Of a stretch of DNA of 64,000 nucleotides, positions 1 to 64,000 are shown piece by piece. The notes beneath the pieces were generated by a model that searched no databases, was not told where the DNA came from, and was given only the letters and a program-made list of their open reading frames with translations. The position numbers and the translations under genes are program-made. This DNA is from Chryseobacterium aquaticum (GTDB taxonomy: Bacteria > Bacteroidota > Bacteroidia > Flavobacteriales > Weeksellaceae): the NCBI RefSeq assembly GCF_036677985.1, contig NZ_JAZDST010000012.1:86971-150970 (forward strand). Direction: 5' to 3'. The stretch's first letter is position 1, and every line of letters starts with the position of its first letter.

Positions 1-2
1 AA

Positions 3-938
3 AATGCTAAAGCTAAATTAAAAGGAAGCTTTATCATGGCGTTAGAGCAGCCTGCAACTATTGCAAGATTTGCCGTTAACCAAAAAGTTCAGGATTTACC
101 TGCTGATTTCTATACCAATTATTTAAAATCGATTGATAAAGTAACTGCAGCAGATGTATCTAAAGCCGTAAAAACGAATATTATGCCTAATCAGAGCAGA
201 ATTTTCATCGCTGGTAAAGCTTCTGATATTTCTGAAGGATTAGAAAAACTGGGTTATCCTGTAAAATATTATGACGCTTATGCAAATCCTGTTGCAAAAC
301 CAACTGCACAAAAAGTTGATGCAAGTGTAACGGTAGCTTCTGTAGTAGATAAATACATTACGGCAATTGGCGGTAAAGCTGCTCTTGATAAAGTTTCTTC
401 TTACACGATGAATGCCTCAATGTCAATGCAAGGTCAGAACATTGATTTCAAAACTATGAAAGCTCAAGGAGGAAAAGAACTCACTTTAGTGACTGCAGGT
501 GGAATGACCGTTCAAAAACAGGTTTTTGACGGAAAAGCTGGTTACTCTGAGCAAATGGGACAAAAAGTTGCCATGACTAAAGAAGAAGTTGCAGAAACAC
601 TTAAAAACACTGAACTTTTCGAAGAATTAGGTTTTGCTAAATCTGCAGATTATAAATTGACCGGTATCGAAAAAATCAACGGAGAAGATTCATATGCAAT
701 TAAATCTGGTGATGAAACTTATTATTACAGTGTGAAAACTGGTTTAAAAACTGGTAAAACTGAAGTTCAGAAAGCTCAAGGACAGACATTTACAATTCCT
801 ACAACTTATTCAGACTATAAAGATGTTGCAGGGGTAAAAATGCCTTACAAAATAACAATAAGTCAGATGGGTATGGATATGACAATGAATGTAAAATCTT
901 ACGAAATAAATCAGGCAAAAGACACTGATTTTAAATAA
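3..938 (+). CDS. M16 family (insulinase/pitrilysin) peptidase, C-terminal part; 5' end lies outside the window
   Basis: Frame is open from base 3 (NAKAKLKGSFIMALEQPATIARFA), a typical M16 C-terminal segment, followed by the VVDKYITAIGGK beta-rich domain common in flavobacterial M16 proteins. Confidence 0.8.
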   Translation, partial: NAKAKLKGSFIMALEQPATIARFAVNQKVQDLPADFYTNYLKSIDKVTAADVSKAVKTNIMPNQSRIFIAGKASDISEGLEKLGYPVKYYDAYANPVAKPTAQKVDASVTVASVVDKYITAIGGKAALDKVSSYTMNASMSMQGQNIDFKTMKAQGGKELTLVTAGGMTVQKQVFDGKAGYSEQMGQKVAMTKEEVAETLKNTELFEELGFAKSADYKLTGIEKINGEDSYAIKSGDETYYYSVKTGLKTGKTEVQKAQGQTFTIPTTYSDYKDVAGVKMPYKITISQMGMDMTMNVKSYEINQAKDTDFK

Positions 939-956
939 GATTAAACAATATCAAAG

Positions 957-985
957 AAAAGCGGTGACAATTGTTACCGCTTTTT
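957..985 (+). terminator. Intrinsic terminator
   Basis: AAAAGCGGTGACAA/TTGTTACCGCTTTTT hairpin with T tract after the stop codon. Confidence 0.85.
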
Positions 986-1061
986 GTTTTTAGTGAAATC
1001 TTATTTTGCGGTTCTGCAAAAAAAACATTAAATTTGCCCATTCAAAAAGATATTAGAATTA

Positions 1062-1409
1062 ATGGATACTATATTTACACTATTGATGGTTCTTATTATG
1101 ATTGCCAGCGTTTTATTGGTAATCGTTGTTATGGCTCAAAACCCTAAAGGTGGCGGTCTTTCAAGTACATTCGGAGGTGCATCTTCTGCGCAGTTTGGAG
1201 TACAGAGAACGAACGACTTTATGGAAAAGTCTACATGGACTTTGGGAGCGACAATCATCGTTCTTATCTTAATCAGCGTAGTTATTACAGGGAAACCTAA
1301 ACAAGCTGCAACGGGAGTTCCACCAATGCCAAAAACTGAAGCTCCTGCTAAGCAAACAGCTCCTGCTTCTAAGACTACAACTCCGGTAAGTGTTCCGGCA
1401 ACTAAATAA
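1062..1409 (+). CDS. secG: Preprotein translocase subunit SecG
   Basis: QNPKGGGLSSTFGG motif between two TM helices, then DFMEKSTW; TAAATTTG promoter element at 1029-1036. Confidence 0.95.
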   Translation: MDTIFTLLMVLIMIASVLLVIVVMAQNPKGGGLSSTFGGASSAQFGVQRTNDFMEKSTWTLGATIIVLILISVVITGKPKQAATGVPPMPKTEAPAKQTAPASKTTTPVSVPATK

Positions 1410-1432
1410 GAAATTATTTTTCAAGATAAAAC

Positions 1433-1464
1433 AAAAGCAACTCAAATAATTGAGTTGCTTTTTT
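1433..1464. terminator. Bidirectional terminator between secG and the GT2 gene
   Basis: AAAAGCAACTCAA-ATAA-TTGAGTTGCTTTTTT. Confidence 0.85.
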
Positions 1465-2302
1465 ATTTGAGTTTAATAAGCTCTATTTTATGTCTTAATT
1501 TTAAACCAGCTCTTAAAAATGAATATTGTAAAGATTTGTCTTCTTTGTAATATTTATCAATAAAAATCTGCATCGCCCCATAAAATCTTTCAAGATAAAC
1601 CTCATTTTTTATCGTACTTTCACCTTTGTGATGAAGAATAGAAGCCTTTCCGTAGTAATAATTCTGATATCCATTTTTCAGTAAAGTATAACACAAATCA
1701 ATATCTTCGCCGTACATGAAATATCTTTCATCCAGACCGCCAACTTTTTGGTAAACTTCTTTTTTAACAAGAAAAAATGCTCCTGTAATCACTTCTACTT
1801 CAGCATTTTCAAATTCTCCCACATCATTTCTGTAATATGATTTTGAATTTTTCTTTTTAAAATTGGTAAACAGTTTTTCAAAAGAATTGAACATATCCGG
1901 AACAGAACGTTTGCTTTCCGGTAGAAAGTTTCCTTTGGCATCATGCATTCTCACGCCAAGACAGCCAAAATTATTTTTAGAATCAGCAAAATTTAAGATT
2001 TCTTTTAAATAAAAGCCTTCCAGTTCTGTATCGGGATTTAAAATTAAAAGATATTCACCTTCTGCAGTTTCTATAGCTTTATTATTAGCAACTGCAAAAC
2101 CTTCATTTTTTTCTGATGCAATAAAATGAACTTTCGGAAACTCAGGAATAAGATCTCCCCACGAACTGTCGGTAGATTTATTATCAATAACAATAACTTC
2201 ATAATCAATATCTTTTGCATATTTTTCAATAGAAAGCAAACAGTTTTTCAGAAGTTGAGTTACATTATAATTAACGATAATGATTGAAAGTTTTTTACTC
2301 AT
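1463..2302 (-). CDS. Glycosyltransferase family 2 (WbbL-like)
   Basis: LSIIIVNYN, VIDNKSTD, ILNPDT and FMYGEDIDLC motifs; start re-set to MSKKLS at 2302. Confidence 0.9.
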   Translation of the reverse strand: MSKKLSIIIVNYNVTQLLKNCLLSIEKYAKDIDYEVIVIDNKSTDSSWGDLIPEFPKVHFIASEKNEGFAVANNKAIETAEGEYLLILNPDTELEGFYLKEILNFADSKNNFGCLGVRMHDAKGNFLPESKRSVPDMFNSFEKLFTNFKKKNSKSYYRNDVGEFENAEVEVITGAFFLVKKEVYQKVGGLDERYFMYGEDIDLCYTLLKNGYQNYYYGKASILHHKGESTIKNEVYLERFYGAMQIFIDKYYKEDKSLQYSFLRAGLKLRHKIELIKLK

Positions 2303-2303
2303 T

Positions 2304-2915
2304 TTAATCCTTTTCGTTATACGGAAGTCTGTTGGTGATTGATCTTCCCAAAGAAATTTCGTCGGCATATTCCAATTCATCTCCTACAGAAATTCCTCTT
2401 GCGATACTTGAAAATTCAATCCCTGAATTTTTGAATTTTTTGTAAATATAATAAGCTGTAGTATCGCCTTCCATGGTTGCACTAAGAGCAAAAATAAACT
2501 CTTTGGCAAGACCTTGCTGTAATTTTCTTTCAATACTTGGAATATTCAACTGATTGGGTCCTACTCCTTCCATCGGCGAAATTTTCCCTCCTAAAATCAA
2601 ATATTTTCCTCTGTATTTTCCTGTATTTTCTATAGCAATCACATCACGTACATCTTCTACAATACAAATCAGCTCATCACTTCGTTTATCATTGCTGCAG
2701 ATTTCGCAAATTTCGAAATCAGAAAAGTTGTGACATTCTTTACAGTATTTAATTTCGTTCACCAGATTGATGATTGAATTTCCCAAACTTGTCGCTCTGG
2801 AGTTGGGCTGTTTAAGTAAATGAAGCGCAAGACGCAAAGCTGTTTTCTTCCCGATTCCCGGAAGTCCCGAGATTTCTTCAACCGCTTTTGCCAATACTTT
2901 ACTTGGATAATCCAT
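2304..2915 (-). CDS. recR: Recombination mediator RecR
   Basis: [13 protein letters not shown] HhH motif, C4 zinc finger (CKECHN...CEIC), Toprim [21 protein letters not shown]. Confidence 0.97.
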
Positions 2916-3076
2916 AACACAAAAATAAGAATTATAGTTGAGAATTTTGACGTTTAAACGGTTCGAAACAATAGATTTTGGATTTAAAAAAAATTAATTC
3001 TTATATGTTTAATCTTAAAATTATTTAAAACCCTTATCTTTGATCATCAAAATATTAAACAGAAAAATAAACTTAA

Positions 3077-3679
3077 ATGATCCTAAACAATCTTAATTAT
3101 CCGTTAGATTTTAAATTTAAAATTACTACGCTTGCCAGCGATTTCAACATCACAGACAAAAACGGAAACTACGTAGCTTATGTACGTCAGAAAATGTTTA
3201 AACTGAAGGAAGATGTTATCGTTTTTAATGACGAAAGCAAAACTAAAGAACTTTTCAGGATACAGGCAAATCAATGGATTGATTTTAATGCGTCTTATTC
3301 TATAAAAGATACGATAGGAAAAAATTTCGGAAGACTGGCAAGAAAAGGAATGCGTTCTCTTTGGAAATCGACTTACAATGTTCTGGACGAATCTGACCAG
3401 CCAAAATTTGAAATTAAAGAAGACAATGCATGGGTAAAATTTTTCGACGGAATCGTAAGCGACATTCCTGTCATCGGAATGTTTACAGGATATTTCCTTA
3501 ACCCGACATATACTGTAAAAGGGATGAATGGTAAAGAATATTTTAAATTAAAGAAAATGCCTTCCATGTTTGGAAGAAGATTTCAACTGGACAGGTTGAT
3601 TGATATTGATGACGAAGACGAAAGTTTAGTCGTTTTATCCTTACTAATGATGGTTCTTCTTGAAAGATCACGAGGATAA
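3077..3679 (+). CDS. LURP-one/scramblase-like hypothetical protein
   Basis: FKFKITTLASDFNITD, YVRQKMFKLKEDV and a hydrophobic C-terminal helix. Confidence 0.6.
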   Translation: MILNNLNYPLDFKFKITTLASDFNITDKNGNYVAYVRQKMFKLKEDVIVFNDESKTKELFRIQANQWIDFNASYSIKDTIGKNFGRLARKGMRSLWKSTYNVLDESDQPKFEIKEDNAWVKFFDGIVSDIPVIGMFTGYFLNPTYTVKGMNGKEYFKLKKMPSMFGRRFQLDRLIDIDDEDESLVVLSLLMMVLLERSRG

Positions 3680-3753
3680 AAGTTTACCTGATTCATACTT
3701 AAAATGGTGGCTTGCATTTTGTGGCGCTTTTTTAAAAATTTAAACTTCAATTT

Positions 3754-4245
3754 ATGAAATACCTTATTATTTTGTTTTCAGCTTTTACATTAATTGCCTG
3801 CAAAAAAGACAAAGAAACCGTTTCAGATTCTAAACCTACAGATTCTTTGAGTATTGTTAAGGATTCTTCGAATATCGAGTCTAAAGCTTCTAATGTTTTA
3901 GTTGATGTATTTCCTTTTCCACCAGAAATTAAAGAATGTTCTTGTTATTTTGCAAAAAATAAAGCCGATTTCGAAAACGAAAAATATATTTATGCCGATG
4001 ATGCGGGAAAAACTGCGTACATGAAGCTTGACGGTAAAAGAATCGCAATGAATCTGATTTCCTCAAGCGATATGGAAGTAGATGAAGAATTAACCAAAGA
4101 AATAGAAAACGAGAATTATAAAATTTCTGTAAAGGGTAAAAAAATAAAAAACGAAGAAGTTTTACTCTTTGAAGGCACTTTAACAATTACAAAACCAGAT
4201 GGAAGCGTTACTACAATGCCAATTTATGGTGAATGTGGATGTTAG
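3754..4245 (+). CDS. Hypothetical lipoprotein
   Basis: Lipobox-like LIAC after a short signal peptide; Cys motifs ECSCYF and terminal GECGC. Confidence 0.7.
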   Translation: MKYLIILFSAFTLIACKKDKETVSDSKPTDSLSIVKDSSNIESKASNVLVDVFPFPPEIKECSCYFAKNKADFENEKYIYADDAGKTAYMKLDGKRIAMNLISSSDMEVDEELTKEIENENYKISVKGKKIKNEEVLLFEGTLTITKPDGSVTTMPIYGECGC

Positions 4246-4411
4246 TTTGCTTCTAGCTTCCAGCAAAAATACTGCTCCTGAATTTCGGGAGCATTTTTAA
4301 TTTTATATGTATTTTTTATTTTTTTATTTGTCATATGCAATCGCCGAGTTTTAGTTGGTATTATCGTTTTTAAATCATCGCGATTTCGTAATTTTGATAA
4401 AAATAAATTTT

Positions 4412-5857
4412 ATGGAACTATCAAACATAGAACCGCAAATCATTTGGAAAAATTTCTCTAAACTGAATGCTGTTCCGAGACCTTCTAAAAAGGAAGAAAA
4501 AGTAATCGCTTTTATTAAAGATTTCGGTGAAAATTTAGGTTTAGAAACCACAGTTGATGAAGTAGGAAATGTCATAATTAAAAAACCTGCCACAGCAGGA
4601 ATGGAAAACCGCAAATCTATTGTGATGCAGTCTCACCTGGATATGGTTTGCCAGAAAAACAACGATGTAAATTTCGATTTTGAAACTCAGGGAATTCAAA
4701 TGGAAGTTGATGGAGACTGGGTAAAAGCAAAAGGAACAACTTTGGGGGCAGACAATGGTTTGGGAGTTGCGACAATCATGTCGATTCTTGAAAGTTCAGA
4801 TATTCCGCATCCTGATCTGGAAGCTCTTTTTACAATTGACGAAGAAACGGGAATGACGGGAGCTTTAGGCTTAAAACCAGGACAATTAACCGGACAGATT
4901 CTTTTAAATCTTGATACGGAAGAAGATGATGAAATCGACATTGGATGTGCCGGTGGAATTGATGTAACAGTAAGCCAAAATTATCCTACAGAAGCTACGA
5001 AAGGACAAATTTTACGAATTGAAGTAAAAGGTTTACAAGGAGGACACTCCGGAATGGATATTCATAAAGGTTTCGGAAATGCCAATATTATTTTAGGCAG
5101 AATTCTTTACAAGGCTTTGGAAAATCAAAACGTTCAGTTGATTTCAATTGATGGAGGAAGTTTGAGAAATGCAATTCCAAGAGAAGCTGTCGCTTTAATT
5201 TCTGTAAGAAATGCAAACGAGTTTATTGAGACTGTAACAGGAGGCATTAAAAAAGAAATTTTAGAAGAGTTTGCTTCTCTTGAAGCCGGACTTCAGATTA
5301 ACATCGAAAATTCTACAACATCTGAGAAAGGTCTTTCCGAAGAAGATTCAAAGAGAATTGTTTTGGTTCTTAAATCTCTTCACAACGGCGTTTACAGAAT
5401 GAGTCCGGATGTTCAGGATTTGGTAGAATCTTCAAACAATGTTGCAAGAGTAGAATTAAAAGATGGTGGTTTGAAAATCTTAAACCTTTCAAGATCATCT
5501 GTAGATTCATCCAAAGATTCTGTTGCCGAACAGTTAAAATCGGTTTCAGAACTGGCAGGAATGAATGTAGAATTCAGCGGTTCTTATCCCGGTTGGAAAC
5601 CAAAACCAGGCTCTGAAATCGTTCAGATGATGGAAAAAATTTACACCGAAAAATTTGCAGAAAAACCTCACGTTGTTGCATGTCACGCAGGTTTGGAATG
5701 TGGAATCATAGGTGCGAATTATCCTGAGATGGAAATGGTAAGTTACGGACCTACGATTCGTGGAGCGCATTCTCCTGACGAAAAAGCAAACATTTCTTCC
5801 ACACAAAAATTCTGGGCTTTCACTAAAGATATTTTAGCGAATATTCCTTTGAAATAA
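4412..5857 (+). CDS. pepD: Aminoacyl-histidine dipeptidase (M20C)
   Basis: QSHLDMVCQK, TTLGADNGLG, DEETGMTGA, GGHSGMDIH and HAGLECG motifs; start re-set to MELSNIEP at 4412. Confidence 0.95.
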   Translation: MELSNIEPQIIWKNFSKLNAVPRPSKKEEKVIAFIKDFGENLGLETTVDEVGNVIIKKPATAGMENRKSIVMQSHLDMVCQKNNDVNFDFETQGIQMEVDGDWVKAKGTTLGADNGLGVATIMSILESSDIPHPDLEALFTIDEETGMTGALGLKPGQLTGQILLNLDTEEDDEIDIGCAGGIDVTVSQNYPTEATKGQILRIEVKGLQGGHSGMDIHKGFGNANIILGRILYKALENQNVQLISIDGGSLRNAIPREAVALISVRNANEFIETVTGGIKKEILEEFASLEAGLQINIENSTTSEKGLSEEDSKRIVLVLKSLHNGVYRMSPDVQDLVESSNNVARVELKDGGLKILNLSRSSVDSSKDSVAEQLKSVSELAGMNVEFSGSYPGWKPKPGSEIVQMMEKIYTEKFAEKPHVVACHAGLECGIIGANYPEMEMVSYGPTIRGAHSPDEKANISSTQKFWAFTKDILANIPLK

Positions 5858-6000
5858 AATTTTAAAATATAATTTGAATCTCCAAAGTCATTTGATTTTG
5901 GAGATTTTTAGTTTTAGGAAAAAATACAAAATAGTAATGTAGATAAAAAAACTCCCAGAGAAAATCTTCAGGAGTTTTTTATATTATTTAAATAAAATTT

Positions 6001-6330
6001 CTACGGATAGGGAGCAATTTCCACTTCAAGACCTTCCATTTCTTCTGCAATGTGAAGCTGACAACCCAATCTGCTGTTTTCTTTCACATGGAAAGCTTCA
6101 CCAAGCATCGCATCTTCTTCATCACTCATTGCTTCCAATCCTGGATCGCTGATTACGTAAACCTGACAAGAAGCGCACATTGCCATTCCGCCGCAAACCC
6201 CGATTGTTCCTTCTTCTGCCAATTCGTAAGAACGGATGATTTCCATTAAATTCATGGACATATCTGTTGGAGCAACAATATCGTGAGTTACGCCTTCTCT
6301 ATCGGTTATTTTTATATTTATATCGCTCAT
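6001..6330 (-). CDS. 2Fe-2S ferredoxin
   Basis: CGGMAMCASC...SRLGCQ cluster ligands. Confidence 0.92.
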   Translation of the reverse strand: MSDINIKITDREGVTHDIVAPTDMSMNLMEIIRSYELAEEGTIGVCGGMAMCASCQVYVISDPGLEAMSDEEDAMLGEAFHVKENSRLGCQLHIAEEMEGLEVEIAPYP

Positions 6331-6412
6331 TTTGGTGATAATTGATGGTTGATGGTTGATGGTTTCTGTCTTACTGACAACTGATAACCAACAACTAACA
6401 ACTAAATAATAA
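6331..6412. repeat. Heptamer tandem repeats forming an imperfect hairpin
   Basis: TTGATGG x3 (6342-6362) facing five ACYRAYA-like heptamers (6373-6407). Confidence 0.75.
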
Positions 6413-7468
6413 TTAATCTATTTTCTTCACAACTGCTTTTTCGGCTTCTTTACGGCTTCCGTCGAAACCATCTACTCCACTTACCGTTGTGTATTTAAGG
6501 ACGAATTTTTTACCCGGGTTTAATCTGTTATAAACACTTTGACACATTAAAGTTGCCTCGTGGAAACCGCAAAGAATCAGTTTTAATTTTCCAGGATATG
6601 TATTGATATCTCCGATTGCATAGATACCATCTATATTTGTCTGATAATCTAAAGAATTATTAACTACGATTGCATTTTTCTCGATATTCAATCCCCAATT
6701 TCCGATCTCTCCTAATTTTGGAGTTAATCCGAAAAGCGGAATAAAATAATCTGTTTCAATATCGTAAGCTTCCTGTCCGTCAACGGCAACAGTAATTGCT
6801 TCTACTTTACCGTCACCTTTTATTGCAGTAACTTCTGCCGGAGTAATTAGTTTAATTTTACCTTGATTTTTCAGATCCTGCACTTTTTCTACAGAATCCA
6901 AAGCTCCACGGAATTCATTTCTTCTGTGGATTAAAGTAACTTCGCTTGCAACATTCGACAAGAAAACGCTCCAGTCTAAAGCAGAATCTCCACCACCGGC
7001 AATTACCACTTTTTTGTTTCTGAAATGTTCCGGCTCTTTTACGAAATATTCAAGACCTTTTTCTTCATAATCTCCAATATTTTCCATTGTCGGTTTTCTT
7101 GGCTCAAAAGTTCCCAAACCACCAGCAATTGCAATTGCTTTACATCGGTGTACAGTTCCTTTATTAGTAACAACTTCAAACCATTCTTCGTCTACTTTTG
7201 TATAAGAAACAGCTGTTTCTCCCAATGTAAAACCTGGCTGAAACTGCTTAATCTGCTCCATTAAATTATCTACCAATTCACCTGCATTTACAGACGGATA
7301 ACCAGGAATATCGAAAATAGGTTTCTTAGGATACAACTCTGCCAATTGACCTCCCGGTTGTGGAAGTGCATCAATGATATGGCATTTCATTTTTAGCAAA
7401 CCTGCTTCAAAAACAGCAAAAAGTCCTGTTGGTCCCGCTCCAATAATCAATATGTCTGTCGTTATCAT
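6413..7468 (-). CDS. Ferredoxin-NADP+ reductase (thioredoxin reductase-like flavoprotein)
   Basis: GAGPTGLFA FAD-binding motif, GGGDSALDW, AIGDINTYPGKLKLILCGFHEA; co-oriented with the ferredoxin. Confidence 0.9.
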   Translation of the reverse strand: MITTDILIIGAGPTGLFAVFEAGLLKMKCHIIDALPQPGGQLAELYPKKPIFDIPGYPSVNAGELVDNLMEQIKQFQPGFTLGETAVSYTKVDEEWFEVVTNKGTVHRCKAIAIAGGLGTFEPRKPTMENIGDYEEKGLEYFVKEPEHFRNKKVVIAGGGDSALDWSVFLSNVASEVTLIHRRNEFRGALDSVEKVQDLKNQGKIKLITPAEVTAIKGDGKVEAITVAVDGQEAYDIETDYFIPLFGLTPKLGEIGNWGLNIEKNAIVVNNSLDYQTNIDGIYAIGDINTYPGKLKLILCGFHEATLMCQSVYNRLNPGKKFVLKYTTVSGVDGFDGSRKEAEKAVVKKID

Positions 7469-7621
7469 AATATTCAGATAATTTAATTGTATGTAACTGC
7501 AAATTTACTAATTTTAATGCGAAGCATATTTATTGAGATTAAATAAAAAACTGAGATTTATCAAATCTCGTACGTACAGAACCTGCTTTTTATTTGGCAG
7601 TGTTTTTGTAAAATTTATATT

Positions 7622-8392
7622 ATGAAAAAATTATTTTATATTACGACATTATTTGTTTTCATTTTTGGCAAGAGCCAGATTACAAATATCAATGACGGAG
7701 AATCTTTATCACTTAGAATTCATTACGGCTTTTTAACGGCAGGATCTGCCAATCTTACTGCAAAAAAAACAAATTACAAAGGCGTTCCTCATCTTTATGT
7801 GAAAGGAACAGGACAAACATCTGGTGCAGTGAAGGCTTTTTTTAAAGTTGAAGACTTATATGAAAGTTACATTGATATGCAGACAGAACTTCCCAGTTAC
7901 TATGTAAGAAATGTAAAAGAAGGAAGCTATACACAACATTTGCAGACCACTTTCAACCATGACAACAATACTTTAATTTTAACCGATAAAAAGAATCCTG
8001 CAAATGGTTCTAAAACTATAAAATCTGTAAAAGGTGTTCAGGATATGCTTTCATGCTTCTATTTTTTGAGAAGTAAAACTCCTGCAGAACTAAGAACAGG
8101 TACAGTTTTTAACATGAATGTCTGGATTGATGACGAAATGTTTCCGTTTCAGTTAAAAGTGGTGGGAACAGAAAATTTAAAAACAAAATTCGGGACGATT
8201 AATGCTTTGAAGATCATTCCTTCTGTGAAAAGCGGAAGAGTTTTTAAAGAAAAAGAAGGAGTTACGATGTGGGTTTCTAATGATGCGAATCATATTCCAT
8301 TGTTACTGAAAGCAGAATTAGCAGTAGGATCTTTAAAAGCAAGTATTGACAGCTATAAAAACGTAAAGTATCCTTTGAAGTTTATTAAATAA
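7622..8392 (+). CDS. DUF3108-type secreted protein
   Basis: Signal peptide; GESLSLRIHYGFLTAG, FFKVEDLYESY and QDMLSCFY resemble DUF3108 proteins. Confidence 0.75.
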   Translation: MKKLFYITTLFVFIFGKSQITNINDGESLSLRIHYGFLTAGSANLTAKKTNYKGVPHLYVKGTGQTSGAVKAFFKVEDLYESYIDMQTELPSYYVRNVKEGSYTQHLQTTFNHDNNTLILTDKKNPANGSKTIKSVKGVQDMLSCFYFLRSKTPAELRTGTVFNMNVWIDDEMFPFQLKVVGTENLKTKFGTINALKIIPSVKSGRVFKEKEGVTMWVSNDANHIPLLLKAELAVGSLKASIDSYKNVKYPLKFIK

Positions 8393-8414
8393 ATTAATCA
8401 CAAAAATTGAAAAT

Positions 8415-8450
8415 AATAAGAGCGATTTCTTGACAGAAATCGCTCTTATT
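8415..8450. terminator. Strong hairpin terminator after the DUF3108 gene, probably bidirectional
   Basis: Perfect 16-bp stem AATAAGAGCGATTTCT-TGAC-AGAAATCGCTCTTATT. Confidence 0.8.
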
Positions 8451-8532
8451 AAATATTAAGGTTAATTATAGGATGTTTATTTTAGGTAATCATGAATATT
8501 AATTAAAAATTCAGATCTTTTTAAATTTTCCT

Positions 8533-8767
8533 GTATCGGTCACAGAGCTTGAAAGCTCTGCGACTATACTAAGGGTTTTAACAATTGTGTTTTTTAGAAT
8601 CGTTTCCGAATTTTTTTTCTGAGTTTAAGTATAATTTACAGAGCCTTTCGACTCTGTAAAAATACTTTGGCTTTTTATCATTTGTGTTTATACCTCCCCA
8701 AACCAAAAAATATTGGTTCCGATACTAATCTATATTTTTGTAAAGATGATTAGTGACATTTATCTTG
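8533..8767 (-). ncRNA. Putative structured small RNA, copy 1
   Basis: Downstream of a TATTTTTG element; four hairpins fold better on the minus strand; ends approximate. Confidence 0.65.
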
Positions 8768-8770
8768 AGA

Positions 8771-8850
8771 CAAAAATACGAACATCACAATATACAAATC
8801 CAGCAAAGCTTATCGATAAATGTCGATTTCATTGTAGATATTTATCTACA
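8771..8850 (-). promoter_or_regulatory. Promoter plus two 18-bp palindromic boxes, copy 1
   Basis: -7 element TATTTTTG (8771-8778), TTTG 16 nt upstream; boxes TATCGATAAATGTCGATT (8811-8828) and perfect 8-2-8 inverted repeat TGTAGATATTTATCTACA (8833-8850). Confidence 0.75.
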
Positions 8851-8996
8851 AAAATTACACTTAATGGGTTTTAAAATACATCATTTAATAAAAACATTAC
8901 AAAAGCAATTTCCCGAAAGAAATCACTCTTGTAAATATTAATTTAGTTGTTGAATGTTTTTAATTGATAAAAACCAGATATTCTGATTTTCTTAAT

Positions 8997-9215
8997 TATC
9001 GCGAAACCTGTAGATTCTGTGATATAAAAAAGGTTGTAATGATTGTAGCTTTAGAATCGTTTTCGTTTTTTCTCAAGGTTAAGTATAATTTACAGAGCCT
9101 TTCGACTCTGCAAAAAATACTTGTGTTTTTTCATTTGTGTTTTTACCTCCCCAACCAAAAATTCTTGGTTACGATACCAATCTATTTTGAACGATGATTA
9201 GTAACATTTTTCTTG
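8997..9215 (-). ncRNA. Putative structured small RNA, copy 2 (distal hairpin diverged)
   Basis: Same P1/P2/motif/P3 architecture as copy 1; ends approximate. Confidence 0.6.
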
Positions 9216-9218
9216 AGA

Positions 9219-9298
9219 CAAAAGTAGTAACATCATGATATACAAAGCCAATAAATCATGTCGATAGATATCGAACCAGCTGTAGATATTTATCGACA
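9219..9298 (-). promoter_or_regulatory. Promoter plus two 18-bp palindromic boxes, copy 2
   Basis: TACTTTTG (9219-9226); boxes TGTCGATAGATATCGAAC (9259-9276) and TGTAGATATTTATCGACA (9281-9298). Confidence 0.75.
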
Positions 9299-9432
9299 AA
9301 ATGATTTAAAAAACTTTAAAATTTAAATGAAATATTCGCAGTAGCCATTTTTGGACAGAACCGCTTTTCTAAATATTGAAATTTTTTATGGAGTTTTCTG
9401 ATATGATAGAAATTCAAAAAATTGAATTCCTT

Positions 9433-9655
9433 GTATCAATCACAGAGCAAGAAAGCTCTGCGATTATACTAAAGGTTGTAATAATTGTGTTTTTAGAATC
9501 ATTTCCGAGTTTTCTTAAATATAGTTTACAGAGCCTTTCGACTCCGCAAACAATATTTTAGATTTTTTCATCATTTGTATTTTTACCTCCCAAGTTAAAA
9601 ATCTTGGTTTGTCACTAATCTATCTTTGGAACAATGATTAGTGATATTTTTCTTG
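9433..9655 (-). ncRNA. Putative structured small RNA, copy 3
   Basis: Same architecture as copy 1, with a compensatory G-C to A-U change in the distal hairpin; ends approximate. Confidence 0.65.
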
Positions 9656-9658
9656 AGA

Positions 9659-9738
9659 CAAAAGTAGTAACATATTGATATACAAACACAGTAAATCATA
9701 TCGATAAATGTCGAACGAGCTATAGATACTTATCTACA
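9659..9738 (-). promoter_or_regulatory. Promoter plus two 18-bp palindromic boxes, copy 3
   Basis: TACTTTTG (9659-9666); boxes TATCGATAAATGTCGAAC (9699-9716) and TATAGATACTTATCTACA (9721-9738). Confidence 0.75.
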
Positions 9739-9793
9739 ACTTATGATAAAGATGATTAAAAATAAAATTTACAAGAGAATCTTTAAGTGATAA

Positions 9794-10438
9794 TTACTGA
9801 TGGTTTTTCACCAATTCAACAAGTTCTACAATATTATCAATCTTTAATTTGTCAAATATCCGCTTTTTAATTGTACTTACTGTATTTTGTTTGAGATCCA
9901 GAAGATTTGCAATTTCGAGGTTTCCGTGACCTTTGCTGTACAGTTCTGCAATTTGTAATTCTCTTTCGGTAAGACCAAACAATGGATTGATAACTTTACG
10001 ATCTCGTAGAGAATTCATCAACAAAGCCTGTGTAGCGGGAGAAATATATTCTCCATCTTCTTTCATTTTTATAATTGCTTTCTTGATTTCTTCTTCCTCA
10101 CTTAGCTTGCTTAAAAAACCATTGGCACCTGCATTGATGTATTTAAGAGCATGCATATTTTCGTCTATTCCTGTAAATACCAGAATTTTTGTCTCAGGAT
10201 TTATTTTTCTTATTTCAGGTATTAAACTCAAACTATTACCGTCTGGAAAATGAGCATCAATAATCACTATATCTATGGGATTTGCTTTTATCAGCTCCAA
10301 TGTCTTTTGTAAATTCGGAGCCTGAAGAATTACAGTGTCAAACGGCAGATCTTCCAACAGGAAAGCGATTCCCTGTCGTATTAAGCTATGATCATCTGCA
10401 AGAAGAAAATTTATTGATGTATTCTCAATATAACTCAT
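9794..10438 (-). CDS. NarL/FixJ (LuxR-HTH) family response regulator
   Basis: LLADDH, IIDAHFPDG (phospho-Asp), VFTG, GFLSK receiver residues; LTERELQI...EIANLLDLKQNTVST HTH. Confidence 0.93.
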   Translation of the reverse strand: MSYIENTSINFLLADDHSLIRQGIAFLLEDLPFDTVILQAPNLQKTLELIKANPIDIVIIDAHFPDGNSLSLIPEIRKINPETKILVFTGIDENMHALKYINAGANGFLSKLSEEEEIKKAIIKMKEDGEYISPATQALLMNSLRDRKVINPLFGLTERELQIAELYSKGHGNLEIANLLDLKQNTVSTIKKRIFDKLKIDNIVELVELVKNHQ

Positions 10439-12165
10439 TTATTCAACTTTAAATTAAGAGAAAAAGATACGGTAGTTCCTTCATTTAACTCGCTATCGAC
10501 AGAAATATTACCTGAATATAATTCGACAAGTTCTTTACACAAACTCAATCCTAGACCCGCACCAAGATTTTCTACCTCATCGGAAATAATTCCCTGATAA
10601 TAAGGTTCAAATATTTTTTCTAAATCTGACTTTGAAATTCCTACGCCAGAATCCGTAATCTGCGTTTTTAGAACAACAGTATTTTCATCTACAGGCTCTG
10701 CAGAAGTCTTTACCGTAATTTCACCATTCTCTGTAAATTTATTGGCATTTCCGAGAATATTCATAAAAAGCTGATTGATTTTTGTATTGTCTGAATATAC
10801 AACAATATTCGGATCAATGTTTTTATCAATAATAAATTTATTATTTCTTGTCTGAATATAAGGCTCTATAGAAGTTAAGATAGATTCTACTTCGTTATTC
10901 AGATTAAAACTCACAGGAATCAGTTTATTTTCAACCTGTTGATTTTTAGTATATTCCAAAATCTGATTTGCCTGCATCAAAAGTGTATTATTAGTAAAGC
11001 TTATAGATTTTAAATACTCTTTAATGCTTTCGTCTGTTGTTTTCTTATTAATCCTATTGATGAAAATACCAATAATTTTCAAAGGAGACCTCAATTCGTG
11101 GCTCAACATTCCCAGAATTCTGTTTTTGAAATTCAGATTCTCTTTAATCTGAAGATTAGCAGCATTTAATCTTCTCTCATAAATAAATGCAATTCTTGTA
11201 AAATACATGATTAATATAGAAACGATAAACATCAAAATCATTAATCCTATGACCAGATCTTTTCTGATTTTATTACTTTTAGAATTTTGCGCAGCATACT
11301 CTTTTTCAAGATCCGTTTTAGAATCTTTTACCGCAGATTCATACACTCTCATCAGTTCGTTACTGTAAACCAATAATGAATTGAATGTAGAAAAGAGCTT
11401 CACACTCTCGTTTTTCCCATTATCTTTATTCTTGTTTACATTTACACGTATTTTTTGAACTTCTTTTGTGTAATGCTTATTGATGGAGTTTACAATACTG
11501 TCAACTTCACCTTTTACAGTAGGAATATCTAATATTTTACCGCCTTTTACCGTTACTACCACACTGTCTTTCCTTACGTTTTCCTTTCCTGATATTGCAT
11601 CACCGATACGACCAAACAAACCCTTCTTTTTTACGGTATCAGAATATGTTTTGGTTTGTACCTCAAATTTATCGAAATTATAATTGTAGTTGTACGTTTT
11701 AAGTTTCGGCAGAGCTTCGGGTATTTTTAGATTTGCATTTGTAGAAAACTGATAGGTAGAATCTGTAAGCAATTTTAGATTTTTTGTTTCGCCTACATTC
11801 TTTTTGTGAGATACTAAAATAGTTTTTACTCTCGGATTTTGAAATTTAAAATTATTAATGCTGTCAAGATTTTTTGTCAGTTTATTAACAGAAGTAAAAT
11901 AAGATTTTAAATACTGATCGTCTCGGCTGGTAACGTATTCCTGAAAATAATTTTGTGCATTATTAAGCTCTTTTCGGGAATCATCCGTAAGGTTCTCCAA
12001 TTGGTGAACTTCATTTAATTGTTTTTCAATGAAGTTTAAATTCTTATTATTAACGAATTCATTGTAAAAAAAACCTGCTATTATACATTGTATTAAAAGA
12101 ATGCAAATAATAAAAGAATATTGTACAATTTTTCTCAATCTAAAACTCATCGACTTTTTAACCAT
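10435..12165 (-). CDS. Membrane sensor histidine kinase (HisKA + HATPase_c)
   Basis: Two TM segments flanking a periplasmic domain; SHELRSPL H-box, NILGNANKFT, DSGVGI, GAGLGLSLC; 4-nt overlap with the response regulator. Confidence 0.93.
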   Translation of the reverse strand: MVKKSMSFRLRKIVQYSFIICILLIQCIIAGFFYNEFVNNKNLNFIEKQLNEVHQLENLTDDSRKELNNAQNYFQEYVTSRDDQYLKSYFTSVNKLTKNLDSINNFKFQNPRVKTILVSHKKNVGETKNLKLLTDSTYQFSTNANLKIPEALPKLKTYNYNYNFDKFEVQTKTYSDTVKKKGLFGRIGDAISGKENVRKDSVVVTVKGGKILDIPTVKGEVDSIVNSINKHYTKEVQKIRVNVNKNKDNGKNESVKLFSTFNSLLVYSNELMRVYESAVKDSKTDLEKEYAAQNSKSNKIRKDLVIGLMILMFIVSILIMYFTRIAFIYERRLNAANLQIKENLNFKNRILGMLSHELRSPLKIIGIFINRINKKTTDESIKEYLKSISFTNNTLLMQANQILEYTKNQQVENKLIPVSFNLNNEVESILTSIEPYIQTRNNKFIIDKNIDPNIVVYSDNTKINQLFMNILGNANKFTENGEITVKTSAEPVDENTVVLKTQITDSGVGISKSDLEKIFEPYYQGIISDEVENLGAGLGLSLCKELVELYSGNISVDSELNEGTTVSFSLNLKLNK

Positions 12166-12250
12166 TTTGCGTGTATTTAGTGTATAAATTTAATAAAAAT
12201 TCCCGTAAAAATGATTTTTACAGGAATTCTATTTATTTAATTATAATCGT

Positions 12251-13261
12251 TTATAATGTTTTAAACTGCTCTAATGTTCTTTTATCATTCTCGAAGAACA
12301 TTCTGATGTCACTCATTTGATAAAGCAGCATTGTAATTCTCTCAATTCCCATTCCGAAAGCATAACCAGAATATTTTTCAGAATCTATATTTACATTCTT
12401 CAAAACAGCAGGATCTACCATACCACAACCCATAATTTCCAACCAACCTGTTCCTTTTGTAATTCTGTAATCTGTCTCGGAGTTTAATCCCCAATACACA
12501 TCAATTTCTGCGCTTGGCTCAGTAAAAGGAAAATATGAAGGTCTCATCCTGATTTTAGATTTCCCGAAAAGCTCGGTGGTAAAAAACTGAATCGTCTGCT
12601 TCAAATCTGCAAAACTTACCTTTTCATCAATATATAAACCTTCAATCTGATGGAAAATACAGTGTGAACGAGAAGAAACTGCCTCATTTCTGAAAACTCT
12701 TCCTGGAGATAAAATTCTGATTGGTGGCTGATTTTCTTCCATATAACGAATCTGAACCGAAGAAGTGTGCGTTCTCAAAAGAATATCAGGATTTTGCTCA
12801 ATGAAAAAAGTATCCTGCATATCTCTTGCCGGATGATATTCGGGTAAATTAAGCGCAGTGAAATTATGCCAGTCATCTTCAATTTCCGGTCCGTCTGCTA
12901 CAGCAAAACCTATTGACTTAAAAATCTCTATAATTCTGTTTTTCACCAAATTAATAGGATGTCTGGAACCTAAATCTAAAGGGAAAGCCGGTCTCGTAAG
13001 ATCTTCTTTTTCTAAAACAACAGAAGATTCGGAAGCATTTTTAAAATCTTCCAATTTTGCTAATATAGCTTGCTTTAAAGAATTAACTTTCTGCCCGAAT
13101 TCTTTTTTCTGATCATTGGGAACTGTTTTTAACGCATCATAAAAATCGTTTAAAACTCCTTTTTTACCATTATACTTGATTCGGAAATTCTCTATTTCAT
13201 CTTTGGATGTTGCGCTGAAGTTGTTTACTTCGATGAGTAATTCTTCTATCTTTTCTGTCAT
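12251..13261 (-). CDS. pheS: Phenylalanine-tRNA ligase alpha subunit
   Basis: [37 protein letters not shown]. Confidence 0.98.
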
Positions 13262-13387
13262 TATATTAACCCTTTCAAAAATGTATCTGCAAAAATAAGG
13301 TTTTCCAACTAAAAAAGTTTTGAATTTTTCATAAAAAAACTGTCTTTTTCGGAAGACAGTTTTATATTAATTCTTAAAGTTGAAAAT

Positions 13388-14044
13388 TTACTTCTTTTCT
13401 AAAGCTTTAATATTGATCTGAAGAGTAATTTCATCTTTTATTACCCCGTTTTCTACAGGACTTTGAAATTTCACACCAAACTCTTCTCTCATTATATCTT
13501 TTGGCTCTGTTGCAATACTTACTGTTCCTTCGTTTACGGAAACATTGGCTTTAAATTGCACAGGTTTTGTAATTCCTTTAATAGTTAAATTCCCATCAAG
13601 AATTGTGTTGTAATCACCTTCAGCAGATGGAGTTACCTTTGTAATCTCATAAGAAGAAGTCGGGAATTTTTCAGTTTCAAAAAAATCTCCGCTTTTAAGA
13701 TGACCATTTAGTTTAGATAATTGCTCTGCATCTTCTTTTAAATCTACTGAAGTAAGAGAATTCATATCTGCAACAAATTTCCCACTTTCCAGCTTCCCAT
13801 CTTTTACAGTTACGTCTCCGCTTTCAAAGGTAATCGTTCCAAAATGACCTGTGTTTTCAGACTTAAAAACCTTATAACCCTTCCACTCCACTTTACTGTT
13901 GAGCGTATCAATTACATATTTGTCTCCTTCTTTTGTGGTTGTAACTTCATTATTTTCACTTGTTACAGGTTTTTCTTTTTGACAAGACACCACTATTGCT
14001 GCAAAAAGTACGGGAACAGCAAATAAGAACAATTTTCTTTTCAT
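13388..14044 (-). CDS. YceI family lipoprotein
   Basis: Lipobox VVSC; SKVEWKG, HLKSGDFFETEKFP, GNLTIKGITKPV. Confidence 0.88.
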   Translation of the reverse strand: MKRKLFLFAVPVLFAAIVVSCQKEKPVTSENNEVTTTKEGDKYVIDTLNSKVEWKGYKVFKSENTGHFGTITFESGDVTVKDGKLESGKFVADMNSLTSVDLKEDAEQLSKLNGHLKSGDFFETEKFPTSSYEITKVTPSAEGDYNTILDGNLTIKGITKPVQFKANVSVNEGTVSIATEPKDIMREEFGVKFQSPVENGVIKDEITLQINIKALEKK

Positions 14045-14194
14045 ATTGTAGAATATTATTTGTTTTAAAGCTTTATAATCGCATTTTCCGGCTCAGATAT
14101 TTAGAACCATTACTGTGATTTTATAATAATTTTAACACTATGCAAAATTACTAAAAATATGCCAGTCTTCTGTAAAAACCACTATTTTTGCATA

Positions 14195-15133
14195 ATGTTA
14201 CTAGAGATAAACAACTTACATTTTTCACATACTAAAGACCATCCTTTATTCAGAAACTTCAGCCTTACATTGGATGAGGGAAAAATCATTGCTTTGGCAG
14301 GAGAAAGCGGTTGCGGAAAATCTACGCTGCTGAGTCTTATCTATGGACTTCTGAATTGGGAAGAAGGCGAAATCATCTTCGAAGGCAATAAACTTTTGGG
14401 ACCGAAAGGAAACTTAGTGCCCGGAGAAGCAGAGATGAAATTTGTAGCTCAGAATTTTGATCTGATGCCTTATGCGACCGTAGCAGAAAATGTAGGAAAA
14501 TTTCTTTCAAATATTAATTTGGTAAAGAAAAAAGAAACCGTAAAAGAACTTCTGGAAGTAGTAGGATTATCAGAATTTGCCAACGTTCTGCCAAAAAATC
14601 TGAGTGGCGGACAACAGCAAAGAGTTGCCATTGCAAGAGCGCTTTCAGTTTTACCGAAATTACTTTTGCTGGATGAACCTTTCAGTCATCTTGATTTTGC
14701 CCGAAAAATTGAACTTCGGGAAAAACTTTTCAGGTATGTAAAAGAAAAAAATATCTCACTCATTATTTCTACGCATGAACTTCAGGATATTATTCCGTGG
14801 TTGGATCAACTTGTAATTTTACAAAACGGAAGACTAATACAGAATGACAGTCCCGAAGAAACGTATCAAAACCCTTACAATATATATGTTGCAAAACTTT
14901 TTGGTGAAGTCAATATCTTTACAGAAACTGAAATGAAAGATTTTGAAATTCCACGTTTTGCATATTATCCGCAACAGATAAAAATTTCAGAAAATGGCTT
15001 TGAAGCAAAAGTTCTGGAAAGCAGATTTGCAGGAAATCATTACTGGAATAGAATAATCTCAAAAAATAAAGAACTTATCGTTCATACCAATGAGAAAATA
15101 CAAGGTTTTGTAAGAATATCTTTAGCCAATTAA
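14195..15133 (+). CDS. ABC transporter ATP-binding protein (FbpC/PotA-like)
   Basis: GESGCGKST Walker A, LSGGQQQRV signature, LLLDEP Walker B; start re-set to MLLEIN at 14195. Confidence 0.88.
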   Translation: MLLEINNLHFSHTKDHPLFRNFSLTLDEGKIIALAGESGCGKSTLLSLIYGLLNWEEGEIIFEGNKLLGPKGNLVPGEAEMKFVAQNFDLMPYATVAENVGKFLSNINLVKKKETVKELLEVVGLSEFANVLPKNLSGGQQQRVAIARALSVLPKLLLLDEPFSHLDFARKIELREKLFRYVKEKNISLIISTHELQDIIPWLDQLVILQNGRLIQNDSPEETYQNPYNIYVAKLFGEVNIFTETEMKDFEIPRFAYYPQQIKISENGFEAKVLESRFAGNHYWNRIISKNKELIVHTNEKIQGFVRISLAN

Positions 15134-15392
15134 CAATTATTTATTACTCTTAATGTTAGTTTGTGGATAAATTAGAAAGATTTAGTTAGCTGATTTACAG
15201 TTATTTTAATAAATTTGATATAACTAAAAACATAAGGAAATTTTTGGTTCAATTCTCTTCCTACTAATAAACTGAAATTAGCATTTTGCCTGCAATGAAA
15301 GTTTTTGGAAGATTACACTGTTCAATCTTTTCCTTTTTCTAAAAAAAATGCGCCCATTTAGGAGCGCATTTTATATTTCTACAAGAGAATTA

Positions 15393-15737
15393 TTAAGCTT
15401 TCTTTACAAACTCAGATTTCAAAGCCATAGAACCAAAACCATCAATTTTACAGTCAATATTATGATCGCTTTCTGGTCTTAGTCTGATATTTTTCACTTT
15501 AGTACCTGCTTTTACTGGTTTCGGAGCACCTTTTACAGGCAGATCTTTTACAACAACTACAGAATCTCCATCGTGTAATTCGTTTCCGTTGGCATCTAAA
15601 ATTTTTCCCGCATTATCGCTTTCCGAAGCAGTTTCCTCAGGATTCCATTCGTGGAAACACTGCGAACAAACCATCATATTATCACTTGGATAAGTAAATT
15701 CCGAACCGCATTTTGGGCAAACCAAAGTATCACTCAT
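15393..15737 (-). CDS. PhnA/YjdM-type zinc-ribbon protein
   Basis: CPKCGS...[30 protein letters not shown]; start re-set to MSDTLVC. Confidence 0.88.
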
Positions 15738-15989
15738 TTTATTAATTTTTTGCAAAGGTAATTTTTTTGAATTATAAGTCAGGAAAAATTAGAAAATACG
15801 TTTTATTGCAGATAAGCTAAAGTCTAGAAAAGTGAAGTTTAGTTTAAATCAACAAAAAAAAAAAAAAAAATGATTGTAAGTTTTTATCTTTAGTCTAATT
15901 TCTTTCATCCAATTATAAGTCACAATTATAAACTCATTACTCTCAACTTAAATTCGTATTTTTGCAAGTTCAAACAGCTTACTGCAATT

Positions 15990-17195
15990 ATGGAATTGAT
16001 ACACAGAAACTTGGCAATCGGGATTCACGATGCTTTACAAGAAACTTTTTTTGAGAAAAATAAATACGCCGACAAAGTAATCGAAAGACTTTTGAAGTCA
16101 CACAGAAAGTGGGGAAGCCAGGACAGAGCAGTTGTTTCAGAGATTTTCTACAACATTATCCGTTGGAAAAGACGTTTGGAATATTATATGGGCGAAAGCG
16201 TAAAGCCAGACAATGTATATAAGCTGATTGTTGCATACTGTCTTTATAGCAAAACCAATTACAAAAGATTTGAAGAGTTTGAAGGCATTAAAATCGCTGA
16301 TATTACTACTAAATTGAAGAAAGGAACCGTTCCTACAAAATCTATAGAATACTCAATTCCCGAATGGCTAGCCGAAACTTTGGAAAAAGAATTGGGACCT
16401 ATCTGGGAAAAAGAAATGAAGGCATTAAATGAGCAGGCTCCCACCGTTTTGAGAGCAAACTCTTTGAAAACTTCTCCGAAAGAATTGATCTCAGATCTTG
16501 CAGATGATAATGTGGTCGCATATACTGTAAGAAATTATCCTGATGCAGTGCAGTTAGAAGAGAAAAAAAATGTTTTTCTTACGAGTGCTTTTAAAGACGG
16601 ATTGTTTGAAGTACAAGATGCAACCTCTCAAAAAATCGGTTACTTTTTAGATGTAAAAGAAGGTCAACGCGTTGTTGATGCTTGTGCAGGTGCAGGTGGA
16701 AAAACGCTTCATCTTGCTGCATTAATGGGTAATAAAGGACAAATCATTGCTTTAGATATTTACGAATGGAAGTTGGCTGAGCTAAAACGTCGTGCAAAAA
16801 GAGCCGGAGCTCACAATATCGAAACCCGAATGATTTCTGATAACAAAGTGATCAAACGTCTTCATGAGAAAGCCGATAGATTATTGATTGATGCACCGTG
16901 TTCAGGTTTGGGAGTTTTAAAAAGAAATCCGGACAGCAAATGGAAAATTGATCAGGCTTTTATCGACAGAATAAAAACAGAACAGCAGCAAATTCTTCAG
17001 GACTATTCTAAAATCCTTAAAAAAGGCGGAAAAATGGTGTATGCAACGTGTTCCATTCTTCCATCTGAAAACAACGAACAGGTTGCAGAATTTCTGAAAA
17101 ACAACCCTGATTTCAAATTAATAAAAGACGAAAAAATAATGCCAAGTCAAGGATATGATGGATTCTACATGGCTCTTATTGAAAGATTAGCTTAA
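15990..17195 (+). CDS. RsmB/NOL1/NOP2/sun family m5C RNA methyltransferase
   Basis: FEVQDA, VDACAGAGGKT, LIDAPCSGLG, VYATCSI. Confidence 0.92.
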   Translation: MELIHRNLAIGIHDALQETFFEKNKYADKVIERLLKSHRKWGSQDRAVVSEIFYNIIRWKRRLEYYMGESVKPDNVYKLIVAYCLYSKTNYKRFEEFEGIKIADITTKLKKGTVPTKSIEYSIPEWLAETLEKELGPIWEKEMKALNEQAPTVLRANSLKTSPKELISDLADDNVVAYTVRNYPDAVQLEEKKNVFLTSAFKDGLFEVQDATSQKIGYFLDVKEGQRVVDACAGAGGKTLHLAALMGNKGQIIALDIYEWKLAELKRRAKRAGAHNIETRMISDNKVIKRLHEKADRLLIDAPCSGLGVLKRNPDSKWKIDQAFIDRIKTEQQQILQDYSKILKKGGKMVYATCSILPSENNEQVAEFLKNNPDFKLIKDEKIMPSQGYDGFYMALIERLA

Positions 17196-17295
17196 ATCTC
17201 ATTTACCATAAAATACACAAACTACTCTATTTTTGGAGTAGTTTTTTTTATTAACTCATTCAAAACTTTACCTTTGTGAAAACCATCAAAACATC

Positions 17296-18960
17296 ATGAT
17301 CAAATCATTACTGCTCAGTTTTTTCACATTTTTATCTGTTTTACATCTTGCACAGACTTATGAAATTCAATACACAAGTTCTTATAATGGCAAAATACAG
17401 CCCAATCAAAACCCTGTCATTGTTTGGGTGAATGAAACTGAAAATTATATTTTAAATTCAAAAATAAAAGATCAGAAAAACGAATATCCCTTTGAGATCA
17501 GTAAAATAGAAAAACCTTCCAACACAATCATTTCATACGGATTTTTAAAATATGGGGAAATTATTTCAACTTCTGACGCCCAATCAATTGGAAAACAAAG
17601 TTTTGAATTTACAGATAAAACAAAGAAAATTTTAGGATATAATTGTAAACAGGCGGTTACAAAAATCAATTCAAACACCATTGAAATTTGGTATACCAAT
17701 GATCTTAAACTGAAAGGTGGACCATCTAGCCTCGGACAAAACTTAGGTTTGGTTTTAGAAATCGAGCGAAACGGAAATTCCGCAACTACCGCCACTTCTC
17801 TGAAAAAGATCAAAAAATCCGGTATTGAAAATATTATCAACAAGCCGACAACGACGACGGATCTTTTAAGCTACAAAGATTTGCTTTGGAAAAGCAGATT
17901 TACCAGTTTAAAAGTTTTTGAAAACGAAATCATCAATTTTTCTGATCAATCAAAGTCAGACGAAAATATCAAGCGATTTGCCAACGGAACTATTATTCTC
18001 AAAAAAATAAAGTTCCCGGAAATTTCACAAGGTGAAAATATTTTTATTGAATTAAAACAACAATCCAACGGCGATGCTTATGACAGAACAGGAACTGTAT
18101 TTTTTATTCCTGAAAACAAATCTCAATCTTTCTTTGACGGACTGGAAAAAGGAGTAAAAACTCTTCCTGCATACGAAAACGGGAACGGTAAACAATATTT
18201 TGGTGTTATTTCTACTGAAAATTACCAACCAACTGTAGAACTGATGAGATTTTTTACAGCATTCGGGATTAATAAATTCAATAATCTGGAACTGAAAGAT
18301 AAAACCTGGCAAATAGTGAGTCCGTTTCGTCAAGACGTTACAGAACTGAAACCTTCTCTTTCGGGAAAAGAAATCTGGGTAGGAACATTTATCGGGAATT
18401 ACGACAAAGGAGGTCATAAAGTAACTTTAGATATTACAATTCACAAAAGCGATCAAATTGTACATACCAACAAAAAGGTAATCCCACTTTTTAATACTAC
18501 AAATATTATGGAAATGGCTGGACAGGATTATGCAACAATGTTTGATAACGATAAAGGAATTCTGGTAGAATTTAATCTCGAAAAAGATCTTAAAAATGCA
18601 CAGTTAAGATATATTACAACCGGACATGGAGGTTGGGAAAACGGCGACGAATTTATCCCGAAAGAAAATTATATTTTTTTAGACGAGAAAAAGATCTTCT
18701 CTTTTACGCCTTGGAGAACAGATTGTGGTTCTTATCGACTTTACAATCCTGCTTCAGGAAATTTTCCGGACGGACTTTCTTCTTCAGATCTTAGTCGTTC
18801 AAATTGGTGTCCGGGAACAATTACCAATCCCAATTATATACAATTGGGTGATTTAAAAGCTGGAAAACATACTATTCAGGTGAAAATTCCTCAGGGAAAA
18901 CCGGAAGGAACAAGTTTCAGCGCATGGAATATTTCCGGTGTTTTATTAGGTTCAGAATAA
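17296..18960 (+). CDS. Peptide-N-glycosidase F family protein with N-terminal GLPGLI-like domain (PNGase F-II type)
   Basis: Signal peptide; KKILGYNCKQA...WYT..GP GLPGLI-like segment; DAYDRTG, TTGHGGW..GDEF and RSNWCPG motifs. Confidence 0.82.
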   Translation: MIKSLLLSFFTFLSVLHLAQTYEIQYTSSYNGKIQPNQNPVIVWVNETENYILNSKIKDQKNEYPFEISKIEKPSNTIISYGFLKYGEIISTSDAQSIGKQSFEFTDKTKKILGYNCKQAVTKINSNTIEIWYTNDLKLKGGPSSLGQNLGLVLEIERNGNSATTATSLKKIKKSGIENIINKPTTTTDLLSYKDLLWKSRFTSLKVFENEIINFSDQSKSDENIKRFANGTIILKKIKFPEISQGENIFIELKQQSNGDAYDRTGTVFFIPENKSQSFFDGLEKGVKTLPAYENGNGKQYFGVISTENYQPTVELMRFFTAFGINKFNNLELKDKTWQIVSPFRQDVTELKPSLSGKEIWVGTFIGNYDKGGHKVTLDITIHKSDQIVHTNKKVIPLFNTTNIMEMAGQDYATMFDNDKGILVEFNLEKDLKNAQLRYITTGHGGWENGDEFIPKENYIFLDEKKIFSFTPWRTDCGSYRLYNPASGNFPDGLSSSDLSRSNWCPGTITNPNYIQLGDLKAGKHTIQVKIPQGKPEGTSFSAWNISGVLLGSE

Positions 18961-19028
18961 AACAAAACCTCCTTGCAATATTATTACAAGGAGGTAAAAA
19001 CACAAATGATGAAAAAAAATTATTTCGA
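18961..19028 (-). ncRNA. Candidate U-rich small RNA
   Basis: Minus-strand terminator with no minus-strand gene nearby; TTTTTTTTCATCATTTGTGTTTTT precedes it; only an imperfect promoter (TTCCTTTG, 19033-19040). Confidence 0.4.
18964..18995 (-). terminator. Terminator hairpin with a U tract only on the minus strand
   Basis: ACCTCCTTG/CAAGGAGGT stem; followed by TTTTGTTTT on the minus strand but AAAAACAC on the plus strand. Confidence 0.7.
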
Positions 19029-19280
19029 GCAACAAAGGAATGAAAAATATTTGAATTATTAATTACCATAGATCAAGATTTATAAACTTTTTTTGATTTT
19101 GTAGGTTTTATGCACATAATTCACTTGTTAAAAATATCAATCTGAAACACGACAATCGCGGTAATTAAAATTAAATTTTAATTTATTTAAATCAATTTAA
19201 TGAAAAATATGAACTTTAAGTAAATTTTTGTTTTAAAATTTATCTATATTTATTATTTTTGCTTTTAAATAAAAAATAGA

Positions 19281-20948
19281 ATGTGTGGAATCGTATGCTT
19301 GTTTGATGCCAAACAACAAACTGAAATATTAAGACCTCAAGTCTTGGAAATGTCTAAAAAAATTCGTCATCGTGGTCCGGACTGGAGCGGAGTCTTTCAA
19401 AATGAAAATGTTTTGTTTTCCCATGAAAGACTTGCCATTGTAGATCCTACTTCCGGAAAGCAACCTTTATTTTCTAAAGACGGAAAAATTGTTTTAGCTG
19501 TAAATGGTGAAATTTACAATCATCAAGAACTGAAAAAAGAATTTCCAGACTATGAGTTTCAAACAAAATCTGACTGCGAAGTTATTTTAGCTCTTTACCA
19601 AAAATACGGGAAAGACTTTATTGAAAAACTCAACGGAATTTTTGCTTTTGCATTATATGATATTGAAAATAATATTTATCTGATTGCCCGTGATCACATG
19701 GGAATCTGCCCTCTGTATCAAGGTTGGGACAAAAACGGAAATTATTATATCGCCTCAGAACTGAAAGCTTTGGAAGGTGTGTGTAAAAAAATAGACAACT
19801 TTCTTCCCGGTCATTATGTATACAGTGTAGATGGAAGTGAACTTCAGCAGTGGTATAAAAGAGACTGGGAAAACTATGATGCGGTGAAAGATAATGTTAC
19901 CGACATTCAGGCAATCAGAAAAGGACTGGAAGATGCAGTTCACAGACAATTGATGAGCGACGTTCCTTACGGAGTTTTGCTTTCAGGAGGTTTAGATTCA
20001 TCTATAATTTCTGCAGTTACTGCAAAATATGCGAGACAGAGAATAGAAAGTGGCGATACTCAGGAAGCTTGGTATCCGAGATTACACAGTTTTGCGGTTG
20101 GTTTGGTAGGTTCTCCGGATTTGGCAGCAGCTAAAAAAGCGGCAGATCATATTGGTTCAGTTCACCATGAGGTTAATTTTACGGTTCAGGAAGGTCTGGA
20201 TGCAATTCGTGATGTCATCTACCATTTGGAAACTTACGATGTAACAACAATCAGAGCTTCTACACCAATGTATCTTCTGGCAAGAGTCATTAAGTCGATG
20301 GGAATAAAAATGGTGCTTTCCGGTGAAGGTGCAGACGAATTGTTTGGTGGATATTTATATTTCCATAAAGCTCCGAATGCTAAAGAATTTCATGATGAAA
20401 CGGTAAGAAAATTAGGTAAACTTCACCTTTATGATTGCTTGAGAGCCAACAAAGCTTTGATGAGTTGGGGAATTGAAGGAAGAGTTCCGTTTTTGGATAA
20501 AGAATTTATGGATGTTGCGATGACCGTAAATCCTCAGGATAAAATGATTAACAAAGCAGAAGGTAAAATTGAAAAATGGGTTTTACGAAAAGCTTTTGAA
20601 GATCTTTTACCGGAATCTATTGCCTGGAGACAGAAAGAACAGTTTTCAGACGGAGTTGGCTATTCCTGGATTGACACCTTAAAAGATGTTGCCGAAAAAT
20701 ATGTATCCGATGAAATGATGGCAAACGCAAAATTCAGATTCCCTTTGAATACGCCTCAAAACAAAGAAGAGTATCGTTACAGAACCATTTTTGAAGAACA
20801 TTTCCCAAGCGAAACTGCTGCTGCAACTGTACCTTCTGTACCTTCTGTAGCTTGCTCCACTCCTATCGCTTTAGAATGGGATGAAGCATTTAAGAAAATG
20901 AATGACCCGAGCGGAAGAGCTGTGAAAGTGCACGAAACTTCTTATTAA
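19281..20948 (+). CDS. asnB: Asparagine synthase B (glutamine-hydrolysing)
   Basis: MCGI N-terminus, HRGPDWSG, LLSGGLDSS, SGEGADELFGGY, RQKEQFSDGVG. Confidence 0.97.
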   Translation: MCGIVCLFDAKQQTEILRPQVLEMSKKIRHRGPDWSGVFQNENVLFSHERLAIVDPTSGKQPLFSKDGKIVLAVNGEIYNHQELKKEFPDYEFQTKSDCEVILALYQKYGKDFIEKLNGIFAFALYDIENNIYLIARDHMGICPLYQGWDKNGNYYIASELKALEGVCKKIDNFLPGHYVYSVDGSELQQWYKRDWENYDAVKDNVTDIQAIRKGLEDAVHRQLMSDVPYGVLLSGGLDSSIISAVTAKYARQRIESGDTQEAWYPRLHSFAVGLVGSPDLAAAKKAADHIGSVHHEVNFTVQEGLDAIRDVIYHLETYDVTTIRASTPMYLLARVIKSMGIKMVLSGEGADELFGGYLYFHKAPNAKEFHDETVRKLGKLHLYDCLRANKALMSWGIEGRVPFLDKEFMDVAMTVNPQDKMINKAEGKIEKWVLRKAFEDLLPESIAWRQKEQFSDGVGYSWIDTLKDVAEKYVSDEMMANAKFRFPLNTPQNKEEYRYRTIFEEHFPSETAAATVPSVPSVACSTPIALEWDEAFKKMNDPSGRAVKVHETSY

Positions 20949-21092
20949 AATATACAAATTTATCAATCCTGTATTCTTACAGGATTTTTTATTAGATAAA
21001 ATCAAGAATATTTGGATAATTTAACTAAGTATTAAACTTATTATCTAATAAATAATTATATTTGAAAAATTAAAAAAAATCTTTGCTGTAAC

Positions 21093-21905
21093 ATGAAAAG
21101 AAACATTACTATTTTATTTGCTTTACTATCTATAAGTTTTGCTTTTGGACAAGGTAAATATGGAAAATATCTTAATTCTAAAAAGCTGGCTCTTACTTAT
21201 AAAAGTGTAAAACCGGCTGAGAAAGATGATTACTATCAGCAATATTATTGGTTGGTAAAAGCTGAACAGTTAAAAACGTTTCCTCATCTAAAGGATATAA
21301 AGCCTGTAGTTCTTTATAATTTTGTAAAAAAAGTAAACCCGCAAAATCCTACTAAAAAACTGGATGACAGAGGAAAAGAATTGAGAAAAACAGCAGAATT
21401 ATCTCTAGATCAATACTTTAAAAATAAAAACTTCCAAAATAATCAGGTTTTACTGTACAATTTGGAAACTTATGTAGACCCTTCTCAAGGAGAATATTTC
21501 ACAAAGGTAGATGCAGAAAAGATAAAGGAATTGGTTCCAAAAGAATTTTTCGGTTTTGCTTCTTTAAACAAAAAAACAATGGAAGAAACCAACTATTATC
21601 TTTGGGTAGACAAGAAAAAAGACGAATTTAAAATTGTAGACATCGTTCCGAGTGAAAAAGATAAAAAATTCTATGCTTCTCTGAAACAGTATTTACCAAA
21701 ATACAAATTTGAAAGAAAGTATATGCCGACCGTAAAAAAAGGAACTAAAGCTGATAAAACAGATAAAGATTTCTTCTACATCATGCCATTCGAAAGAAAC
21801 GTAGACAACATTGAATACAAAACAGATGATTTTGAAACATTCACACTAAGCCAGATAAAAAGAGAAGGCGGAGAATGGATAGGAGTAGAAAAACCTAAAA
21901 AATAA
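21093..21905 (+). CDS. Hypothetical secreted protein
   Basis: Sec signal peptide, Lys-rich body, no recognised motif; terminator at 21911-21943. Confidence 0.65.
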   Translation: MKRNITILFALLSISFAFGQGKYGKYLNSKKLALTYKSVKPAEKDDYYQQYYWLVKAEQLKTFPHLKDIKPVVLYNFVKKVNPQNPTKKLDDRGKELRKTAELSLDQYFKNKNFQNNQVLLYNLETYVDPSQGEYFTKVDAEKIKELVPKEFFGFASLNKKTMEETNYYLWVDKKKDEFKIVDIVPSEKDKKFYASLKQYLPKYKFERKYMPTVKKGTKADKTDKDFFYIMPFERNVDNIEYKTDDFETFTLSQIKREGGEWIGVEKPKK

Positions 21906-21952
21906 GTTAGAAAGTCTTGTGAAATCTCACAAGACTTTTTTAATTTTATATA

Positions 21953-23359
21953 ATGCCTACAAAAACATCACCACGCCAAACCGTAAAAAAAGTTCTACCG
22001 CTCATTCTTGCCACTGCAATCTTTATGCAGATGTTAGATTCAACTATTCTCAACACTTCGCTACCTTCTATTGCAAGAGACTTAAACGAATCCCCGCTGA
22101 ATATGCAGAACGCCATCATCAGTTATGTTTTAACATTAGCTGTTTTTATGCCTGCAAGCGGATTTTTGGCCGACCGTTTCGGAACGAGGAGAATTTTTAT
22201 TTTTGCTTTGGTACTTTTCAGTGCAGGTTCGGTATTTTGTGCGCTTTCCCAAAATCTTACCCATTTGGTTATTTCGAGAGTAATTCAGGGAGTCGGCGGA
22301 AGTTTAATGACACCAGTCGGAAAACTTGCACTCATCAAAACATTTGAAAGAAACGAATTGCTGAAAGCAATGAATTTTGCAATTATTCCAGCTCTTATTG
22401 GTCCCGTTTTAGGTCCTTTAGTCGGAGGTTATATGGTAGATTACCTTTCGTGGCACTGGATTTTTCTGATCAATATTCCGATTGGATTATTAGGAATTAT
22501 TTTAGGCTTAAAATATATGCCCAATTACAATTCACGGGAAACAGATTTTGATCTCAAGGGATTTCTGATCTTTGCTGCAGCCTCTCTCCTGCTTTCTATT
22601 TCATTAGAACTTTTCGGAGATATGCAGAATATTACTCCTGTTTTGCTTATTTTTATTTTAGGATTTCTTTTTCTATACTATTATTATTATCATGCAAAAA
22701 GAGATGGCAATCCTATTTTTCCTTTAAATCTATTTCAGGTGCGTACATTTCGCGTAGGCATCGTTGGAAATCTTGCGACCAGATTAGGAATCAGCTCTGT
22801 TCCGCTATTACTTCCTCTAATGATTCAGATTGCGTACAACCAATCTGCCGTTACTTCGGGCTGGATTATTGCTCCGATGGCAATCACCGCAATGTTTGGG
22901 AAATCTTCTGTGCTTAAAATTTTAAATAAATACGGATATAAAAAGACCTTGATGGTGAATACATTTATTATCGGTGTATTAATTTGCAGTCTTGCCATTC
23001 CCAACATCAATTCTTCTTTGTTCTGGTTTGTTCCTATTATTGCTGTTTTAGGTTTTTTCAATTCGATACAGTTTACTTCAATGAATACGATTTCTATTGC
23101 AGATCTTAGAAATTTTCAGACCAGCAGCGGAAATTCTTTAATCTCAGTGAATCAACAGCTTGCGATAGGTTTCGGAATAGCTTTCGGTTTAATTGTTTTA
23201 AAAATCTATGAAAACAGCCCGGAACTCATCAAACATGAAACTCACAATGCTTTCCGGTATACATTTCTTACAGTAGGAATTTTAACTATTTTATCGAGTT
23301 TGGTTTTCAGAAGACTTCATGTTTTCGACGGAAAAAATATGAGATCATCTGAAGAATAA
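21953..23359 (+). CDS. DHA2 (EmrB/QacA-like) MFS transporter
   Basis: FMQMLDSTILNTSLP, GFLADRFGTRR motif A, GPVLGPLVGG, WHWIFLINIPIG. Confidence 0.9.
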   Translation: MPTKTSPRQTVKKVLPLILATAIFMQMLDSTILNTSLPSIARDLNESPLNMQNAIISYVLTLAVFMPASGFLADRFGTRRIFIFALVLFSAGSVFCALSQNLTHLVISRVIQGVGGSLMTPVGKLALIKTFERNELLKAMNFAIIPALIGPVLGPLVGGYMVDYLSWHWIFLINIPIGLLGIILGLKYMPNYNSRETDFDLKGFLIFAAASLLLSISLELFGDMQNITPVLLIFILGFLFLYYYYYHAKRDGNPIFPLNLFQVRTFRVGIVGNLATRLGISSVPLLLPLMIQIAYNQSAVTSGWIIAPMAITAMFGKSSVLKILNKYGYKKTLMVNTFIIGVLICSLAIPNINSSLFWFVPIIAVLGFFNSIQFTSMNTISIADLRNFQTSSGNSLISVNQQLAIGFGIAFGLIVLKIYENSPELIKHETHNAFRYTFLTVGILTILSSLVFRRLHVFDGKNMRSSEE

Positions 23360-23591
23360 ACTTGTCAGAAAAGTCAAAAGTCACTACTTACCACACATCA
23401 ACGTCATTTTATTTTCACTTTTTTAAGTTTGTTTAAAATTAAAAAAGAAAAATAATATTAACAATTGAGAGTTGGAAACAAGCTATATTCTTCATAAAAA
23501 GCATTGCAAACGGAATCATATAACCAAGAAAGCCAGAAGATTCCATTACGCTATCGTGACTGATAATCGAAATTAAAAAAAATAAAAAATT

Positions 23592-23909
23592 ATGAAACCA
23601 GAATTTGAAAACATACCATTAATAAAAAACGAAGAAAAAAAGCGATTTGAAATAGAATACAGTGGTCATTTTGCATTTATCGATTGTAAAGAGATGAGCC
23701 GTCAAATCGCTTTAATTCACACAGAAGCCGAACCTGAACTTGCAGGAACCGGAGCTGCCGCTGCTGTTGTAGAAAAAACGTTGATGTATATAGAAAACAG
23801 CGGTAAAAAACTGCTTCCATTTTGTCCTTATGTGTTTGCATTCATTAAGAAACACCCAGAATGGAAACGTATTGTTGATGAAAAATTTGAAGGATACAAC
23901 CAACTTTAA
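23592..23909 (+). CDS. Small GNAT N-acetyltransferase (YjdJ-like)
   Basis: IHTEAEPELAGTG and LPFCPYV motifs. Confidence 0.8.
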   Translation: MKPEFENIPLIKNEEKKRFEIEYSGHFAFIDCKEMSRQIALIHTEAEPELAGTGAAAAVVEKTLMYIENSGKKLLPFCPYVFAFIKKHPEWKRIVDEKFEGYNQL

Positions 23910-23985
23910 TTTTCATTAAAGCACAACAGTAACAGTTATTTTTAATTAAATTAGCAAACAGCAAAAACTAAAAATCACAAACGTC

Positions 23986-24888
23986 ATGTCAAATATCGGA
24001 CTCATATTAGAAGAAAAATCAGCAGATATCGGGAACTTTTTAGTAGGAAGACTTTTACCTTTCCGTGAAAAAAGAGCAGTAGGACCTTTCGTATTTATCG
24101 ATCACATGGGACCTGCAGAATTGAAAGACTATCAAAACATGGACGTTCCGCCTCATCCGCACATCGGGCTTTCTACGTTAACCTATCTTTTGGAAGGTTC
24201 TATCTTTCACAGAGACAGCATCGGAAGTGCTTTAGAAATAAAACCAGGCGCAGTCAATTGGATGACGGCAGGAAAAGGCGTGGTACATTCTGAGAGAACA
24301 CCAGAATATTTAAGGCAAACCGACAAGAAACTTCATGGATTTCAGATATGGGTAGGATTGCCAAAACATCTGGAGCAGAGTGAGCCTTCTTTTCATCATA
24401 TTGAAGCAGACGAACTTCCGGTTTGGGAAGAAAACGGAATTCAGTATAAATTAATTGCAGGCGAAGCTTTTGGTAAAAAATCTCCGGTTCCTGTTCACAG
24501 CAAACTGTTTTTTATTGAAATTAAAACGAAAGACATTCAGAAAATAAGTATCGGAAGTCATCTTTACGGTGAAGTGGCGATGTATGTTCTAGACGGAACG
24601 GTAAACATTGAAGGAAACCATTACGGATCTAAACAGTTATTGATTGCCAAAAATGCACAACTTTGCGAATTTGAGATGAGCGAAAACGCAACCGTTTATC
24701 TTTTCGGTGGCGAACCATTTGAAGAGGAACGGTTTATATTCTGGAATTTTGTAAATTCAGACAAAGAAATGATTGATCAGGCGAAAGTAAACTGGCATGA
24801 TCAGAATCATGAAGCTTTTCCTTTGGTTCCGGGAGATGAAGATGATTTTGTACCGCTTCCAAAATCAATTTTAAACAGAAAACCATAA
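23986..24888 (+). CDS. Pirin family protein
   Basis: GPFVFIDH, PHPHIGL, NWMTAGKGVVHSE, FQIWV. Confidence 0.93.
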   Translation: MSNIGLILEEKSADIGNFLVGRLLPFREKRAVGPFVFIDHMGPAELKDYQNMDVPPHPHIGLSTLTYLLEGSIFHRDSIGSALEIKPGAVNWMTAGKGVVHSERTPEYLRQTDKKLHGFQIWVGLPKHLEQSEPSFHHIEADELPVWEENGIQYKLIAGEAFGKKSPVPVHSKLFFIEIKTKDIQKISIGSHLYGEVAMYVLDGTVNIEGNHYGSKQLLIAKNAQLCEFEMSENATVYLFGGEPFEEERFIFWNFVNSDKEMIDQAKVNWHDQNHEAFPLVPGDEDDFVPLPKSILNRKP

Positions 24889-24906
24889 TTAATTTTTTAA
24901 TAATAC

Positions 24907-25443
24907 ATGATGAAAATATTAGCATTTGCCGGGAGTACGTCTTCCACCTCCATCAATAAAGAATTGGTGAAATTTGTTCTAAAAAGTTTTCAAAAAGATG
25001 AAATTAATCTGATTGATCTTAATGATTTTTCGATGCCCGTTTTCTCTGTCGATCTCGAAAAAAAAGGATTTCCGGATGAAGCACACAATTTTCTGAAACA
25101 AATTGAAGAATGCGACACCATTATTTGCTCTTTGGCAGAACACAACAGATCGTACAGCGCAGCATTCAAAAATATTTTTGACTGGGCTTCGAGAATTAAC
25201 GTAAAGGTTTTTCAAGACAAACCGATGTTTTTGATGAGCACTTCTCCCGGAGGATTTGGTGGCGGAAATGTGATGAATACAGCAAAAACGTTTTTCCCTC
25301 AGTTTGGTGCAGACATAAAAGAAACTTTCTCGTTGTCTAAATTTTATGAAAACTTCGACTTGGAAAGTGGTGTTATTAATCCTGAAATATTGAAAGATCT
25401 GAACAGTAAAATCGAGAATTTTAAAAATCAGATTAAAAAGTAA
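24907..25443 (+). CDS. NADPH-dependent FMN reductase
   Basis: AFAGSTSSTSINK, EHNRSYSAAFKNIFDW, STSPGGFGG. Confidence 0.88.
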   Translation: MMKILAFAGSTSSTSINKELVKFVLKSFQKDEINLIDLNDFSMPVFSVDLEKKGFPDEAHNFLKQIEECDTIICSLAEHNRSYSAAFKNIFDWASRINVKVFQDKPMFLMSTSPGGFGGGNVMNTAKTFFPQFGADIKETFSLSKFYENFDLESGVINPEILKDLNSKIENFKNQIKK

Positions 25444-26021
25444 TGAGCAAAGGAAGACTGGAAGCTTTCAGTGATGGTGTCTTGGCTATCATCATTACCA
25501 TCATGGTTCTTGAATTAAAAGTACCGGAAGGAAGCAATTGGCAGAGCCTGAAAACTCTTATTCCAAAATTTTTAGCTTACATTTTTAGTTTTATCTATCT
25601 CGGAATCTATTGGAATAACCATCATCATTTGTTTCAGGCAGTAAAAAGAGTAAACGGAAAAATTCTGTGGGCGAATCTTCATTTATTATTCTGGCTTTCG
25701 CTCATGCCTTTTGCCACACAGTGGATTGGCGAAACACACTTCGCAAAAAATCCTGCTGCAGCTTATGGTATTGTATTGATGATGTGCGCAATCGCTTATC
25801 TTATTCTCGAAAATTTAATTCTAAAAAGCGAAGGTGAAGATTCAAAATTAAAGGAAGCAATTAATTACAAGTTCAAAGAATATTTCTCAATTGCATCTTA
25901 CACATTGGGTTTAGCGACATCGTTTTTTTATCCTTATCTTGCCATAGGTTTCTATTATTTGGTTGCCTTAGTGTGGCTTATTCCCGACAAAAGAATTGAA
26001 AAATTATTAAATAAAGACTAA
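25443..26021 (+). CDS. TMEM175 family protein (K+ channel-like)
   Basis: RLEAFSDGVLAIIITIMVLEL signature, WNNHH, NLHLLFWLSLMPF. Confidence 0.9.
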   Translation: MSKGRLEAFSDGVLAIIITIMVLELKVPEGSNWQSLKTLIPKFLAYIFSFIYLGIYWNNHHHLFQAVKRVNGKILWANLHLLFWLSLMPFATQWIGETHFAKNPAAAYGIVLMMCAIAYLILENLILKSEGEDSKLKEAINYKFKEYFSIASYTLGLATSFFYPYLAIGFYYLVALVWLIPDKRIEKLLNKD

Positions 26022-26022
26022 T

Positions 26023-26241
26023 ATGGAAACCCATGAATATACCAACGGTGAGATAATCGTCATTTGGCAACCCAAAAAATGCATTCACGCTGCAATTTGT
26101 GTAAAAAGTCTTCCGCAGGTTTACAATCCGAAAGAAAAACCCTGGCTGAAACCGGAAAACGCAACATCAGCAGAATTAAAGAACCAGATCGATCTTTGTC
26201 CTTCAGGAGCATTAAGTTATCAATTCAACACGAAAAAATAA
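26023..26241 (+). CDS. Divergent 4Fe-4S mono-cluster protein (YjdI-like)
   Basis: CIHAAICV...PW...CPSGAL. Confidence 0.85.
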   Translation: METHEYTNGEIIVIWQPKKCIHAAICVKSLPQVYNPKEKPWLKPENATSAELKNQIDLCPSGALSYQFNTKK

Positions 26242-26639
26242 TGGCAGTAACAGTAAAAGCAAGTTTAGGCAAAACGAAATATTACACAGAAGTAATTGCC
26301 GGAGAAAATCAACTGATTACAGATGAACCAGTCGATAAAGGCGGACAAAATAAAGGTTTTAATCCATTTGAAATCTTGGCAACTTCTTTAGCAAGCTGTA
26401 CTGCAGCAACGCTGAGAATGTATATCGACAGAAAAGAATGGGATGTAGAAAAAATAGATGTGGAGGTAGAATTGGAAAATTTTCCACTAACAAAATTGGC
26501 AGTTTTTAAAAGAAACATTAGTTTTGAAGGAGACGGTTTAAGCGAAGAGCAAATGAAAAGGCTTCATGCGATTGCAGACGCTTGTCCGGTACACAAAATT
26601 TTAACCAACGAAATAGAAATTCAAACCAAATTTTCATAA
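26241..26639 (+). CDS. OsmC family protein
   Basis: DEPVDKGG, PFEILATSLASCT, ADACPVHK; start re-set to MAVTVK at 26241 (TAATG overlap). Confidence 0.88.
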   Translation: MAVTVKASLGKTKYYTEVIAGENQLITDEPVDKGGQNKGFNPFEILATSLASCTAATLRMYIDRKEWDVEKIDVEVELENFPLTKLAVFKRNISFEGDGLSEEQMKRLHAIADACPVHKILTNEIEIQTKFS

Positions 26640-26640
26640 A

Positions 26641-26922
26641 ATGATAGAGGTAAAACAAAACAACGACGAAAAACACGGAAGCTTTGAAGCTTCAATTGAC
26701 GGAAAAAAAGCAGGTTTAATGACTTACACTTGGGCGGGAGAAGAGCGATTCATCATCGATCATACAGAAGTGGAAGAAGAATTCAACGGACAAGGTGTCG
26801 GAAAAGAAATGCTGGTAAAAGCGGTAGAATTTGCAAGAGAAAACAACAAAAAAATAATACCTCTTTGCCCGTTTGCAAAAGCTACTTTCCAGAAAAACGA
26901 AGATTTGCAGGACGTTTTGTAG
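26641..26922 (+). CDS. Small GNAT N-acetyltransferase (YjdJ-like)
   Basis: IIDHTEV, GQGVGK, IPLCPFA; terminator at 26951-26983. Confidence 0.85.
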   Translation: MIEVKQNNDEKHGSFEASIDGKKAGLMTYTWAGEERFIIDHTEVEEEFNGQGVGKEMLVKAVEFARENNKKIIPLCPFAKATFQKNEDLQDVL

Positions 26923-27034
26923 CATTGTAATCAGAATTAAAAAAATGATCAACCTTTCAGAATATTTCTCTGAAAGGTTTTTTCTTTTTAGTAGAAACGA
27001 AAAAACTATATTTGCTAAAATTTAATATTTCAGA

Positions 27035-28609
27035 ATGAATCCAGGAACTGTACTTTTACTCTTTGTTTTTGTTTATTTCGTTGGTCTTTTGGTGATCTCA
27101 TATTTCACGAGCCGAAATTCTGACAATCAGTCTTTTTTCATCGGTAACAAAAAAAGTAAATGGTGGCTCGTTGCTTTCGGAATGATCGGAACAAGCTTAA
27201 GCGGAGTCACTTTTATTTCCGTTCCCGGTACAGTCGGGAAAATGACCGGTTCCGAATATATTTTCGGTGGTTTTGAATATTACATGATGGTAATCGGTTT
27301 TTTCATCGGTTATTTTATTGTTGCAGCCATTTTGCTACCTCTCTATTACAAAATGAATCTTACTTCTATTTACACGTATTTAGGAAAAAGATTTAATGTA
27401 GAAGCACATAAAATCGGTTCAGTATTTTTCATTGTTTCAAGAGCAATTGGTGCAACTGCACGACTTTATCTTGTTGTGAACGTTTTACAGATATTTTTAC
27501 TGGAAGGTTTAGGAGTTCCGTTTTGGGTGACTGCGTTAGTGCTTTTACTGATGGTTCTTCTATATACTTTTGAGGGTGGCGTAAAAACCATCGTAATTAC
27601 CGATACATTACAGACTTCTTTTATGATTATCAGTTTAATTGCGTGTATTGTTTATATTTTATCTAATCTAAATCTTTCATTTGATGAAGCTTACACTATT
27701 TTAGGCGAGAAAAATTATACACATTTCATTAATTTTGATCCTAATTCTAAGACATTTTTCTTAAAAACCATTTTAGGCGGAATTTTTATCACCATCGCAA
27801 TGACTGGTCTAGATCAGGAAATGATGCAGAAAAACATCTCTGTAGACAATCTTCAGAACTCTAAGAAAAATATGCTGACTTTTGCAGGAACTCTGCTTTT
27901 TGTCAATCTGGCGTTCCTGTTTTTAGGTGGTTTACTTTATCTTTTCGCTTTGCAAAACGGTGCAGGTTACGCTGAAGTAATCAATATCGTAGACGGAAAA
28001 GAAGTTGTTTCTAATGTTTTCGGATTTAAAGATGCAGCCGGAAATGTAAAAAATATAATGGGAGATGATCTCTTTCCTGCATTATCACTGAACGGATACT
28101 TCCCAATGGCAATTTCAGTTATTTTCATCATCGGTTTGATCTCAGCTTTATTTCCTTCCGCAGATGGTGCTTTAACAGCTGTTACAAGTTCTTATTGTGT
28201 AGATTTATTAAATTTAAATGAAGATAAAACCCGAACTGAAAAGCAAAAAAAACATCTTCGTATGAAGATTCATTTATCTTTTACGGTTATCTTCTTTATT
28301 TTAATTATGGTTTTCAAAGCAATGAATGACAAGTCTATTGTCTATCTGATCATGGAAATTGCTGGTTACACTTACGGACCGCTTTTGGGACTTTTTGCTT
28401 TCGGAATATTTACCAAATTTAAGATTTCAAGAAAATATTCTATTCTTGCGGTGACTCTTTTAGCACCGATCATTACCTACTTAATAAATTTAGCGGTAAC
28501 TACTTACACTGACTACAGAATTGGCGTAGAACTGATTATTTTGAATGGATTATTGACTTTTGCTGGTTTGTGGTTGGTGAAGAATAAGAATTATTTGAAG
28601 TTGGTTTAA
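27035..28609 (+). CDS. Sodium:solute symporter family protein
   Basis: WWLVAFGMIGTSLSGVTFISVPG, TGLDQEMMQK, multiple TM helices. Confidence 0.9.
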   Translation: MNPGTVLLLFVFVYFVGLLVISYFTSRNSDNQSFFIGNKKSKWWLVAFGMIGTSLSGVTFISVPGTVGKMTGSEYIFGGFEYYMMVIGFFIGYFIVAAILLPLYYKMNLTSIYTYLGKRFNVEAHKIGSVFFIVSRAIGATARLYLVVNVLQIFLLEGLGVPFWVTALVLLLMVLLYTFEGGVKTIVITDTLQTSFMIISLIACIVYILSNLNLSFDEAYTILGEKNYTHFINFDPNSKTFFLKTILGGIFITIAMTGLDQEMMQKNISVDNLQNSKKNMLTFAGTLLFVNLAFLFLGGLLYLFALQNGAGYAEVINIVDGKEVVSNVFGFKDAAGNVKNIMGDDLFPALSLNGYFPMAISVIFIIGLISALFPSADGALTAVTSSYCVDLLNLNEDKTRTEKQKKHLRMKIHLSFTVIFFILIMVFKAMNDKSIVYLIMEIAGYTYGPLLGLFAFGIFTKFKISRKYSILAVTLLAPIITYLINLAVTTYTDYRIGVELIILNGLLTFAGLWLVKNKNYLKLV

Positions 28610-28639
28610 ATTTCAATCGTAATTTGCACTATACTTAAT

Positions 28640-28669
28640 TTAGTCAAGATTTAAAACGTTGACAAGGTT
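28640..28669. repeat. Degenerate short palindrome, possibly a dispersed repeat remnant
   Basis: GTCAAGATTTAAAACGTTGAC imperfect inverted repeat; single copy in this window. Confidence 0.3.
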
Positions 28670-28708
28670 CAAAAATGTAAGAGTGCCAAATAACTGATTT
28701 CAAAATTC

Positions 28709-29242
28709 ATGAAAAATATTAATAGCAAACTCTTGAATGCAATATTACCTTTATTCTTTTTTGAATGGTGGTATATTTTAGTTGCATTTGTTTTTGTTAT
28801 ACTTGTTGAATCACTTATTTTTTCAGTTTTTTTTCGCATTAATGTAAAATTAATTTGGCACGAGGTTTTAATAATGAATATTTTTTCAACTCTTGGAGGA
28901 TTTCTTATTCAGGGAGTAATCAGGCTCACTTTAGGATTGGTGCTATTTTCTTACCTTGAAAACTATTCTGATTTTACATTACTCAATATTATTTTTGGAA
29001 ATGTTGAATATCCTGTTAACTCAGAAGTTACCCAAGAAGTTATTTTCGATTTAGTTATAAGCCTCATAATTACGTTAACTATCTCAATTTTTATGGAATA
29101 TTCTTCCATAAGAAAAAATAAAATTTTTGAGTACTTTAAAAAGAAGGAAATAATAAAAGGTGTCGTTATTGCGAATCTTACCTCTTATGTTTTACTCAGT
29201 TTTTGGATTTTTTATAAACTGATTATTTTTAAAATATATTAA
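28709..29242 (+). CDS. Hypothetical integral membrane protein
   Basis: Several hydrophobic segments; very AT-rich. Confidence 0.6.
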   Translation: MKNINSKLLNAILPLFFFEWWYILVAFVFVILVESLIFSVFFRINVKLIWHEVLIMNIFSTLGGFLIQGVIRLTLGLVLFSYLENYSDFTLLNIIFGNVEYPVNSEVTQEVIFDLVISLIITLTISIFMEYSSIRKNKIFEYFKKKEIIKGVVIANLTSYVLLSFWIFYKLIIFKIY

Positions 29243-29325
29243 ATTTTCCAAAAAGAAACTCTCATTTCACCATTTCCGTAAGCCAGTAAAAAATTGTAGA
29301 TTTGCGTGCAAATAAATCCTATATA

Positions 29326-30177
29326 ATGAGTAAAAGTATTGAAGAGCTGAAATCTCTTACTACGCAAATCAGAAGAGACATTTTAAGAATGGTTCATGCT
29401 GTAAATTCCGGACATCCCGGTGGAAGTTTAGGCTGTACAGAGTATTTCACTGCGCTTTATGGCAAAGTAATGAACTATAATCTTCCTTTCACAATGGAAG
29501 GTAAAAATGAAGATCATTTCTATCTTTCAAACGGACATATTTCTCCGGTTTTCTATTCTACTCTGGCAAGATTCGATTTCTTTCCGGTTGCTGAATTGAA
29601 GACTTTCAGAAAACTAGATTCAAGATTACAAGGTCACCCAACTACTCACGAAGGTTTACCGGGAGTAAGAATTGCTTCAGGTTCTTTGGGACAAGGGCTG
29701 TCTGTTGCTCTGGGTGTTGCACAAGGTAAAAAATTAGACGGTGACGATTCTTTAGTATACACTCTTCACGGTGACGGAGAATTGCAGGAAGGTCAGGTTT
29801 GGGAAGCTTTGATGTATGCTGCTGCAAAAAAAGTAGACAACATTATTTCTACTATCGATTACAATGGACGACAAATTGACGGTGATACTGATGATGTTTT
29901 AAGTTTAGGAAATTTACATGCAAAATTAGAAGCTTTCGGATGGATCGTCTTGGAAGAAAAAAACGGAAATGATCTTGAAGCGGTAATTGCAATTCTTGAG
30001 AAAGCAAAAACTGAAACAGGAAAAGGAAAACCTGTAGTAATTATTCTTCATACAGAGATGGGATTCGGTGTAGATTACATGATGGGAACTCATTCTTGGC
30101 ACGGTAAAGCTCCAAACGATGAGCAGTTGGATACGGCATTCAAACAATTATACCTTGAAGCTCCGGCTGATTATTAA
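29326..30177 (+). CDS. Transketolase, N-terminal (TPP-binding) subunit
   Basis: SGHPGGSLG, GSLGQG, GDGELQEG; start re-set to MSKSIEEL. Confidence 0.93.
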   Translation: MSKSIEELKSLTTQIRRDILRMVHAVNSGHPGGSLGCTEYFTALYGKVMNYNLPFTMEGKNEDHFYLSNGHISPVFYSTLARFDFFPVAELKTFRKLDSRLQGHPTTHEGLPGVRIASGSLGQGLSVALGVAQGKKLDGDDSLVYTLHGDGELQEGQVWEALMYAAAKKVDNIISTIDYNGRQIDGDTDDVLSLGNLHAKLEAFGWIVLEEKNGNDLEAVIAILEKAKTETGKGKPVVIILHTEMGFGVDYMMGTHSWHGKAPNDEQLDTAFKQLYLEAPADY

Positions 30178-30230
30178 TTACAACTAATAAGTAATTGATA
30201 ATAAGTAATTTTAATTAATAATTAGAAAAA

Positions 30231-31175
30231 ATGAAATTTACATATACAGAAAAAAAAGATACACGTTCTGGTTTCGGGGCTGGTTTAGCTGAATTAGCAG
30301 ATAAAAACCCAAATGTTGTTGCCCTTTGTGCAGACCTTATCGGTTCTTTGAAAATGGAAAAATTTATCGAAAAAGCTCCTGAAAGATTTTATCAGGTTGG
30401 TATCGCTGAAGCAAACATGATGGGATTGGCTGCAGGATTAAGCATTACTGGAAAGATTCCTTTTACTGGTACTTTTGCTAACTTCTCTACTTCGAGAGTC
30501 TATGACCAGATTCGTCAATCTATCGCATATTCCGGAAAAAATGTGAAAATATGTGCTTCTCACGCAGGTCTTACTCTGGGTGAAGATGGCGCAACACATC
30601 AGGTTTTGGAAGACATTGGAATGATGAAAATGCTTCCGGGAATGACGGTGATTAATCCTTGTGATTACAACCAGACAAAAGCAGCTACAATTGCCATTGC
30701 AGATTTTGAAGGACCTGTATATTTAAGATTCGGAAGACCTACTGTTCCTGTATTTATTCCGGAAGATATGCCTTTTGAAATCGGAAAAGGAATTATGCTT
30801 CAGGAAGGAACTGATGTAACAATTGTTGCAACAGGTCACCTAGTTTGGGAATCTTTGGTTGCAGCAGAAGAGCTTGAAAAAGAAGGGATTTCTTGCGAAG
30901 TGATCAACATCCACACTATTAAGCCTCTTGACGAAGAAATCATCTTAAAGTCTGTTGAAAAGACGGGTAAAATAGTAACAGCAGAAGAGCATAACTATTT
31001 AGGAGGTTTAGGTGAATCGGTTGCCGGAATGTTGGCAAGAAAAAGACCTACAAGACAAGAGTTTGTGGCAGTAAACGATACATTCGGAGAATCTGCAACT
31101 CCTGCCGAATTAATGAAAAAATATAAAATTGACTCCGAAGCTGTAAAAGAAGCAGTGAAGAGAATTTTAGCATAA
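30231..31175 (+). CDS. Transketolase, C-terminal subunit
   Basis: [28 protein letters not shown]. Confidence 0.93.
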
Positions 31176-31254
31176 TAAAATTTCTTTTTGAAATTGAGAA
31201 AGCATCCATATTTGGATGCTTTTTTTATGTATCTTATTTATTCGGAGACTAAGC

Positions 31255-31317
31255 TGTCATTTCATAAGAATCTAAGCTATTATTTAAAATCAAAGTTTAG
31301 ATTCCTACGGAATGACA
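31255..31317. repeat. REP-like palindromic element, copy A
   Basis: Degenerate left arm TGTCATTTCATAAGAATCT and intact right arm AGATTCCTACGGAATGACA. Confidence 0.75.
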
Positions 31318-31362
31318 AAAATTGTTTAAAATTATGAAATACTAACAATATTATAATTTAAT

Positions 31363-31752
31363 TTATCTGAAAAACTTCCATTTTGGGATAATCGCCAACA
31401 TTCCGAATCCGGTGAAAAGGAAAAGATTGGTAACATCAGAATACAAAAAGGTAGAAAGATAATAATTGTGCATAAAAAAGTGCAAAACCAACATTAAAGG
31501 GAACAGAACAATGCCTATTTTTCTATAAAAATAAATGAGTACAATTCCTACAATCATTAATATATCTATTGAAAAAATAAGATAGAAATAACCCAAAGGA
31601 ATGTTAAGTGATTCATGTTGCAGATATTCATCAAAATCGAGACCTACTCCCATCATCGTAAACAGCAGCAAGGCAACTAAAGCCAAAATAAAACCGATTC
31701 CTTTTTTAGGATCTTCATCAAAATAACTGTATTCTTTGTATTGCTTTTCCAT
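31363..31752 (-). CDS. Hypothetical membrane protein
   Basis: Four hydrophobic segments; TATTTTTG element 4 nt upstream of the ATG. Confidence 0.7.
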   Translation of the reverse strand: MEKQYKEYSYFDEDPKKGIGFILALVALLLFTMMGVGLDFDEYLQHESLNIPLGYFYLIFSIDILMIVGIVLIYFYRKIGIVLFPLMLVLHFFMHNYYLSTFLYSDVTNLFLFTGFGMLAIIPKWKFFR

Positions 31753-31820
31753 AGTACAAAAATAAAGAACTTATGAATGATTTCATAAGTTCTTTGGTAT
31801 TTATATCGTCTAAAATTTGA

Positions 31821-32291
31821 TTAAATCGAGATCGCGTTGATCAGTCTGTTTTTATCACTTAAGTATTCTTCCATAGAAATCATACTTTCAGTTCTCATTA
31901 CATCCTGAATGTCATCTATCTGATAAATTATTTTCTTTGCGTCTTCAGTATTTTTAGCTTTTACCTTGCAGAAAATGTTATATTTTCCTGAGATAACGCT
32001 AGCTTCTACTACATTTGGAATTGTTCCCAATTCTTTCAAAACCTCCTGAGTGCGGTTTGATTTTGTTAAAAGAATTCCGATAAAAGCTGTGAAATGGTAA
32101 TCTAATTTACCATAATCTAAATTAAGAGATGATCCTAAAATAATACCTGCATCTTCCATTTTCTTCACTCTTACGTGTATTGTACCTGCAGATACATCCA
32201 TCTGCTTAGCAATTTCTGTAAAAGGCATTCTTGTGTTTTCTACTAAGAAATCAAGAATTTTCTTGTCTATTTCGTCCAGTTGATAGTTCAT
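31821..32291 (-). CDS. Lrp/AsnC family transcriptional regulator
   Basis: LDEIDKKIL...TEIAKQMDVSAGTIHVRVKKME HTH; SGKYNIF. Confidence 0.93.
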   Translation of the reverse strand: MNYQLDEIDKKILDFLVENTRMPFTEIAKQMDVSAGTIHVRVKKMEDAGIILGSSLNLDYGKLDYHFTAFIGILLTKSNRTQEVLKELGTIPNVVEASVISGKYNIFCKVKAKNTEDAKKIIYQIDDIQDVMRTESMISMEEYLSDKNRLINAISI

Positions 32292-32425
32292 ATTAGTGAA
32301 ATTATATTTTTCCTAAAAAATCCATAAATTTTTTACAAAATTAAGAAAAATAATTTAACTGAAAAAAATATATCAAAGATTAACAATAATTAACACAGAT
32401 GATAAAAATCATTCAAAGATTCAGA

Positions 32426-35400
32426 TTATTTAACCGTTGATTTTACGGAATCTGTTTTTATTTCATTATTAGGAGTAGGTATTTTTTTATCTTTTTTCTT
32501 CTTTTTAAACAAAGAATTAAAGCTTTTACTCCACACAACACCACCACCATACGCCTGATTTGCAGATCCGTTTGTCCCAACAGTCCCTACTCCCATTCCT
32601 ATATTGCTGGGTTTTGAATATCCTCTCAGGATTAATGTTCCGTCATTCTTTTTAGAGATGTCATACTCTATAGATCCTTCACCAGAGAGATAGTTTGCAT
32701 CTGTTGCATTTGTTTTATTGATAGGAATACCCAAACCTGTCTTCACCGTAACTCTCGGAGAAAGATCAAAACTTACCCCTGCATTAGCACGATCTCCAAA
32801 ATTTGAATTTTGATCCCCTCTTACATAGTTAAGGTCAATTTGAAACTCATTACTCACCGTATTCAGAACAGAGCCCAATTGTTTAAGTAAAATATTATAC
32901 CCTGAAGATTCTGCAACACCTGCAGCATCAAAACTTAGTGTTCCTGCATTTGAAACATTAAAACTATTTAAAAGTAAGATAGAACCAAACTGCAAAACAT
33001 TTTCACCTTCTGTCTGGTTGATTCTGGAAGCCAATGTTTCTTTTACCTGACTTGATACATCGAGCGCAGTAACATTTAATGCAATTTTAGGATCATTTAA
33101 AGTATTCGTAATATTCGCCTGCAAAAGTATACTGATTGGCTGCAGTCTTCCCATATTAAGATATTCTCCGGCATTGGAAACCATTCTTACATAGTTCGCC
33201 GTAATATCCAATGCAGGTTTCATCGCATCACCATCCCATCGAATGCTGCTGTTTTTCTGAATCTGGAATGTTCTGTTCAAAATCGCTTTAGAAACGAAAG
33301 TTCCGCTGTCTACCATGTAAGAACCATTCATCGCAATATTTCCCTGTCTTCCCATTTGAAATTTCAAACCATTTGCCAATCCTTTTACTGTAATATTTCC
33401 TACATCATCACCTACCAAAACATTTACTGTAGTTCCTTTATCAACATCAAGACTGAAATCGATATTCATATTGGCTCCTGATTTTTTCTTGTCTTCTAAA
33501 GTAACAAGACCATTTTTTCCTTCTTTTAAAAACCTCAGCATTTTGAATTCCTCAACATTGGATGTAGAACTTGAGTTGAAAGTAAAGGTACTTCCGTTCA
33601 ATGCTTTCATATTCGGAGTCGATAAATTCAGAGCAGAAACAGGTCCGTCTACGTATAAGTCACCTTGTCCGTAAACTCTTCCCCAGAAAAGATCATAGTC
33701 TTTCTGTGTTGTACTCAGCATCAATAAATTATCGGCTCTCATTACAAGGTTGACTCCCATTGATGATAGGGTTTCAAATTGTATTGCTCCAGAAATTGTT
33801 CCTTTAGAATTTGTTCTTCCGTCGCGTACTCCGATATTGTTTAGAATTGCAAGACCCCTGGAAAGTGGGATCACTGTATCATCGAATGAATAATCAACAC
33901 CTGTAAACAAAAGCTTCAGACCAAACTGTTTTAAGCCGATATCTCCGCTGTAATCAAGATTTTTAAGAGTTCCGTTGATTTTCAGGTCACCTGTAGCTTT
34001 TCCTCGAAGATTTCCAAAAACTGTCTGTACAAACTGTTGGGTAAAAGCTAAATCAAATTCCCGCAATTCGGCAGTAAGATCAATCGTAGGAGAAGGTGTA
34101 TTATTATTTACCGTACCTGTTAAATGCAGATTGTTATTGCCTATGATTCCGGCAGAAGTCACTTTTACATCTACATCATAGACATTTAATGAAAACCCGT
34201 TCACAGCAGAAATCGTAAGGTCACCCATATCATTTCCGTTCATCATGATGTCATCCACCGTCAAATCAACCAATGGTTGCAACGTGCTTTTATCCATCTT
34301 AATTTTCACGCTTCCATTGGCAAGACCTTTAATATCCATTGGATTTCCTCCCGCCTGCATTTCCAGAAGTTTTTCTATGGCAAAATCCTGAACTTCTGCA
34401 TCTACATAAAAATCTTTTGCAGATTTAAATATTGATTCATTGATTAACAACGAGCTTTTATCTGAATAAATTCGGAGATTTTTAACTTCAAAATCCTGTG
34501 TTTTTTTACGGTAACTTATGTAATGATCAGGTTCAGAACTTGTATCAATCGCCCATTTTACATTATTAAAACTAACTTCAGTCGGCTCAAATCTGAAGAT
34601 ATAATCACCTGCTGAATTGGTTGACTGATTGAAATTAACAGCATAATTTTTCAGGTTGTCATCAAGCTCATCTTCCGGACTTCCGTGCTTAAAGCTTGTT
34701 GCAATGCGCAATGTAGAATTGTTCTCATTTTTACCTGTGAGAAGAATATCTTTCAGAATATTTTTATTGTATTCTACTCTTTTTATTTTAGCATACAACT
34801 GCTGGTCAAGATTCGCAGTGTTTATTCTTATCATTACACTGTCAATCAAAGCACTGTCTCGTGTAATATTTTCTCTTTCATTAATTTTATAATCAGGATT
34901 TGCATTTGCCAGAGCCATATCTGCATCAGTAATTTCCTCTTTTTTGGTCATCACATATTTTAAAGATGCCGCATCAAGATTTAAAATTAAATTGTTTGAA
35001 TTCCCGTCATATTCTCCTTCTACTTTTGCACCTTGAGGAAGTTTAAGATCGGGCATAAAGTAACTTACCAAACCTTGCTGAACATCAAAATTCATAGCAA
35101 AATTCTGTCCGCGATACAACTTTCTAGGTGGTGGTCCCACTAAAATTTTACCCAACCCGTTTTCCACCATTCCTGCAAGATCAGCAAGATTGTATTTCCC
35201 TGAAATTTTACCATCTACAGCACCGGGAGCATTTACATCTATCACTCGATTACCTCCTTCCATGAAAGTTTTCACTTTCGCATTCGGAATCTGATATCTT
35301 TGTGTAGCAGTAGCAAAATTGATATTATTGGCTACTACATCAAGATTTAAATCATTCACATTGGTCATCGACATTTTACCATTTACCTGACCGCTCACGA

Positions 35401-37213
35401 TCTGGTTTCCGGATTTGCCGGTAAAGTAATTCATATTAAGATAAGTGACATTCGCATCAATATTTGCAGAAATTCTTTTGGTGCTGAAATCGATTAAACC
35501 TTTTACAGTTGCTTTCGCCTGTTCGTCATTTACGGTGATCAAACCGTTGTATTTTCTATGATCGAGCAAACCATCCAGATTCAGATTGTTGATTTCCTTA
35601 TTCATGATATCAATGCTTGAAATCTGAGATTTTGTTCTGATTTTCATCGTATTGACATCAAAACTTTGTCCGTCAATATTGAATTTTCCCGAAATCAAAC
35701 CAACTGTTTTACTTTTCGTAATCACTGAAGTATTCAAATCTCTTACTTCTGCATATCCTTTATATTTAGGCATTGCAGTGCTGAAATCTGTCAACGAAAA
35801 ATTACTGATTTTCGCTTGCCCGATTCCTGTCATCAGATTTCCGGAAGAAACATAAACTTGTTTTGGAGTCACTTTTGCGTCTCCATTATATTTTAATTTT
35901 CCGAAATCGTCAGCAAAGTTTTTCATTTTGTTTGAAATGAAACTCGGCATCATGGCTTTCAGATCTTTATACGTGAAATCAGCAGAGAGATTATTAGTTT
36001 CAATCAAAAAGTTACCTTTCAGCAGATTGGTAATATTCATTTTCTGAGTGGCAATATTTACCGAAGGATTTCTGATCAGAAAATTATCCAACTTAAATTT
36101 ATTCAGCGGTCCAGTCATTTTTCCGCTAACGTTGAATGGAATATAATTGTCCCAATTGGTTACAAAATATGAGATATCGTAACCGCTCAACTGACTTCCG
36201 AGCTTGAGATTCATGTCCCATTTTACTTTATTGGTAAAATCTGCCCACGAACCTTTATTTAAATTAAATTTTATATCTCCCTGAAGAAGGGAATGATCTG
36301 TATTTAAGGTTAAATCTTTCAGAAAAAGAAAATCTTCCGTCATCGAAAAATCTGTGGAAAAAGTATCTACAAAGTGAGCTTTCCCCCATCTTTTAGTAGT
36401 AAACGTAAAATTATTGATGGTTGCATTGATGTTGACTCCGTTTACTTTTACTCGTGGAGCAATCAAATTGACATTAGTTGCAGTCAGCCATTTACACGGT
36501 TCTCCCGGAGAATTTTGATTGACAATTGAAACCTTTGAATTTAAAATCTCCAATCTTGAATTGAGTTGAAACGGTGGTTTAGTCGGATCTTTTTTCTTCC
36601 CACTGTCAAAAAGCTTTGTAAACCGAATAAAGTTTGAAATACTGTCACCTTTATAAGTAATTACTTTTATATCGGCATCAATCAATCTTAGACCATTGAA
36701 ACTTAATGAATTGTTTTTCCCAACATTGGTAGCCAAAGAAAACCAGTCTGAATTGGCTTTGAATTCTCTTGCTTTAATGAAATCTAAATCTTTATAATCT
36801 TTTATCCGTAAACCTTTGATCGTAACATCACCAAAAAAATCGACTTCTACACTTTCGGTAGACATTTTTGCTTTGAAATCCCGGTTTACAATCTGTAAAG
36901 CCTGATCTGCAGCCCATCTTTTGGTTACAGGAAGATTAATTGCGATAAAAACAAGTATTACAATAGAAAGAAGCGTCCAGAAAAGGATCAGTAAAAGTTT
37001 TGCCCACCAAGAATAACTGGTAACATCTTTTGCAGCCTGTTTTCCAAATTCCTGAGCGGTATCGATAGGATGGTTAATTGCATCAGAAGCAAGTTCAGAA
37101 GCACCTTTCACGGTTTCCTGTACATTATCAACGGTCTTTTGCACCTGATCTCCTAAGTTTTCAGCTACTGATTTTTTATGCTCGTTTTCGTTATTATTCT
37201 CTAACTTTGCCAT
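32426..37213 (-). CDS. tamB: Translocation/assembly module TamB-domain protein
   Basis: N-terminal TM anchor, long beta-rich body, C-terminal WDGDAMKPALDITANY and GGGVVWSKSF; start re-set to MAKLEN at 37213. Confidence 0.85.
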   Translation of the reverse strand: MAKLENNNENEHKKSVAENLGDQVQKTVDNVQETVKGASELASDAINHPIDTAQEFGKQAAKDVTSYSWWAKLLLILFWTLLSIVILVFIAINLPVTKRWAADQALQIVNRDFKAKMSTESVEVDFFGDVTIKGLRIKDYKDLDFIKAREFKANSDWFSLATNVGKNNSLSFNGLRLIDADIKVITYKGDSISNFIRFTKLFDSGKKKDPTKPPFQLNSRLEILNSKVSIVNQNSPGEPCKWLTATNVNLIAPRVKVNGVNINATINNFTFTTKRWGKAHFVDTFSTDFSMTEDFLFLKDLTLNTDHSLLQGDIKFNLNKGSWADFTNKVKWDMNLKLGSQLSGYDISYFVTNWDNYIPFNVSGKMTGPLNKFKLDNFLIRNPSVNIATQKMNITNLLKGNFLIETNNLSADFTYKDLKAMMPSFISNKMKNFADDFGKLKYNGDAKVTPKQVYVSSGNLMTGIGQAKISNFSLTDFSTAMPKYKGYAEVRDLNTSVITKSKTVGLISGKFNIDGQSFDVNTMKIRTKSQISSIDIMNKEINNLNLDGLLDHRKYNGLITVNDEQAKATVKGLIDFSTKRISANIDANVTYLNMNYFTGKSGNQIVSGQVNGKMSMTNVNDLNLDVVANNINFATATQRYQIPNAKVKTFMEGGNRVIDVNAPGAVDGKISGKYNLADLAGMVENGLGKILVGPPPRKLYRGQNFAMNFDVQQGLVSYFMPDLKLPQGAKVEGEYDGNSNNLILNLDAASLKYVMTKKEEITDADMALANANPDYKINERENITRDSALIDSVMIRINTANLDQQLYAKIKRVEYNKNILKDILLTGKNENNSTLRIATSFKHGSPEDELDDNLKNYAVNFNQSTNSAGDYIFRFEPTEVSFNNVKWAIDTSSEPDHYISYRKKTQDFEVKNLRIYSDKSSLLINESIFKSAKDFYVDAEVQDFAIEKLLEMQAGGNPMDIKGLANGSVKIKMDKSTLQPLVDLTVDDIMMNGNDMGDLTISAVNGFSLNVYDVDVKVTSAGIIGNNNLHLTGTVNNNTPSPTIDLTAELREFDLAFTQQFVQTVFGNLRGKATGDLKINGTLKNLDYSGDIGLKQFGLKLLFTGVDYSFDDTVIPLSRGLAILNNIGVRDGRTNSKGTISGAIQFETLSSMGVNLVMRADNLLMLSTTQKDYDLFWGRVYGQGDLYVDGPVSALNLSTPNMKALNGSTFTFNSSSTSNVEEFKMLRFLKEGKNGLVTLEDKKKSGANMNIDFSLDVDKGTTVNVLVGDDVGNITVKGLANGLKFQMGRQGNIAMNGSYMVDSGTFVSKAILNRTFQIQKNSSIRWDGDAMKPALDITANYVRMVSNAGEYLNMGRLQPISILLQANITNTLNDPKIALNVTALDVSSQVKETLASRINQTEGENVLQFGSILLLNSFNVSNAGTLSFDAAGVAESSGYNILLKQLGSVLNTVSNEFQIDLNYVRGDQNSNFGDRANAGVSFDLSPRVTVKTGLGIPINKTNATDANYLSGEGSIEYDISKKNDGTLILRGYSKPSNIGMGVGTVGTNGSANQAYGGGVVWSKSFNSLFKKKKKDKKIPTPNNEIKTDSVKSTVK

Positions 37214-37217
37214 TACT

Positions 37218-38234
37218 ATGAGTGACTCTATAATTTTAGGTATCGAATCGTCTTGTGACGATACTTCAGCAGCCATTATCAAAGGAAATTCTATTCTTTC
37301 AAATATTGCCGCAAACCAAGAAATCCATAATGAATATGGAGGCGTGGTTCCTGAGCTTGCGTCAAGAGCTCATCAGCAGAATATTATTCCTGTAGTAGAA
37401 AAATCCTTCACCAAAGCAAATATACAACAAAATGCAATCTCTGCCATAGGCTTTACCCGTGGTCCCGGACTTTTGGGTTCTCTTCTTGTGGGAACTTCCT
37501 TTGCTAAGTCTTTGGCTATGAGTCTGAATATCCCTTTGATAGAGGTAAATCACCTTCAGGCGCATATTTTGGCGCACTTCATCGACGATGCAAATCCTGT
37601 GCCGCCAAAATTCCCTTTTTTGTGTCTTACCGTAAGTGGCGGTCATACCATGATTGTCCTTATTAAAGATTATTTTGACATGGAAATTATTGGTAAAACA
37701 ATAGATGACGCAGCTGGTGAAGCTTTTGATAAAATAGGCAAAATTTTAGATTTAGATTATCCTGCAGGTCCTATCATTGACCGATTGGCAAAAGAGGGAA
37801 ATCCTGATGCATTTAAATTCAATAAACCCAAACTGGAAAACTACGATTATTCTTTCAGCGGAATAAAAACATCTGTACTTTATTTCATTCAGAAAGAGAT
37901 GAAAAAAAATCCGGATTTCATTAAAGAAAACATGAATGATCTTTGCGCTTCCGTACAGAAATGCATCATTGAAATTCTAATGAATAAGCTGGAAAAAGCT
38001 GCAAAAGACTTAGATATAAAAGAAGTTGCCATTGCAGGAGGAGTTTCTGCTAATTCTGCTTTAAGAAAAGCAATGCAAGACAATAACGAAAAATTTGGAT
38101 GGAACATTTACATTCCGAAATTTGAATACACTACAGATAATGCTGCGATGATAGCAATGGTTGCCCAGCTAAAATTTGAGCGTGGAGAATTCACAGATTT
38201 CAGAACCACGGCAACATCAAAATACGATTTATAA
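37218..38234 (+). CDS. tsaD: tRNA t6A threonylcarbamoyltransferase TsaD
   Basis: ILGIESSCDDT, GGVVPELASRAH, NHLQAH, VSGGHT, TDNAAMIA. Confidence 0.97.
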   Translation: MSDSIILGIESSCDDTSAAIIKGNSILSNIAANQEIHNEYGGVVPELASRAHQQNIIPVVEKSFTKANIQQNAISAIGFTRGPGLLGSLLVGTSFAKSLAMSLNIPLIEVNHLQAHILAHFIDDANPVPPKFPFLCLTVSGGHTMIVLIKDYFDMEIIGKTIDDAAGEAFDKIGKILDLDYPAGPIIDRLAKEGNPDAFKFNKPKLENYDYSFSGIKTSVLYFIQKEMKKNPDFIKENMNDLCASVQKCIIEILMNKLEKAAKDLDIKEVAIAGGVSANSALRKAMQDNNEKFGWNIYIPKFEYTTDNAAMIAMVAQLKFERGEFTDFRTTATSKYDL

Positions 38235-38644
38235 TGAAGATATTATTAGAAGAAAAAGTACTCGGAACACAGTCTAAAAAGAATTCAAAATATTATTGGA
38301 TTCTGGAAACGATTACCGATAAAAATGAAGTGGCAGAAAAATCCGAAGATGAAGATTATCTAATGACGAGTTCGGAAACAGGATATGTTCAAAACGTAAA
38401 GGAAGAAATTATTGAGAAAATAAATTTTGAAAATGTTTTCAGTTTTTCTTATGAACCCAAAGAAGGAGATTATTTATCCATCAAAAATAATTTAAGAAAA
38501 AACGAATATCTGAATCTTATTTTCCTGAATAATAAGTGGATTGAAGAAATTTACGCTTGTTCTTACAGAGATTGTGACGGTGATATTTATACCACGATAA
38601 AAACAGGAGTTGCATTTTTGAGCGATAATGAGATATTTTTTTAA
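38234..38644 (+). CDS. Hypothetical protein
   Basis: 136-aa ORF translationally coupled to tsaD (TAATG); no recognised motif. Confidence 0.55.
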   Translation: MKILLEEKVLGTQSKKNSKYYWILETITDKNEVAEKSEDEDYLMTSSETGYVQNVKEEIIEKINFENVFSFSYEPKEGDYLSIKNNLRKNEYLNLIFLNNKWIEEIYACSYRDCDGDIYTTIKTGVAFLSDNEIFF

Positions 38645-38693
38645 CGATTTGCTTATTTGCTTTTGATTTCAAAGCTTGAAGCAGCAGTCGTTT

Positions 38694-38756
38694 TGTCATC
38701 CCATAAGAATTTCAATATACTGAAAATAAAGATGTTTAGATTCCTACGGAATGACA
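38694..38756. repeat. REP-like palindromic element, copy B
   Basis: Right arm AGATTCCTACGGAATGACA identical to copy A; left arm TGTCATCCCATAAGAAT. Confidence 0.75.
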
Positions 38757-38837
38757 AACAAGTTGTTAAAAACTAAATTATACAATTCACGGATATTTAC
38801 ATTTATAAAAACCCATCGAGATTTTAATATTTAAACA

Positions 38838-39533
38838 ATGAAACTTTTTTTTGGAGAAATCAATAACGGAAAAGCAATAATTAATGATGAAGAGCAACAA
38901 CACATTGTGAAAGTTCTTCGCATGAAAGATGGCGAAGAAATTCATGTGACAGACGGAAAAGGAAATTTAGCTTCCGGAACATTGATGATTGAAGGTAAAA
39001 AAGCAGGAATCGAAGTTTTAGAAATCAAAACTGAAACTCCAGATTTCAGTCCGAAACTTCATATTGCAATTGCACCGACTAAAAATATTGACAGAATAGA
39101 ATTTTTCGTGGAAAAAGCTGTAGAAATGGGAATTTCTGAGATTACGATTCTTCAAACTGAAAAAACAGAACGCAAAAATCTGAACATTGATAAAATCAGA
39201 AAACAGGCAATTGCAGCCTCAAAGCAAAGTCTTAGATTTCATTTTCCTATAATCAATGATTTAATTAAATTACCAGATTTTCTGAAAAACATCAACCCAG
39301 AAAATACTTTTGTGGCACACTGCAACGAAAATTTGGAAAGAATCAATTTAAATGAAATTCAAGTATTCGAAAATTATACTTTCCTTATTGGTCCGGAAGG
39401 CGATTTTTCGGATAAAGAAATTATGTTTTTAGCTGAAAAAGGAATTAAAGCAGTGTCTCTGGGCAATCAAAGATTGAGAACGGAAACGGCGGGAGTTTTT
39501 GTAGCGGCGTGGAATTATAATAAGATGGTTTAA
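38838..39533 (+). CDS. rsmE: 16S rRNA (uracil1498-N3)-methyltransferase
   Basis: HIVKVLRM, EKAVEMG, LIGPEGDFS, LRTETAG. Confidence 0.95.
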   Translation: MKLFFGEINNGKAIINDEEQQHIVKVLRMKDGEEIHVTDGKGNLASGTLMIEGKKAGIEVLEIKTETPDFSPKLHIAIAPTKNIDRIEFFVEKAVEMGISEITILQTEKTERKNLNIDKIRKQAIAASKQSLRFHFPIINDLIKLPDFLKNINPENTFVAHCNENLERINLNEIQVFENYTFLIGPEGDFSDKEIMFLAEKGIKAVSLGNQRLRTETAGVFVAAWNYNKMV

Positions 39534-40201
39534 AAACTAATATTACTATCTTTCAAATATTTATCAAAAATCTGTTGTCCGCTTCTGATCGAATTTACCG
39601 TCCAGAGAATCTTCTTTCTCAACAGTTTTTCTTCATTAAGTTTATAGTCAATATCAGATTTCATCAACTTTTGCTTCAATTCGTACATACAAATGGAAGC
39701 TGCAACAGAAACATTAAAACTTCTCGTAAAACCATACATCGGAATTGCCAAAGTTTCATCAGCAAAATCTAAAATTTCCTGAGAAACACCTTCCATTTCA
39801 GTTCCGAACACTAATGCAATCGGTTCAGTAATTTCGTAGTCTGGAAGCATTTTAGCATTATTTTCCAACGAAACAGCAACAATTTTGTAGCCCTTATCTT
39901 TAATTTTTTGGAAAGACTCCATATTTCGGGGAAGTTTTTCTACTTCAACCCAAGTATCTGCACCTTTTGTTACCTTTAAGTTGGGTTCAAAATTATTTTC
40001 TTCCTGCAAAGCAACTACTTTATGAAAACCGCAAGCTTCCACAGATCTCACAATGGCAGCAGCATTTCTAAACTGATAAACATCTTCTAAAACAGGAAGT
40101 ACAAAATCTGAACTTTCCGGAGCAAAATGCTCTATTTTTCTCAATCTTTCTTCCGTTAAAAACTGTTTTAAATACTCGTAAGTTTTTACTAAATCTTCCA
40201 T
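39530..40201 (-). CDS. trmH: TrmH/SpoU family RNA 2'-O-methyltransferase
   Basis: NAAAIVRSVEACG, VFGTEMEGVS, IPMYGFTRSFNVSVA. Confidence 0.88.
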   Translation of the reverse strand: MEDLVKTYEYLKQFLTEERLRKIEHFAPESSDFVLPVLEDVYQFRNAAAIVRSVEACGFHKVVALQEENNFEPNLKVTKGADTWVEVEKLPRNMESFQKIKDKGYKIVAVSLENNAKMLPDYEITEPIALVFGTEMEGVSQEILDFADETLAIPMYGFTRSFNVSVAASICMYELKQKLMKSDIDYKLNEEKLLRKKILWTVNSIRSGQQIFDKYLKDSNISF

Positions 40202-40285
40202 CTTCTTTCAAATCTTTGCAAATTAACGTAATTTTGAAATTCTGAACCTGAAAAAGAAACTCAAATTCTTTAATTTAAAGTAAAA

Positions 40286-41302
40286 ATGAAGAGAAAAGTC
40301 CTTCTTATCTATACCGGCGGAACAATTGGTATGGAAAAAGACTACGAAACCGGAAGTCTCCGTGCGTTTGATTTTGGAAATATTTTTGAAAAAATGCCCG
40401 AAATGAAACTGATGGAATGTGAAGTTTTTGTACATCCGTTTGCAAAACCGCTCGACTCTTCGGATATGGGACCAGAAGAATGGAGAATAATTGCAAATTA
40501 CATTTTTGATAATTATAAAAAATATGACGGATTTTTGATTCTTCACGGAACAGACACCATGTCTTACACGGCTTCTGCATTGAGTTTCATGCTAAAAGGT
40601 CTGACAAAACCCGTGATTCTTACCGGTTCTCAACTTCCTATTGGTGATCTCAGAACCGATGCCAAAGAAAATCTTTTAACAAGTCTGTATTATGCAAGTC
40701 TTTACGAACAAAACGAAGCCGTAATACAGGAAGTTGCCATTTATTTTGAATATAAACTGCTGCGTGGAAACCGCACTCTGAAATATTCTGCAGAGTATTT
40801 TGACGCCTATTCAAGTCCGAACTACCCTATCCTTGGTCAGTCGGGAGTACATCTGAAAATCGATAAAGACAATTTATTCCGTTGTGACGGAAGAATTGAG
40901 TTTCATGTTGATCCATATATCTCTGAAGACGTTTTGTTTTGGCGAATTTTTCCGGGAATGAAATTAGATCACTTCCAGGAAATTCCGAAAATGAAAGTTT
41001 TAATTTTGCAGGTTTTTGGTTCAGGAACAATTTTCAGCAGTGAAAAAACACTGAATACGCTTCAACAGATCAGAAACAACGGAACGGAGATCGTAGTGGT
41101 AAGTCAATGCATTTCGGGCGGAATATCATTCGGAAAATATGAAAACAGCAATATTTTTGCGAAAATCGGAGCCATAAGCGGAAAAGATATGACCGCGGAA
41201 TCTGCAATCACCAAAGCAATGCACCTGATTGATAATCCGAATTATAAAGGAAGTTTTGCCGATAATTTCTCTAGAAATATTTGTGGCGAAATCAGCGAAT
41301 AA
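40286..41302 (+). CDS. ansA: Type I L-asparaginase
   Basis: YTGGTIGM, LDSSDM, LHGTDTMSYTAS, TGSQLP, DMTAESAITK. Confidence 0.92.
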   Translation: MKRKVLLIYTGGTIGMEKDYETGSLRAFDFGNIFEKMPEMKLMECEVFVHPFAKPLDSSDMGPEEWRIIANYIFDNYKKYDGFLILHGTDTMSYTASALSFMLKGLTKPVILTGSQLPIGDLRTDAKENLLTSLYYASLYEQNEAVIQEVAIYFEYKLLRGNRTLKYSAEYFDAYSSPNYPILGQSGVHLKIDKDNLFRCDGRIEFHVDPYISEDVLFWRIFPGMKLDHFQEIPKMKVLILQVFGSGTIFSSEKTLNTLQQIRNNGTEIVVVSQCISGGISFGKYENSNIFAKIGAISGKDMTAESAITKAMHLIDNPNYKGSFADNFSRNICGEISE

Positions 41303-41359
41303 GAAAATAAGAATTTGTAGATTCAATAAAATAGCCTATTTTTGCAGTCTTCAAAACAT

Positions 41360-41446
41360 AGAGAGGTGTCCGAGTGGTTGAAGGAGCTACCCTGGAAAGG
41401 TAGTATGCGGGTAACTGTATCGAGGGTTCGAATCCCTTCCTCTCTG
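41360..41446 (+). tRNA. tRNA-Ser(GGA)
   Basis: AGAGAGG/CCTCTCT acceptor stem, CTACC-CTGGAAA-GGTAG anticodon arm, long variable arm, GGTTCGAATCC; terminator at 41447-41474. Confidence 0.97.
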
Positions 41447-41717
41447 CAAAAGCGTTGATTTTCAACGCTTTTTTGTTTTTACTGCATTTAATAAAATAGC
41501 AAAACTATAGTCAATATTTATAAATTGTATTTATGTTCAGACAATTTTACGACATATCAATTAAGTCTTGATTAAAATTTAATATTCCCAATTTTGGGAT
41601 TAATGTTTCTCCATTGAAGTTTTTTACTATATTTGCGCAATTTAATTATTCTGAATCTCAAGAATAAAGCGCAAGCTAATTCTTCAATTATCAAATCATT
41701 AGTTTAAATTAATTATT

Positions 41718-43271
41718 ATGAAATATCAAGTGATATTAATTGTTTTGTTATCATCCGTACACACCTTTTTTGCTCAAGTACTTGATAATAATTTCGGGGT
41801 AAATGGGAAATTTGTTTATGACATTAATCCCAACTCAAATATTGAAAAAATCGGATCTATGATCGCAGTAAGCAATGAAAAAATATTGGTTGGCGGAACT
41901 GATAACACTAATGCTTATCTGGTAAAACATAATTATGACGGTTTGTTTGACACTAGTTTTCAGGCTAACGGAATCAAGCAGCTTCCATTTAAGTCAATTG
42001 AAAAAATATTAAAGACAAGCAACAACGAGATTATTATTCTTGGAACCAAACTTGCCACCGACGGTTATTTTAACATCATCGTCTGTAAGGTTGATGAAAA
42101 TGGAAATTACATTACAAATTTCGGCACAAACGGTATTCTGGAAATCAATTTTGGTGCTCAGTCAGATGACAATGTTTTTAACGGTGAACTGCAATCTGAC
42201 GGAAAAATAATTATTGTTGGTAACAAAAGAGGCACAAATGCATTTACAGAAGGTTACGTTTTACGTTTACTGCCTAACGGACAATTTGATACGTCGTTTA
42301 ATAATACTGGACTATTTACTATTGCACCTGTTAACCACCGACATTATTTAAATGCAGTAAGTATTGCTCCGAACGGAACAATTGTCTGTTCAGGATACCT
42401 GTTAATGACAGTAGGCTCTAATCAGGGCAGAATGTTTATTTTAAGATTATTACCTAACGGAACCCTTGATACATCATTTTCAAATATAGGTTATACATAT
42501 TTCACTATCACTAATCAAAGTACCTCGTTATCAAATACTAATATTGTTTTAAGCGACGGAAGCATTTTATTAGGCGGAGAATCTTTCTCGCCAAACAATA
42601 ATAATGTTTCATATAATTTTACAGTCGTAAAATTTAATGTGAATGGATCTTTTGCAAATTCTTTTGGAACGAACGGTATTGTGCAGACACTTCTACCAAG
42701 TATCGGAGGTCAGCTTAGAAGTATGAAATTAGATTCTTCCAATAATATTATAGCAGTTGGTTCTACGTATTCGGCGACCAATGGTAATGAAAACTTTGCG
42801 ATGATGAAATACAATCTATCTGGGGTTTTAGATACACAGTTCGGTAACTCGGGTGTTGTAATTACCGATTTTTCAGGATTTCAGGATATTCCGTTCTCAT
42901 CAATTATCTATGATTCAAAAATTATTCTTTCTGGGTTGGCGTCATCTTCAGATTATCCCGGCAACAGCAAATTTGCAATCGCTCAATATACATACAATAA
43001 TAATTTAGGAGTTTTTGAGACTAAAAATTCAAATGATTTCAAGATTTTCCCGACTGTATTTTCTGACAATGTAAATATCAAATGTAAAAAAGAAACCACG
43101 TTAAACATTGATATTGTTGATTCATCAGGCAAACGTGTTGATGCTAAAGAAAATTTCAAATGTTCACAAAACAACGGACAATTACAGCTTCCTATGACAG
43201 AGCAGGGAATATATTGGATCAGAATAAATTCCGGTGATAAAGTATCTGTTCAAAAATTGATAAAAAAATAA
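41718..43271 (+). CDS. T9SS type A CTD protein with delta-60-like beta-propeller repeats
   Basis: Recurring (L/F)DTSF.N.G units; C-terminal KIFPT...DSSGK...GIYWIRI...VQKLIKK sorting domain. Confidence 0.85.
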   Translation: MKYQVILIVLLSSVHTFFAQVLDNNFGVNGKFVYDINPNSNIEKIGSMIAVSNEKILVGGTDNTNAYLVKHNYDGLFDTSFQANGIKQLPFKSIEKILKTSNNEIIILGTKLATDGYFNIIVCKVDENGNYITNFGTNGILEINFGAQSDDNVFNGELQSDGKIIIVGNKRGTNAFTEGYVLRLLPNGQFDTSFNNTGLFTIAPVNHRHYLNAVSIAPNGTIVCSGYLLMTVGSNQGRMFILRLLPNGTLDTSFSNIGYTYFTITNQSTSLSNTNIVLSDGSILLGGESFSPNNNNVSYNFTVVKFNVNGSFANSFGTNGIVQTLLPSIGGQLRSMKLDSSNNIIAVGSTYSATNGNENFAMMKYNLSGVLDTQFGNSGVVITDFSGFQDIPFSSIIYDSKIILSGLASSSDYPGNSKFAIAQYTYNNNLGVFETKNSNDFKIFPTVFSDNVNIKCKKETTLNIDIVDSSGKRVDAKENFKCSQNNGQLQLPMTEQGIYWIRINSGDKVSVQKLIKK

Positions 43272-43460
43272 TTTTATACAAGTATCTCGAAAGAAATATT
43301 GAAGAGATTTAAAATATAACGTGTAATCTTTTCTTAAATCATTTCTTCAACAAAACAAAACCAGATCAACCGATCTGGTTTTTGATTGAAATACACTTTT
43401 GCAAATGTATCTCTCCAATATAATGATATATGTGAATGTGTTTCTTATGAAAACCGCTTT

Positions 43461-43556
43461 CATAGCCCAGATTGAACGGTCTGTCTGAGCTCTTTTTATA
43501 AGAAGGAAAAAGCCTAGGCATAAAAAAGCGAGTAGTGAAAGCTGGATAAAGCTCCT
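43461..43556. repeat. Flavo-1-like dispersed intergenic RNA/repeat
   Basis: CATAGCCCAGATTG...T-tract...A-tract...GTGAAAGCTGG layout with CCAG/CTGG closing stem; family assignment from recall, not searched. Confidence 0.45.
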
Positions 43557-43562
43557 GAAAAA

Positions 43563-44258
43563 TCAGTTACAAATGGTAAGAAAACTATGTCCTCTCATAT
43601 GAATTTTCATGATGGCTTCAGACTTTAATTCTGTATAAATACTTTGATCAAATGCTTCAACATCCTTTAGTTTCTGATCGATAAAATCTGCAATTTTCAC
43701 CACCGAACAGTAAAAATCCCTGTACAAAGAAATGTCGACTGTGCTTCCAAAACGTGGCAAATATGCTTTTAAGAAAGGAATTGTTTTCTGATGCTGATCA
43801 TAATCTAAGCAATATCCGTTTTTTTCTCGAAGCGTGATGATTTCGTAATGATTGAGATAATCGAGTACGGTTTCGTTTTCTTTCATCGAGATTTGATATT
43901 GCTGAAAATAGGTATGAATTTTATCTAAAACACATTGTGCATAATCCATCATAGAAATCGTTTTTGCCTCTGAAACAGAATTGATCTTTGTATTAGAATT
44001 TTTAGAATTTCTGTCAATCTGAAATGATATTCCATAATTTTCAAGGAAAGAAAAAAAGCAGTTTTTTACTTGTATCAATGCTTCGGTCTGCAGTTTGTCT
44101 TCAGAAAAATTGTAACACAAATATGGTTTATAAATCTCTTTCATGGTCAGGAGAAAATCTGTTTCGTTGGTATTTTTATCGCTTTCGAACCATTTTTCAA
44201 GATTATTATAATATTCATTTTCAAATTCTCTGAAACTTAAATAAAACGGAATTTCCAT
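43563..44258 (-). CDS. Hypothetical protein
   Basis: 231-aa ORF with its own TAGCTTTG promoter element (44278-44285). Confidence 0.65.
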   Translation of the reverse strand: MEIPFYLSFREFENEYYNNLEKWFESDKNTNETDFLLTMKEIYKPYLCYNFSEDKLQTEALIQVKNCFFSFLENYGISFQIDRNSKNSNTKINSVSEAKTISMMDYAQCVLDKIHTYFQQYQISMKENETVLDYLNHYEIITLREKNGYCLDYDQHQKTIPFLKAYLPRFGSTVDISLYRDFYCSVVKIADFIDQKLKDVEAFDQSIYTELKSEAIMKIHMRGHSFLTICN

Positions 44259-44348
44259 AGCTCTAATATTTATACTACAAAGCTATTGGCGTAATGCGAC
44301 AAAACTTGACGTGTTTTATTTAAGATTGAAAATATTTTTACAGATCAT

Positions 44349-44380
44349 AAAAAGTCCGGCTCTGAAAACAGAACCGGACT
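44349..44380 (-). terminator. Terminator of the RND operon
   Basis: Minus strand AGTCCGGTTCTG-TTTT-CAGAGCCGGACTTTTT. Confidence 0.8.
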
Positions 44381-44418
44381 CCACGATTGAAATAATGATA
44401 TATGAATAAAAACTACTC

Positions 44419-45861
44419 CTATTTCCAGCCGCCACCTAAACTTTTATAGATGTCGACAACAGTACTCAGTTGCTTTTGCTTGGCTTCAATTAACTCCATT
44501 TTTGCATCCAAAGCATCTCTCTGGTTTAATAAAACTTCCAGATAATCTGCTCTTGAATTCATAAAAAGCTGATTGGCAATAGTAATAGACTGATCCAAAG
44601 CCTGAGTTTCCTGAGATTTAAGCTGATAATACTGATCGATGTTTTTCACTTTAGACATCAGATTTGAAATATCAAGATATGCATTCAGAATCGTCTTGTC
44701 GTATTCGTACAAAGCCTGAATCTGTTTTGCATCTGCTGTTTGAAAATTCGCTTTAATCGCACTTTTATTAATCAGCGGACCCGCCAATTCACCCACCAAA
44801 TTATAAGCAATAGACTCCGGCATTTTAACTAAATAAGATGGCTTAAAAGCTTCCAAACCTAGTGTTGCAGAAATTTCCAAAGAAGGATAAAATTCTTTTC
44901 TTGCCGCTTCAACGTCTAATTTTGCAGATTTCAATTCTAATTCAGCCTGTTTTATGTCGGGACGGTTTGCCAATAACTGAGACGGAATTCCCGTGTAAAC
45001 CGTTTGCGGAATGGTGGACATAAAACTTTCCTTTGTTCTCACAATGGGTTGCGGATAACGACCGCAAAGCGCATTGATCTGATTTTCTTTTTCTGTAATC
45101 TCCTGACGAATTGTGTATTCCGTAGCTTTAGATTTTGCCAGTTCAGCTTCAAACTTTTTCACTGCCAATTCCGTTGTCGCAGCAGCCTGCTTCTGAATTT
45201 TTGAAATTTCTAAAGCTCTCGTCTGCAACTTAATGTATTGCTGAATAATATCCAACTGATTATCCAAAGCCAACAATTCGTAATAATTATCGGCAACTTC
45301 TTCAATCAGATTAGATAAAACGAAATTCTTCCCTTCAACGGTTGAAAGATAATGAGCAACAGCAGCATCCTTCTCAGTTCTGAGTTTTTTCCAAATGTCG
45401 ATTTCCCAGTTTGCCATCAAACCGCCTTCAAAATTTCCAAGCGGATCGGGCATTTCTTTTCCCGGCTCAATTTCTGTAGTTGCATCTCCTGCTCCTTCAC
45501 TTGTGTAACGACCTGCTTTTTTTACTCCGGCTCCTAATCCGGCTCTTACAGATGGGCTTAATCTACCTTTTTTAGCAACAATTCCGCTTTTGGCGATCTC
45601 AATTTCCTGTAAGGTAATCATCAACTCCTGATTATTTTTCAGAGAAGTCTCAATTAAACTTACTAGATTCGGATCTGTAAAAAACTGTCTCCACGGTGTA
45701 GTTCCACTATTATTGTTGGAATCCTGCTGTTCATTTTGATTAAAATTTTCAGGAATATTATTTTTCACATCATCCTGAATGACAGTCGCCATCGGTGCTT
45801 TGCAACTCGCTAAGACTAACGATACAACAATTGCTGCAATATATTTATTATAAATCTTCAT
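44419..45861 (-). CDS. Outer-membrane efflux lipoprotein (OprM/NodT/TolC family)
   Basis: Lipobox LASC, PWRQFFTDPNL, RPDIKQAE, YKSLGGGW. Confidence 0.93.
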   Translation of the reverse strand: MKIYNKYIAAIVVSLVLASCKAPMATVIQDDVKNNIPENFNQNEQQDSNNNSGTTPWRQFFTDPNLVSLIETSLKNNQELMITLQEIEIAKSGIVAKKGRLSPSVRAGLGAGVKKAGRYTSEGAGDATTEIEPGKEMPDPLGNFEGGLMANWEIDIWKKLRTEKDAAVAHYLSTVEGKNFVLSNLIEEVADNYYELLALDNQLDIIQQYIKLQTRALEISKIQKQAAATTELAVKKFEAELAKSKATEYTIRQEITEKENQINALCGRYPQPIVRTKESFMSTIPQTVYTGIPSQLLANRPDIKQAELELKSAKLDVEAARKEFYPSLEISATLGLEAFKPSYLVKMPESIAYNLVGELAGPLINKSAIKANFQTADAKQIQALYEYDKTILNAYLDISNLMSKVKNIDQYYQLKSQETQALDQSITIANQLFMNSRADYLEVLLNQRDALDAKMELIEAKQKQLSTVVDIYKSLGGGWK

Positions 45862-48800
45862 GTTTATTATCGTGTTGATAAGGTTCTGTTTGTTCTGTTA
45901 AAGGATTTTCTTCTTCATATTTTGCCAATCGGGATTTGTCGGCAATTGTTCCGAAAATGTAATATAATCCCGGAATGATCAATAGTCCGAAAACAGTTCC
46001 GATAAGCATTCCTCCCGCTGCTGCTGTACCAATCGTTCGGTTACCAATTGCACCGGGTCCTGTTGCCATTACCAAAGGAATTAAACCTGCAATAAATGCA
46101 AATGAGGTCATCAGAATAGGACGGAAACGAATTGCCGCTCCTTCAATTGCAGCTTTTGCTACTGGAATTCCTTCTTCTGCTTTCTTCTGCACAGCAAATT
46201 CAATGATCAATACTGCATTTTTACCTAAAAGTCCGATCAGCATAACCATGGCAACCTGCGCGTAAATATTGTTTTCCAATCCTAATAATTTCAGACATAA
46301 AAAGGCTCCGAAAATACCTGTAGGTAAAGAAAGTATCACCGGTAAAGGAAGAATAAAGCTTTCATACTGAGCCGAAAGAATTAAATAAACAAATCCTAAA
46401 CAGATCAGGAAAATATAAACTGCTTCATTACCACGACCAACTTCATCTTTAGAAATCCCCGCCCAATCGATTCCGAAACCTCTTGGTAATGTTTTATCGG
46501 CAACTTCCTGAATGGCTTTAATTGCCTGTCCTGAACTGTAACCCAGCGCAGGAGTTCCGCTTACTTCAGAAGAATTGTACATATTATGTCTTGTAATCTC
46601 AGAAAGACCATATACTTTTTCCAAATGCATAAAATCTGAATACGGAACCATCTGATCCTTATTGTTTTTCACATATAATTTCAACAAATCACTCGGCAAA
46701 GCACGATATTGTGGACCTGCCTGTACAATCACTTTATAAGGTCTGTCGAAACGGATGAAACTGGTTTCGTAGTTAGAACCAATTAATGTAGAAAGATTAT
46801 CCATCGCTTTCTCGATACTCACTCCTTTTTGTTCGGCTAAATCATTATCGATTTTAAGCATATATTGAGGAAAACTCGCAGAATAGAAAGTAAATGCAGA
46901 ACCTAATTCCGGACGTTTTTTCAGTTCTTTCACAAAATCAGTACTCACCTGTTCCATCTTCTGATAATCTCCGCTTCCGGCTTTATCCAAAAGTCTTAAT
47001 TCAAATCCACCCGCTGCACCATAACCAGGAATGGATGGCGGCTGGAAAAATTCAATATTTGCACCCGGAATATTTTTGGCTTTTTCTTCGAGCTTTTCAA
47101 TAATTTCTGCAGCGGATTCTGAGCGGTCTTCCCAACTTTTAAGATTAATCAAACACGTTCCTGAGTTTGAACCTGTACCTTCAGTCAAAATCTCGTAACC
47201 TGCCAAAGATGAAACCGACTGTACCCCGTCAATATCTTCAGATTCTTTTAATAATTCTCTGGCAATCTGATTAGTACGTTCTAATGTAGAACCGGGAGGA
47301 GTCTGAATAATGGCATAAATCATCCCCTGATCTTCACCTGGGATAAATCCTGAAGGAAGTGAGTTGCTTAAGAAATAGGTACTTGCACAGAAAATTAACA
47401 GCAACGGAAGGGTAATGAATTTTTTAGTTACTGTTTTATTCAGCAATTTCTCATATTTTCCCGCTCCTTTGGTAAATACATTATTAAATTTATCTAAAAG
47501 AATAGTGATCGGACTTTTCTTTTTAGCTTTTCCGTGATTATTTTTTAGAATTAAAGCACATAAAGCCGGAGTCAAAGTTAATGCAACAACTCCCGAAAGA
47601 ATAATCGATGAAGCCATTGTAATTGAAAACTGACGGTAAAAAACACCAACCGGACCCGACATAAATGCCACTGGAATAAATACCGCTGCCATTACCAAAG
47701 TAATTGCGATAATTGCTCCGCTGATTTCGTGCATCGCTTCTTCAGTAGCTTTCAATGCGGAAAGACCCTTCTCCTCCATTTTGGCATGAACGGCTTCTAT
47801 CACCACAATTGCATCATCGACGACGACACCAATTGCCATGACCAATGCAAAAAGCGAAATCATATTTAAAGTAATTCCGAATGCGGACATCACCGCAAAA
47901 GTTCCAACCAAAGAAACAGGAACTGCAATCGCCGGAATCAACGTAGAACGCCAGTCTCCTAAAAACAAAAACACCACAATAGCCACTAAAATGAATGCTT
48001 CAAACAAAGTATGAATAACTTTTTCAATTGATGCATCCAAAAATTTCGACACATCATAACTGATGTCATAATGCATTCCTTTTGGAAAATTGGTTTTCTC
48101 AAGATCTGCCATTAAGTTTTTTACGTTTTTAATAACGTCACTTGCATTAGATCCGTAAGATTGTTTTACGGTGATCGCAGCAGAAGGTTTTCCGTTTAAT
48201 GTAGAATAAATATCATACATTGAACTGCCAAATTCTATATCGGCGACATCTTTCAGTCTTATAAATTCTCCACCCGATTTAGCTTTAAGAATGATATTTC
48301 CGTAATCCTTCTCATTATTAAAACGACCGGGATATTTTAAAATATACTCGAACGATTGAGAGCGTTTACCAGAACTCTCCCCTGTCTTTCCGGGAGAAGC
48401 TTCTAAACTTTGTTCGTTCAGAGCTTCCATTACTTCATCTGCGGAAATATTATAAGCCGTTAAACGGTCTGGTTTAAGCCAAATACGCATTGCGTATTCT
48501 CTTGTTCCCAAAATATCGGCAAAACCCACTCCACTTACCCTTCTCAATTCAGACATCACATTAATATCTGCATAATTGAAAAGGAATTTCTGATCAGCTT
48601 TAGGATCGTCGCTGTACAGGTTAATGTACATCAACATATTGGGTTCTTCACGGGTAATTTTCACCCCTTCACGCACTACCAAAGGCGGAAGTTTGTTAAC
48701 GGCTGAAGAAACACGGTTCTGCACATTCACTGCAGCAACATTGGGATCTGTTCCCAGATCAAAAACCACCTGAATAGAAGTTTCACCGTCATTTCCGGCA

Positions 48801-49042
48801 TCGGAGGTCATATATTTCATTCCGGGAACACCATTTAATGAGCGTTCCAAAGGAATGACAACTGCTTTTACCAGCAATTCGTTATTAGCTCCGGGATATG
48901 TTGCAGTAATATTTACTTTTGGCGGAGAAATCGATGGAAACTGGGTTACGGGAAGTTTAATTAATGATAAAACTCCCATAAAAACAATAATCAGCGAGAT
49001 TACAATTGACAGTACGGGTCTGCGAATGAATTTTTTAAACAT
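45848..49042 (-). CDS. RND efflux permease (HAE1, AcrB-like)
   Basis: FIRRPVLSIV, VVDDAIVVIE, GLLGKNAVLIIE and RFRPILMTS proton-relay residues. Confidence 0.96.
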   Translation of the reverse strand: MFKKFIRRPVLSIVISLIIVFMGVLSLIKLPVTQFPSISPPKVNITATYPGANNELLVKAVVIPLERSLNGVPGMKYMTSDAGNDGETSIQVVFDLGTDPNVAAVNVQNRVSSAVNKLPPLVVREGVKITREEPNMLMYINLYSDDPKADQKFLFNYADINVMSELRRVSGVGFADILGTREYAMRIWLKPDRLTAYNISADEVMEALNEQSLEASPGKTGESSGKRSQSFEYILKYPGRFNNEKDYGNIILKAKSGGEFIRLKDVADIEFGSSMYDIYSTLNGKPSAAITVKQSYGSNASDVIKNVKNLMADLEKTNFPKGMHYDISYDVSKFLDASIEKVIHTLFEAFILVAIVVFLFLGDWRSTLIPAIAVPVSLVGTFAVMSAFGITLNMISLFALVMAIGVVVDDAIVVIEAVHAKMEEKGLSALKATEEAMHEISGAIIAITLVMAAVFIPVAFMSGPVGVFYRQFSITMASSIILSGVVALTLTPALCALILKNNHGKAKKKSPITILLDKFNNVFTKGAGKYEKLLNKTVTKKFITLPLLLIFCASTYFLSNSLPSGFIPGEDQGMIYAIIQTPPGSTLERTNQIARELLKESEDIDGVQSVSSLAGYEILTEGTGSNSGTCLINLKSWEDRSESAAEIIEKLEEKAKNIPGANIEFFQPPSIPGYGAAGGFELRLLDKAGSGDYQKMEQVSTDFVKELKKRPELGSAFTFYSASFPQYMLKIDNDLAEQKGVSIEKAMDNLSTLIGSNYETSFIRFDRPYKVIVQAGPQYRALPSDLLKLYVKNNKDQMVPYSDFMHLEKVYGLSEITRHNMYNSSEVSGTPALGYSSGQAIKAIQEVADKTLPRGFGIDWAGISKDEVGRGNEAVYIFLICLGFVYLILSAQYESFILPLPVILSLPTGIFGAFLCLKLLGLENNIYAQVAMVMLIGLLGKNAVLIIEFAVQKKAEEGIPVAKAAIEGAAIRFRPILMTSFAFIAGLIPLVMATGPGAIGNRTIGTAAAGGMLIGTVFGLLIIPGLYYIFGTIADKSRLAKYEEENPLTEQTEPYQHDNKHEDL

Positions 49043-49141
49043 AATAATGTTGGATGTTGGATGTTAGATGATGTATAGTTGATCATGTATTGAAAATTTG
49101 ACAATACAATAATTTAATACTCATCTATTATCATTTTATTA

Positions 49142-50227
49142 TTACTCTGCTTTTAATTTTAAAGATTGAAGAACTTTCTTCGGATCTTGGAATTTTACTC
49201 TTACTTTTTGATCGTCTTTCACTTTCTGAACACCATCCAGCAATATTTTTTCGTCCTGAGAAATCCCTGAAGAAACCACATATATGTCTGGAAGTTCGTA
49301 TGCGATCTTAATATTTTTAGATTTTGCAACTCCATTTTTATCAATCACAAAAACATATTTCTGATCCTGAATTTCATAAGTAGCTTTTTGAGGAATAATT
49401 AAAGCGCCTTTAAGTGGCAACGTCATACGAACTTTACCTGTTTCTCCATTTCTCAACAGTTTTTCAGGATTTGGAAACTTCGCTCTGAATGCTATATTTC
49501 CTGTTTCGTTATCAAATTGTCCTTCAATGGTCTGAATTGCACCTTGTTGATTAAACATTTCACCATTTGCCATCATTAAACTTACATTCTGGCTTCCACG
49601 ATCTGCAACATGTGTCTGATAATTTAAATATTCCGGTTCTGATACATTGAAGTAAGTATAGATGTTTGTATTGTCTGAAAGAGTGGTCAAAAGATCTCCT
49701 TCATCTACCAAACTTCCCAATTTCAAAGGAATTCTGTCTATAACTCCTGAAAATGGAGCTTTAATATCTGTAAAAGAAAGATGAATCTGCGCCAGTTTCA
49801 TTTCTGCATTTGCAGCATCTAATTTGGCTTTAGCCATTAATCTTTCATTTTTCGAAACAATGTTATTATTGGCAAGCGTACTTGCATTTTTCAGTTCAAT
49901 GGAAGCCTGCTCTACTTCTGCTCTTGCTTTTAACAGTTCAGCCTGATAAATCTGCGGCATAATTCTAAACAGAGTTTGACCGGCTCTTACATACTGACCT
50001 TCATCTACGTAAATTTTTTCAAGGAAGCCTTTTTCCTGAGCGCGAACTTCGATATTCTTCACAGATTGTATCTGCGCAACAAAATCTTTGTTAATAATGG
50101 TATCCATTTTCAGAGGTGAAGTTACGGGATATACAGAATCTTCCTGTTTTTCTTCTTTTTTCTCGTTACAGCTAAACAGTAGGAGAATTGCGCTTAATAC
50201 AACGCCTGAGACAACTCTTTTCATCAT
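49142..50227 (-). CDS. RND periplasmic adaptor subunit
   Basis: Lipobox LFSC, EVRAQEKGFL, IKAPFSG, LLRNGETG; start re-set to MMKRVV. Confidence 0.93.
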   Translation of the reverse strand: MMKRVVSGVVLSAILLLFSCNEKKEEKQEDSVYPVTSPLKMDTIINKDFVAQIQSVKNIEVRAQEKGFLEKIYVDEGQYVRAGQTLFRIMPQIYQAELLKARAEVEQASIELKNASTLANNNIVSKNERLMAKAKLDAANAEMKLAQIHLSFTDIKAPFSGVIDRIPLKLGSLVDEGDLLTTLSDNTNIYTYFNVSEPEYLNYQTHVADRGSQNVSLMMANGEMFNQQGAIQTIEGQFDNETGNIAFRAKFPNPEKLLRNGETGKVRMTLPLKGALIIPQKATYEIQDQKYVFVIDKNGVAKSKNIKIAYELPDIYVVSSGISQDEKILLDGVQKVKDDQKVRVKFQDPKKVLQSLKLKAE

Positions 50228-50368
50228 AATTTTAGAGTGGTATAAATCGTTAAAATTTTTATTTGAATTAAATAGTTCTTGGAATTTTACCTTGTGAATC
50301 AAAATAAGCACAAAGCAAAGCTTTCGTTCCTGTTTTGGAACAAAGAAATATTATCGGAAAATTAAATT

Positions 50369-50758
50369 TTAAATTCTGATAGAACGGATCAGAATAAATG
50401 TTTTTACAGAATGAATGTACTGTAAAAAATGGTTGATTAAAGGCTTAAGTCTCTTTTTGAACAGTAATCCAAAAGAAAAAATTAAACCAAATACGCTGGC
50501 AAAAGCGATAATTGCCTGAAACGTATCCGAGAGCTGAAAATCTTCTTCAGCTACATCAAATGAAACGCTGTCTGTGCGATCCACAGATTGCTGCGAAGAA
50601 AATTTTTGTGCAGAATGAGTAGCCTGCTCTACTTTTTCGGGGTAATTGTGAGAGATATGACCAGAAAAATCATTGTATATAGTTTTTACATTAAGCTTGC
50701 TTTCCACTACAAATAGCAGAAAAAGAGCAGTCAAAAAGTAAACGATATAATTTCTCAT
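50369..50758 (-). CDS. Small hypothetical membrane protein leading the RND operon
   Basis: Two hydrophobic segments; TACATTTG element at 50768-50775. Confidence 0.6.
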   Translation of the reverse strand: MRNYIVYFLTALFLLFVVESKLNVKTIYNDFSGHISHNYPEKVEQATHSAQKFSSQQSVDRTDSVSFDVAEEDFQLSDTFQAIIAFASVFGLIFSFGLLFKKRLKPLINHFLQYIHSVKTFILIRSIRI

Positions 50759-51006
50759 TTCAAGTTGCAAATGTAAGCTGAGATTTCAATAGATAATTCA
50801 ATGTTAACAAAGTTTAACGCATCTTTAAAAAATCTGAAAACTGAATGACAGAAAGATAAAATTACATTTAAGTTAAAAAAATAACCTAATTATACAATGC
50901 AAAATATTTAAATTATTACAATTTAACATATTTTAAAGAAAAATAATTGTAATTTTGCATCACCACATCAATATTAAATGGAAACTCTTAAAATTCACAA
51001 TAACAA

Positions 51007-51384
51007 ATGAAAAAATCTCTATTAGGATTATTTGTAATCCTCGCTATTTCAGCATGTAAGCATTCCGGAAAAGATCCCGATGTAGCAGTTATTAATACCG
51101 AAACTACATCAAAAGATGACATCAGCAAAGAAACTATTTCTGACAGCTACGGTGACGAAATGGAAATTGTAACCAATAAAACTAAAGAAATTGTAACTGT
51201 ACATCTTAACGGAAAGACATACGAACTTAAGAAAAATAAAACAACATCTGGTTTTTCAACTGCAGACAGTAAATATTTGTATACTGAGACAAAAAATGAA
51301 GTAACCTTTCTAAAAAAAGATGCAGATATGGTTTTATTTCATGGTAAAAGAAAACAAGCCGAGACTAAAATTGCTTCACAATAA
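51007..51384 (+). CDS. Hypothetical lipoprotein
   Basis: Lipobox ISAC. Confidence 0.7.
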   Translation: MKKSLLGLFVILAISACKHSGKDPDVAVINTETTSKDDISKETISDSYGDEMEIVTNKTKEIVTVHLNGKTYELKKNKTTSGFSTADSKYLYTETKNEVTFLKKDADMVLFHGKRKQAETKIASQ

Positions 51385-51399
51385 GAAAAGGACGCTTGT

Positions 51400-52446
51400 T
51401 TAAGCGTCTTTTTTGTTAAATCGATCTAATGAAATTTCTTCTGGCAAATCTATATTATTTTCTATAAAATCGTACAAACTTTTTGAGAAATAACAACCGT
51501 TAAGAATACCTCTTGCTCCAAGACCATTAAAAACATATAGATTTTTGTGTTGCGGATGCCTTCCTAAAATTGGTCGACGATCTTTTACAGTAGGTCTGAA
51601 GCCAAAATGAATTTCTTTCACATCAAAACTATTTTGGTAAAACTCTAATAGACCGTTTTTTAGCTGTTCTACAGCAGAATCATCAATATTTTCATGTATT
51701 TGTTCCCTATCGTATGTACCTCCGTAAAAATAGAGATTATCTTTTAAAGGAAATAAAAAATGCTTTTTCTTTATCGTTATATCTTCCGGTATTGGCTGAG
51801 AGAGTTTGACTCTGATATGATGTCCTTTATTAGGAATTACCTGAATATCTGAAAAATAAGGATTGTTCTTAACATTCATTCCTTCACAAAAAATAATATT
51901 TTTGAATCTGAAATTTCCATATGTAGAATCTGAGACGCTTAATTTATCATAATCAAATTTTTCTTTGATGAGTTGAGAATTATCCTCATGATACTTTAAT
52001 AGATCATCAAAAAAACCTTGAACGTTTAGTCTTGCCGACTGTTCTACCATTCCGGTATTAAAATCATTTTTAACAACTTCAAGATGCTTAAAGTCTTCAT
52101 TTAAAAAAGGTAAGAGTTCTTCTGTTTTTGATTTTTTCAACCATAATTTTTGTTCATTTTCATCATGGAAAATTCTGTGAATAGAAGCATTAATTAAATA
52201 ATTTTCACCTGTATAATTTTCAATTTCATTGAGAGAAGTTCTAAGAAAATCTAACTGTTCTTGAGCTAACCAAAAAGTAGTAAACTTTTTAAGAACTACA
52301 GGATTTATAATTCCTGCGGAAATTTGGGATGCACTCTTTTTTCCTTCAGAAAAAATAACAAATGACTTTTTATTTTTAGTCAGTTGATGAGCGAAAAATA
52401 AGGCAGCATAACCATCACCAACAATAATATAATCTACATTTTTCAT
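51400..52446 (-). CDS. FAD-dependent oxidoreductase (DAO-like)
   Basis: IIVGDGYAAL, SASQISAG, FRPTVKDRRP, NGLGARG. Confidence 0.85.
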   Translation of the reverse strand: MKNVDYIIVGDGYAALFFAHQLTKNKKSFVIFSEGKKSASQISAGIINPVVLKKFTTFWLAQEQLDFLRTSLNEIENYTGENYLINASIHRIFHDENEQKLWLKKSKTEELLPFLNEDFKHLEVVKNDFNTGMVEQSARLNVQGFFDDLLKYHEDNSQLIKEKFDYDKLSVSDSTYGNFRFKNIIFCEGMNVKNNPYFSDIQVIPNKGHHIRVKLSQPIPEDITIKKKHFLFPLKDNLYFYGGTYDREQIHENIDDSAVEQLKNGLLEFYQNSFDVKEIHFGFRPTVKDRRPILGRHPQHKNLYVFNGLGARGILNGCYFSKSLYDFIENNIDLPEEISLDRFNKKDA

Positions 52447-52450
52447 AATA

Positions 52451-52482
52451 AAAAAACCTGAGTAAAAGTACTCAGGTTTTTT
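52451..52482 (-). terminator. Terminator after gldN
   Basis: AAAAAACCTGAGTA-AAAG-TACTCAGGTTTTTT. Confidence 0.85.
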
Positions 52483-52500
52483 ATAAATATCAAGTGAAAT

Positions 52501-53439
52501 TTAGTAATTCCACATATCATTCTCCATTTGAAGAATTTGTTCTTTGATTTTGTCGCTTTCTTCTAATTGCTCTTCAGCATTTCTAGGGATATAGTCTTTA
52601 ATAACACCATCACCTAAACCATTTGAAGACTTATAGATTACAGAAGAAAATCTTCTGGCATTGATTATATCATCAAAAGATAAATCTGCAGATGAATTTT
52701 TTCTATTGAAAACATAATTGTTTGCCAATATCTCTCTTGCTTTTGGATAGTAAACCCAGAATAGATCGATTAGTTCATCTTTTCCTGCAATAGGTTGTCC
52801 ATTAGCATCATAAACACCTTGAACAGCAGGATCTGGTCCCATTGCAGCAATACCAAGAGGTCTATATTTCATCTGACCATCTCTTTTATCAATAAACCAC
52901 ATTCCCATAATCTTAAGAACTTTAACTTTTTCAGTTGTAGTTTTAAAAATATCTGTATACTCCTTTTTCTCTTGCTCTGTGAGTTGTCTTCCAGAATTAA
53001 GTATATCAATAGCTGCATTATCAATTACAACTTTCTCCAATCTACTCTTAATTGCTTCGGGAGTTAATTTAACAGAAAAGTTTTCATCATCATAAACCTC
53101 TTCTATTTTGCCTTCTAAAGCGGCATCTAAAAGAATTTGATATAAAGATCTAGTAGTTTTCGATAATAAACCATCTGGATTATCGTAATAAAATGGTTGA
53201 TTAATCTTATCATTAAGATCAATAATTTCCCATACCATCATACTTTTTAATATGTCCTTATCATCTACAAAGCCATACTCAAGTGGTTTTACCTTATTAC
53301 TAATAACAGTATCTCCCACTTTTCTCATATTCTCAGCTCTCATTTGTCTGAACTCTTCCGGAGAAGAAGCATTTAGTATGCTTTGGGAAAATACAAACCC
53401 AGAAGCCAACACTAAAAGACTGCTAATATATTTTTTCAT
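52501..53439 (-). CDS. gldN: T9SS protein GldN
   Basis: MVWEIIDLNDKINQPFYY, WFIDKR, LFWVYYP, RRFSSVIYK; operon position. Confidence 0.93.
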   Translation of the reverse strand: MKKYISSLLVLASGFVFSQSILNASSPEEFRQMRAENMRKVGDTVISNKVKPLEYGFVDDKDILKSMMVWEIIDLNDKINQPFYYDNPDGLLSKTTRSLYQILLDAALEGKIEEVYDDENFSVKLTPEAIKSRLEKVVIDNAAIDILNSGRQLTEQEKKEYTDIFKTTTEKVKVLKIMGMWFIDKRDGQMKYRPLGIAAMGPDPAVQGVYDANGQPIAGKDELIDLFWVYYPKAREILANNYVFNRKNSSADLSFDDIINARRFSSVIYKSSNGLGDGVIKDYIPRNAEEQLEESDKIKEQILQMENDMWNY

Positions 53440-53457
53440 AATAATTGCTATTTAATC

Positions 53458-55050
53458 TTATGGAACATTAATAATAATAGGAGAGATTCTCTTAATCTCC
53501 TGACCTTCTAATCCTGTAGCTGTGGCTTTAATTTCAATAATTGAAACAATATCACCAGGTCTAACATTTTTCAAAAGTCCTGCTGCTGGTTCTAATGAAT
53601 TACCTTTAACTAACATTGCTGCACGTCCCGGAACTCTAACCATAAATTGTGTCACATTAAATGAAACCGGAAAATCAAAATCAGGAATTGCTGCTTGAAC
53701 ACTTTGATTTTGAATCGAAGTAGCTGGCATTGTCAATACATTTTGTCCTCTCATTTGACCTTGAGGTGGAGGTACATTTTTAATTCTGTATTCAAATACT
53801 TGAGATACCCTCTTCCCAGTAGGATCCGTTCCTGATAAAGTTAAATTAACAGTATTTCCTGCCATAGGCTTAACAATCCATTTTCCTTTTCCTGTATTAG
53901 TAACAGAAGCTCCAGAAGCAGATAAAGATAATTTGGCATTATCAGCACCTAATATAGAGCCAGTCACTGGATTTGGTAATCCCCTATACATTACATTCAT
54001 TTTATCAGCAGAAAGTAATAAACCTTGTTCAAGTTTTACTTGTTGAGGACCTGCAATTACATTATATGTATGCGTGAAAGGGAATTGTTGAGCTTTACCT
54101 GAAGCATCGGTTAAGGTAATTACACCACCAATCTTTCTCTCACCAAGACCTCCTGTATTTAAAGGAAGATAACCTTTACCATTTTCCTGTCTGCTAACAC
54201 CACTGATGCTGATTTTATTACTGTTAGAATAAGTTCCTAACATTATAACAGCTTCAGCTTTTTTACCAGACTGAATATCTGAAGGTGCAGAAACAATAGC
54301 TTCGTACTGATTAAACTTAATGCTTGCATCTACTTTTTCCTGAAGCATTAAAGCTAATGCATCAGACTGTACATTTCTTGCATCATTCTGAATAATTTCT
54401 AAATTTGAAACAGCAGCAATAAGCGGCTGGTTGTAGAATTTATTCTGAAACCAAGTTTTTCCATTTGGAGACTTTCCGTTAGGATATTCTGCAGTTAATG
54501 ATGTGTTTGCTCTTTCAACCAACTTTAACAACTGAGGGTTGTTTCCAAAAGTAGAAGCAATATAAGATCTTACATCATCCATTTTCTTCTTCAACTCAAG
54601 TGCGTTTGCAGATGGCTTGTTTTCATCACCGTCTTTAAAAAAATAGGCAATTGTAGCTTCATTATTATTAAGCGCAGAAAAATTCTCGCTTACTTCCATG
54701 TCCTTTCCAGTCTTTGGATCTTTATCTATAAACTCAGAATCTTTCTTAAGTTTAATTTTAATTTTCTCAGCCGCATCTACTAAAACATCAAGTTTTGTTT
54801 TTAAAACTTTATATTGCTCCCAAGGCTGTGCATAAGTATCTGGAACTTGCTGAGCTTTGGCTTCTAAAGTTTTCTCAAAAATCTGTTCATTTTTTTGCTC
54901 TGTCAAAAACCTTGTTTCTTTAAGAGCTCTTGTAGAATCATAATATGATCTGATGATTTCAACATCAATGTTTAGGGCCATCATTGCGATGAACACCAAA
55001 TACATTAGGTTGATCATCTTCTGACGTGGAGTCTGTTTTCCTTTTGCCAT
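53458..55050 (-). CDS. gldM: T9SS motor protein GldM
   Basis: MAKGKQTPRQKMINLMYLVFIAMMALN, LSADKMNVMYRG. Confidence 0.96.
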   Translation of the reverse strand: MAKGKQTPRQKMINLMYLVFIAMMALNIDVEIIRSYYDSTRALKETRFLTEQKNEQIFEKTLEAKAQQVPDTYAQPWEQYKVLKTKLDVLVDAAEKIKIKLKKDSEFIDKDPKTGKDMEVSENFSALNNNEATIAYFFKDGDENKPSANALELKKKMDDVRSYIASTFGNNPQLLKLVERANTSLTAEYPNGKSPNGKTWFQNKFYNQPLIAAVSNLEIIQNDARNVQSDALALMLQEKVDASIKFNQYEAIVSAPSDIQSGKKAEAVIMLGTYSNSNKISISGVSRQENGKGYLPLNTGGLGERKIGGVITLTDASGKAQQFPFTHTYNVIAGPQQVKLEQGLLLSADKMNVMYRGLPNPVTGSILGADNAKLSLSASGASVTNTGKGKWIVKPMAGNTVNLTLSGTDPTGKRVSQVFEYRIKNVPPPQGQMRGQNVLTMPATSIQNQSVQAAIPDFDFPVSFNVTQFMVRVPGRAAMLVKGNSLEPAAGLLKNVRPGDIVSIIEIKATATGLEGQEIKRISPIIINVP

Positions 55051-55089
55051 TATCTTTCTTTAGTTTTTTATTAAATTAATGGTTAAGGA

Positions 55090-55782
55090 TTACGACTTCA
55101 TTGCAGTTAACATACCACCATAAACTCTGTTTAAGCTGTTTAAGTTTGATGTTAAACCTAATAATTCTTGATTAAACTTCTCTGACTGTTCAGCAGATTT
55201 TTGCATATCTTCTACATACTTTTTAGCAAATTCTGATTGTCTCTGACCACTTTCTAATTGCATTGCATATAGTGCGTTCATGCTTTCCATATGCTGAGCA
55301 GCTTTATTTAATTGATCATTATATTTATGAGTAGAAGCAGAAACGTCAACAGTTTGGTTGATCTGATCTACAGAGCTTGAAAATTTATCAATACCAGTTC
55401 TTAATCTATCGAATAACTGAACATCTAATTTTGCATCCTGAAGCATTTTATCTAATTTTCCAGACAAAGAATTTTCCAATTCAGCAAAGTGATCAGTTGT
55501 ATTTTTAGCTGAAATATTTGAGTGTAGTGGGTTTGGGTTTGCATGCTTATCTAAAAGTTCAGGATAAACATTTTCCCAATGATAAGACTCTTCAGCTGCA
55601 GGAGGGTCAAACGCGAAAATAATAAAGATAATAGCCTCTGTAACAAGCCCTACTGTAAGTGCGATGTTACCATTAATTGGCCCCAAAGTAATGTGAGTAA
55701 TTTTAAGCCAAGCTCCAAGAATTACAATTGCAGCACCGAATGAATAAAAGAAGTTCATCCACGCATCTTTAGTCTTAAACAT
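55090..55782 (-). CDS. gldL: T9SS motor protein GldL
   Basis: YSFGAAIVILGAWLKITH, TEAIIF (conserved Glu), WENVYPEL, VYGGMLTAM. Confidence 0.96.
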   Translation of the reverse strand: MFKTKDAWMNFFYSFGAAIVILGAWLKITHITLGPINGNIALTVGLVTEAIIFIIFAFDPPAAEESYHWENVYPELLDKHANPNPLHSNISAKNTTDHFAELENSLSGKLDKMLQDAKLDVQLFDRLRTGIDKFSSSVDQINQTVDVSASTHKYNDQLNKAAQHMESMNALYAMQLESGQRQSEFAKKYVEDMQKSAEQSEKFNQELLGLTSNLNSLNRVYGGMLTAMKS

Positions 55783-55840
55783 ATAAGTTAGTTTTTTTTA
55801 ATGTTAAATAAATTGTTTCAAAAAATAGTTTAATTGAATG

Positions 55841-57253
55841 TTATCTGTTAACTCTTTTAAGTTTTACAGAAGCCTCAGGAATATCCTGAACTGTTCTGAA
55901 TCCTATATAACTTCTTGCAGAGTCTTTGCTTTCATAATCTCTGTTTCCTGTCATCAACATATATCCAACATCTTTCCAAGAACCGCCTCTTACAGATCTC
56001 TTTGCATCTTCTTTATCTTTAGTAGAAGGGTTTAAAGTAGAAGAGAAACCGTATGATGAATTGTTGTAAGCAGATTCTGTCCATTCAGAAACATTTCCTG
56101 CCATATCAAACAATCCGAATCCGTTTTTCTTAAACTTTTTCACAGGAGCTGTATAAGTATAAGTTCCTTTTTTCTCATCTTCCATATAGTTCCCTCTCTT
56201 TGGCTTGAAGTTTGCAAGATAACAACCTCTATCATCCATTAAGTAAGGACCTCCCCAAGGATAGGTAGCATTTTGCTTACCACCTCTTGCTGCATATTCC
56301 CATTCCAATTCAGTTGGAAGACGGAAAGCCAATGGTCTTTGTTTTCTTCTTTTTAAACTTTCATTGTAATCAGACTTTAGTTTAGATCTGAAATTACAGT
56401 ATGCTCTTGCCTGATCCCAAGTTACCCCAACAACAGGATAATCTTTATAAGCTTTGTGCCAGAAATATTGTTCAAATAAAGGCTCGTTATAAGTAAAGTG
56501 GAAATCTTTAACCCAAACTGTTGTGTCTGGATAGATTGCAATGCTTTCACTTCTAAGGTAATTAACACCTCTTTCATTTTCAGCAAGAGCAACATCCATA
56601 TCTCCCCACTTATAATTGTATTTTAATTTACTAACATCCAAGATTCTCTCACTACCTACTCTTGAAGAAGCCGGTAAATACATAGATTCTAAAACTTCAG
56701 CATATTCTACATCAGGATATTTAGAAGTATTCCAGTGCAATGGAATTTTCCAGTCTAATCTTTTTGTATCATCAAAACCTTCTCTACCTCCTGCACCTTC
56801 AAGATATTCCTGATATGCTGTAAGATTCTCTTCTTTTTTAGCAAGGTATGCATAATCTCCAATCCCAGTACCCTTTCCGCCGCCTTCTCCACCTTCTCCG
56901 GCAGCTTCAGCTAGCATAGTTCTTGCAATAGAGTCTCTAACATAATTGATGAACACTCTGTATTCTGCATTTGTAGTTTCTGCTTCATCCATAAAGAAGG
57001 AAGATACAGTTACTGTTTTCAATGCTGCTTTTTCAGGACTGTCTGTGAAATCCACATCAGCTAAACCTGCAACGAAAGATCCACCAGGAATGGCAACCAT
57101 ACCATAAGGTCTTTCTGCAACAAATGATTTTGTTTTTTCTCTAGGTATCAATTCCCCTTTTGTTCCTGGCTTCCCAACAGAAGAAGATCCACCACCTGAA
57201 CAAGATACCGATGCTACCGACGCAGACAATAATAAAAGAAATATCCTTTTCAT
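55841..57253 (-). CDS. gldK: T9SS lipoprotein GldK (SUMF1/FGE-like fold)
   Basis: Lipoprotein Cys, PYGMVAIPGGSF, YPVVGVTWDQA, RLPTELEWEYAARGG. Confidence 0.95.
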   Translation of the reverse strand: MKRIFLLLLSASVASVSCSGGGSSSVGKPGTKGELIPREKTKSFVAERPYGMVAIPGGSFVAGLADVDFTDSPEKAALKTVTVSSFFMDEAETTNAEYRVFINYVRDSIARTMLAEAAGEGGEGGGKGTGIGDYAYLAKKEENLTAYQEYLEGAGGREGFDDTKRLDWKIPLHWNTSKYPDVEYAEVLESMYLPASSRVGSERILDVSKLKYNYKWGDMDVALAENERGVNYLRSESIAIYPDTTVWVKDFHFTYNEPLFEQYFWHKAYKDYPVVGVTWDQARAYCNFRSKLKSDYNESLKRRKQRPLAFRLPTELEWEYAARGGKQNATYPWGGPYLMDDRGCYLANFKPKRGNYMEDEKKGTYTYTAPVKKFKKNGFGLFDMAGNVSEWTESAYNNSSYGFSSTLNPSTKDKEDAKRSVRGGSWKDVGYMLMTGNRDYESKDSARSYIGFRTVQDIPEASVKLKRVNR

Positions 57254-57361
57254 GTTAATTTTTATAATTAAGCCGTAAATATATAATTTTTTTAAGAAAC
57301 TTTTAAGATTTTTTTTAGAATAACGAAAAAAATCTAAATTTATTTTATTTGCAAGTATTTT

Positions 57362-59215
57362 TTACTCTACAGTTACAGATTTTGCAAGGTTTCTTGGCTG
57401 GTCTACATTTGCGCCTCTATATACAGCGATGTAATAAGCTAATAATTGTAACGGAACAGATGCAACAATCGGAGAGAAACATTCTGAAGTTTCAGGAATC
57501 TCAATAACGTAATCTGCCATTGCACTCACTTGAGTATCTCCTTTGTTTACTACAGCAATTACTTTTCCTTTTCTTGCTTTAATTTCCTGCACATTACTTA
57601 CAATCTTATCGTAATGACCTTTTTTAGGAGCAATGATAACGATTGGCATATTTTCATCAATTAACGCAATAGGACCATGCTTCATTTCTGCTGCCGGATA
57701 ACCTTCTGCATGGATGTAAGAAATTTCTTTCAGCTTCAAAGCACCTTCTAAAGCTGCAGGATAGTTGTAACCCCTTCCTAAATAAAGGAAATTAGTAGCG
57801 CCAATAAAGTCTTTAGCTATATTTTGAGTCAACTCATGAGTGGTCTCCAAAACTTCTTCTATCTTTTTAGGAATTGCATTCAACTCAGCAATTAAGCTCA
57901 TAAATTCTGCGTTTCCTAAATTGCCATTATGCTTTCCTAATTTCAATGCGATAAGTGAAAGAATAGTAAGCTGAGCTGTAAATGCTTTTGTAGATGCAAC
58001 CCCAATTTCCGGACCTGCATGAGTATAAGAACCTGCATCTGTAATTCTCGCAATAGAAGAATCTACCACATTACAAATACCGTAGATAAATGCTCCTTTT
58101 TCTTTAGCTAATTTTAAAGCTGCCATCGTATCAGCAGTTTCTCCCGACTGAGAAATAGCTATAACGACATCTTTATCTGTAATAATTGGGTTTCTATATC
58201 TAAATTCTGAAGCATATTCTACTTCAACAGGAATTCTTGCATACTCTTCAATAAGATATTCACCAATTAATCCTGCGTGCCATGATGTACCGCAGGCGAT
58301 AATAGTAATTTTGTTTGCATTTTTAAATTTCTCTAAATGATCCCAAATTCCTGCCATCTTAATAATCCCTTCTTCAACAAGAAGTCTACCTCTCATTGTG
58401 TCATGAATTGATTTAGGCTGCTCAAAGATTTCTTTAAGCATAAAGTGCTCATAACCTCCTTTTTCAATCTGCTCTAAATTCAATTTAAGCTCTTGAATTT
58501 CAGGGACTATTTTAGAATTATCTTTTATTGTTCTGATATCTACTCCTTTTTCTAAGGAAAGAGTTGCCATATGACCTTCTTCGAGATAGATTGCTTCTTT
58601 TGTAAATTCCACAAAAGGAGATGCATCTGAAGCAATAAAAAATTCTTTATCACCAATCCCGATTGCTAAAGGAGAACCTAATCTCCCCACAACCAAAATT
58701 CCGGGATAATCCTCATGCATTACTGTGATAGCATAAGCACCATAAACTTCATTCAAGGCATATCTTACTGCTGTAGGAAAATCTGTTTCAGAGTTTATAT
58801 CCATAAAATACTGGACAAGATTAACCAAAACTTCTGTATCGGTTTCTGATTTGAAAGTAAAACCTTTATCGGTAAGCATTATTTTAATAGTATCATAATT
58901 TTCGATAATACCATTATGAACAATTGCTATTTTACCATTATTTGACAAATGCGGATGAGAATTTCTATCACTTGGAACGCCATGAGTTGCCCAACGTGTA
59001 TGTCCCATACCTACTTTTGCATGCCCTTTCAACTGGCTGGATATGCTTACAAGATCATCAACTTTACCTTTTGTTTTTTCAACATCAAAAGCATTATTCT
59101 CGCCTTCCAAAACAATTCCAGCGCTGTCATAACCTCTGTATTCTAATCTTCTAAGCCCATTAATTACTATATCATAAGCATCCTGAAAGCCTGTATAACC
59201 AACTATTCCACACAT
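57362..59215 (-). CDS. glmS: Glutamine-fructose-6-phosphate transaminase
   Basis: MCGIVG, GHTRWATHG, SQSGETADT, NLAKSVTVE. Confidence 0.98.
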   Translation of the reverse strand: MCGIVGYTGFQDAYDIVINGLRRLEYRGYDSAGIVLEGENNAFDVEKTKGKVDDLVSISSQLKGHAKVGMGHTRWATHGVPSDRNSHPHLSNNGKIAIVHNGIIENYDTIKIMLTDKGFTFKSETDTEVLVNLVQYFMDINSETDFPTAVRYALNEVYGAYAITVMHEDYPGILVVGRLGSPLAIGIGDKEFFIASDASPFVEFTKEAIYLEEGHMATLSLEKGVDIRTIKDNSKIVPEIQELKLNLEQIEKGGYEHFMLKEIFEQPKSIHDTMRGRLLVEEGIIKMAGIWDHLEKFKNANKITIIACGTSWHAGLIGEYLIEEYARIPVEVEYASEFRYRNPIITDKDVVIAISQSGETADTMAALKLAKEKGAFIYGICNVVDSSIARITDAGSYTHAGPEIGVASTKAFTAQLTILSLIALKLGKHNGNLGNAEFMSLIAELNAIPKKIEEVLETTHELTQNIAKDFIGATNFLYLGRGYNYPAALEGALKLKEISYIHAEGYPAAEMKHGPIALIDENMPIVIIAPKKGHYDKIVSNVQEIKARKGKVIAVVNKGDTQVSAMADYVIEIPETSECFSPIVASVPLQLLAYYIAVYRGANVDQPRNLAKSVTVE

Positions 59216-59237
59216 ATTAAATCAAATGTATTTTAAA

Positions 59238-60767
59238 TTATTTTGTACCGTATGTAACTATTAACTGAATTTTATTTTCACTTGTAGTATCTGATCCCAC
59301 AAAAACTGCTCTATCTAAAGCAAAAGGTCTCGATGTAAATTGATAACCTGCTAAAGTAGTTCCTGTAGAAGAAGAAAGAAAATTCCCCATATCTACATTA
59401 AAATATTTATCACTATATTTTTCCCCAGATTCTACAATATCTTTTACAGATTGTGTTACTGTAAATTCATAATAAGCTGGGTCTTTATCTAAATTGTATG
59501 CTTTAATATAAGCAAAATTAGGTGTTGAACTCAGCTTCAATAAATCTTGCGTAAAATTAGTCGTTGGTTTACCATCAACTATGTCCTTTTGAACAATAGT
59601 TAAAATCGTAGGCTTTTTAAGATGATTCTTCCAAGCAACAGGATCTGTGTACATTCTTATTTTTGCACTTACAATTGCTGCTTTATCAATTTGATATAAA
59701 GCTTTCAGTTTATTGATTGTTTCCACAGGAAATTTAATTCCGATAGAATTACCTCCCATTCCCTGAGCGTAAAGTCTTGCGTCACCAGTAGTCGTATTCG
59801 GAGCTGGTGCAGATCCCAATGCGGATCCAGTTCTGTTGTACTCATAGTTTCCAATATGAGCATTTCCGTTTCCTACTGAGAAAGCATATTTCTTTTGAGT
59901 GCTCGTTGTTGCGCCTGTATCGGTAGATTTGTAATACATGATCAGTTCAACCGTTGAAGGTGAGAACTGAACCAGATATCCATCAGATTCTGTTACAGAA
60001 AGTTTCAAACCTCTGAAATATCTGATAAAACTGGCAACATCCTTCAATTCTGGCTGACCTTTTTTGTCAATAATCTTTGTTTTAAAGAAACTTGCAGACA
60101 ATGGTATTCTGAAACCTACTTCAGAAGAAAATAATTGACTGTTATCAGAATCTTTTGTAAGAACAACTGAACTTACTTTGCCATTAAATGTTTTAGTTCC
60201 TAACTCTTGACCTGATCCATAAACCTTATTGGAGTATGCAATATCACTATATCCATTTAGAAACTCTGTAACCTCTTCTACCTTAACCGTTAAATTCCCT
60301 CCATTAAACTTTGTTCTACCATATTTTGTTGCCGGATAAGTATTAACTACTTTTTTAGCAGGTACAGAACCGTCAGGATAAACATAATTTTCATCAGTAG
60401 TTGTCGTTATAGAGTCTGATGCGTAAGTCGGTTTTATTACTAATACTACAGAATCAACTGTAGGATTTGTACCAAAATCAGGATCATAAGCAGATAATCT
60501 AAGCTGTGTATAATAAGAAGCTTTTTGCATCCCAAACTGACTTTCTGAAAAAGCTCCCAGAGTTGCCAATCCTAATTTTGAAGCATCAGTTCTGATGCTG
60601 TCATTATTATCAATATTATATGCGGTAACATCGTAAGCAACTTCTTTTCCGCTTGCTGCACCGTCTAAAAATAATTGTTCGCCTAAAGAATCCGGATCTG
60701 GCTCGCAATTGTAAACCAACATTCCTCCAAAAATCACCATAGAGAGTATAGTGAAGGCTCTTTTCAT
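59238..60767 (-). CDS. DUF4270-type lipoprotein
   Basis: Lipoprotein Cys (VYNC), LYAQGMGG; sits between the GT5-like gene and glmS; alternative start at 60782. Confidence 0.75.
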   Translation of the reverse strand: MKRAFTILSMVIFGGMLVYNCEPDPDSLGEQLFLDGAASGKEVAYDVTAYNIDNNDSIRTDASKLGLATLGAFSESQFGMQKASYYTQLRLSAYDPDFGTNPTVDSVVLVIKPTYASDSITTTTDENYVYPDGSVPAKKVVNTYPATKYGRTKFNGGNLTVKVEEVTEFLNGYSDIAYSNKVYGSGQELGTKTFNGKVSSVVLTKDSDNSQLFSSEVGFRIPLSASFFKTKIIDKKGQPELKDVASFIRYFRGLKLSVTESDGYLVQFSPSTVELIMYYKSTDTGATTSTQKKYAFSVGNGNAHIGNYEYNRTGSALGSAPAPNTTTGDARLYAQGMGGNSIGIKFPVETINKLKALYQIDKAAIVSAKIRMYTDPVAWKNHLKKPTILTIVQKDIVDGKPTTNFTQDLLKLSSTPNFAYIKAYNLDKDPAYYEFTVTQSVKDIVESGEKYSDKYFNVDMGNFLSSSTGTTLAGYQFTSRPFALDRAVFVGSDTTSENKIQLIVTYGTK

Positions 60768-60791
60768 ATTATAAATCATCAAAATGTTCTT

Positions 60792-61562
60792 TTAATATAG
60801 TTTATTGATCGTATCTAAATCTAAATATTCTGATTTAGAAGTTGATGTTTCGTTAAAAGCTTTATCTAAATCTCCTTCCAAAAATTCGTCACCTTTTACT
60901 ACTTCATCTACATACTTCATACTTTCGATAACAAAACTTTGAAAGCTTGGGTTATTTAACGCATCTAATCCTGAAATATTATCAAACTGCAATTTTTCTG
61001 CAATTCCTTTATCCAAAGGAGCATCCTTTTCATTATATAATGAAAGAACAATTTTTGCGTCTTTAAAATAGGTATCAGATTGATAGAAGGTTTTTAGATA
61101 AACAGGAATAAAAGAAGCCATCCAACCATTCAGGTGAATAACATCGGGAACCCAGTTTAATTTCTTAATAGTTTCTATAACTCCTCTCGCAAAGAAAATC
61201 GCACGTTCGTCATTATCCGGAAAGCCTACTCCTTCATCATCGAAATAATATTGTTTTCTTTTAAAATATTCTTCGTTATCTATAAAATAAACCTGAAGCC
61301 TTTCTCCCGGGAGAGAAGCTACTTTAATAATAAGAGGTTGATCCAAATCATTAATGATAATATTCATCCCGGAAAGGCGGATCACTTCGTGAAGCTGAAA
61401 TTTCCTTTCACTTATCTGTCCAAATCGTGGCATAAAAACTCTTACATCATTGCCTTCTTGGTGCATTTTAAGTGCCATTTTGTTTACCACTGTTCCTAAG
61501 TTTGTATCTTCCTGATAAGGGTACATCTCTGTGGTAATGTACAGTATTTTCTGATTGGGCAT
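60792..61562 (-). CDS. Glycogen/starch synthase-like protein (GT5 N-terminal domain only)
   Basis: KILYITTEMYPY, VFMPRFG, WVPDVIHLNGW; about 256 aa with no second GT-B domain; start re-set to MPNQK. Confidence 0.85.
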   Translation of the reverse strand: MPNQKILYITTEMYPYQEDTNLGTVVNKMALKMHQEGNDVRVFMPRFGQISERKFQLHEVIRLSGMNIIINDLDQPLIIKVASLPGERLQVYFIDNEEYFKRKQYYFDDEGVGFPDNDERAIFFARGVIETIKKLNWVPDVIHLNGWMASFIPVYLKTFYQSDTYFKDAKIVLSLYNEKDAPLDKGIAEKLQFDNISGLDALNNPSFQSFVIESMKYVDEVVKGDEFLEGDLDKAFNETSTSKSEYLDLDTINKLY

Positions 61563-61730
61563 ATAATTTTTGTATAATTTAAATAATGCTATAAGCTGCA
61601 AAATTACAAAAAAACATCCAACATCAATGTAATTAACATTTTTTTACGACAAACATAACAATCAAACCAATAAATCTTGAAAATTAATACAAGATAATTT
61701 AGTATTTTTGAATTGCTATTAAAATAAACT

Positions 61731-62579
61731 ATGGAAGTTCTAAAAAACAAAAAAACACTTCAAGACTTTATTGAAAGACAGAGAGAAATGGGCAAAAAGA
61801 TAGGTTTTGCACCCACTATGGGAGCATTACACGACGGTCATCTTTCTTTATATGAAGCAGCAAGAGCCGAAAATGATCTGGTGATCTCTTCAATATTTGT
61901 AAATCCTACTCAATTTAATAATCCTGAAGATCTAAAAAAATATCCCAGAGATACCAATCGTGATATTTCAATTCTACAAAAATCAGGATTGGTAGACGCG
62001 GTATATATCCCTGAAGTACATGACATCTATCCTGAAAAAGCTGAAAGCTTCCATTACGATTTTGATGGCTTAGAAAACGAAATGGAAGGCAAATCCCGTC
62101 CGGGACATTTTGACGGGGTCGGAACAGTTGTTGAAGAACTTTTCAATCAGGTAAAACCAGATAACGCTTATTTCGGTGAGAAAGATTACCAACAATTAGC
62201 AATCATAAAAAAAATGGTTGATAAAAAGCAACTTCCTATTAAAATAAAAGGCGTAGATATTTATAGAGCAAAAAACGGTTTGGCTCTAAGCTCGAGAAAC
62301 CAAAGACTGACCGAAGAAAGAAGAGAAGATTCAAAAGTAATTTATGAAACACTGGTAAAAGTGAACGAGTGGTTCAGAGTTATTTCTATTTCTGAAATAA
62401 AAAACAGAGTAAAAGATATTTTTGACGACCAAAAAGGTATGCAGCTAGAATATTTTTTGATTGCTGATGAAAATACATTGAAAGAAACCGACTTTTTTTA
62501 TAAAGATAAATCTTACAGAGCGTTCATCGTGGTAATGGTAGATGGTGTCCGATTGATCGACAATATACATTTAGATTGA
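61731..62579 (+). CDS. panC: Pantoate-beta-alanine ligase
   Basis: PTMGALHDGH, FVNPTQF, RPGHFDGV, FGEKDYQQ, RLIDN. Confidence 0.97.
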   Translation: MEVLKNKKTLQDFIERQREMGKKIGFAPTMGALHDGHLSLYEAARAENDLVISSIFVNPTQFNNPEDLKKYPRDTNRDISILQKSGLVDAVYIPEVHDIYPEKAESFHYDFDGLENEMEGKSRPGHFDGVGTVVEELFNQVKPDNAYFGEKDYQQLAIIKKMVDKKQLPIKIKGVDIYRAKNGLALSSRNQRLTEERREDSKVIYETLVKVNEWFRVISISEIKNRVKDIFDDQKGMQLEYFLIADENTLKETDFFYKDKSYRAFIVVMVDGVRLIDNIHLD

Positions 62580-62596
62580 GGCGACACCAACAAAAA

Positions 62597-62624
62597 TCAA
62601 AGGCTTCCGGAAGGAAGCCTTTGA
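62597..62624 (-). terminator. Terminator of the tRNA operon, also closing panC
   Basis: TCAAAGGCTTCC-GGAA-GGAAGCCTTTGA; T tract on the minus strand. Confidence 0.8.
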
Positions 62625-62677
62625 ACACCAAATCACAAAATATTAATATGAAAAAAATTTACTTTTCAGTAAACTTG

Positions 62678-62750
62678 TGACCCGGCTGGGATTCGAACCC
62701 AGGACCCATACATTAAAAGTGTATTGCTCTACCAGCTGAGCTACCGAGTC
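62678..62750 (-). tRNA. tRNA-Lys(TTT)
   Basis: GACTCGG/CCGGGTC acceptor stem, ATACA-CTTTTAA-TGTAT anticodon arm, GGTTCGAATCC. Confidence 0.97.
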
Positions 62751-62814
62751 GGTCTTGATTTTGATTTGATAAATATAAAATAAATTCCAGACTTATCAAA
62801 CATTTTTTTTGCAG

Positions 62815-62897
62815 TGCCTGCGACTGGACTCGAACCAGCACATCCTTAGGAAACCACCCCCTCAAGATGGCGTGTCTACCAATTTCACCACGCAGGC
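62815..62897 (-). tRNA. tRNA-Leu(GAG)
   Basis: GCCTGCG/CGCAGGC acceptor stem, CCATC-TTGAGGG-GGTGG anticodon arm, long variable arm. Confidence 0.95.
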
Positions 62898-62931
62898 AAA
62901 AAATTATAAAAATATATAATATTTTTGCTAG

Positions 62932-63004
62932 TGACCCGGCTGGGATTCGAACCCAGGACCCATACATTAAAAGTGTATTGCTCTACCAGCTGAGCTACCG
63001 AGTC
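62932..63004 (-). tRNA. tRNA-Lys(TTT), identical second copy
   Basis: Same sequence as 62678-62750; TATCTTTG promoter element at 63060-63067. Confidence 0.97.
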
Positions 63005-63120
63005 GGTCACTTAATTATCAAGTTTTCATCGTAAGTAATGTCCCTTGTTTTTAGTGGTGCAAAGATAGGACTTTTTTCATTATCTCAAAACTTTTTCGCA
63101 AATTTGTTTAAAATAAATTC

Positions 63121-63636
63121 ATGATAATTTCACTGGTCGGATACATGGGAAGTGGCAAATCTCACATTTCCAAAATTTTAAGCGAAAAAATAAATTTTAA
63201 ATTAATTGATCTGGATAAAGAAATTTCCAGACGAAATAAACTCACTATCCCCGAAATCTTCGAGAAAAAGGGAGAAATCTACTTTAGAAAGCTCGAAAGA
63301 GAAATTTTAGAAGAAATATTGGCAACAGAAGAAAACATTGTTTTCAGTTTGGGTGGAGGTACGCCTGTATATTACAATAATATGGAAATCATCAACCATA
63401 ATTCAAAAAGTGTGTTTCTGAGAACATCTATCAATACTTTAATAGAAAGAATTTCTAAACAAAAAGAAAAACGACCTTTAATTGCTAATATTTCAGACGA
63501 AGACCTCCCCGAGTTTATCGCCAAACATTTATTTGAAAGAAATGCATTTTATAGTAAAGCACAATTTCAAATAAGTACAGATTCTAAAGAGCCTGAAGAA
63601 ATCATGAATGAAATTATTGAAAAACTTTATTTATAA
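63121..63636 (+). CDS. aroK: Shikimate kinase
   Basis: GYMGSGKS P-loop, DLDKEI, SLGGGT, KRPL. Confidence 0.93.
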   Translation: MIISLVGYMGSGKSHISKILSEKINFKLIDLDKEISRRNKLTIPEIFEKKGEIYFRKLEREILEEILATEENIVFSLGGGTPVYYNNMEIINHNSKSVFLRTSINTLIERISKQKEKRPLIANISDEDLPEFIAKHLFERNAFYSKAQFQISTDSKEPEEIMNEIIEKLYL

Positions 63637-63999
63637 ATCTTTCTCTTCTTCTTTTTCAGAATCAGTTTCTCCAAAAAAGTCGTCCCAATCTGTAAAATCA
63701 GAATCTACATCGTTTTCTGTATAATCATCAATCTCCCGTCTGTCTTTTTTGGTAGGTCTTCCTTCGCCTCTGTCTCGGTAATAGCTCTGAGACATTTTTC
63801 GGAGTTTAAGCAATTCATACTGCTCTTTGTCTGTAACATCTTTAATGTGGAGCGAAACCAATTTGGCTCCTATTCTGCTTTTGGGTATTTGTATGACTTT
63901 TATTTTGTAATCGATTTGGTTTTTACGTATTTTAATTACATCGCCTTCTTTTACCTCTTTGGAAGACTTCACTACAGACTCTCCTATCGCTACTCTGTT
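63631..63999 (-). CDS. RNA-binding S4 domain protein (Hsp15/HslR-like); 5' end lies outside the window
   Basis: Frame open to the window edge (NRVAIGESVVKSSKEVKEGD); RGEGRPTKKDRR motif. Confidence 0.88.
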   Translation of the reverse strand, partial: NRVAIGESVVKSSKEVKEGDVIKIRKNQIDYKIKVIQIPKSRIGAKLVSLHIKDVTDKEQYELLKLRKMSQSYYRDRGEGRPTKKDRREIDDYTENDVDSDFTDWDDFFGETDSEKEEEKDL

Positions 64000-64000
64000 C

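Follow-up and report, generated by a model that had tools for sequence, protein, structure and literature searches.

The locus described here lies within a window of 64,000 nucleotides of the Chryseobacterium aquaticum genome, in the gap between a DUF3108 gene that ends at 8392 and a response regulator gene that ends at 9794 on the opposite strand; both flanks were verified as they had first been reported. Its genes and predicted elements are as follows.

7622-8392, plus strand: DUF3108 gene, flank of the gap
8405-8778, minus strand: unit 1, with site A (8697-8672), GNRA hairpin (8660-8635), site B (8606-8580) and a hairpin (8562-8541)
8451-8414, minus strand: unit 1 terminator, 17-bp, with U tract
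8778-8771, minus strand: unit 1 -7 box, predicted start near 8764
8812-8850, minus strand: unit 1 operator, box 1 8850-8833 (perfect TGTAGATAAATATCTACA) and box 2 8826-8812
8888-9226, minus strand: unit 2, with site A (9150-9125), GNRA hairpin (9114-9089) and site B (9059-9037)
8934-8897, minus strand: unit 2 intrinsic terminator, U-rich tail after the hairpin
9226-9219, minus strand: unit 2 -7 box, predicted start near 9212
9260-9298, minus strand: unit 2 operator, box 1 9298-9281 and box 2 9274-9260
9335-9652, minus strand: unit 3 predicted transcript, with two 5' hairpins, site A (9590-9563), GNRA hairpin (9551-9524), site B (9501-9479) and a hairpin (9462-9441)
9659-9666, minus strand: unit 3 -7 box TACTTTTG (Bacteroidota TAnnTTTG), predicted start near 9652
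9700-9738, minus strand: unit 3 operator, box 1 TGTAGATAAGTATCTATA (9738-9721) and box 2 TCGACATTTATCGAT (9714-9700)
9794-10438, minus strand: NarL/LuxR-type response regulator (REC and GerE domains; Pfam)
10435-12165, minus strand: sensor histidine kinase of 576 aa (Pfam and translation)

Three-copy families, all of them colinear, were recovered by a repeat search of the gap at 8612/9066/9502, 8673/9126/9566 and 8737/9185/9625, and the spacings found were 448/440, 454/436 and 453/440. In a MAFFT alignment of the minus strand, the three units had a mean column identity of 78% over ~320-350 nt. Both analyses agree with the preliminary description of three diverged ~320-bp copies offset by 448 and 440 bp, and the four blocks that it listed as shared (TTTACAGAGCCTTTCGACTC, TCTTGAGACAAAA, ATGATTAGT and TACCTCC) each occur three times in identical order. 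The spacers, which it had called unrelated, failed to align, and its claim that no reading frame is shared was borne out by open reading frames of at least 30 aa in the gap that are not colinear among the copies. The unit is present at a single locus in the 3.89-Mb C. aquaticum genome. Rfam searches at permissive thresholds with the gap, five related loci and four loci of the partner RNA described below gave only chance matches and one tRNA, and the gap itself matched no known RNA family, as had been stated. Covariance models of the Csr/Rsm RNAs had no match in 8300-9900 even at E ≤ 10 and none at the gathering score in the five related loci. Neither a known mobile-element end nor an Rfam family, the findings named at the outset as grounds against a new RNA array, was detected, and BLAST searches of plasmid and phage sequences with the units returned zero matches.

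Each unit is preceded by two operator-like boxes, an 8-2-8 palindrome (box 1) and a second box (box 2), for which the consensus TGTAGATAAATATCTACA-N5/6-CGATATATATCTA was derived from 110 units at 79 loci. In 80 of these 110 units, the TAnnTTTG element lies exactly 69-70 nt past the box 1 start; a -33 element is not conserved. This geometry of box 1, box 2 and TAnnTTTG is found immediately behind the regulator gene in Chryseobacterium, Epilithonimonas, Kaistella, Cloacibacterium, Soonwooa and Elizabethkingia. The proposed linkage to the kinase/regulator pair held across the family, with the operator-promoter architecture lying 3' of the orthologous regulator gene at 79 of 80 Weeksellaceae loci and a single rearranged locus as the sole exception; the suggested variation in copy number was likewise observed, at 1-6 units per locus. 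The regulator is 100% identical in C. aquaticum C-174. The kinase consists of a transmembrane helix, an extracytoplasmic domain of ~270 aa with a weak CHASE3-like match, a second transmembrane helix, HisKA and HATPase_c, and its full-length orthologues were found in ~48 of 151 Weeksellaceae genomes. A GT2 synthase that is driven by a paralogous system in other genera is absent from the C. aquaticum genome and from all 80 loci of this type.

The NarL/LuxR-type regulator is the presumed activator of the three units, and the kinase/regulator pair probably switches on all three RNA genes. The kinase would sense an extracytoplasmic signal, whereupon the phosphorylated regulator would bind the boxes, centred near -77 and -55, and the array would be transcribed. 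From the layout of these elements we infer both transcription and regulator binding, with the units acting as independent minus-strand genes for non-coding RNAs under activator-dependent promoters. The earlier assignment of the units to the minus strand is favored by promoters, G-U pairs and U-tract terminators that can all be read on that strand. The covariation analysis supports the same orientation: the hairpin module comprises 15 pairs, nine of them with compensatory changes, and fits the minus strand only, because its many G-U/U-G cells would turn into A-C mismatches if read on the opposite one. The initial estimate of ~220-nt RNAs corresponds to the distance to the end of the conserved blocks, but the predicted transcripts would be longer, at ~320-360 nt from the predicted start to the intrinsic terminators; the 3' end of unit 3 is uncertain, with only weak AU-rich hairpins there.

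Within each predicted RNA, two single-stranded sites, A (GGAGGUAAAAACACAAAUGAUGAAAAAA) and B (CGAUUCUAAAAACACAAUUAUUA), would be displayed between stable hairpins. The common motif ACACAAAUGAUGA is a near-universal element of the related transcripts and is present in 1-12 copies. Many relatives have minimal units that consist of a promoter, one or two sites and a terminator, while others have multi-site expansions with 7-12 sites. In one such genome (G207), seven sites are spaced ~38 nt apart, with perfect complementarity of up to 29 nt to the small RNA (sRNA) described next.

A predicted sRNA family has an invariant, single-stranded segment to which ACACAAAUGAUGA is exactly complementary, and one paralogue of this sRNA lies within the window.

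18957-19026, minus strand: predicted sRNA of ~70 nt (the 19-kb sRNA), predicted partner of site A, with the single strand AAAUAAUUUUUUUUCAUCAUUUGUGUUUUUA, a terminator hairpin (18994-18968) and then a U tract
Complement of 19033-19040: -7-like box upstream of the predicted sRNA

From the -7 box through the U tract, the 19-kb sRNA is identical in 8 species, with diverged flanks. Members of the family are preceded by a promoter of the Bacteroidota type; their 5' stem covaries, a 30-nt segment does not vary among the genomes aligned, and the terminator shows 15 wobble cells but zero broken pairs. The seed UUUUUUUUCAUCAUUUGUGUUUUU is invariant and single-stranded, with the terminator directly after it, and is antisense to a start-codon region composed of an A-rich leader and AUG-AUG-AAA. 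Judged by these sequence features, the partner sRNA is real. The family was found in 127 of 151 Weeksellaceae genomes, representing 44 of the 49 sampled genera, and is essentially absent outside the Weeksellaceae; every genome with the kinase of this type also matched the sRNA query. In the literature, neither RNA family was found to be described for Weeksellaceae or Flavobacteriia.

Both sites are complementary to the sRNA seed. Allowing at most two mismatches, ACACAAATGATGA is present on the sense strand at 68 of 72 loci (1-11 per locus), and exact sRNA complements of at least 14 nt were found at 47 of 72 loci on the sense strand, as compared to 0/72 on the antisense strand and 3/72 in control DNA, the longest in this count being 25 nt. 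One-strand sequence identity alone cannot tell sites that are alike by common descent from sites selected for pairing. The complementarity does, by sequence, reach past the start-site-like core into sRNA-specific flanks: GATTCT, complementary to the sRNA's AGAAUC arm, is in register at 56 of 199 sites (background, 0.8%). Pairing of the GAUUCU and GGAGG flanks would need the terminator stem of the sRNA to be opened. Duplex energies were calculated from site-restricted duplexes with shuffles, which replaced full-length RNAduplex predictions that over-extend. Site A paired best with the 19-kb sRNA (-40.7, -33.3 and -32.7 kcal/mol; z = -11, -6.6 and -6.6) and site B with the family-wide sRNA (-25.2, -18.2 and -22.1 kcal/mol; z = -7.7, -4.1 and -5.4), cross-pairings being weaker. 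Site A of unit 3 is complementary to the 19-kb sRNA at 27 of 28 nt; unit 3 is the best non-paralogue complement of that sRNA genome-wide, and units 2 and 1 are in the top five.

We now turn to what the array may bind. The preliminary description had proposed a logic like that of Gac/Rsm or Qrr, of which the sibling RNAs linked to a two-component system stand. The multi-site layout is Rsm-like, but the partner is likely an RNA rather than a protein. CsrA (PF02599) is absent from the 99.9%-complete genome, with control genomes positive, and Hfq (PF17209) is absent from the C. aquaticum genome as well; a protein partner as in Gac/Rsm is unlikely because both are missing. A base-pairing sRNA family is the likelier partner, which is why we read the array, with a probability of roughly 60%, as a set of sponge RNAs that is controlled by the two-component system and titrates base-pairing sRNAs. 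The units most likely soak up the sRNA family that is spread across Weeksellaceae. Decoy and sRNA would form duplexes of 17-29 nt and would probably decay together, and titration would relieve any mRNAs that the sRNAs may repress at their start codons. Pairing in vivo and these downstream effects we infer from the complementarity; target prediction for the sRNA gave no coherent set of mRNAs or functional theme.

Dedicated sponges of this kind are known elsewhere. QrrX of Vibrio cholerae is a sponge of Qrr1-4 and is activated by QrrT (PMC9732341), and RosA of Bacillus subtilis is a sponge of RoxS and FsrA and is repressed by CcpA (PMC8216469). Each is a dedicated non-coding RNA under its own regulator that base-pairs with sRNAs and inactivates them, a function that for the array is predicted, and the array has the extended complementarity to the seed of an sRNA in the same genome that marks such sponges. 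The sequences are unrelated, however, and the array differs in belonging to Bacteroidota without Hfq, in having 1-12 sites per transcript and 1-6 tandem genes with the two-component system encoded immediately upstream, and in the length of its complementarity (17-29 nt). GacS/GacA-RsmX/Y/Z and BarA/UvrY-CsrB/C resemble the predicted circuit in that the main output of a two-component system is a set of sibling RNAs with repeated decoy motifs, driven from an upstream activating sequence that is palindromic. In those systems the decoys capture the protein CsrA/RsmA by GGA motifs in hairpin loops, whereas the array has the motif ACACAAAUGAUGA and likely an RNA ligand. Many loop-exposed GGA motifs were not found in the units: each unit has a single GGAGG, located at a hairpin base rather than in a loop, and related species lack it. 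LuxO-Qrr1-5 is similar in that several sibling sRNAs are controlled by one response regulator. The Qrr genes are transcribed from sigma-54 promoters, and their RNAs require Hfq and target mRNAs, whereas the array has a sigma-A-type -7 box (TAnnTTTG) in a genome without Hfq; neither sigma-54 promoters with LuxO sites nor a match to Rfam RF00378 was found for the units. The conserved segment of the array is not an antisense repressor of start sites, because it is sense to them. Rfp18 and other sRNAs of Flavobacterium psychrophilum were found by transcriptomics in Hfq-less Flavobacteriia, but they represent another family in another genus, for which no link to a two-component system or sponge relationship is described (PMC9723704).

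Of the other explanations, one in which control runs in reverse survives best, although we consider it unlikely. The RNAs made under the two-component system would then be the effectors, acting for example through the UUACAGAG-loop-CUCUGUAA hairpin, and the sRNAs would be their negative regulators. This nearly invariant hairpin might be a protein-binding element. Across genera, the hairpin module shows both sequence conservation and covariation, and the sRNA occurs more widely than do the kinase and RNA. In one genus (G155, L176), the linked RNA keeps the module with only weak complementarity to the sRNA. The hairpin is nonetheless present at only 25 of 72 loci, as compared to 68 of 72 for the complementary site, many members being reduced to the promoter, sites and terminator alone, and the expansions to 7-12 sites suit titration.

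Less probable still is a CsrB-like role in which the sites mimic start sites and sequester a protein or the 30S subunit, with the sRNA complementarity being secondary. They do resemble the A-rich start regions of Bacteroidota with AUG-AUG-AAA, and a multi-site layout under a two-component system recalls CsrB, RsmY and RsmZ. This is countered by a genome without CsrA or Hfq and by the exact 13-mer, which occurs four times in the genome, never at a real gene start and in three of the four cases in sRNA genes. The in-register GATTCT and GGAGG flanks, moreover, match sRNA-specific terminator arms and would be superfluous for a mimic.

It was also considered, as a very improbable case, that the units encode 14-19-aa peptides after GGAGG, either signalling peptides or tandem type I toxins like LDR/Sib. 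GGAGG lies 12 nt ahead of an ATG, and units 1 and 3 share the C-terminal ESKGSVNY in the alignment, but unit 2 uses another frame and its peptide is not the same. In contrast to type I toxins, these peptides are hydrophilic, and no small hydrophobic ORF is conserved in each repeat. Other genera conserve 9 nt before the ATG and only three codons after it, with ORFs that vary in length and sequence, and site B has no ATG at all. For lack of frame conservation, this reading was rejected. A non-functional tandem duplication or a mobile or repeat element is scarcely credible, for although the layout is tandem and copy number differs between species, the units lie at one locus in the genome rather than in the many dispersed copies with terminal inverted repeats of MITEs or REPs, their synteny and fixed promoter geometry are kept at 79 loci, their hairpins show compensatory changes and they match no plasmid or phage.

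Beyond the sponge reading itself, we tentatively raise the possibility, a rather doubtful one, that Weeksellaceae run a Csr-like global switch made of RNA alone, in which a chaperone-free sRNA repressor is opposed by sponges fired by a two-component system. The invariant sRNA would broadly repress the translation of mRNAs that start with an A-rich leader and AUG-(AUG)-AAA-AAA, and the periplasm-sensing system would lift this repression via tandem sponge genes with up to 12 sites. Such starts are typical of genes for Met-Lys-Lys signal peptides, and Bacteroidota hardly use Shine-Dalgarno pairing. If true, the switch would be a bacterial counterpart of competing-endogenous-RNA circuits.

To our knowledge, Bacteroidota are without Hfq, ProQ-type hubs and CsrA, little is known of their post-transcriptional networks outside Bacteroides, and no circuit in which a two-component system drives sRNA decoys has been reported for them. 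The locus offers a complete candidate circuit that is open to direct test, from sensor kinase, regulator and operator to sponge RNA and sRNA. It adds two predicted, previously undescribed RNA families, one of which retains its 30-nt segment in every aligned genome across many genera. The predicted mechanism would join the multi-site decoy layout of protein sponges to an RNA ligand, and the long complementarity could account for sRNA pairing without a chaperone. Weeksellaceae include opportunistic pathogens (Elizabethkingia) as well as Chryseobacterium that live in association with fish and plants, which gives the signal and regulon practical relevance.

Three minor observations concern matches found elsewhere. 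The sRNA core is carried by 112 long metagenome DNA contigs, a source that is uninformative on transcripts. A regulator-box-like palindrome with one site lies in the tssC-tssD gap of the C. aquaticum genome; this link to a type VI secretion system (T6SS) was discarded as not conserved, because this TssD is present in just 6 of the 61 family genomes, none of the others having either the box or the site. A motif match was also seen inside the kinase gene at 11 loci, and is taken as a coincidence because it is encoded by the conserved peptide KKT(N/D)DE.

The intergenic gap between the DUF3108 gene (7622-8392, plus strand) and the response-regulator gene (9794-10438, minus strand) contains three copies of a ~320-350-bp unit in colinear arrangement. 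The copies are spaced by 448 and 440 bp and, aligned on the minus strand, share a mean column identity of 78% with spacers that fail to align, which bears out the three diverged tandem copies between convergent genes put forward in the preliminary description. Its view of the units as non-coding also stands: no colinear ORFs of at least 30 aa are shared between the copies, and the frame of a short ORF downstream of GGAGG-N12-ATG differs in copy 2. No further copies were found elsewhere in the 3.89-Mb genome. Three units are present in other C. aquaticum strains as well, and one in the nearest species.

On the minus strand, each unit begins with an 8-2-8 palindrome, TGTAGATAAATATCTACA (box 1), followed 6 nt later by a second operator-like box, TCGAyATyTATCGA (box 2), and then by a Bacteroidota -7 box, TAnnTTTG. 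The predicted transcript runs from two 5' hairpins into single-stranded site A (GGAGGUAAAAACACAAAUGAU), a GAAA-loop hairpin (ACAGAGUC-GAAA-GGCUCUGU) enclosed by a GUAU/AUAC stem, single-stranded site B (CGAUUCUAAAAACACAAUUAUUA) and one more hairpin. No clear terminator was found for unit 3, the unit nearest the regulator gene; those predicted for the other units are as follows.

8934-8897, minus strand: canonical intrinsic terminator of unit 2, with a minus-strand U tract
8451-8414, minus strand: canonical intrinsic terminator of unit 1, with a minus-strand U tract

The 8414-8451 element, a perfect hairpin of 17 bp, is flanked by an A tract and a U tract, one on either side; it probably acts as the minus-strand terminator of unit 1 and may also act as the plus-strand terminator of the convergent DUF3108 gene. 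Measured between predicted start and predicted terminator, the RNAs would be ~320-360 nt long, and the ~220 nt suggested earlier matches the conserved block rather than this full span.

Upstream of the units are genes for a HisKA/HATPase kinase, with two transmembrane helices flanking an extracytoplasmic domain of ~270 aa, and for a REC+GerE regulator that is 100% identical to its counterpart in C. aquaticum strain C-174. We compared 80 loci with regulator orthologues from Chryseobacterium, Epilithonimonas, Kaistella, Cloacibacterium, Soonwooa, Elizabethkingia and uncultured Weeksellaceae. The palindrome lies directly past the regulator stop codon in 79 of the 80, with 1-6 tandem units per locus (110 units in total). 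Linkage to the kinase/regulator pair across Weeksellaceae and variation in copy number, which the preliminary description put up for comparison, are thereby confirmed. The operator consensus of the 110 units is TGTAGATAAATATCTACA-N5/6-CGATATATATCTA. In 80 of them, TAnnTTTG begins at exactly 69-70 nt from the start of box 1, putting the boxes near -77 and -55; the 110 units share no conserved -33 element. A missing -33 element would be expected in promoters that depend on an activator, and 8-2-8 inverted repeats are the type of site used by NarL-family dimers. We infer that the unit promoters are activator-dependent, with the palindrome as the site of the NarL-family regulator, and put the probability that the units are regulator-dependent non-coding RNA genes at roughly 0.85.

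Past the promoter, sequences diverge between genera except for two elements, a ACACAAAUGAUGA motif and a hairpin module. The motif, allowing at most two mismatches, occurs in 68 of 72 full-length loci at 1-11 copies per locus; its 199 sites in 77 loci are always on the regulator strand. The module, GUAUC-UUACAGAG-loop-CUCUGUAA-GAUAC, is found in 25 of the 72 loci, and an alignment of 24 modules contains 15 pairs, nine of them with compensatory changes. Four pairs include 8, 3, 10 and 3 G-U/U-G cells, each of which would read as an A-C mismatch if the opposite strand were transcribed; these cells and the terminators on the sense strand jointly fix the transcribed strand and support, at the level of sequence, the minus-strand transcription proposed before. 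The invariant hairpin sequence may be a protein-binding element. At L176, a locus representing one genus, the hairpin is kept and complementarity to the sRNA described below is poor. An Rfam search gave no match for the array RNAs at this locus or related loci, in agreement with the earlier remark that they fit no known family.

The exact 13-mer of the site motif recurs at four other places in the genome, each time as part of a longer stretch of identity, AAAAACACAAATGATGAAAAAAA. Read on the opposite strand, three of these places show UUUUUUUUCAUCAUUUGUGUUUUU with a perfect hairpin and a U tract behind it; these three look like small RNA genes with a predicted seed antisense to an A-rich leader plus AUG-AUG-AAA.

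Window ~19026-18957, minus strand: predicted sRNA of ~70 nt (19-kb sRNA), with seed UUUUUUUUCAUCAUUUGUGUUUUUA and a perfect terminator hairpin
Contig C24:8964-9125, minus strand: predicted sRNA of ~95 nt (family-wide sRNA), compared across loci L110-L139
Contig C8:~292810-292900, minus strand: third sRNA paralogue, with a perfect TAAATTTG -7 box

The C8 paralogue, which has a 5' hairpin, shares the seed of the other two but ends in a terminator of its own (GCCUUCUCUC...). The 19-kb sRNA lies between two plus-strand genes and is identical from its -7-like box to the U tract in eight Chryseobacterium species, with diverging flanks; in several of these species it is 7-10 kb from the kinase gene. 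The family-wide sRNA invariably stands in convergent orientation to one and the same membrane-protein gene. An alignment of 30 genomes shows a TAnnTTTA(C) -7 box, a 5' stem that includes U-G pairs and compensatory changes, a single-stranded segment of 30 nt that is identical in all 30 (within AAUAAAUUUUUUUUCAUCAUUUGUGUUUUUAGAAUCG), and a terminator with 15 wobble cells and zero broken pairs. This sRNA has no Rfam match and is essentially confined to Weeksellaceae, with 4 weak partial matches among ~179 genomes of other Flavobacteriales families. Matches occur in 127 of 151 family genomes (44 of 49 genera) versus only ~48 of 151 for full-length kinase orthologues, so the sRNA either predates the kinase/RNA module or is spread more widely; every genome with a sponge-type kinase also matches the sRNA query. 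The exact 26-nt core is present in 112 metagenome contigs too. Small lipoprotein genes at L141 (genome G110, contig C7:772400-774400) carry the seed and terminator together in their 3' UTRs, in six or more tandem copies, and in this genus sRNAs derived from 3' UTRs appear to deliver the same seed.

The consensus of the 199 motif sites, gattnTAAAAACACAAATGATGAAAaa, is the complement of the sRNA single strand. Exact sRNA complements of at least 14 nt occur on the sense strand of 47 of 72 loci, on the antisense strand of none of the 72, and in 3 of 72 control DNAs. Contiguous pairing runs have a median of 17 nt, an upper quartile of 23 and a maximum of 33; genome G207 has seven consecutive sites at ~38-nt spacing with perfect complementarity of up to 29 nt. 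From one-strand identity alone, descent and selection for pairing are not separable; the conservation of sites across diverged genera argues for selection. Complementarity also reaches past any possible start-site mimic: GATTCT, the partner of AGAAUC in the 5' arm of the sRNA terminator, is in exact register at 56 of 199 sites (background, 0.8%). In the window, computed duplex energies indicate that sites A and B differ in sRNA specificity.

Computed duplex energies for units 3, 2 and 1 (kcal/mol)
Site A with the 19-kb sRNA: -40.7, -33.3, -32.7 (z = -11.3, -6.6, -6.6)
Site A with the family-wide sRNA: -28.2, -19.3, -19.6
Site B with the 19-kb sRNA: -10.8, -5.6, -11.1
Site B with the family-wide sRNA: -25.2, -18.2, -22.1 (z = -7.7, -4.1, -5.4)

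In a genome-wide ungapped scan for complements of the 19-kb sRNA, unit 3 ranked first once paralogues were set aside, with units 2 and 1 among the top five. The genome encodes neither CsrA nor Hfq; multi-site decoys thus lack their usual protein ligand here, and reliance on long duplexes would be in keeping with this.

The findings are most simply read as a three-tier circuit. The kinase would detect an extracytoplasmic signal and the regulator would switch on the tandem RNA genes, the RNAs of which would act as sponges for constitutively made sRNAs antisense to start-codon regions, thereby de-repressing the sRNA targets. We lean towards pairing with sRNAs as the way in which the array RNAs work. 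The original proposal of a regulatory RNA array under kinase/regulator control is thereby supported from sequence comparison, with its mechanism refined to a putative sRNA sponge. By logic, the closest known systems are QrrX, which is activated by QrrT and pairs with and inactivates Qrr1-4 (PMC9732341), and RosA, which is repressed by CcpA and sponges RoxS and FsrA (PMC8216469). With several genes and multiple sites placed behind a two-component system, the array also resembles Gac/Rsm. These likenesses are functional only, and we do not claim membership of any of the three families. The sRNA sponge is already known in kind as a mechanism, and the array would be a variant of it; the analysis reveals two undescribed RNA families, the array RNAs and the seed-bearing sRNAs.

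No coherent theme was found among the predicted mRNA target sites of the sRNA. At contig C1:86544-86569, 23 nt match the sRNA complement perfectly, in frame (KNQKNTNDEKKD) inside a 496-aa ORF that adjoins a ParA-like gene and that we take, to judge by its sequence, to be a relaxase/mobilisation gene; the match is due to chance or marks a target on a mobile element. A perfect TGTAGATAAATATCTACA palindrome at contig C48:52306-52323 of the same genome lacks box 2 and has a TAACTTTG box 55 nt downstream on the minus strand, a spacing unlike that of the sponge promoters; it may be an additional regulator target. In the tssC-tssD (Hcp) gap of a Bacteroidota T6SS cluster (contig C24:25980-26707, same genome), a near-perfect regulator box (26371-26388) is followed ~310 nt downstream by a site, AAAAUUACAAAUGAUGAAAAAAACAC, in the hcp leader; box and site are not conserved in other genera with the same TssD. 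Other Weeksellaceae genera contain a paralogous kinase/regulator pair (L170-L175, L177; kinase 39-49% identical), in which the same palindrome and -7 box architecture drives not an RNA but a GT2 processive glycosyltransferase gene, presumably PgaC/IcaA-like from its sequence. This GT2 gene is absent from the C. aquaticum genome and from all 80 loci with regulator orthologues. Both systems occur together in one genome, G155, and the paralogous pair is a hint of an exopolysaccharide- or biofilm-related role for this family of two-component systems.

Follow-up and report, generated by a model that had tools for sequence, protein, structure and literature searches.

A two-component-system-linked array of structured non-coding RNA genes in Chryseobacterium aquaticum, with a possible role as inducible sponges for tiny RNAs

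The tandem array and its genomic setting

The window, that is, the 64-kb stretch of Chryseobacterium aquaticum DNA analysed here as a whole, contains between positions 8400 and 9800 three direct repeats on the minus strand, with a period of 440-454 nt and units of ~450 nt. The same three-copy array is present in two sister genomes (G080 and G092). Directly upstream of the array lies the gene of a NarL/LuxR-type response regulator, which is itself preceded by a histidine kinase gene. The best NCBIfam resemblance of the regulator is to the UvrY/SirA/GacA family, at a score below the family cut-off. The gene beyond the array encodes a DUF3108 protein and is convergent, with no same-strand gene downstream, and therefore the units are not leaders of any downstream gene.

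Each unit shows the same order of elements when the minus strand is read 5' to 3', namely a 16-bp palindrome (GTAGATAAATATCTAC), a second palindrome (TCGAnATnTATCGA) ~22 bp further on, a promoter and the RNA. The promoter is an exact match to the Bacteroidetes-type consensus TTTG-N16-TAnnTTTG, and the three found ahead of the copies are among only five matches in the window. The ~250 nt that follow each promoter fold into four hairpins, here called P1 to P4. Copies 1 and 2 end in predicted intrinsic terminators, which had been missed in the initial annotation of this DNA and to which the transcripts probably extend. For copy 3, the terminator scan found no canonical terminator. The features of the locus, in the direction of transcription, are the following.

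10435-12165, minus strand: histidine kinase gene (Pfam HisKA and HATPase_c), with a 4-nt overlap with the regulator gene
9794-10438, minus strand: response regulator gene (Pfam Response_reg and GerE)
9701-9737, minus strand: operator pair of copy 3, palindromes equivalent to those of copy 1
9659-9686, minus strand: promoter of copy 3, match to TTTG-N16-TAnnTTTG
9409-9653, minus strand: predicted transcript of copy 3, from its promoter; 3' end uncertain, with a weak hairpin only at 9409-9430
9261-9297, minus strand: operator pair of copy 2, palindromes equivalent to those of copy 1
9219-9246, minus strand: promoter of copy 2, match to TTTG-N16-TAnnTTTG
8887-9213, minus strand: predicted transcript of copy 2, from promoter to terminator
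8887-8934, minus strand: predicted intrinsic terminator of copy 2, hairpin and T-run
8813-8849, minus strand: operator pair of copy 1, with GTAGATAAATATCTAC at 8834-8849 and TCGACATTTATCGA at 8813-8826
8771-8798, minus strand: promoter of copy 1, match to TTTG-N16-TAnnTTTG
8402-8765, minus strand: predicted transcript of copy 1, from promoter to terminator, starting ~6-9 nt past the -7 box
8402-8451, minus strand: predicted intrinsic terminator of copy 1, hairpin and T-run

The three units are most likely sibling genes for a structured non-coding RNA, each predicted to be transcribed independently from the minus strand. The 16-bp palindrome is rare, with five occurrences in the 3.9-Mb genome, three of which are at the array, and the palindromes are predicted sites to which the adjacent NarL-type regulator would bind.

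Hairpins, covariation and the spread of the RNA family

The folding z-scores of copies 1, 2 and 3 are -6.0, -3.8 and -7.7, respectively, and P1 to P4 are recovered in both the MFE and the centroid folds of all three copies.

8724-8754, minus strand: P1 of copy 1, ACUAAUC/GAUUAGU, arms 8748-8754 and 8724-8730
9175-9203, minus strand: P1 of copy 2, arms 9196-9203 and 9175-9182
9612-9644, minus strand: P1 of copy 3, arms 9636-9644 and 9612-9620
8701-8718, minus strand: P2 of copy 1, AACCAA/UUGGUU
9153-9170, minus strand: P2 of copy 2, AACCAA/UUGGUU
9590-9607, minus strand: P2 of copy 3, CCAAG/CUUGG in a shifted register
8627-8667, minus strand: extended P3 hairpin of copy 1, AAGUAU/AUACUU outer stem, ACAGAGUC/GGCUCUGU inner stem and GAAA loop
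9081-9122, minus strand: P3 of copy 2, from covariance model R1
9517-9558, minus strand: P3 of copy 3, from covariance model R1
8530-8574, minus strand: long P4 hairpin of copy 1, from covariance model R2
8987-9031, minus strand: diverged equivalent of P4 in copy 2, still able to fold
9429-9475, minus strand: P4 of copy 3, from covariance model R2

The initial annotation had proposed these four hairpins from compensatory changes among the three copies, and the changes that it described were all found again. P1 forms in every copy. In an alignment (A4) of seven distinct sequences, which are paralogues and orthologues taken from this genome and its two sister genomes, copy 2 of this genome has U-G in P1 in place of U-A. 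In copy 3 this helix extends to 9 bp, and its outer pair is C-G where copy 2 has U-A. P2 is AACCAA/UUGGUU in copies 1 and 2 and re-pairs as CCAAG/CUUGG in copy 3. P3 reads RCAGAGUC-GAAA-GGCUCUGU with an invariant U-G pair, and its A-U to G-U change occurs only in copy 3 of this genome. In P4, a G-C pair of copy 1 is replaced by A-U in copy 3. The P4 of copy 2 has diverged as described and yet pairs, in part by wobble changes and by the replacement of G-C with A-U. Two stems had been overlooked: the outer stem of P3 (AAGUAU/AUACUU), which has a G-C to A-U swap of its own, and an outermost CCU(U)/(A)AGG stem of P4, in which the second pair alternates between C-G and U-A. The whole P1-P4 structure pairs 92.1% of the cells of A4, versus 33-39% in slid controls, with the 3' partners displaced by one to three columns.

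Homologues of these RNAs diverge quickly in sequence but occur widely. Covariance models of the P3 module (R1) and the P4 module (R2) were searched against 46 loci that had been retrieved from this and neighbouring genera; in the array itself, the minus-strand scores of R1 are 58.7, 54.0 and 52.9 bits for copies 1, 2 and 3, and R2 scores 76.6 and 71.7 bits. The initial annotation had staked the structure on significant covariation in a deep alignment, and this is what was observed for P3 and P4. For P3, 86 matches were obtained (70 distinct), in which 96.6% of the cells are paired (25-47% in the slid controls) and both sides have changed in 8 of the 14 pairs, over 60 cells. The covariation score of 0.321 compares with a shuffle mean of 0.250 and was reached by none of 500 shuffles, as was the case for the paired percentage and for either count of both-sides changes. 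For P4, 22 matches (20 distinct) have 88.8% of their cells paired and compensatory changes in 9 of the 19 pairs, over 41 cells, with a covariation score of 0.332 versus a shuffle mean of 0.175, again reached by none of 500 shuffles. Given that these alignments were fitted to a covariance model, which may inflate the values, a model-free check was run on P3: the de novo fold of 49 sequences aligned with MAFFT only gives the same two helices, with compensatory changes in 9 of the 14 pairs. In one genus (L040) the apical loop of P3 is changed from GAAA to UUCG, which is typical of a constraint on structure and not on sequence.

The strand of the RNA can also be read from these data. The initial annotation had taken the G-U pairs as support for the orientation given by the promoters, and ~15% of the P3 cells are indeed G-U or U-G. 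At each matched place, the score of the P3 model on the plus strand is about half of that on the minus strand (29.6 versus 58.7 bits in copy 1). The G-U content and the difference in score between the strands therefore point to RNA helices on the minus strand. It is clear that P3 and P4 are real strand-specific RNA helices. The proposal carries over less firmly to P1 and P2, which form a clade-specific 5' domain found in only 4 of 240 genomes of the genus, from four closely related species; one compensatory pair, two wobble changes and one register shift make these two helices plausible.

P3 and P4 are related versions of one module, which is repeated along the RNA and consists of an accessible, A-rich motif (AAACACAAAUGAUGAA), similar to the region of a start codon, and of the stable hairpin that comes after it.

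8671-8697, minus strand: exposed motif 1 of copy 1, GGAGGUAUAAACACAAAUGAUAAAAAG, complementary to the tiny-RNA seed described below
9125-9150, minus strand: exposed motif 1 of copy 2, scored for accessibility
9561-9590, minus strand: exposed motif 1 of copy 3, not matched by the pattern used for accessibility scoring
8576-8597, minus strand: degenerate second motif of copy 1, CUAAAAAACACAAUUGUUAAAA
9034-9054, minus strand: degenerate second motif of copy 2, counterpart of that of copy 1
9476-9496, minus strand: degenerate second motif of copy 3, counterpart of that of copy 1

The mean unpaired probability of motif 1 is 0.86 in copy 1 and 0.77 in copy 2, versus 0.42-0.45 for the whole RNA. The second motif has degenerated to ACACAAUUAUUA in every copy of the window (unpaired probability of 0.72 in copy 3), and relatives keep an intact ACACAAAUGAUGAA at the same position, for example at locus L005.

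The locus is not confined to this clade. Orthologues of the regulator (E <= 1e-40) are found in 15 of the 49 genera of the family, and a palindrome of this type immediately follows the regulator gene at 19 of 20 loci sampled from other genera. In 13 of these loci ACACAAAT motifs come next on the same strand, and only one match on the reverse strand was found across all 20. The number of motifs per RNA ranges from one to seven across the family and the number of tandem units per locus from one to four. In the minimal forms of ~75-110 nt (L043, L044, L047 and L048) a terminator accompanies one or two motifs, and the forms of the Chryseobacterium type have up to about seven modules of AAACACAAAUGAUGAA and a P3- or P4-type hairpin.

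A search of Rfam 15 over positions 8300-9900 gave best scores of 14.6-26.1 bits, from unrelated families with gathering thresholds of 35-141 bits, and a scan of the whole window at gathering thresholds returned four tRNAs only. In the literature on this motif or on small RNAs in Chryseobacterium, Elizabethkingia and Riemerella nothing relevant was found; a published two-component system of Riemerella (PMC5399024) is of the OmpR/PhoR type and unrelated. The RNA family is undescribed, linked to a two-component system and spread across the bacterial family, and we are confident that the array encodes a structured non-coding RNA of this kind.

A complementary family of tiny RNAs and a proposed sponge model

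A copy of the motif occurs elsewhere in the window, at ~18990 on the plus strand and beside a hairpin. The opposite strand of this region encodes a predicted partner RNA.

18959-19027, minus strand: predicted partner RNA of ~65-70 nt, with a single-stranded 5' region AAUAAUUUUUUUUCAUCAUUUGUGUUUUU, a hairpin ACCUCCUUG...CAAGGAGG and a U-run

Six species have nearly the same sequence for this RNA but diverge in its flanks. Each of the 151 genomes of the genus that were sampled contains the exact 22-mer AACACAAATGATGAAAAAAAAT in 2-11 copies, with no hits for the reversed control, and a 19-mer version of it is found in 40 of the 49 genera. In one genus, tiny-RNA paralogues carry the seed variant CAUCGUUUG, to which no matching decoy motifs could be linked. 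In all 24 instances examined, the anti-motif strand reads AUUUUUUUUCAUCAUUUGUGUUUUU and then a stable GC-rich hairpin of variable sequence, and a hairpin with a T-run was scored in 19 of them. An exact TAnnTTTG box lies upstream of 11 of the 24 instances, in seven cases at a distance of exactly 12 nt. The combination of seed, hairpin, T-run and upstream box therefore points to small genes of ~65-70 nt composed of a 5' seed and a terminator.

The tandem RNAs and the RNA at 18959-19027, together with its paralogues, share a complementarity between motif and seed of 17-28 nt, with a match over ~28 nt between copy 3 and the partner locus. At both of the scored motif 1 sites, an accessible stretch is the complement of a small-RNA seed encoded in the same genome, as expected of a base-pairing sponge. 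The predicted duplex energies are -22.6, -22.2 and -28.9 kcal/mol for copies 1 to 3, versus about -16 to -17 for shuffled sequences (standard deviation of 2.5); the duplexes are A/U-rich and weak, and those of copies 1 and 2 exceed the shuffles by just ~2-3 standard deviations. Given that the perfect complementarity of 17-28 nt falls in accessible regions, pairing would be expected if both RNAs are co-expressed. Furthermore, the sites are multiplied both within and between tandem genes that bear operators, which fits the layout of an inducible sponge or decoy.

From these features a working model can be proposed. The array would be activated by the sensor kinase through the NarL-type regulator, acting on the palindromic operators. 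The hairpins would serve as insulators, leaving the motifs exposed and stabilising the RNA, and the tandem RNAs would base-pair with the tiny RNAs through the complementarity of motif and seed. The resulting titration would release whatever the tiny RNAs control. On balance, the tandem RNAs probably act as such inducible sponges or decoys. The sequences show the helices, their strand, the modular build, the synteny with the two-component system and the complementarity, and from these transcription, binding by the regulator, pairing in vivo and the direction of the regulation are inferred.

The operator is also found away from the array. Elsewhere in this genome, it precedes by ~400 nt a tandem of three tssD (Hcp) genes in a type VI secretion cluster, and the tssD leader holds one copy of the motif. 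The arrangement of operator and tssD was seen again in one of six other genomes checked, and in three more genomes an unlinked operator precedes further multi-motif RNAs. This placement hints at a small regulon of putative sponge RNAs and secretion genes.

A broader version of the model, in which a two-component system of the Weeksellaceae drives a multi-site sponge array as an RNA-mimicry global switch akin to Csr or Crc, can be put forward only tentatively. The start-codon-like motifs would bind up the universally conserved, multicopy family of tiny RNAs, and mimicry between RNAs would take the place of a protein in a phylum not known to have Hfq or CsrA. The occurrence of the operator upstream of the type VI secretion tube genes (tssD) suggests that such a switch would be coupled to interbacterial antagonism.

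The main rival to a sponge that acts on RNA is a sponge that acts on a protein, as CrcZ and RsmZ do. The regulator-induced RNAs would then titrate a motif-binding protein off mRNAs, the candidates being the single RRM protein of the genome, ribosomal protein S1 or another factor; the tiny RNAs would have no connection with the array or would serve as a second ligand. The gene order at the present locus mirrors cbrAB-crcZ and GacA-rsmXYZ, with a two-component system ahead of an RNA whose hairpins are interspersed with several single-stranded A-rich motifs; the resemblance of the regulator to UvrY/SirA/GacA, although below the cut-off, points the same way. The conservation of the motif would be accounted for just as well by a protein that recognises it. 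Among 130 distinct motif instances, changes from A to G (91), A to T (106) and A to C (76) were counted together with many from G to A, with no clear bias towards the wobble-preserving changes A-to-G and C-to-U, and this test gave no support to RNA-RNA pairing. The genome encodes one RRM_1 protein, and in Bacteroides RRM proteins bind seed-bearing small RNAs (PMC11697453). Against a protein target, tblastn of the genome finds no homologue of Hfq or CsrA (E > 2 only with E. coli Hfq, E = 1.8 with CsrA), and the motif corresponds to neither GGA nor AAnAAnAA. There is, in addition, a universally conserved RNA partner with perfect complementarity, and it would hybridise if co-expressed. Titration of a protein is for us an unlikely function of the array.

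Less probable still is the reverse polarity, in which the tandem RNAs are the regulators and the anti-motif RNAs their targets, altered in stability or termination. These targets would be the tiny RNAs and the 3' UTRs of mRNAs that end in UUUUUUUUCAUCAUUUGUGUUUUU plus a terminator. Some anti-motif copies do lie in the 3' UTRs of protein genes, one of them ~80 nt after an 827-aa open reading frame on contig C8 and others after stop codons at loci L080, L087 and L093. Moreover, the seed has no general affinity for start regions, given that its predicted pairing with first-AUG windows of long open reading frames (-8.4 kcal/mol on average) is not better than with internal AUG windows (-9.0 kcal/mol on average), a result that counts against the sponge model too. 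Nonetheless, many of the anti-motif copies are preceded at 12 nt by a -7 box of their own and by no gene, which fits stand-alone small-RNA genes, and up to seven sites in one RNA are more natural for a sponge.

Two further readings are very improbable. That the units encode small peptides of 14-19 aa from GGAGG-N11-AUG, with the hairpins as mRNA elements or terminators, is suggested by the Shine-Dalgarno-like GGAGG and the AUG of each copy and by the ending ESKGSVNY shared by copies 1 and 3; the shared residues are, however, simply a translation of the P3 stem, a frameshift interrupts the reading frame in copy 2 and in the orthologues of copy 1, the open reading frames of relatives stop after 5-15 unrelated codons with several AUG motifs per RNA, and GGAGG is not found outside this clade. 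A small-protein gene or type I toxin was likewise discarded, since no open reading frame is conserved between paralogues, orthologues and relatives. A repeat at the DNA level only, be it an array of regulator sites or a decaying duplication, would account for the partial degeneration of copy 2 in P4 and in the second motif but hardly for compensatory and G-U-rich substitutions specific to one strand, for conserved promoter and terminator signals, or for a locus conserved across many genera.

Comparison with known systems

Post-transcriptional control in Bacteroidota is poorly understood because, to our knowledge, the classical chaperones and sponge systems (Hfq, ProQ and CsrA) are missing there. 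The present locus offers a conserved and easily testable circuit, made of a kinase, a regulator, operators, one to four sibling RNAs and a complementary RNA family. If the sponge model is true, Flavobacteriia would gain their first described case of sponge RNAs driven by a regulator, and a function would be assigned to an abundant, unannotated family of tiny RNAs. The hairpin models supported by covariation can already seed new RNA family entries.

For the tiny partner RNAs, a comparison is available within the same phylum. FopS/GibS of Bacteroides thetaiotaomicron are multicopy RNAs of ~55 nt with a conserved single-stranded 5' seed and a terminator hairpin, and FopS is reported to have been deposited in Rfam (PMC11697453). 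A search of Rfam with eight partner loci at E <= 0.1 gave no match, in a release for which the presence of the FopS model is unconfirmed. The partner RNA has the same architecture as FopS/GibS, which are analogues of the partner and not of the tandem RNAs, but its seed differs from theirs and there is no sequence match. The antagonist of FopS is a protein, RbpB, and we know of no dedicated sponge RNA described for it.

The tandem RNAs resemble the CbrAB-dependent CrcZ, CrcY and CrcX of Pseudomonas in several respects. The RNA gene directly follows a two-component system, an adjacency found in this genome and in 15 genera, and is presumably driven by it; the RNAs are a few hundred nt long and have sibling copies; and hairpins separate their single-stranded, A-rich motifs, several per RNA, which imitate sites close to the start codons of mRNAs. 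The two systems belong to different phyla, with a Bacteroidetes -33/-7 promoter and NarL-type palindromes here and sigma-54 and CbrB there. The motif AAACACAAAUGAUGAA also contrasts with the AAnAAnAA (CA) motifs that bind Hfq/Crc, and here there is a complementary RNA partner.

With RsmX/Y/Z and CsrB/C, the GacA/UvrY-dependent sponges of CsrA, the array shares a regulator of the NarL family with a palindromic upstream site, repeated motif modules and a variable number of sibling genes, sometimes in tandem. Unlike in those RNAs, there are no repeated GGA loops, only one GGAGG per copy and in this clade alone. The motif lies in linkers and not in hairpin loops in this clade, and the kinase is not a tripartite hybrid kinase.

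The proposed mode of action, in which a mimic of a target site titrates a small RNA, is that of the enterobacterial sponges SroC (for GcvB), the chbBC spacer (for ChiX), 3'ETS-leuZ and AgvB. Those sponges have one site, are mostly derived from mRNAs or tRNAs and depend on Hfq, whereas the present RNAs are encoded by stand-alone, regulator-linked genes with one to seven sites per RNA and one to four tandem copies. The functional counterparts closest to the array are RNAs of the CrcZ/RsmZ type and base-pairing sponges.

Structure of the tandem RNAs

For copies 1-3, the three tandem RNAs proposed to act as sponges, RNAalifold predicts a long-range helix between columns 73-80 and 193-200 of A4, the alignment of seven paralogue and orthologue sequences from the window genome and two sister genomes. 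These columns are nearly invariant. The predicted partners are GGAGGUA, located 5' of the first exposed A-rich repeat (motif 1), and UUACAACC, located 3' of the second (motif 2), and the helix would enclose motif 1, hairpin P3 and motif 2.

In one of the sister genomes (G092), the 3' strand of hairpin P4 in the orthologue of copy 3 (L020) carries a 9-nt tandem duplication, GATTGATAC GATTGATAC, which lowers the P4 model score of this sequence from approximately 70 to 50 bits.

Operator copies away from the array

The 16-bp palindrome that precedes each tandem copy, and that is the presumed regulator site (operator), is also found in other genomes outside the array of the P3/P4 type. At three such loci (L100 in G100, L102 in G097 and L103 in G077), it lies upstream of further RNAs with 3-6 evenly spaced copies of the motif. 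Given that the operator precedes multi-motif RNAs at these loci, there are hints that additional sponge-like genes belong to its putative regulon.

Two further sites are found in the own genome, both outside the window:

C24, ~25650-26450, minus strand: operator variant GTAGATATTTATCTAT, ~400 nt upstream of tssD
C48, 52307-52322: perfect copy of the 16-bp palindrome, AT-rich intergenic

Around the C48 site, neither a recognisable motif RNA nor a nearby gene start was found. On C24, three tandem tssD (Hcp) genes are followed by larger genes belonging to a type VI secretion cluster, and the leader of the tssD genes contains AAAUUACAAAUGAUGAAAAAAACAC. The operator-tssD layout is found again in G110 (L101).

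The tiny RNA family

The tiny RNAs carry, in their 5' single-stranded part, a seed complementary to the motif. One predicted gene lies in the window, and other family members are found elsewhere in the own genome:

Window 18959-19027, minus strand: predicted RNA gene of ~65-70 nt, with a terminator downstream of the U-rich seed UUUUUUUUCAUCAUUUGUGUUUUU
C8, ~292750-292940: family member in the 3' UTR of an 827-aa ORF
C24, ~8975-9100: longer family member of ~105 nt, with an additional 5' hairpin

The predicted gene in the window is flanked by the genes for PNGase F-II and asnB, and the RNA has no match in Rfam. The 22-nt core of the tiny RNAs is present in all 151 sampled genomes of the genus (2-11 copies per genome) and, as a 19-mer version, in 40 of the 49 genera of the family. 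The ~105-nt form is kept in several species (L079, L084, L089 and L098). In another genus of the family (L120-L122), two or three paralogues lie side by side at each locus, with the seed variant CAUCGUUUG in place of CAUCAUUUG.

What the first reader, a model, noticed from the sequence alone, without database searches (positions are those of the whole stretch)
8771..9738. Each unit has its own promoter and a phased pair of 18-bp palindromes: likely binding sites of the adjacent NarL/LuxR regulator
Seen: all three copies have a minus-strand -7 element (TATTTTTG or TACTTTTG at 8771, 9219, 9659) with TTTG exactly 16 nt upstream. Two 18-bp boxes follow, starting exactly 22 bp apart (8811/8833, 9259/9281, 9699/9721), with half-site TRTMGATA; the best is the perfect inverted repeat TGTAGATA-TT-TATCTACA. 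Box centres lie at roughly -55 and -77. Known: the Bacteroidota housekeeping promoter is TTTG-N19-21-TAnnTTTG; NarL/FixJ regulators bind inverted repeats as dimers; the GacA box upstream of rsm RNAs is the 18-bp TGTAAG-N6-CTTACA, the same geometry as TGTAGA-N6-TCTACA here. Inference: a short-spacer, activator-dependent promoter bound by two dimers two helical turns apart, most simply the regulator encoded 55 bp away.
Basis: partly seen in the sequence, partly recalled or inferred. Interest (0 to 1): 0.85.

Follow-up and report, generated by a model that had tools for sequence, protein, structure and literature searches.

The report
Regulator docking sites before small-RNA genes
Each of three tandem small-RNA genes in Chryseobacterium aquaticum has its own promoter preceded by two precisely spaced palindromes that, judged from about 100 related genomes, are almost certainly the docking sites of the two-component response regulator encoded next door; this defines an undescribed but conventional regulator-to-small-RNA circuit in Bacteroidota.

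Summary
Comparative data strongly support the reading, but binding itself is untested.

- **Local layout.** On the minus strand, a histidine kinase (HK) and a NarL-type response regulator (RR) are followed by three units. Each unit reads box2, 4 nt, box1, 32 nt, TAnnTTTG, then a ~300-nt non-coding RNA.
- **Conservation next to the RR.** All 80 orthologous RR loci examined (Chryseobacterium, Epilithonimonas, Kaistella, Soonwooa, Cloacibacterium, Elizabethkingia) carry the module just after the RR stop. Box spacing is 22 bp in 101 of 105 modules. Box1 to the -7 element is always 31-33 nt.
- **Genome-wide specificity.** In 121 family genomes a dual-box pattern occurs only in genomes with the kinase orthologue (18/37 vs 0/84, p=1.4e-11). 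Twenty-two of 23 hits lie beside the RR.
- **Sister subfamily.** A sister RR subfamily has the same dual-box promoter in front of a membrane GT2 glycosyltransferase gene instead of an sRNA. The boxes therefore track the regulator, not the target.
- **What did not hold.** The "TTTG 16 nt upstream, short spacer" detail is specific to C. aquaticum.
- **Classification.** The system works like GacA-Rsm or LisR-LhrC but is not a member: there is no CsrA, the kinase is not hybrid, and the RR scores below the GacA cut-off.

It is a new member of a known kind, of moderate to high interest.

The parts
10435..12165 (-). Sensor histidine kinase, 576 aa. It has two transmembrane segments flanking a ~270-aa extracytoplasmic domain, then HisKA and HATPase_c, with no receiver or Hpt domain. 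It overlaps the RR start by 4 nt.
   Evidence: Pfam hits. Translation. NCBIfam kinase-core hits to LuxQ/BarA, all far below cut-off. Weak CHASE3 hit, E=0.0014, below cut-off.
9794..10438 (-). NarL/FixJ-family response regulator, 214 aa (REC + GerE/LuxR HTH). The proposed recognition helix is KQNTVSTIKKRIF. It is the proposed binder of the boxes.
   Evidence: Pfam REC 1.1e-20 and GerE 1.1e-12. Closest solved structure is NarL 1a04, 1.3e-20; D61 aligns with the NarL phospho-acceptor Asp, as placed from my recollection of NarL. Best NCBIfam hit is UvrY/SirA/GacA at 112.7 bits, below the 280 cut-off.
9721..9738 (-). Unit C distal box (box2): TGTAGATAAGTATCTATA on the minus strand, centre about -75.5.
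9699..9716 (-). Unit C proximal box (box1): GTTCGACATTTATCGATA on the minus strand, centre about -53.5.
9659..9666 (-). Unit C -7 promoter element TACTTTTG. A species-specific TTTG lies at 9686-9683. Predicted start is near 9654.
   Evidence: numbering from PMC6847099
9325..9654 (-). Unit C non-coding transcript (~330 nt) carrying the family motif AAAUACAAAUGAUGAAAA. Its 3' hairpin is degenerate, so read-through into unit B is possible.
   Evidence: Unit alignment. Motif counts. Fold z-score -0.38.
9281..9298 (-). Unit B distal box: TGTCGATAAATATCTACA on the minus strand.
9259..9276 (-). Unit B proximal box: GTTCGATATCTATCGACA on the minus strand.
9219..9226 (-). Unit B -7 element TACTTTTG. 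TTTG at 9246-9243. Predicted start is near 9214.
8887..9214 (-). Unit B non-coding transcript, ending at a strong terminator (stem 8934-8897 plus U-run).
   Evidence: Terminator scan. Fold -17.5 kcal/mol, z -5.3.
8833..8850 (-). Unit A distal box: TGTAGATAAATATCTACA on the minus strand, with perfect 8/8 arms. It is identical to the cross-genus consensus.
8811..8828 (-). Unit A proximal box: AATCGACATTTATCGATA on the minus strand.
8771..8778 (-). Unit A -7 element TATTTTTG. TTTG at 8798-8795. Predicted start is near 8766.
8404..8766 (-). Unit A non-coding transcript, ending at a 17-bp terminator (stem 8451-8414 plus U-run).
   Evidence: Terminator scan. Fold -23.9 kcal/mol, z -7.5.

Best explanation
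The two 18-bp palindromes in front of each unit are the operator of the response regulator encoded 55 bp upstream.

**Proposed mechanism.**
- The kinase senses an unknown extracytoplasmic signal and phosphorylates the RR, probably on D61.
- One RR dimer binds the near-perfect distal box (TGTAGATA-AA-TATCTACA, centre about -75.5).
- A second dimer binds the weaker proximal box (core CGA-N5-ATC, centre about -53.5). It lies two helical turns away, on the same face of the DNA.
- From there the RR helps the housekeeping Bacteroidota RNA polymerase use a promoter that has a good -7 element (TAnnTTTG) but no conserved -33 element.
- The product of each unit is a ~300-nt non-coding RNA carrying the family motif AAACACAAAUGAUGA.

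**Shown here:** the sequence elements, their rigid geometry, their conservation, their exclusive genomic linkage to this RR family, and the swap of the downstream target between RR subfamilies.

**Inferred:** physical binding, cooperativity, activation rather than repression, and the transcription start sites.
For: 1. **Local anatomy** verified base by base.
2. **Synteny.** The best 80 orthologous RR loci, from six named genera, all carry the module right after the RR stop. A regular expression finds it in 78; L072 and L104 are variants found by eye.
3. **Geometry.** Box start-to-start distance is 22 bp in 101/105 modules and 21 bp in 4. Box1 end to the TA of the -7 element is 31-33 nt, with 71 modules at 32.
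4. **Footprint-like conservation** in 73 non-redundant modules. Mean relative entropy is 1.49 bits for box2, 1.13 for box1 and 1.24 for the -7 element. It is 0.17 in the upstream flank, 0.30 in the 4-nt spacer and 0.33 between box1 and the -7 element. Invariant positions are T3, G5, A6, T13, C14, A16 in box2 and G5, A6, A12, T13, C14 in box1.
5. **Phyletic profile** in 121 Weeksellaceae genomes. The kinase sensor orthologue is in 37. The dual-box pattern is in 18, all kinase-positive (Fisher p=1.4e-11). The reversed-pattern control gave 0. Of 23 hits, 22 lie about 2.3 kb from the kinase N-terminus, i.e. just past the RR. The 23rd is a complete remote module plus sRNA copy in Cloacibacterium.
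6. **Target swap.** In nine loci of a sister RR subfamily the same box2, 4 nt, box1, 31-32 nt, -7 arrangement follows the RR but drives a ~460-aa membrane GT2 glycosyltransferase with a short leader. One genome (G135) has both types. In the RR tree the GT2-type RRs group together, and the sRNA-type RRs form a clade with 95/84 support.
7. **The RR itself.** It is an apparently intact NarL-family protein: D61 aligns with the NarL phospho-acceptor Asp. Only two other GerE HTH proteins exist in the genome, each 40% identical in the HTH.
8. **Possible co-variation.** The clade whose half-site changes from TGTAGATA to [CT]ATMGATA also changes the recognition helix from KKRIF to KKNIF. This is a single event, so it is only suggestive.
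Against: - There is no binding, expression or transcription-start data.
- Conservation plus linkage cannot exclude a second protein that binds the same sites.
- The -7 elements are good matches to the consensus, and -33 elements are weak in Flavobacteriia generally (PMC6847099). The promoters could therefore be partly constitutive, with the RR only modulating them.
- Three RRs of one genus (G051, G121, G095) have no box next to them.
- Two perfect single boxes elsewhere in this genome lack box1 and the fixed promoter distance. Site function may therefore be more varied than a simple sRNA-only regulon.
Confidence: 0.77

Rival explanations
1. The palindromes are bound by a different transcription factor, for example a Crp/Fnr- or GntR-type dimer. 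The sRNA genes would then lie next to the two-component system for another reason, for instance because the sRNAs act on the TCS mRNA.
For: TGT...ACA-ended palindromes are used by several regulator families (my own knowledge; a GntR-type consensus NyGTNxACNy is quoted in PMC7641319). No binding data exist.
Against: - The dual box occurs only in genomes with this TCS, and 22/23 times directly beside the RR.
- The boxes stay with the RR when the downstream gene changes from an sRNA to a GT2 gene.
- The 8-2-8 inverted repeat fits NarL-family dimers.
- No other close GerE paralogue exists in the genome.
Confidence: 0.1
2. The RR does bind the boxes, but as a repressor or anti-activator of an otherwise constitutive promoter. 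Alternatively it acts as a roadblock or insulator between the RR transcript and the sRNA units.
For: The -7 elements match the TAHHTTTG consensus well, and -33 is dispensable in many Flavobacteriia promoters. In C. aquaticum no terminator separates the RR gene from unit C.
Against: - Sites centred at about -53 and -75 lie upstream of the core promoter, which is the usual place for activators; repressors normally overlap -33/-7 or the start site.
- The fixed 31-33-nt distance to the -7 element implies a stereospecific contact with RNA polymerase.
- The GT2-type promoters have poorer -7 elements (TTnCTTTG, lacking A-11) that would need help.
- Many species have a terminator between the RR gene and box2.
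Confidence: 0.1
3. The boxes have no function of their own. They are repeated only because the whole ~440-bp unit was tandemly duplicated.
For: The three copies in the window are paralogues (67-81% identical over a 144-nt repeat family that includes the boxes and promoter). The within-window repetition is therefore not independent evidence.
Against: Single-unit loci in other genera keep the boxes nearly invariant while the flanks are randomised. The boxes also precede an unrelated protein gene.
Confidence: 0.01

Closest known systems
GacS/GacA (BarA/UvrY) with the 18-bp upstream activating sequence of rsmX/Y/Z in Pseudomonas (TGTAAGCATTCTCTTACA before rsmY; PMC4353343)
   Same: - A NarL-family RR whose conserved palindromic 18-bp box (6-N6-6, TGTA...TACA ends) lies upstream of the promoters of multicopy regulatory RNA genes.
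- The RR's best NCBIfam hit is the UvrY/SirA/GacA model.
- The full dual-box promoter precedes only sRNA genes here.
   Different: - The RR scores 112.7 bits against a cut-off of 280, so it is not an orthologue.
- The kinase is a plain HisKA kinase without receiver or Hpt domains.
- The box sequence differs (TGTAGA vs TGTAAG), and there are two phased boxes rather than one.
- The sRNA genes lie directly beside the RR gene.
- There is no CsrA/RsmA gene in the genome.
- The promoter is of the Bacteroidota -7 type.
LisRK and the multicopy LhrC1-5 sRNAs of Listeria monocytogenes (PMC4132741)
   Same: A two-component system is indispensable for the expression of several sibling sRNA copies.
   Different: - That LhrC copies lie in tandem, each with its own promoter, is my recollection and was not checked here.
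- LisR is an OmpR-type regulator (my knowledge), not NarL-type.
- The phylum, box, sRNA sequence and motif (CU-rich) all differ.
- The LhrC genes are not adjacent to lisRK (my knowledge).
CbrA/CbrB with crcZ in Pseudomonas (recalled from memory, not checked here)
   Same: The sRNA gene lies immediately downstream of the RR gene in the same orientation. It is transcribed from its own RR-dependent promoter. The RNA carries repeated A-rich motifs.
   Different: CbrB is an NtrC-type enhancer-binding protein that works with sigma-54. Here the RR is NarL-type and the promoter is a housekeeping-type -7 promoter.
NarL 7-2-7 sites and DosR/VraR palindromes (NarL 1a04 and DevR 3c3w are the closest solved structures)
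   Same: The RR has the same fold and domain order. The targets are two-fold symmetric sites bound by dimers (that NarL, DosR and VraR bind as dimers is my knowledge), sometimes as strong-plus-weak pairs upstream of -35.
   Different: The half-site sequence and length differ (8-2-8). The recognition-helix residues also differ: S/T/K/R here at the positions I equate, from memory of the NarL-DNA complex, with NarL K188/V189/K192/H193 (alignment).

Membership tests
Gac/Rsm (GacS-GacA-RsmXYZ-CsrA) system | The RR is a UvrY/SirA/GacA orthologue | tested here: not met
   NF007018 is the best hit, but at 112.7 bits against a curated cut-off of 280.
Gac/Rsm (GacS-GacA-RsmXYZ-CsrA) system | Unorthodox hybrid kinase with receiver and Hpt domains | tested here: not met
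   576 aa with only HisKA and HATPase_c after two TM segments.
Gac/Rsm (GacS-GacA-RsmXYZ-CsrA) system | CsrA/RsmA protein that the sRNAs sequester | tested here: not met
   PF02599 was not found in the 99.9%-complete genome; the positive controls were detected.
Gac/Rsm (GacS-GacA-RsmXYZ-CsrA) system | 18-bp palindromic UAS TGTAAG-N6-CTTACA upstream of the sRNA promoter | tested here: inconclusive
   The length and 6-N6-6 geometry are the same, and the outer TGTA/TACA is shared. The inner half-site differs (TGTAGA-N6-TCTACA), and two boxes are present.
NarL/FixJ-family response regulator operator | Adjacent regulator has REC plus a GerE/LuxR HTH with intact phospho-acceptor residues | tested here: met
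   Pfam hits. In the alignment to NarL, D61 aligns with the NarL phospho-acceptor Asp; my residue numbering for NarL is from memory.
NarL/FixJ-family response regulator operator | Two-fold symmetric inverted-repeat site conserved in orthologous promoters | tested here: met
   The 8-2-8 palindrome has symmetric invariant positions T3, G5, A6 / T13, C14, A16.
NarL/FixJ-family response regulator operator | Site co-occurs with and is linked to the regulator across genomes | tested here: met
   80/80 loci carry it. 18/37 kinase-positive against 0/84 kinase-negative genomes have the pattern. 22/23 hits are adjacent to the RR. The boxes persist when the target gene changes.
NarL/FixJ-family response regulator operator | Direct, phosphorylation-dependent binding of the protein to the site | not testable with these tools
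   Needs EMSA, footprinting, or ChIP/DAP-seq.
Bacteroidota housekeeping (sigma-ABfr) promoter | -7 element TAnnTTTG (TAHHTTTG) | tested here: met
   TATTTTTG and TACTTTTG (twice) in the window. The element lies at a fixed distance in 105 modules. Consensus from PMC6847099.
Bacteroidota housekeeping (sigma-ABfr) promoter | -33 element TTTG 19-21 nt upstream of the -7 element | tested here: not met
   The spacer is 16 nt in the window. Only 3/73 orthologous modules have a TTTG at 19-21 nt, and 3/73 at 16 nt.
Any Rfam RNA family (for the transcribed part) | Covariance-model match | tested here: not met
   There was no hit within the three units at E<=1. The only hits in 7500-10500 are chance-level ones on the 8402-8484 terminator hairpin.

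The most novel reading that the evidence does not exclude
This two-component system would head a Gac/Rsm-like post-transcriptional cascade in a lineage that has no CsrA.

- Its only full dual-box targets would be decoy RNAs whose conserved single-stranded motif (GGAGGU)AAAAACACAAAUGAUGA imitates a translation start region.
- These RNAs would titrate a partner. One candidate is the small minus-strand RNA at window ~19030-18968, which is perfectly antisense to that motif. Another is an RNA-binding protein.
- In evolution, the sRNA genes would have taken the place of an exopolysaccharide-type GT2 synthase gene behind the same RR-dependent promoter. That would be a switch from direct transcriptional control to RNA-mediated control of a surface or biofilm trait.
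Probability: 0.2. Interest if true: 0.85.

Novelty: new member of a known kind. Interest (0 to 1): 0.62.

Why it matters
Regulatory RNAs and their transcriptional control are poorly charted in Bacteroidota. [quoted passage not shown]

- **A defined circuit.** The work gives, at nucleotide resolution, a conserved cis-element, its probable regulator and its outputs. The system is spread over at least 16 of 49 sampled Weeksellaceae genera, including the opportunistic pathogen genus Elizabethkingia.
- **Directly testable.** Mutating four invariant bases or deleting one gene should be informative.
- **A route to function.** The sister subfamily drives a membrane GT2 polysaccharide-type synthase from the same promoter design. 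This hints that the signal and the sRNAs concern surface or biofilm biology.
- **An example of rewiring.** It is a clean natural case of a regulator-operator pair kept constant while its target was exchanged between a protein gene and sRNA genes.

Tried and rejected
- **Rfam** scan of 7500-10500 at E<=1 gave only chance hits on a terminator hairpin.
- **Literature.** Four full-text searches aimed at the box sequence, Weeksellaceae or Bacteroidota sRNAs, and RR-controlled sRNAs found nothing describing this system.
- **Autoregulation.** The pattern scans found no box upstream of the kinase, either in the window or in the 80 loci.
- **Apparent box outside the family** (G027, L011) is a spurious match inside coding sequence.
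- **Distant homologous TCS in another family** (G300, RR 43% identical) has no box downstream.
- **CsrA** is absent, so Gac/Rsm membership is rejected.
- **Small-peptide reading of the conserved AUG.** I translated the three units by eye from the alignment. Unit B is frame-shifted relative to A and C, and in other species the frame stops after 3 codons.
- **Terminator reading of the palindrome.** I rejected it by inspection, without a fold: an 8-bp AT-only stem with a 2-nt loop should not be a stable hairpin.
- **Two orphan perfect boxes in this genome** (C24:26371 and C48:52306) lack box1 and the fixed promoter distance. The first is conserved in one sister species only, so regulon membership is left open.

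Full report
**What is in the window.**
The window comes from Chryseobacterium aquaticum: the response-regulator (RR) protein is 100% identical to strain C-174. Read on the minus strand, the region 12165-8395 holds the following.
- A 576-aa sensor kinase (HisKA + HATPase_c).
- A 214-aa NarL-type RR (REC + GerE), overlapping the kinase gene by 4 nt.
- Three tandem units of ~440 bp, 67-81% identical over the 144-nt repeat family that includes the boxes and promoter, with no conserved reading frame.

Each unit reads box2 (18 bp), 4 nt, box1 (18 bp), 32 nt, TAnnTTTG, and then a ~300-nt transcribed part. Units A and B end in strong intrinsic terminators (z -7.5 and -5.3). The hairpin of unit C is degenerate. 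Rfam has nothing for the units.

**Check of the observation.**
- The distal boxes match TRTMGATA-NN-TATCKAYA without mismatch. The proximal boxes have 2, 2 and 3 mismatches.
- The pattern at <=2 mismatches occurs 5 times in the window against 0.29 expected.
- It occurs exactly 5 times in the 3.89-Mb genome, 3 of them here. My own composition-based estimate of the chance expectation is about 0.1.

The three copies are paralogues, so I relied on other genomes for independent evidence.

**Comparative evidence.**
I used the RR as a probe and fetched the 80 best orthologous loci. They come from Chryseobacterium, Epilithonimonas, Kaistella, Soonwooa, Cloacibacterium and Elizabethkingia.
- All 80 carry the same module directly after the RR stop. 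Often it sits right behind the RR's own terminator.
- Loci hold between one and five units.
- With spacing left free, 101 of 105 modules have the boxes 22 bp apart and 4 have 21 bp. The distance from box1 to the TA of the -7 element is always 31-33 nt.
- In 73 non-redundant modules the boxes and the -7 element stand out from randomised flanks. Relative entropy is 1.49 for box2, 1.13 for box1 and 1.24 for the -7 element. It is 0.17-0.33 elsewhere.
- The invariant positions are symmetric: T3, G5, A6 / T13, C14, A16 in box2, and G5, A6 / A12, T13, C14 in box1.
- The consensus is TGTAGATA-AA-TATCTACA, then 4 nt, then nnnCGATATATATCTAnn. This amounts to a full 8-2-8 palindrome distally and a core-only, presumably weaker, palindrome proximally.

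**Genome-wide specificity.**
I sampled 121 Weeksellaceae genomes from 49 genera.
- The kinase's sensor domain has an orthologue in 37 genomes from 16 genera.
- A strict dual-box pattern (TMGAWAARNATCKA-N9-MGA-N5-ATC) is present in 18 genomes, all of them kinase-positive. None of the 84 kinase-negative genomes has it (Fisher p = 1.4e-11).
- The reversed-pattern control gave zero hits.
- Of the 23 hits, 22 lie about 2.3 kb from the kinase N-terminus, just past the RR.
- The remaining hit, in Cloacibacterium, is a complete second module with its own sRNA copy elsewhere on the chromosome.
- In a sample of 201 genomes of the order, orthologues occur only in this family. A distant homologous two-component system (TCS) in another family (RR 43% identical) has no box.

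**The boxes follow the regulator, not the RNA.**
Nine more distant loci have RRs 46-58% identical to the query. One of them is a second, paralogous system in genome G135, which also has an sRNA-type locus.
- In these loci the same arrangement follows the RR stop: box2, 4 nt, box1, 31-32 nt, then a -7-like element (T[TA]nCTTTG).
- What it drives is a ~460-aa membrane protein with a family-2 glycosyltransferase domain (PF00535). A TRW motif suggests to me a processive synthase. The gene starts 25-40 nt after the -7 element.
- C. aquaticum has no orthologue of that gene.
- In an RR tree the GT2-linked regulators group together. The sRNA-linked ones form a clade with 95/84 support.
- The recognition helix is nearly the same in both groups: KQNTVST[ILMV]KKRIF against KQNTVST[FY]KKRIF.

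The regulator and operator have therefore stayed constant while the target was exchanged. This is the strongest argument short of an experiment that the RR binds the boxes. It also supports the promoter assignment, because in the GT2 loci there is no room for another promoter.

**The regulator.**
- It is an apparently intact NarL/FixJ-family protein. NarL (1a04) and DevR (3c3w) are the closest solved structures, and D61 aligns with the NarL phospho-acceptor Asp.
- Only two other GerE-type HTH proteins are detectable in the genome. Both are 40% identical in the HTH.
- One clade changes the outer half-site from TGTAGATA to [CT]ATMGATA. The same clade changes the helix from KKRIF to KKNIF. This is compatible with co-evolution but is a single event.

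**Promoter details.**
- With the F. johnsoniae numbering (T-12, A-11, T-8 to G-5; PMC6847099) the box centres are at -53.5 and -75.5. The 22-bp offset is 2.1 helical turns, so both lie on one face of the DNA.
- These are positions typical of upstream (class I-like) activation.
It is present in only 3 of 73 orthologous loci, and a canonical -33 at 19-21 nt is equally rare.
- The same paper reports that -33 is "much less evident" in Flavobacterium promoters. The missing -33 is therefore weak evidence for activator dependence.
- The fixed box-to-promoter distance and the poorer -7 elements of the GT2-type promoters argue better for activation.

**Comparison with known systems.**
In function this resembles GacA with its 18-bp UAS before the rsm genes (PMC4353343), LisR with LhrC1-5 (PMC4132741), and CbrB with crcZ (from memory). 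It is not a Gac/Rsm member, for four reasons.
- The RR scores 112.7 bits against a cut-off of 280.
- The kinase is not hybrid.
- There is no CsrA.
- The box sequence differs.

I found no description of this system in the searchable literature. That note is a lead only and I did not test it.

**Output RNAs.**
These are context and belong to sibling findings. Of 94 units across genera, 75 contain AAACACAAA, part of a shared AAAACACAAAUGAUGAAA motif. I rejected a small-peptide reading by translating the units by eye: unit B is frame-shifted, and the frame stops after 3 codons in other species. At window ~19030-18968 a minus-strand terminator is preceded by the exact antisense of that motif.

**Verdict.**
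- This is a new member of a known kind: an RR-dependent sRNA promoter with palindromic upstream sites.
- My confidence that the boxes are the adjacent RR's operator is about 0.77.
- Binding, the direction of control, the signal and the start sites remain to be shown.

Noticed in passing
L158-L162, L164-L166, L174 (Weeksellaceae genomes G049, G137, G109, G145, G041, G093, G119, G108, G135): A sister subfamily of the same two-component system has the identical dual-box promoter in front of a ~460-aa membrane GT2 glycosyltransferase gene instead of sRNA genes. The TRW motif suggests a processive synthase. Genome G135 carries both types.
   Followed up: partly
window 18968-19030, minus strand: A hairpin CCUCCUUG...CAAGGAGG followed by a U-run (a minus-strand terminator) is preceded by UCAUCAUUUGUGUUUUUACCUCC. 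That sequence is the exact antisense of the conserved core of the tandem RNAs. No box lies nearby.
   Followed up: partly
own genome G000:C24:26371-26388 (locus L107 6372-6389): A perfect single box (TATAGATAAATATCTACA) lies ~390 nt upstream of three tandem paralogous 128-aa genes. By recollection, without a family search, these look like type VI secretion tssD/Hcp genes, with tssB/tssC-like genes upstream. The box is a conserved island in otherwise diverged sequence in one sister species (G016). It is absent in G001 and G019.
   Followed up: partly
own genome G000:C48:52306-52323 (locus L108 5307-5324): A second perfect single box (TGTAGATAAATATCTACA) lies ~145 bp upstream of a 199-aa minus-strand ORF, in an AT-rich gap beside a 346-aa gene that I identified by eye as guaC (no family search). 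There is no box1, and the -7 element is not at the module distance.
   Followed up: partly
L109 (G138, Cloacibacterium) minus strand, around 1506: A complete box2-box1-promoter-sRNA module lies more than 1 Mb from the TCS. The module can therefore function, or at least persist, away from the regulator gene.
   Followed up: partly
window 9325-9395: Unit C has no convincing terminator (fold z -0.38). Its transcript may read through the boxes and promoter of unit B.
   Followed up: partly
L087, L090-L102, L104-L106 (Elizabethkingia and a Chryseobacterium clade): The RR recognition helix changes from KKRIF to KKNIF in the same clade whose half-site changes from TGTAGATA to [CT]ATMGATA. This may be protein-DNA co-variation, but it is a single event.
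   Followed up: partly
L114/L115 alignment A2, columns ~780-870 (upstream of tssD): A twice-repeated motif GGATATATTCCATWTTTGG precedes the first tssD gene and is conserved in three species. It is unrelated to the box, and its function is unknown.
   Followed up: no
L113, L167, L168 (genomes G095, G121, G051, one genus): The RRs of this genus are not followed by any box. G095 instead has one exact box inside a longer palindrome (CTGCTCT-box-AGAGCAG), ~100 nt upstream of a gene whose product begins with what looks by eye like a lipoprotein signal (L110).
   Followed up: no
window 10435-12165 (residues ~30-300 of the kinase): The extracytoplasmic sensor domain has no Pfam family above threshold. 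There is only a weak CHASE3-like hit (E=0.0014).
   Followed up: partly

Follow-up and report, generated by a model that had tools for sequence, protein, structure and literature searches.

The window analysed here, a 64,000-nt stretch of Chryseobacterium aquaticum DNA, carries a histidine kinase gene and a response regulator gene next to an array of three tandem non-coding units. The features of this region are as follows.

10435..12165, minus strand: histidine kinase of 576 aa with HisKA and HATPase_c domains (domain search).
9794..10438, minus strand: NarL/LuxR-type response regulator with REC and GerE domains (Pfam).
9721..9738: 18-bp palindrome, putative operator of unit 3, found upstream of every unit in 13 genomes.
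9281-9298 and 8833-8850: the same palindrome, putative operators of units 2 and 1, respectively (comparison across genomes).
8414..9655, minus strand: three tandem non-coding units, u3, u2 and u1 (repeat families, terminators and P3 strand asymmetry).
8934-8897 and 8451-8414, minus strand: array terminators (terminator scan).
9563..9591, minus strand: unit 3 site A, GGGAGGUAAAAAUACAAAUGAUGAAAAAA, with 29 contiguous pairs to sRNA1, 7 nt of them into the terminator stem.
9485..9502, minus strand: unit 3 site B, AUGAUUCUAAAAACACAA, with 18 contiguous pairs to sRNA3, including 8 nt of the sRNA3 terminator stem.
9131..9153, minus strand: unit 2 site A, with 23 contiguous pairs to sRNA1.
9049..9060, minus strand: unit 2 site B, ACGAUUCUAAAG, complementary to the sRNA3 stem and the beginning of the seed; the remainder has diverged.
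8677..8697, minus strand: unit 1 site A, GGAGGUAUAAACACAAAUGAU, a 13-nt run, one mismatch and then GGAGGU.
8591..8603, minus strand: unit 1 site B, ACGAUUCUAAAAA, with one extra A followed by ACACAA.

The repeat families of the units are spaced 440-450 nt. Each unit has its own -7 box, the hairpins P1, P2, P3 (with a GAAA loop) and P4, two anti-seed sites and the conserved 18-bp palindrome (genus consensus TGTAGATAAATATCTACA), always alongside the kinase-regulator pair. Comparison across species supports transcription of the units from the minus strand: in the P3 hairpin, 22 cells are G-U on this strand versus 25 mismatches on the other, and the units of relatives have clear terminators on the same strand. 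The kinase-regulator-array cassette was found in 12 of 20 syntenic loci, with an array in every cassette; the tandem units, the histidine kinase and the NarL/GacA-like regulator are a movable cassette. The best NCBIfam match of the regulator is the UvrY/SirA/GacA family, at 112.7 bits and thus under the 280-bit cut-off. The kinase core resembles BarA and LuxQ, and the domain search found neither a receiver nor an HPt domain in the kinase.

The second locus lies at 19 kb and consists of the following features.

18957..19029, minus strand: sRNA1 gene of about 70 nt (terminator scan, ortholog alignment, stem covariation and strand asymmetry, MFE fold).
18996..19029, minus strand: sRNA1 seed region, CUCGAAAUAAUUUUUUUUCAUCAUUUGUGUUUUUA, invariant in 24 aligned orthologs.
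18967..18995, minus strand: sRNA1 terminator stem-loop, ACCUCCUUGUA...UGCAAGGAGGU (covariation, with U-G pairs on the minus strand only).
19033..19040, minus strand: -7 promoter box, TTCCTTTG, imperfect (ortholog and paralog comparison).

The layout is a single-stranded 5' seed, unpaired in the MFE fold, then a terminator hairpin and lastly a U tail overlapping the PNGase F-II stop codon; the 5' end is predicted from the position of the -7 box. The terminator scan found a sole intrinsic-terminator-like site in 18.8-19.4 kb, on the minus strand at 18995-18967 and followed by TTTGTTTTAT. Across orthologs, 99.6% of the stem cells were paired and four pairs showed compensatory changes on both sides, and 12 cells that are U-G on the minus strand would turn into C-A mismatches if read from the plus strand. 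The -7 box at this position reads TTACTTTG in most orthologs, and a clear -33 TTG was not seen upstream of sRNA1 in this genome. A syntenic ortholog was present in all 61 Chryseobacterium genomes sampled, with about 37 nt invariant, including the seed UCGAAAUAAUUUUUUUUCAUCAUUUGUGUUUUU, while the flanking coding DNA was just 71-83% identical. The initial annotation had assigned the 19-kb RNA to the minus strand from terminator polarity, and the compensatory changes, the strand-limited U-G cells and the -7 boxes of paralogs on that strand all agree. On this comparative evidence, the 19-kb element is the gene of a minus-strand sRNA of about 70 nt, one of a multicopy Weeksellaceae family.

Three clear copies of the family occur in this genome. 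The paralogs have canonical TAnnTTTG -7 boxes at the same distance as in sRNA1, and their terminator stems are unrelated in sequence; the sRNA3 paralog lies on genome contig C24 and its type is conserved in 7 genomes. The seed was present in 39 of 49 Weeksellaceae genera, with about 0 matches for the reversed control, and a 21-mer of the seed region in 140 of 201 Weeksellaceae genomes, while the 19-mer seed was absent from all 17 other families of the order. Among 61 other seed-sense loci, a hairpin and a U-run were found in 47, and 39 of these 47 also had a -7-like box. Within the 3.89-Mb genome, exact 17- to 21-mers were limited to three sRNA-type loci and one coding sequence, and close variants to the three array units and one gene start. 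With so few occurrences, the motif is not the high-copy dispersed repeat that the initial annotation had considered. A search of the window with the Rfam 15 covariance models returned tRNAs only, with no CsrB or Rsm match, and nothing beyond noise at E<=10 for sRNA1 or the array.

The two loci are linked by complementarity. The minus strand at 9563-9590 reads GGAGGTAAAAATACAAATGATGAAAAAA and the plus strand at 18990-19017 reads GGAGGTAAAAACACAAATGATGAAAAAA, identical at 27 of 28 positions, with 0 such matches expected by chance (100 dinucleotide shuffles). Rechecking of the sequences upheld this previously noted match of copy 3, as well as those of copy 2 (20/20, the first 20 nt being exact at 9131-9150) and copy 1 (one mismatch, 8678-8697). 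At the RNA level, if both loci are transcribed from the minus strand, sRNA1 and unit 3 would form 29 contiguous pairs, the DNA mismatch becoming a G-U wobble. The duplexes are A/U-rich, and their contiguous pairing at sites A and B, respectively, is 29 and 18 nt in unit 3, 23 and 12 nt in unit 2, and 13 nt at both sites in unit 1. Within the genome, the seed finds its best duplex partner in unit 3 (-27.1 kcal/mol, against -23.7 kcal/mol for the strongest of 10,280 gene starts and a shuffle mean of -13.0 kcal/mol with sd 2.3). The value for units 1 and 2 is just -18.8 kcal/mol, about 2.8 sd below shuffled sequences and close to the 1% tail for gene starts. The k-mers most enriched across 25 units of 13 genomes were the seed complement, at 47 sense and 0 antisense sites, and the repeated motif of the units is AAACACAAAUGAUGAAA.

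The two transcripts carry complementary and not identical sequences, which is at odds with the earlier suggestion that one RNA-binding protein recognizes a motif common to both loci. One DNA-binding protein using the shared 28 bp in either orientation would account for the same DNA word at several loci, but the word is non-palindromic, lies within transcribed regions and recurs in a single orientation, up to about ten times, and its orientation strictly follows the locus class (sRNA genes in one sense, decoys in the opposite), which makes such a site hardly plausible.

Pairing also extends beyond the seed. In all three units the hexamer GGAGGU fits sRNA1, in unit 1 beyond one mismatch, and GAUUCU fits sRNA3. 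The ACGAUUCU of the window units fits this second paralog and is present in five species from two genera, and the GAUUCU extension co-occurs with an AGAAUC stem, again in 5 species and 2 genera. A single RNA of a relative, genome G015, has about ten sites, two of which fit nearly the whole 33-nt 5' region, and in another genus a single RNA with eight sites follows the same kinase-regulator cassette. The invasion of the terminator stem proposed in the initial annotation gains from these paralog-specific extensions, but the GGAGGU extension towards the 19-kb copy, on which it had been built, was limited to this genome and one other among the 14 in which decoy RNAs occur. Taken together, base pairing of the array RNAs with the sRNAs is well supported by sequence comparison.

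Part of the match may have another origin. Both loci have ACAAA(A)CC, a hairpin and GGAGGT before the core, so that site A plus P2 has the appearance of an inverted sRNA1 terminator that has since diverged, and the match is therefore possibly in part inherited and not selected. Taken to its limit, the arrays would derive from inverted sRNA gene copies and the complementarity would be a functionless relic today. This is very unlikely, as the sites are kept across 13 genomes and 2 genera while the remainder of the unit diverges beyond alignment, and they are multiplied within RNAs, always on the transcribed strand.

The invariant single-stranded 5' region of the family is the reverse complement of a Bacteroidota-type start (an A-rich leader and AUG AUG AAA AAA), and the seed region of sRNA1 is complementary to an A-rich start region followed by AUG-AUG-AAA-AAA; the genome-wide start consensus is likewise A-rich plus ATGAAAAAA. 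Since the seed complements the start region, the sRNA family most likely blocks translation through base pairing that covers start codons. Among mRNAs, the HRDC-domain gene that follows ssb is a conserved candidate target: in 25 of 30 species its start region, AAUUCUAAAAACACAAAUGAUGAAAG, has at most 2 mismatches to the core. The other target predictions were weak.

Start-like motifs could also act as CsrB/RsmZ-style decoys for a start-binding protein, such as an RRM-1 protein or ribosomal protein S1, with the sRNAs matching merely through recognition of the same class of start region. The best family match of the regulator (UvrY/GacA) and the BarA- and LuxQ-like kinase core point in this direction, as do the multiple motifs, some in hairpin loops, and the Gac-box-like palindrome TGTAGA-N6-TCTACA. 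In addition, one RRM_1 protein is encoded in the genome (contig C8:470784-470987), and RbpB binds FopS sRNAs in Bacteroides (PMC11697453). However, complementarity reaches 29-33 nt and enters paralog-specific terminator stems, and since these stems have no common sequence, a common protein motif fails to explain it. CsrA (PF02599) was not found in a six-frame search of the 99.9% complete genome, in which the positive controls matched, so there is nothing of that kind for decoys to titrate. Protein decoys are thus distinctly unlikely.

Reversed control was also considered, with the tandem RNAs as regulated targets that the sRNAs repress or destabilize, for example as carriers of mini-ORFs or as RNAs acting through the P1, P3 and P4 hairpins. 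Site A does hold AUG-AUG, followed in the window by short ORFs of 14-19 codons, and the sRNA family is far wider in distribution than the cassette and therefore exists independently of the arrays. But the frame of these ORFs shifts from one unit to the next, their length varies from 4 to about 24 codons among species, and they encode no conserved peptide. Moreover, the 2 to about 10 sites per RNA, the tandem amplification and the dedicated, predicted inducible promoter argue for the design of a titrating RNA and not of a target, so we consider reversed control unlikely.

The probable reading, in our judgement, is an anti-start sRNA family together with two-component-system-induced tandem decoy RNAs that sequester it. 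The tandem minus-strand RNAs would be mimics of start regions, each unit with one site tailored to sRNA1 (GGAGGU plus core) and one to sRNA3 (ACGAUUCU plus core), both covering a further 6-8 nt in the 5' arm of the matching terminator stem. Firing of the two-component system would bring the regulator to the palindromes upstream of each unit, and the decoy RNAs, produced in bulk, would pair with the sRNAs, sequester them and probably destabilize them by opening the terminator hairpin, so releasing their mRNA targets. The sponge pair proposed in the initial annotation is supported comparatively by the strands of both RNAs and by selection on the motif. What the comparison shows is a conserved complementarity, the strand, the anatomy and the tie to the two-component system; we infer that both RNAs are expressed, that they form a duplex, which of them controls the other and what the output is. 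The arrangement looks like an undescribed RNA-against-RNA control circuit across Weeksellaceae.

Among known systems, SroC/GcvB, the chbBC spacer/ChiX and AgvB share with the proposed decoys target mimicry, in which a copied target site draws an sRNA off its mRNAs. Those sponges have single sites and are mostly by-products of mRNAs or tRNA precursors. We know of none of this single-site type with multi-site tandem genes or pairing tailored to terminator stems.

QrrX of Vibrio cholerae is a non-coding RNA that inactivates the Qrr1-4 sRNA paralogs through base pairing with a shared conserved region (PMC9732341). The array likewise combines a dedicated non-coding RNA, a paralogous sRNA family as proposed partner and its own predicted transcriptional activator, and its units show the extended complementarity to a conserved sRNA region that marks a QrrX-type sponge. 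QrrX is, however, a single, Hfq-dependent RNA with a LysR-type regulator (PMC9732341), whereas the present decoys come as tandem copies, carry 2 to about 10 sites on each RNA, are associated with a two-component system, belong to Bacteroidota and are predicted to pair into the terminator stems of individual paralogs.

On the sRNA side, the closest anatomy is that of FopS/GibS in Bacteroides thetaiotaomicron, multicopy sRNAs of 65-70 nt, of which FopS pairs over susC-like start codons (PMC11697453). Phylum, multicopy state, length of about 65-70 nt, canonical promoter, unstructured 5' seed and terminator hairpin are shared, a resemblance in working and not membership. The seeds have just UUUUUCAU in common, the R1/R1' seed being absent from the Weeksellaceae sRNAs, and the FopS-10/GibS 5' end GUGUUUUUCAUAGUAUUAG (oligonucleotide list) is unalignable with UCGAAAUAAUUUUUUUUCAUCAUUUGUGUUUUU beyond 8 nt. 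Moreover, FopS is limited to Bacteroidaceae and the present family to Weeksellaceae; start-codon pairing was shown for FopS and is predicted here; and the antagonist of FopS is a protein, RbpB, while here it is proposed to be RNA.

The proposed logic is closest to Gac/Rsm (BarA-UvrY/CsrB-CsrA in Gammaproteobacteria), with a NarL/GacA-type regulator, an upstream palindrome and often-duplicated mimic RNAs, whose many ribosome-binding-site mimics would titrate a translational repressor. Unlike Gac/Rsm, there is no CsrA, and the repressor proposed to be titrated is an sRNA family and not a protein. Instead of GGA/ANGGA in a hairpin loop, what is repeated is a start region that lacks a Shine-Dalgarno sequence, and the kinase, without receiver and HPt domains, differs from GacS and BarA, so that the combination of GacA/UvrY with a hybrid kinase is not seen. 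Only tentatively, then, do we suggest a Gac/Rsm-like global post-transcriptional switch of Weeksellaceae, with multicopy anti-start-codon sRNAs as the titrated repressor, and decoys induced by the two-component system that open hairpins and lead to sRNA decay. If so, each sRNA paralog would be caught by sites tailored to its stem on start-mimic RNAs, which carry up to about ten sites, the opened terminator hairpin would commit the sRNA to decay, and translation would be released for the HRDC gene of the ssb operon and a wider set of genes starting with AUG-AAA-AAA.

The near-identity that the initial annotation had described between the core of the tandem RNAs and a locus 10 kb away was reproduced: the two 28-mers (9590-9563, minus strand, in the third unit; 18990-19017, plus strand) differ in 1 base, copy 2 is identical over the first 20 nt and copy 1 carries the same 20 nt with one change. 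None of 100 dinucleotide-preserving shuffles gave a match. The window corresponds to C12:86971-150970 in a genome that comprises 3.89 Mb with 34% G+C, and the relatives retrieved by an exact 33-nt search were all Chryseobacterium or Weeksellaceae. The 19-kb locus lies between two coding sequences:

17296-18960, plus strand, PNGase F-II gene, one flank of sRNA1
18957-19029, minus strand, sRNA1 (about 70 nt: 5' seed, terminator hairpin, U tail)
19281-20948, plus strand, asnB, other flank of sRNA1

Assignment of the 19-kb RNA to the minus strand, as first proposed from terminator polarity, was borne out by two observations. The sole terminator-like site there is on that strand (18995-18967, followed by UUUGUUUUAU), and 12 stem cells that are U-G on the minus strand become C-A mismatches on the plus strand. 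A syntenic ortholog was found in all 61 genomes sampled from the genus. In 24 aligned orthologs, CTTTGT and a following stretch of 37 nt (TCGAAATAATTTTTTTTCATCATTTGTGTTTTTACCT) show no variation, while the flanking coding DNA is just 71-83% identical. The terminator stem covaries, with 99.6% of cells paired and 4 of 11 pairs altered on both sides. A plus-strand reading frame at the locus (MMKKNYFEQQ...) was ruled out: the orthologous frames range from 11 to 18 codons, and one second-codon position shows all four bases next to 37 nt that are invariant, third positions included. Rfam scans of the 19-kb and array loci, at the gathering threshold and at E<=10, returned only noise and no family.

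The U tail of the sRNA1 terminator (18957-18966) overlaps the PNGase F-II stop codon, and this adjacency is kept in the syntenic orthologs of the genus sample. A read-through PNGase mRNA would form a perfect cis-antisense partner for sRNA1. The FopS sRNAs of Bacteroides control an N-glycan utilisation locus, a parallel that may be coincidence.

Two further copies of the sRNA are present in the genome (contig C8, ~292.8 kb; contig C24, ~9.0 kb), as well as a diverged copy with seed and terminator at C24:26697 (minus strand). The genome's paralogs have a common seed, each followed by an unrelated G+C-rich hairpin and a U-run. In other members of the genus, a Bacteroidota -7 box of canonical form (TATATTTG, TAATTTTG or TAACTTTG) lies about 6 nt upstream of TCGAAATAATTTTTTTTCATCATTTGTGTTTTT in the paralogs; the same position in the 19-kb copy reads TTCCTTTG or TTACTTTG. 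A stable hairpin with a U-run was found at 47 of 61 further distinct seed-sense loci, 39 of these 47 having a TAnnTTT[GA] box no more than 80 nt upstream. The seed 21-mer, allowing 1 mismatch, occurs in 140 of 201 Weeksellaceae genomes and 39 of 49 genera, with a reversed control of about zero, and the exact seed 19-mer was found in none of ~180 genomes that represent the remaining 17 families of the order.

The matching partner is an array of three minus-strand units (8414-9655) at 440-450 nt spacing, downstream of a histidine kinase and a NarL-type response regulator. Each unit has hairpins P1-P4 and two sites complementary to the seed, A and B. Two unit terminators came from the terminator scan:

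8934-8897, minus strand, unit terminator
8451-8414, minus strand, unit terminator

Every unit, here and at the other syntenic loci with units, is preceded by an 18-bp palindrome (consensus TGTAGATAAATATCTACA), the putative operator, and a -7 box. The transcribed strand has a clean terminator in several species, and the P3 hairpin, with a GAAA loop, shows 22 G-U cells on the minus strand versus 25 mismatches on the other. Coding units were ruled out, unit 2 being frameshifted and the small ORFs showing no peptide conserved across species. The kinase-regulator pair was present in 12 of 20 syntenic loci, always with 1-6 units, and absent in 8, where DUF3108 abuts pheS. The module (8393-12165) is a presence/absence cassette between DUF3108 and pheS when compared with loci L049, L052-L054, L057, L059, L060 and L062. 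Its regulator is just 62-72% identical between species, compared with 92-96% for the adjoining pheS. Two extra operator palindromes, one of them perfect, lie elsewhere in the genome (C24:26371-26388 and C48:52306-52323), and no RNA unit was recognised beside either.

In minimum free energy folds, neither the seed nor the A-rich cores are paired. RNAduplex on full-length RNAs yielded unrealistic whole-molecule duplexes, and seed-only duplexes and contiguous-pair counts were used instead. The seed duplex with unit 3 was calculated at -27.1 kcal/mol, against -13.0 ± 2.3 for shuffles; among 10,280 gene-start windows the best was -23.7 kcal/mol, with the 1% tail at -18.2. Units 1 and 2 gave -18.8 kcal/mol, about 2.8 sd below shuffles, and the seed-site duplexes are A/U-rich and modest one by one.

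Beyond the seed, both sites are extended towards particular paralogs. Site A of units 3 and 2 continues from the core into GGAGGU, complementary to the first stem bases of sRNA1 (ACCUCC) and, using wobbles, to the C8 paralog (GCCUUC); in unit 1, GGAGGU follows one mismatch. Contiguous runs at site A are 29, 23 and 13 nt in units 3, 2 and 1. Site B of all units contains A(C/U)GAUUCU, the complement of the start of the C24 paralog stem (AGAAUCGU), giving contiguous runs of 18, 12 and 13 nt in the same order. The alternative first offered, that both loci carry one motif bound by a single RNA-binding protein, cannot explain both extensions, since the three stems share no sequence. Pairing of the array RNAs with the sRNAs is the reading retained here. 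The paralog with the AGAAUC stem is kept in G013, G003, G072, G069, G055 and G223 (the last from another genus), and GAUUCU-extended sites occur in the arrays of G013, G055, G069, G223 and the genome studied. Stem invasion through GGAGGU, also proposed initially, agrees with the complementarity to the sRNA1 stem here. That extension is rarer than the GAUUCU type, being found only in this genome and G015, so the proposal does not hold for sRNA1 in general. We know of no described sRNA sponge that pairs into terminator stems. Site A with hairpin P2 (9590-9640) reads ACAAACC, hairpin, GGAGGU, an order also seen when the sRNA1 terminator is read as its reverse complement (18958-18995: ACAAAACC, hairpin, GGAGGU). 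Decoy site A may derive from an sRNA gene copied in inverted orientation.

Across 25 units from 13 genomes, where sequence outside the sites has diverged beyond alignment, the commonest 8- and 10-mers (AAACACAA ... ACAAATGATG ... ATGATGAAAA) are the seed complement. A 15-mer of this complement, with up to 3 mismatches, was found 47 times on the transcribed strand and never on the opposite one. In G015 (L214 3560-2960, minus strand, C28), a predicted RNA of ~550 nt has about ten anti-seed sites, the same operator type and a terminator, with no kinase-regulator pair adjoining; two of its sites match the sRNA over almost the entire 33-nt single-stranded region. In G223 the kinase-regulator cassette recurs (kinase of 576 aa, regulator of 213 aa) and is followed by an RNA with eight sites. 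Similar same-strand site clusters were seen at G009:C9:129761-130143 and G075:C1:1128640-1129250. These comparisons indicate that the link between array and sRNA locus is under selection. By the standard of a purely computational case, the evidence is strong that RNA-RNA complementarity between a conserved sRNA family and the multi-site RNAs linked to the regulator has been selected.

Long ORFs in the genome start A-rich and then ATG AAA AAA, 149 of 1,820 beginning ATGAAAAAA, so that the seed reads as a generic start region in antisense. Genome-wide mRNA target scores graded smoothly from -20 to -24 kcal/mol, with no break, and predicted targets were weak except for one gene, singled out by cross-species conservation:

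C8:332630-333129, outside the window, HRDC-domain gene with conserved start region (loci L250-L279)

This gene (PF00570), which directly follows ssb, begins with AAUUCUAAAAACACAAAUGAUGAAAG in most species of Chryseobacterium. Of 30 species, 25 have a start that differs from the 19-nt core at no more than 2 positions, and 8 match it exactly. The start region is complementary to the seed together with the AGAAUC stem; by our count, the consensus could form about 25 contiguous pairs with the paralog that has this stem. The gene is therefore a candidate for a primary mRNA target of the sRNAs. The start region is the same word as site B, which looks like a copy of it. Ten secreted-looking target candidates had no common theme by eye. 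A perfect 21-25-nt target-sense motif also lies outside the window at C1:86542-86566, within the coding region for a relaxase-like protein of 520 aa that has the motif HSDTDNNHAH; it may be chance or an sRNA site in a mobile-element gene.

The array RNAs are probable antagonists of a family-wide sRNA class, probably driven by the sensor system; sponge direction, terminator opening and physiological output are what we infer from the sequences. The literature on sRNAs of Weeksellaceae and Flavobacteriia and on Bacteroidota sponges yielded nothing on this system, and no published sRNA description or Rfam family was found for Chryseobacterium, Elizabethkingia or Riemerella. RNA-based regulation in Bacteroidota beyond gut Bacteroides is nearly unexplored, and the data define a testable circuit: an sRNA class, probable antagonist RNAs, a probable driving sensor and a conserved candidate target. 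A global translational switch would matter widely, because Weeksellaceae count plant-associated strains as well as opportunistic and veterinary pathogens among their members.

In its logic, the system is closest to Gac/Rsm. The regulator has its top family match in UvrY/SirA/GacA, and the core of the kinase is similar to LuxQ and BarA, all below cut-off; the operator TGTAGA-N6-TCTACA resembles the Gac box. Unlike Gac/Rsm, the kinase is not hybrid, the repeated array motif is not GGA and CsrA is absent from the genome. If the reading is true, the design of this bacterial sRNA sponge would follow that of eukaryotic multi-site microRNA sponges, and its wiring that of Gac/Rsm without CsrA.

The FopS/GibS sRNAs of Bacteroides (65-70 nt, multicopy, with canonical promoters) are directed against start regions and have the protein RbpB as antagonist (PMC11697453). 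Only UUUUUCAU of the FopS/GibS 5' end GUGUUUUUCAUAGUAUUAG is common to both groups. The Weeksellaceae sRNAs would work like them but are not members of that family. The sole RRM_1 (RbpB-like) protein gene of the genome (C8:470784-470987) encodes a candidate partner of the sRNA family or the decoys, so a protein partner may exist. QrrX (PMC9732341), which sponges the paralogous Qrr sRNAs and has an activator of its own, is comparable in kind to the sponge proposed here but is single-copy and Hfq-dependent.
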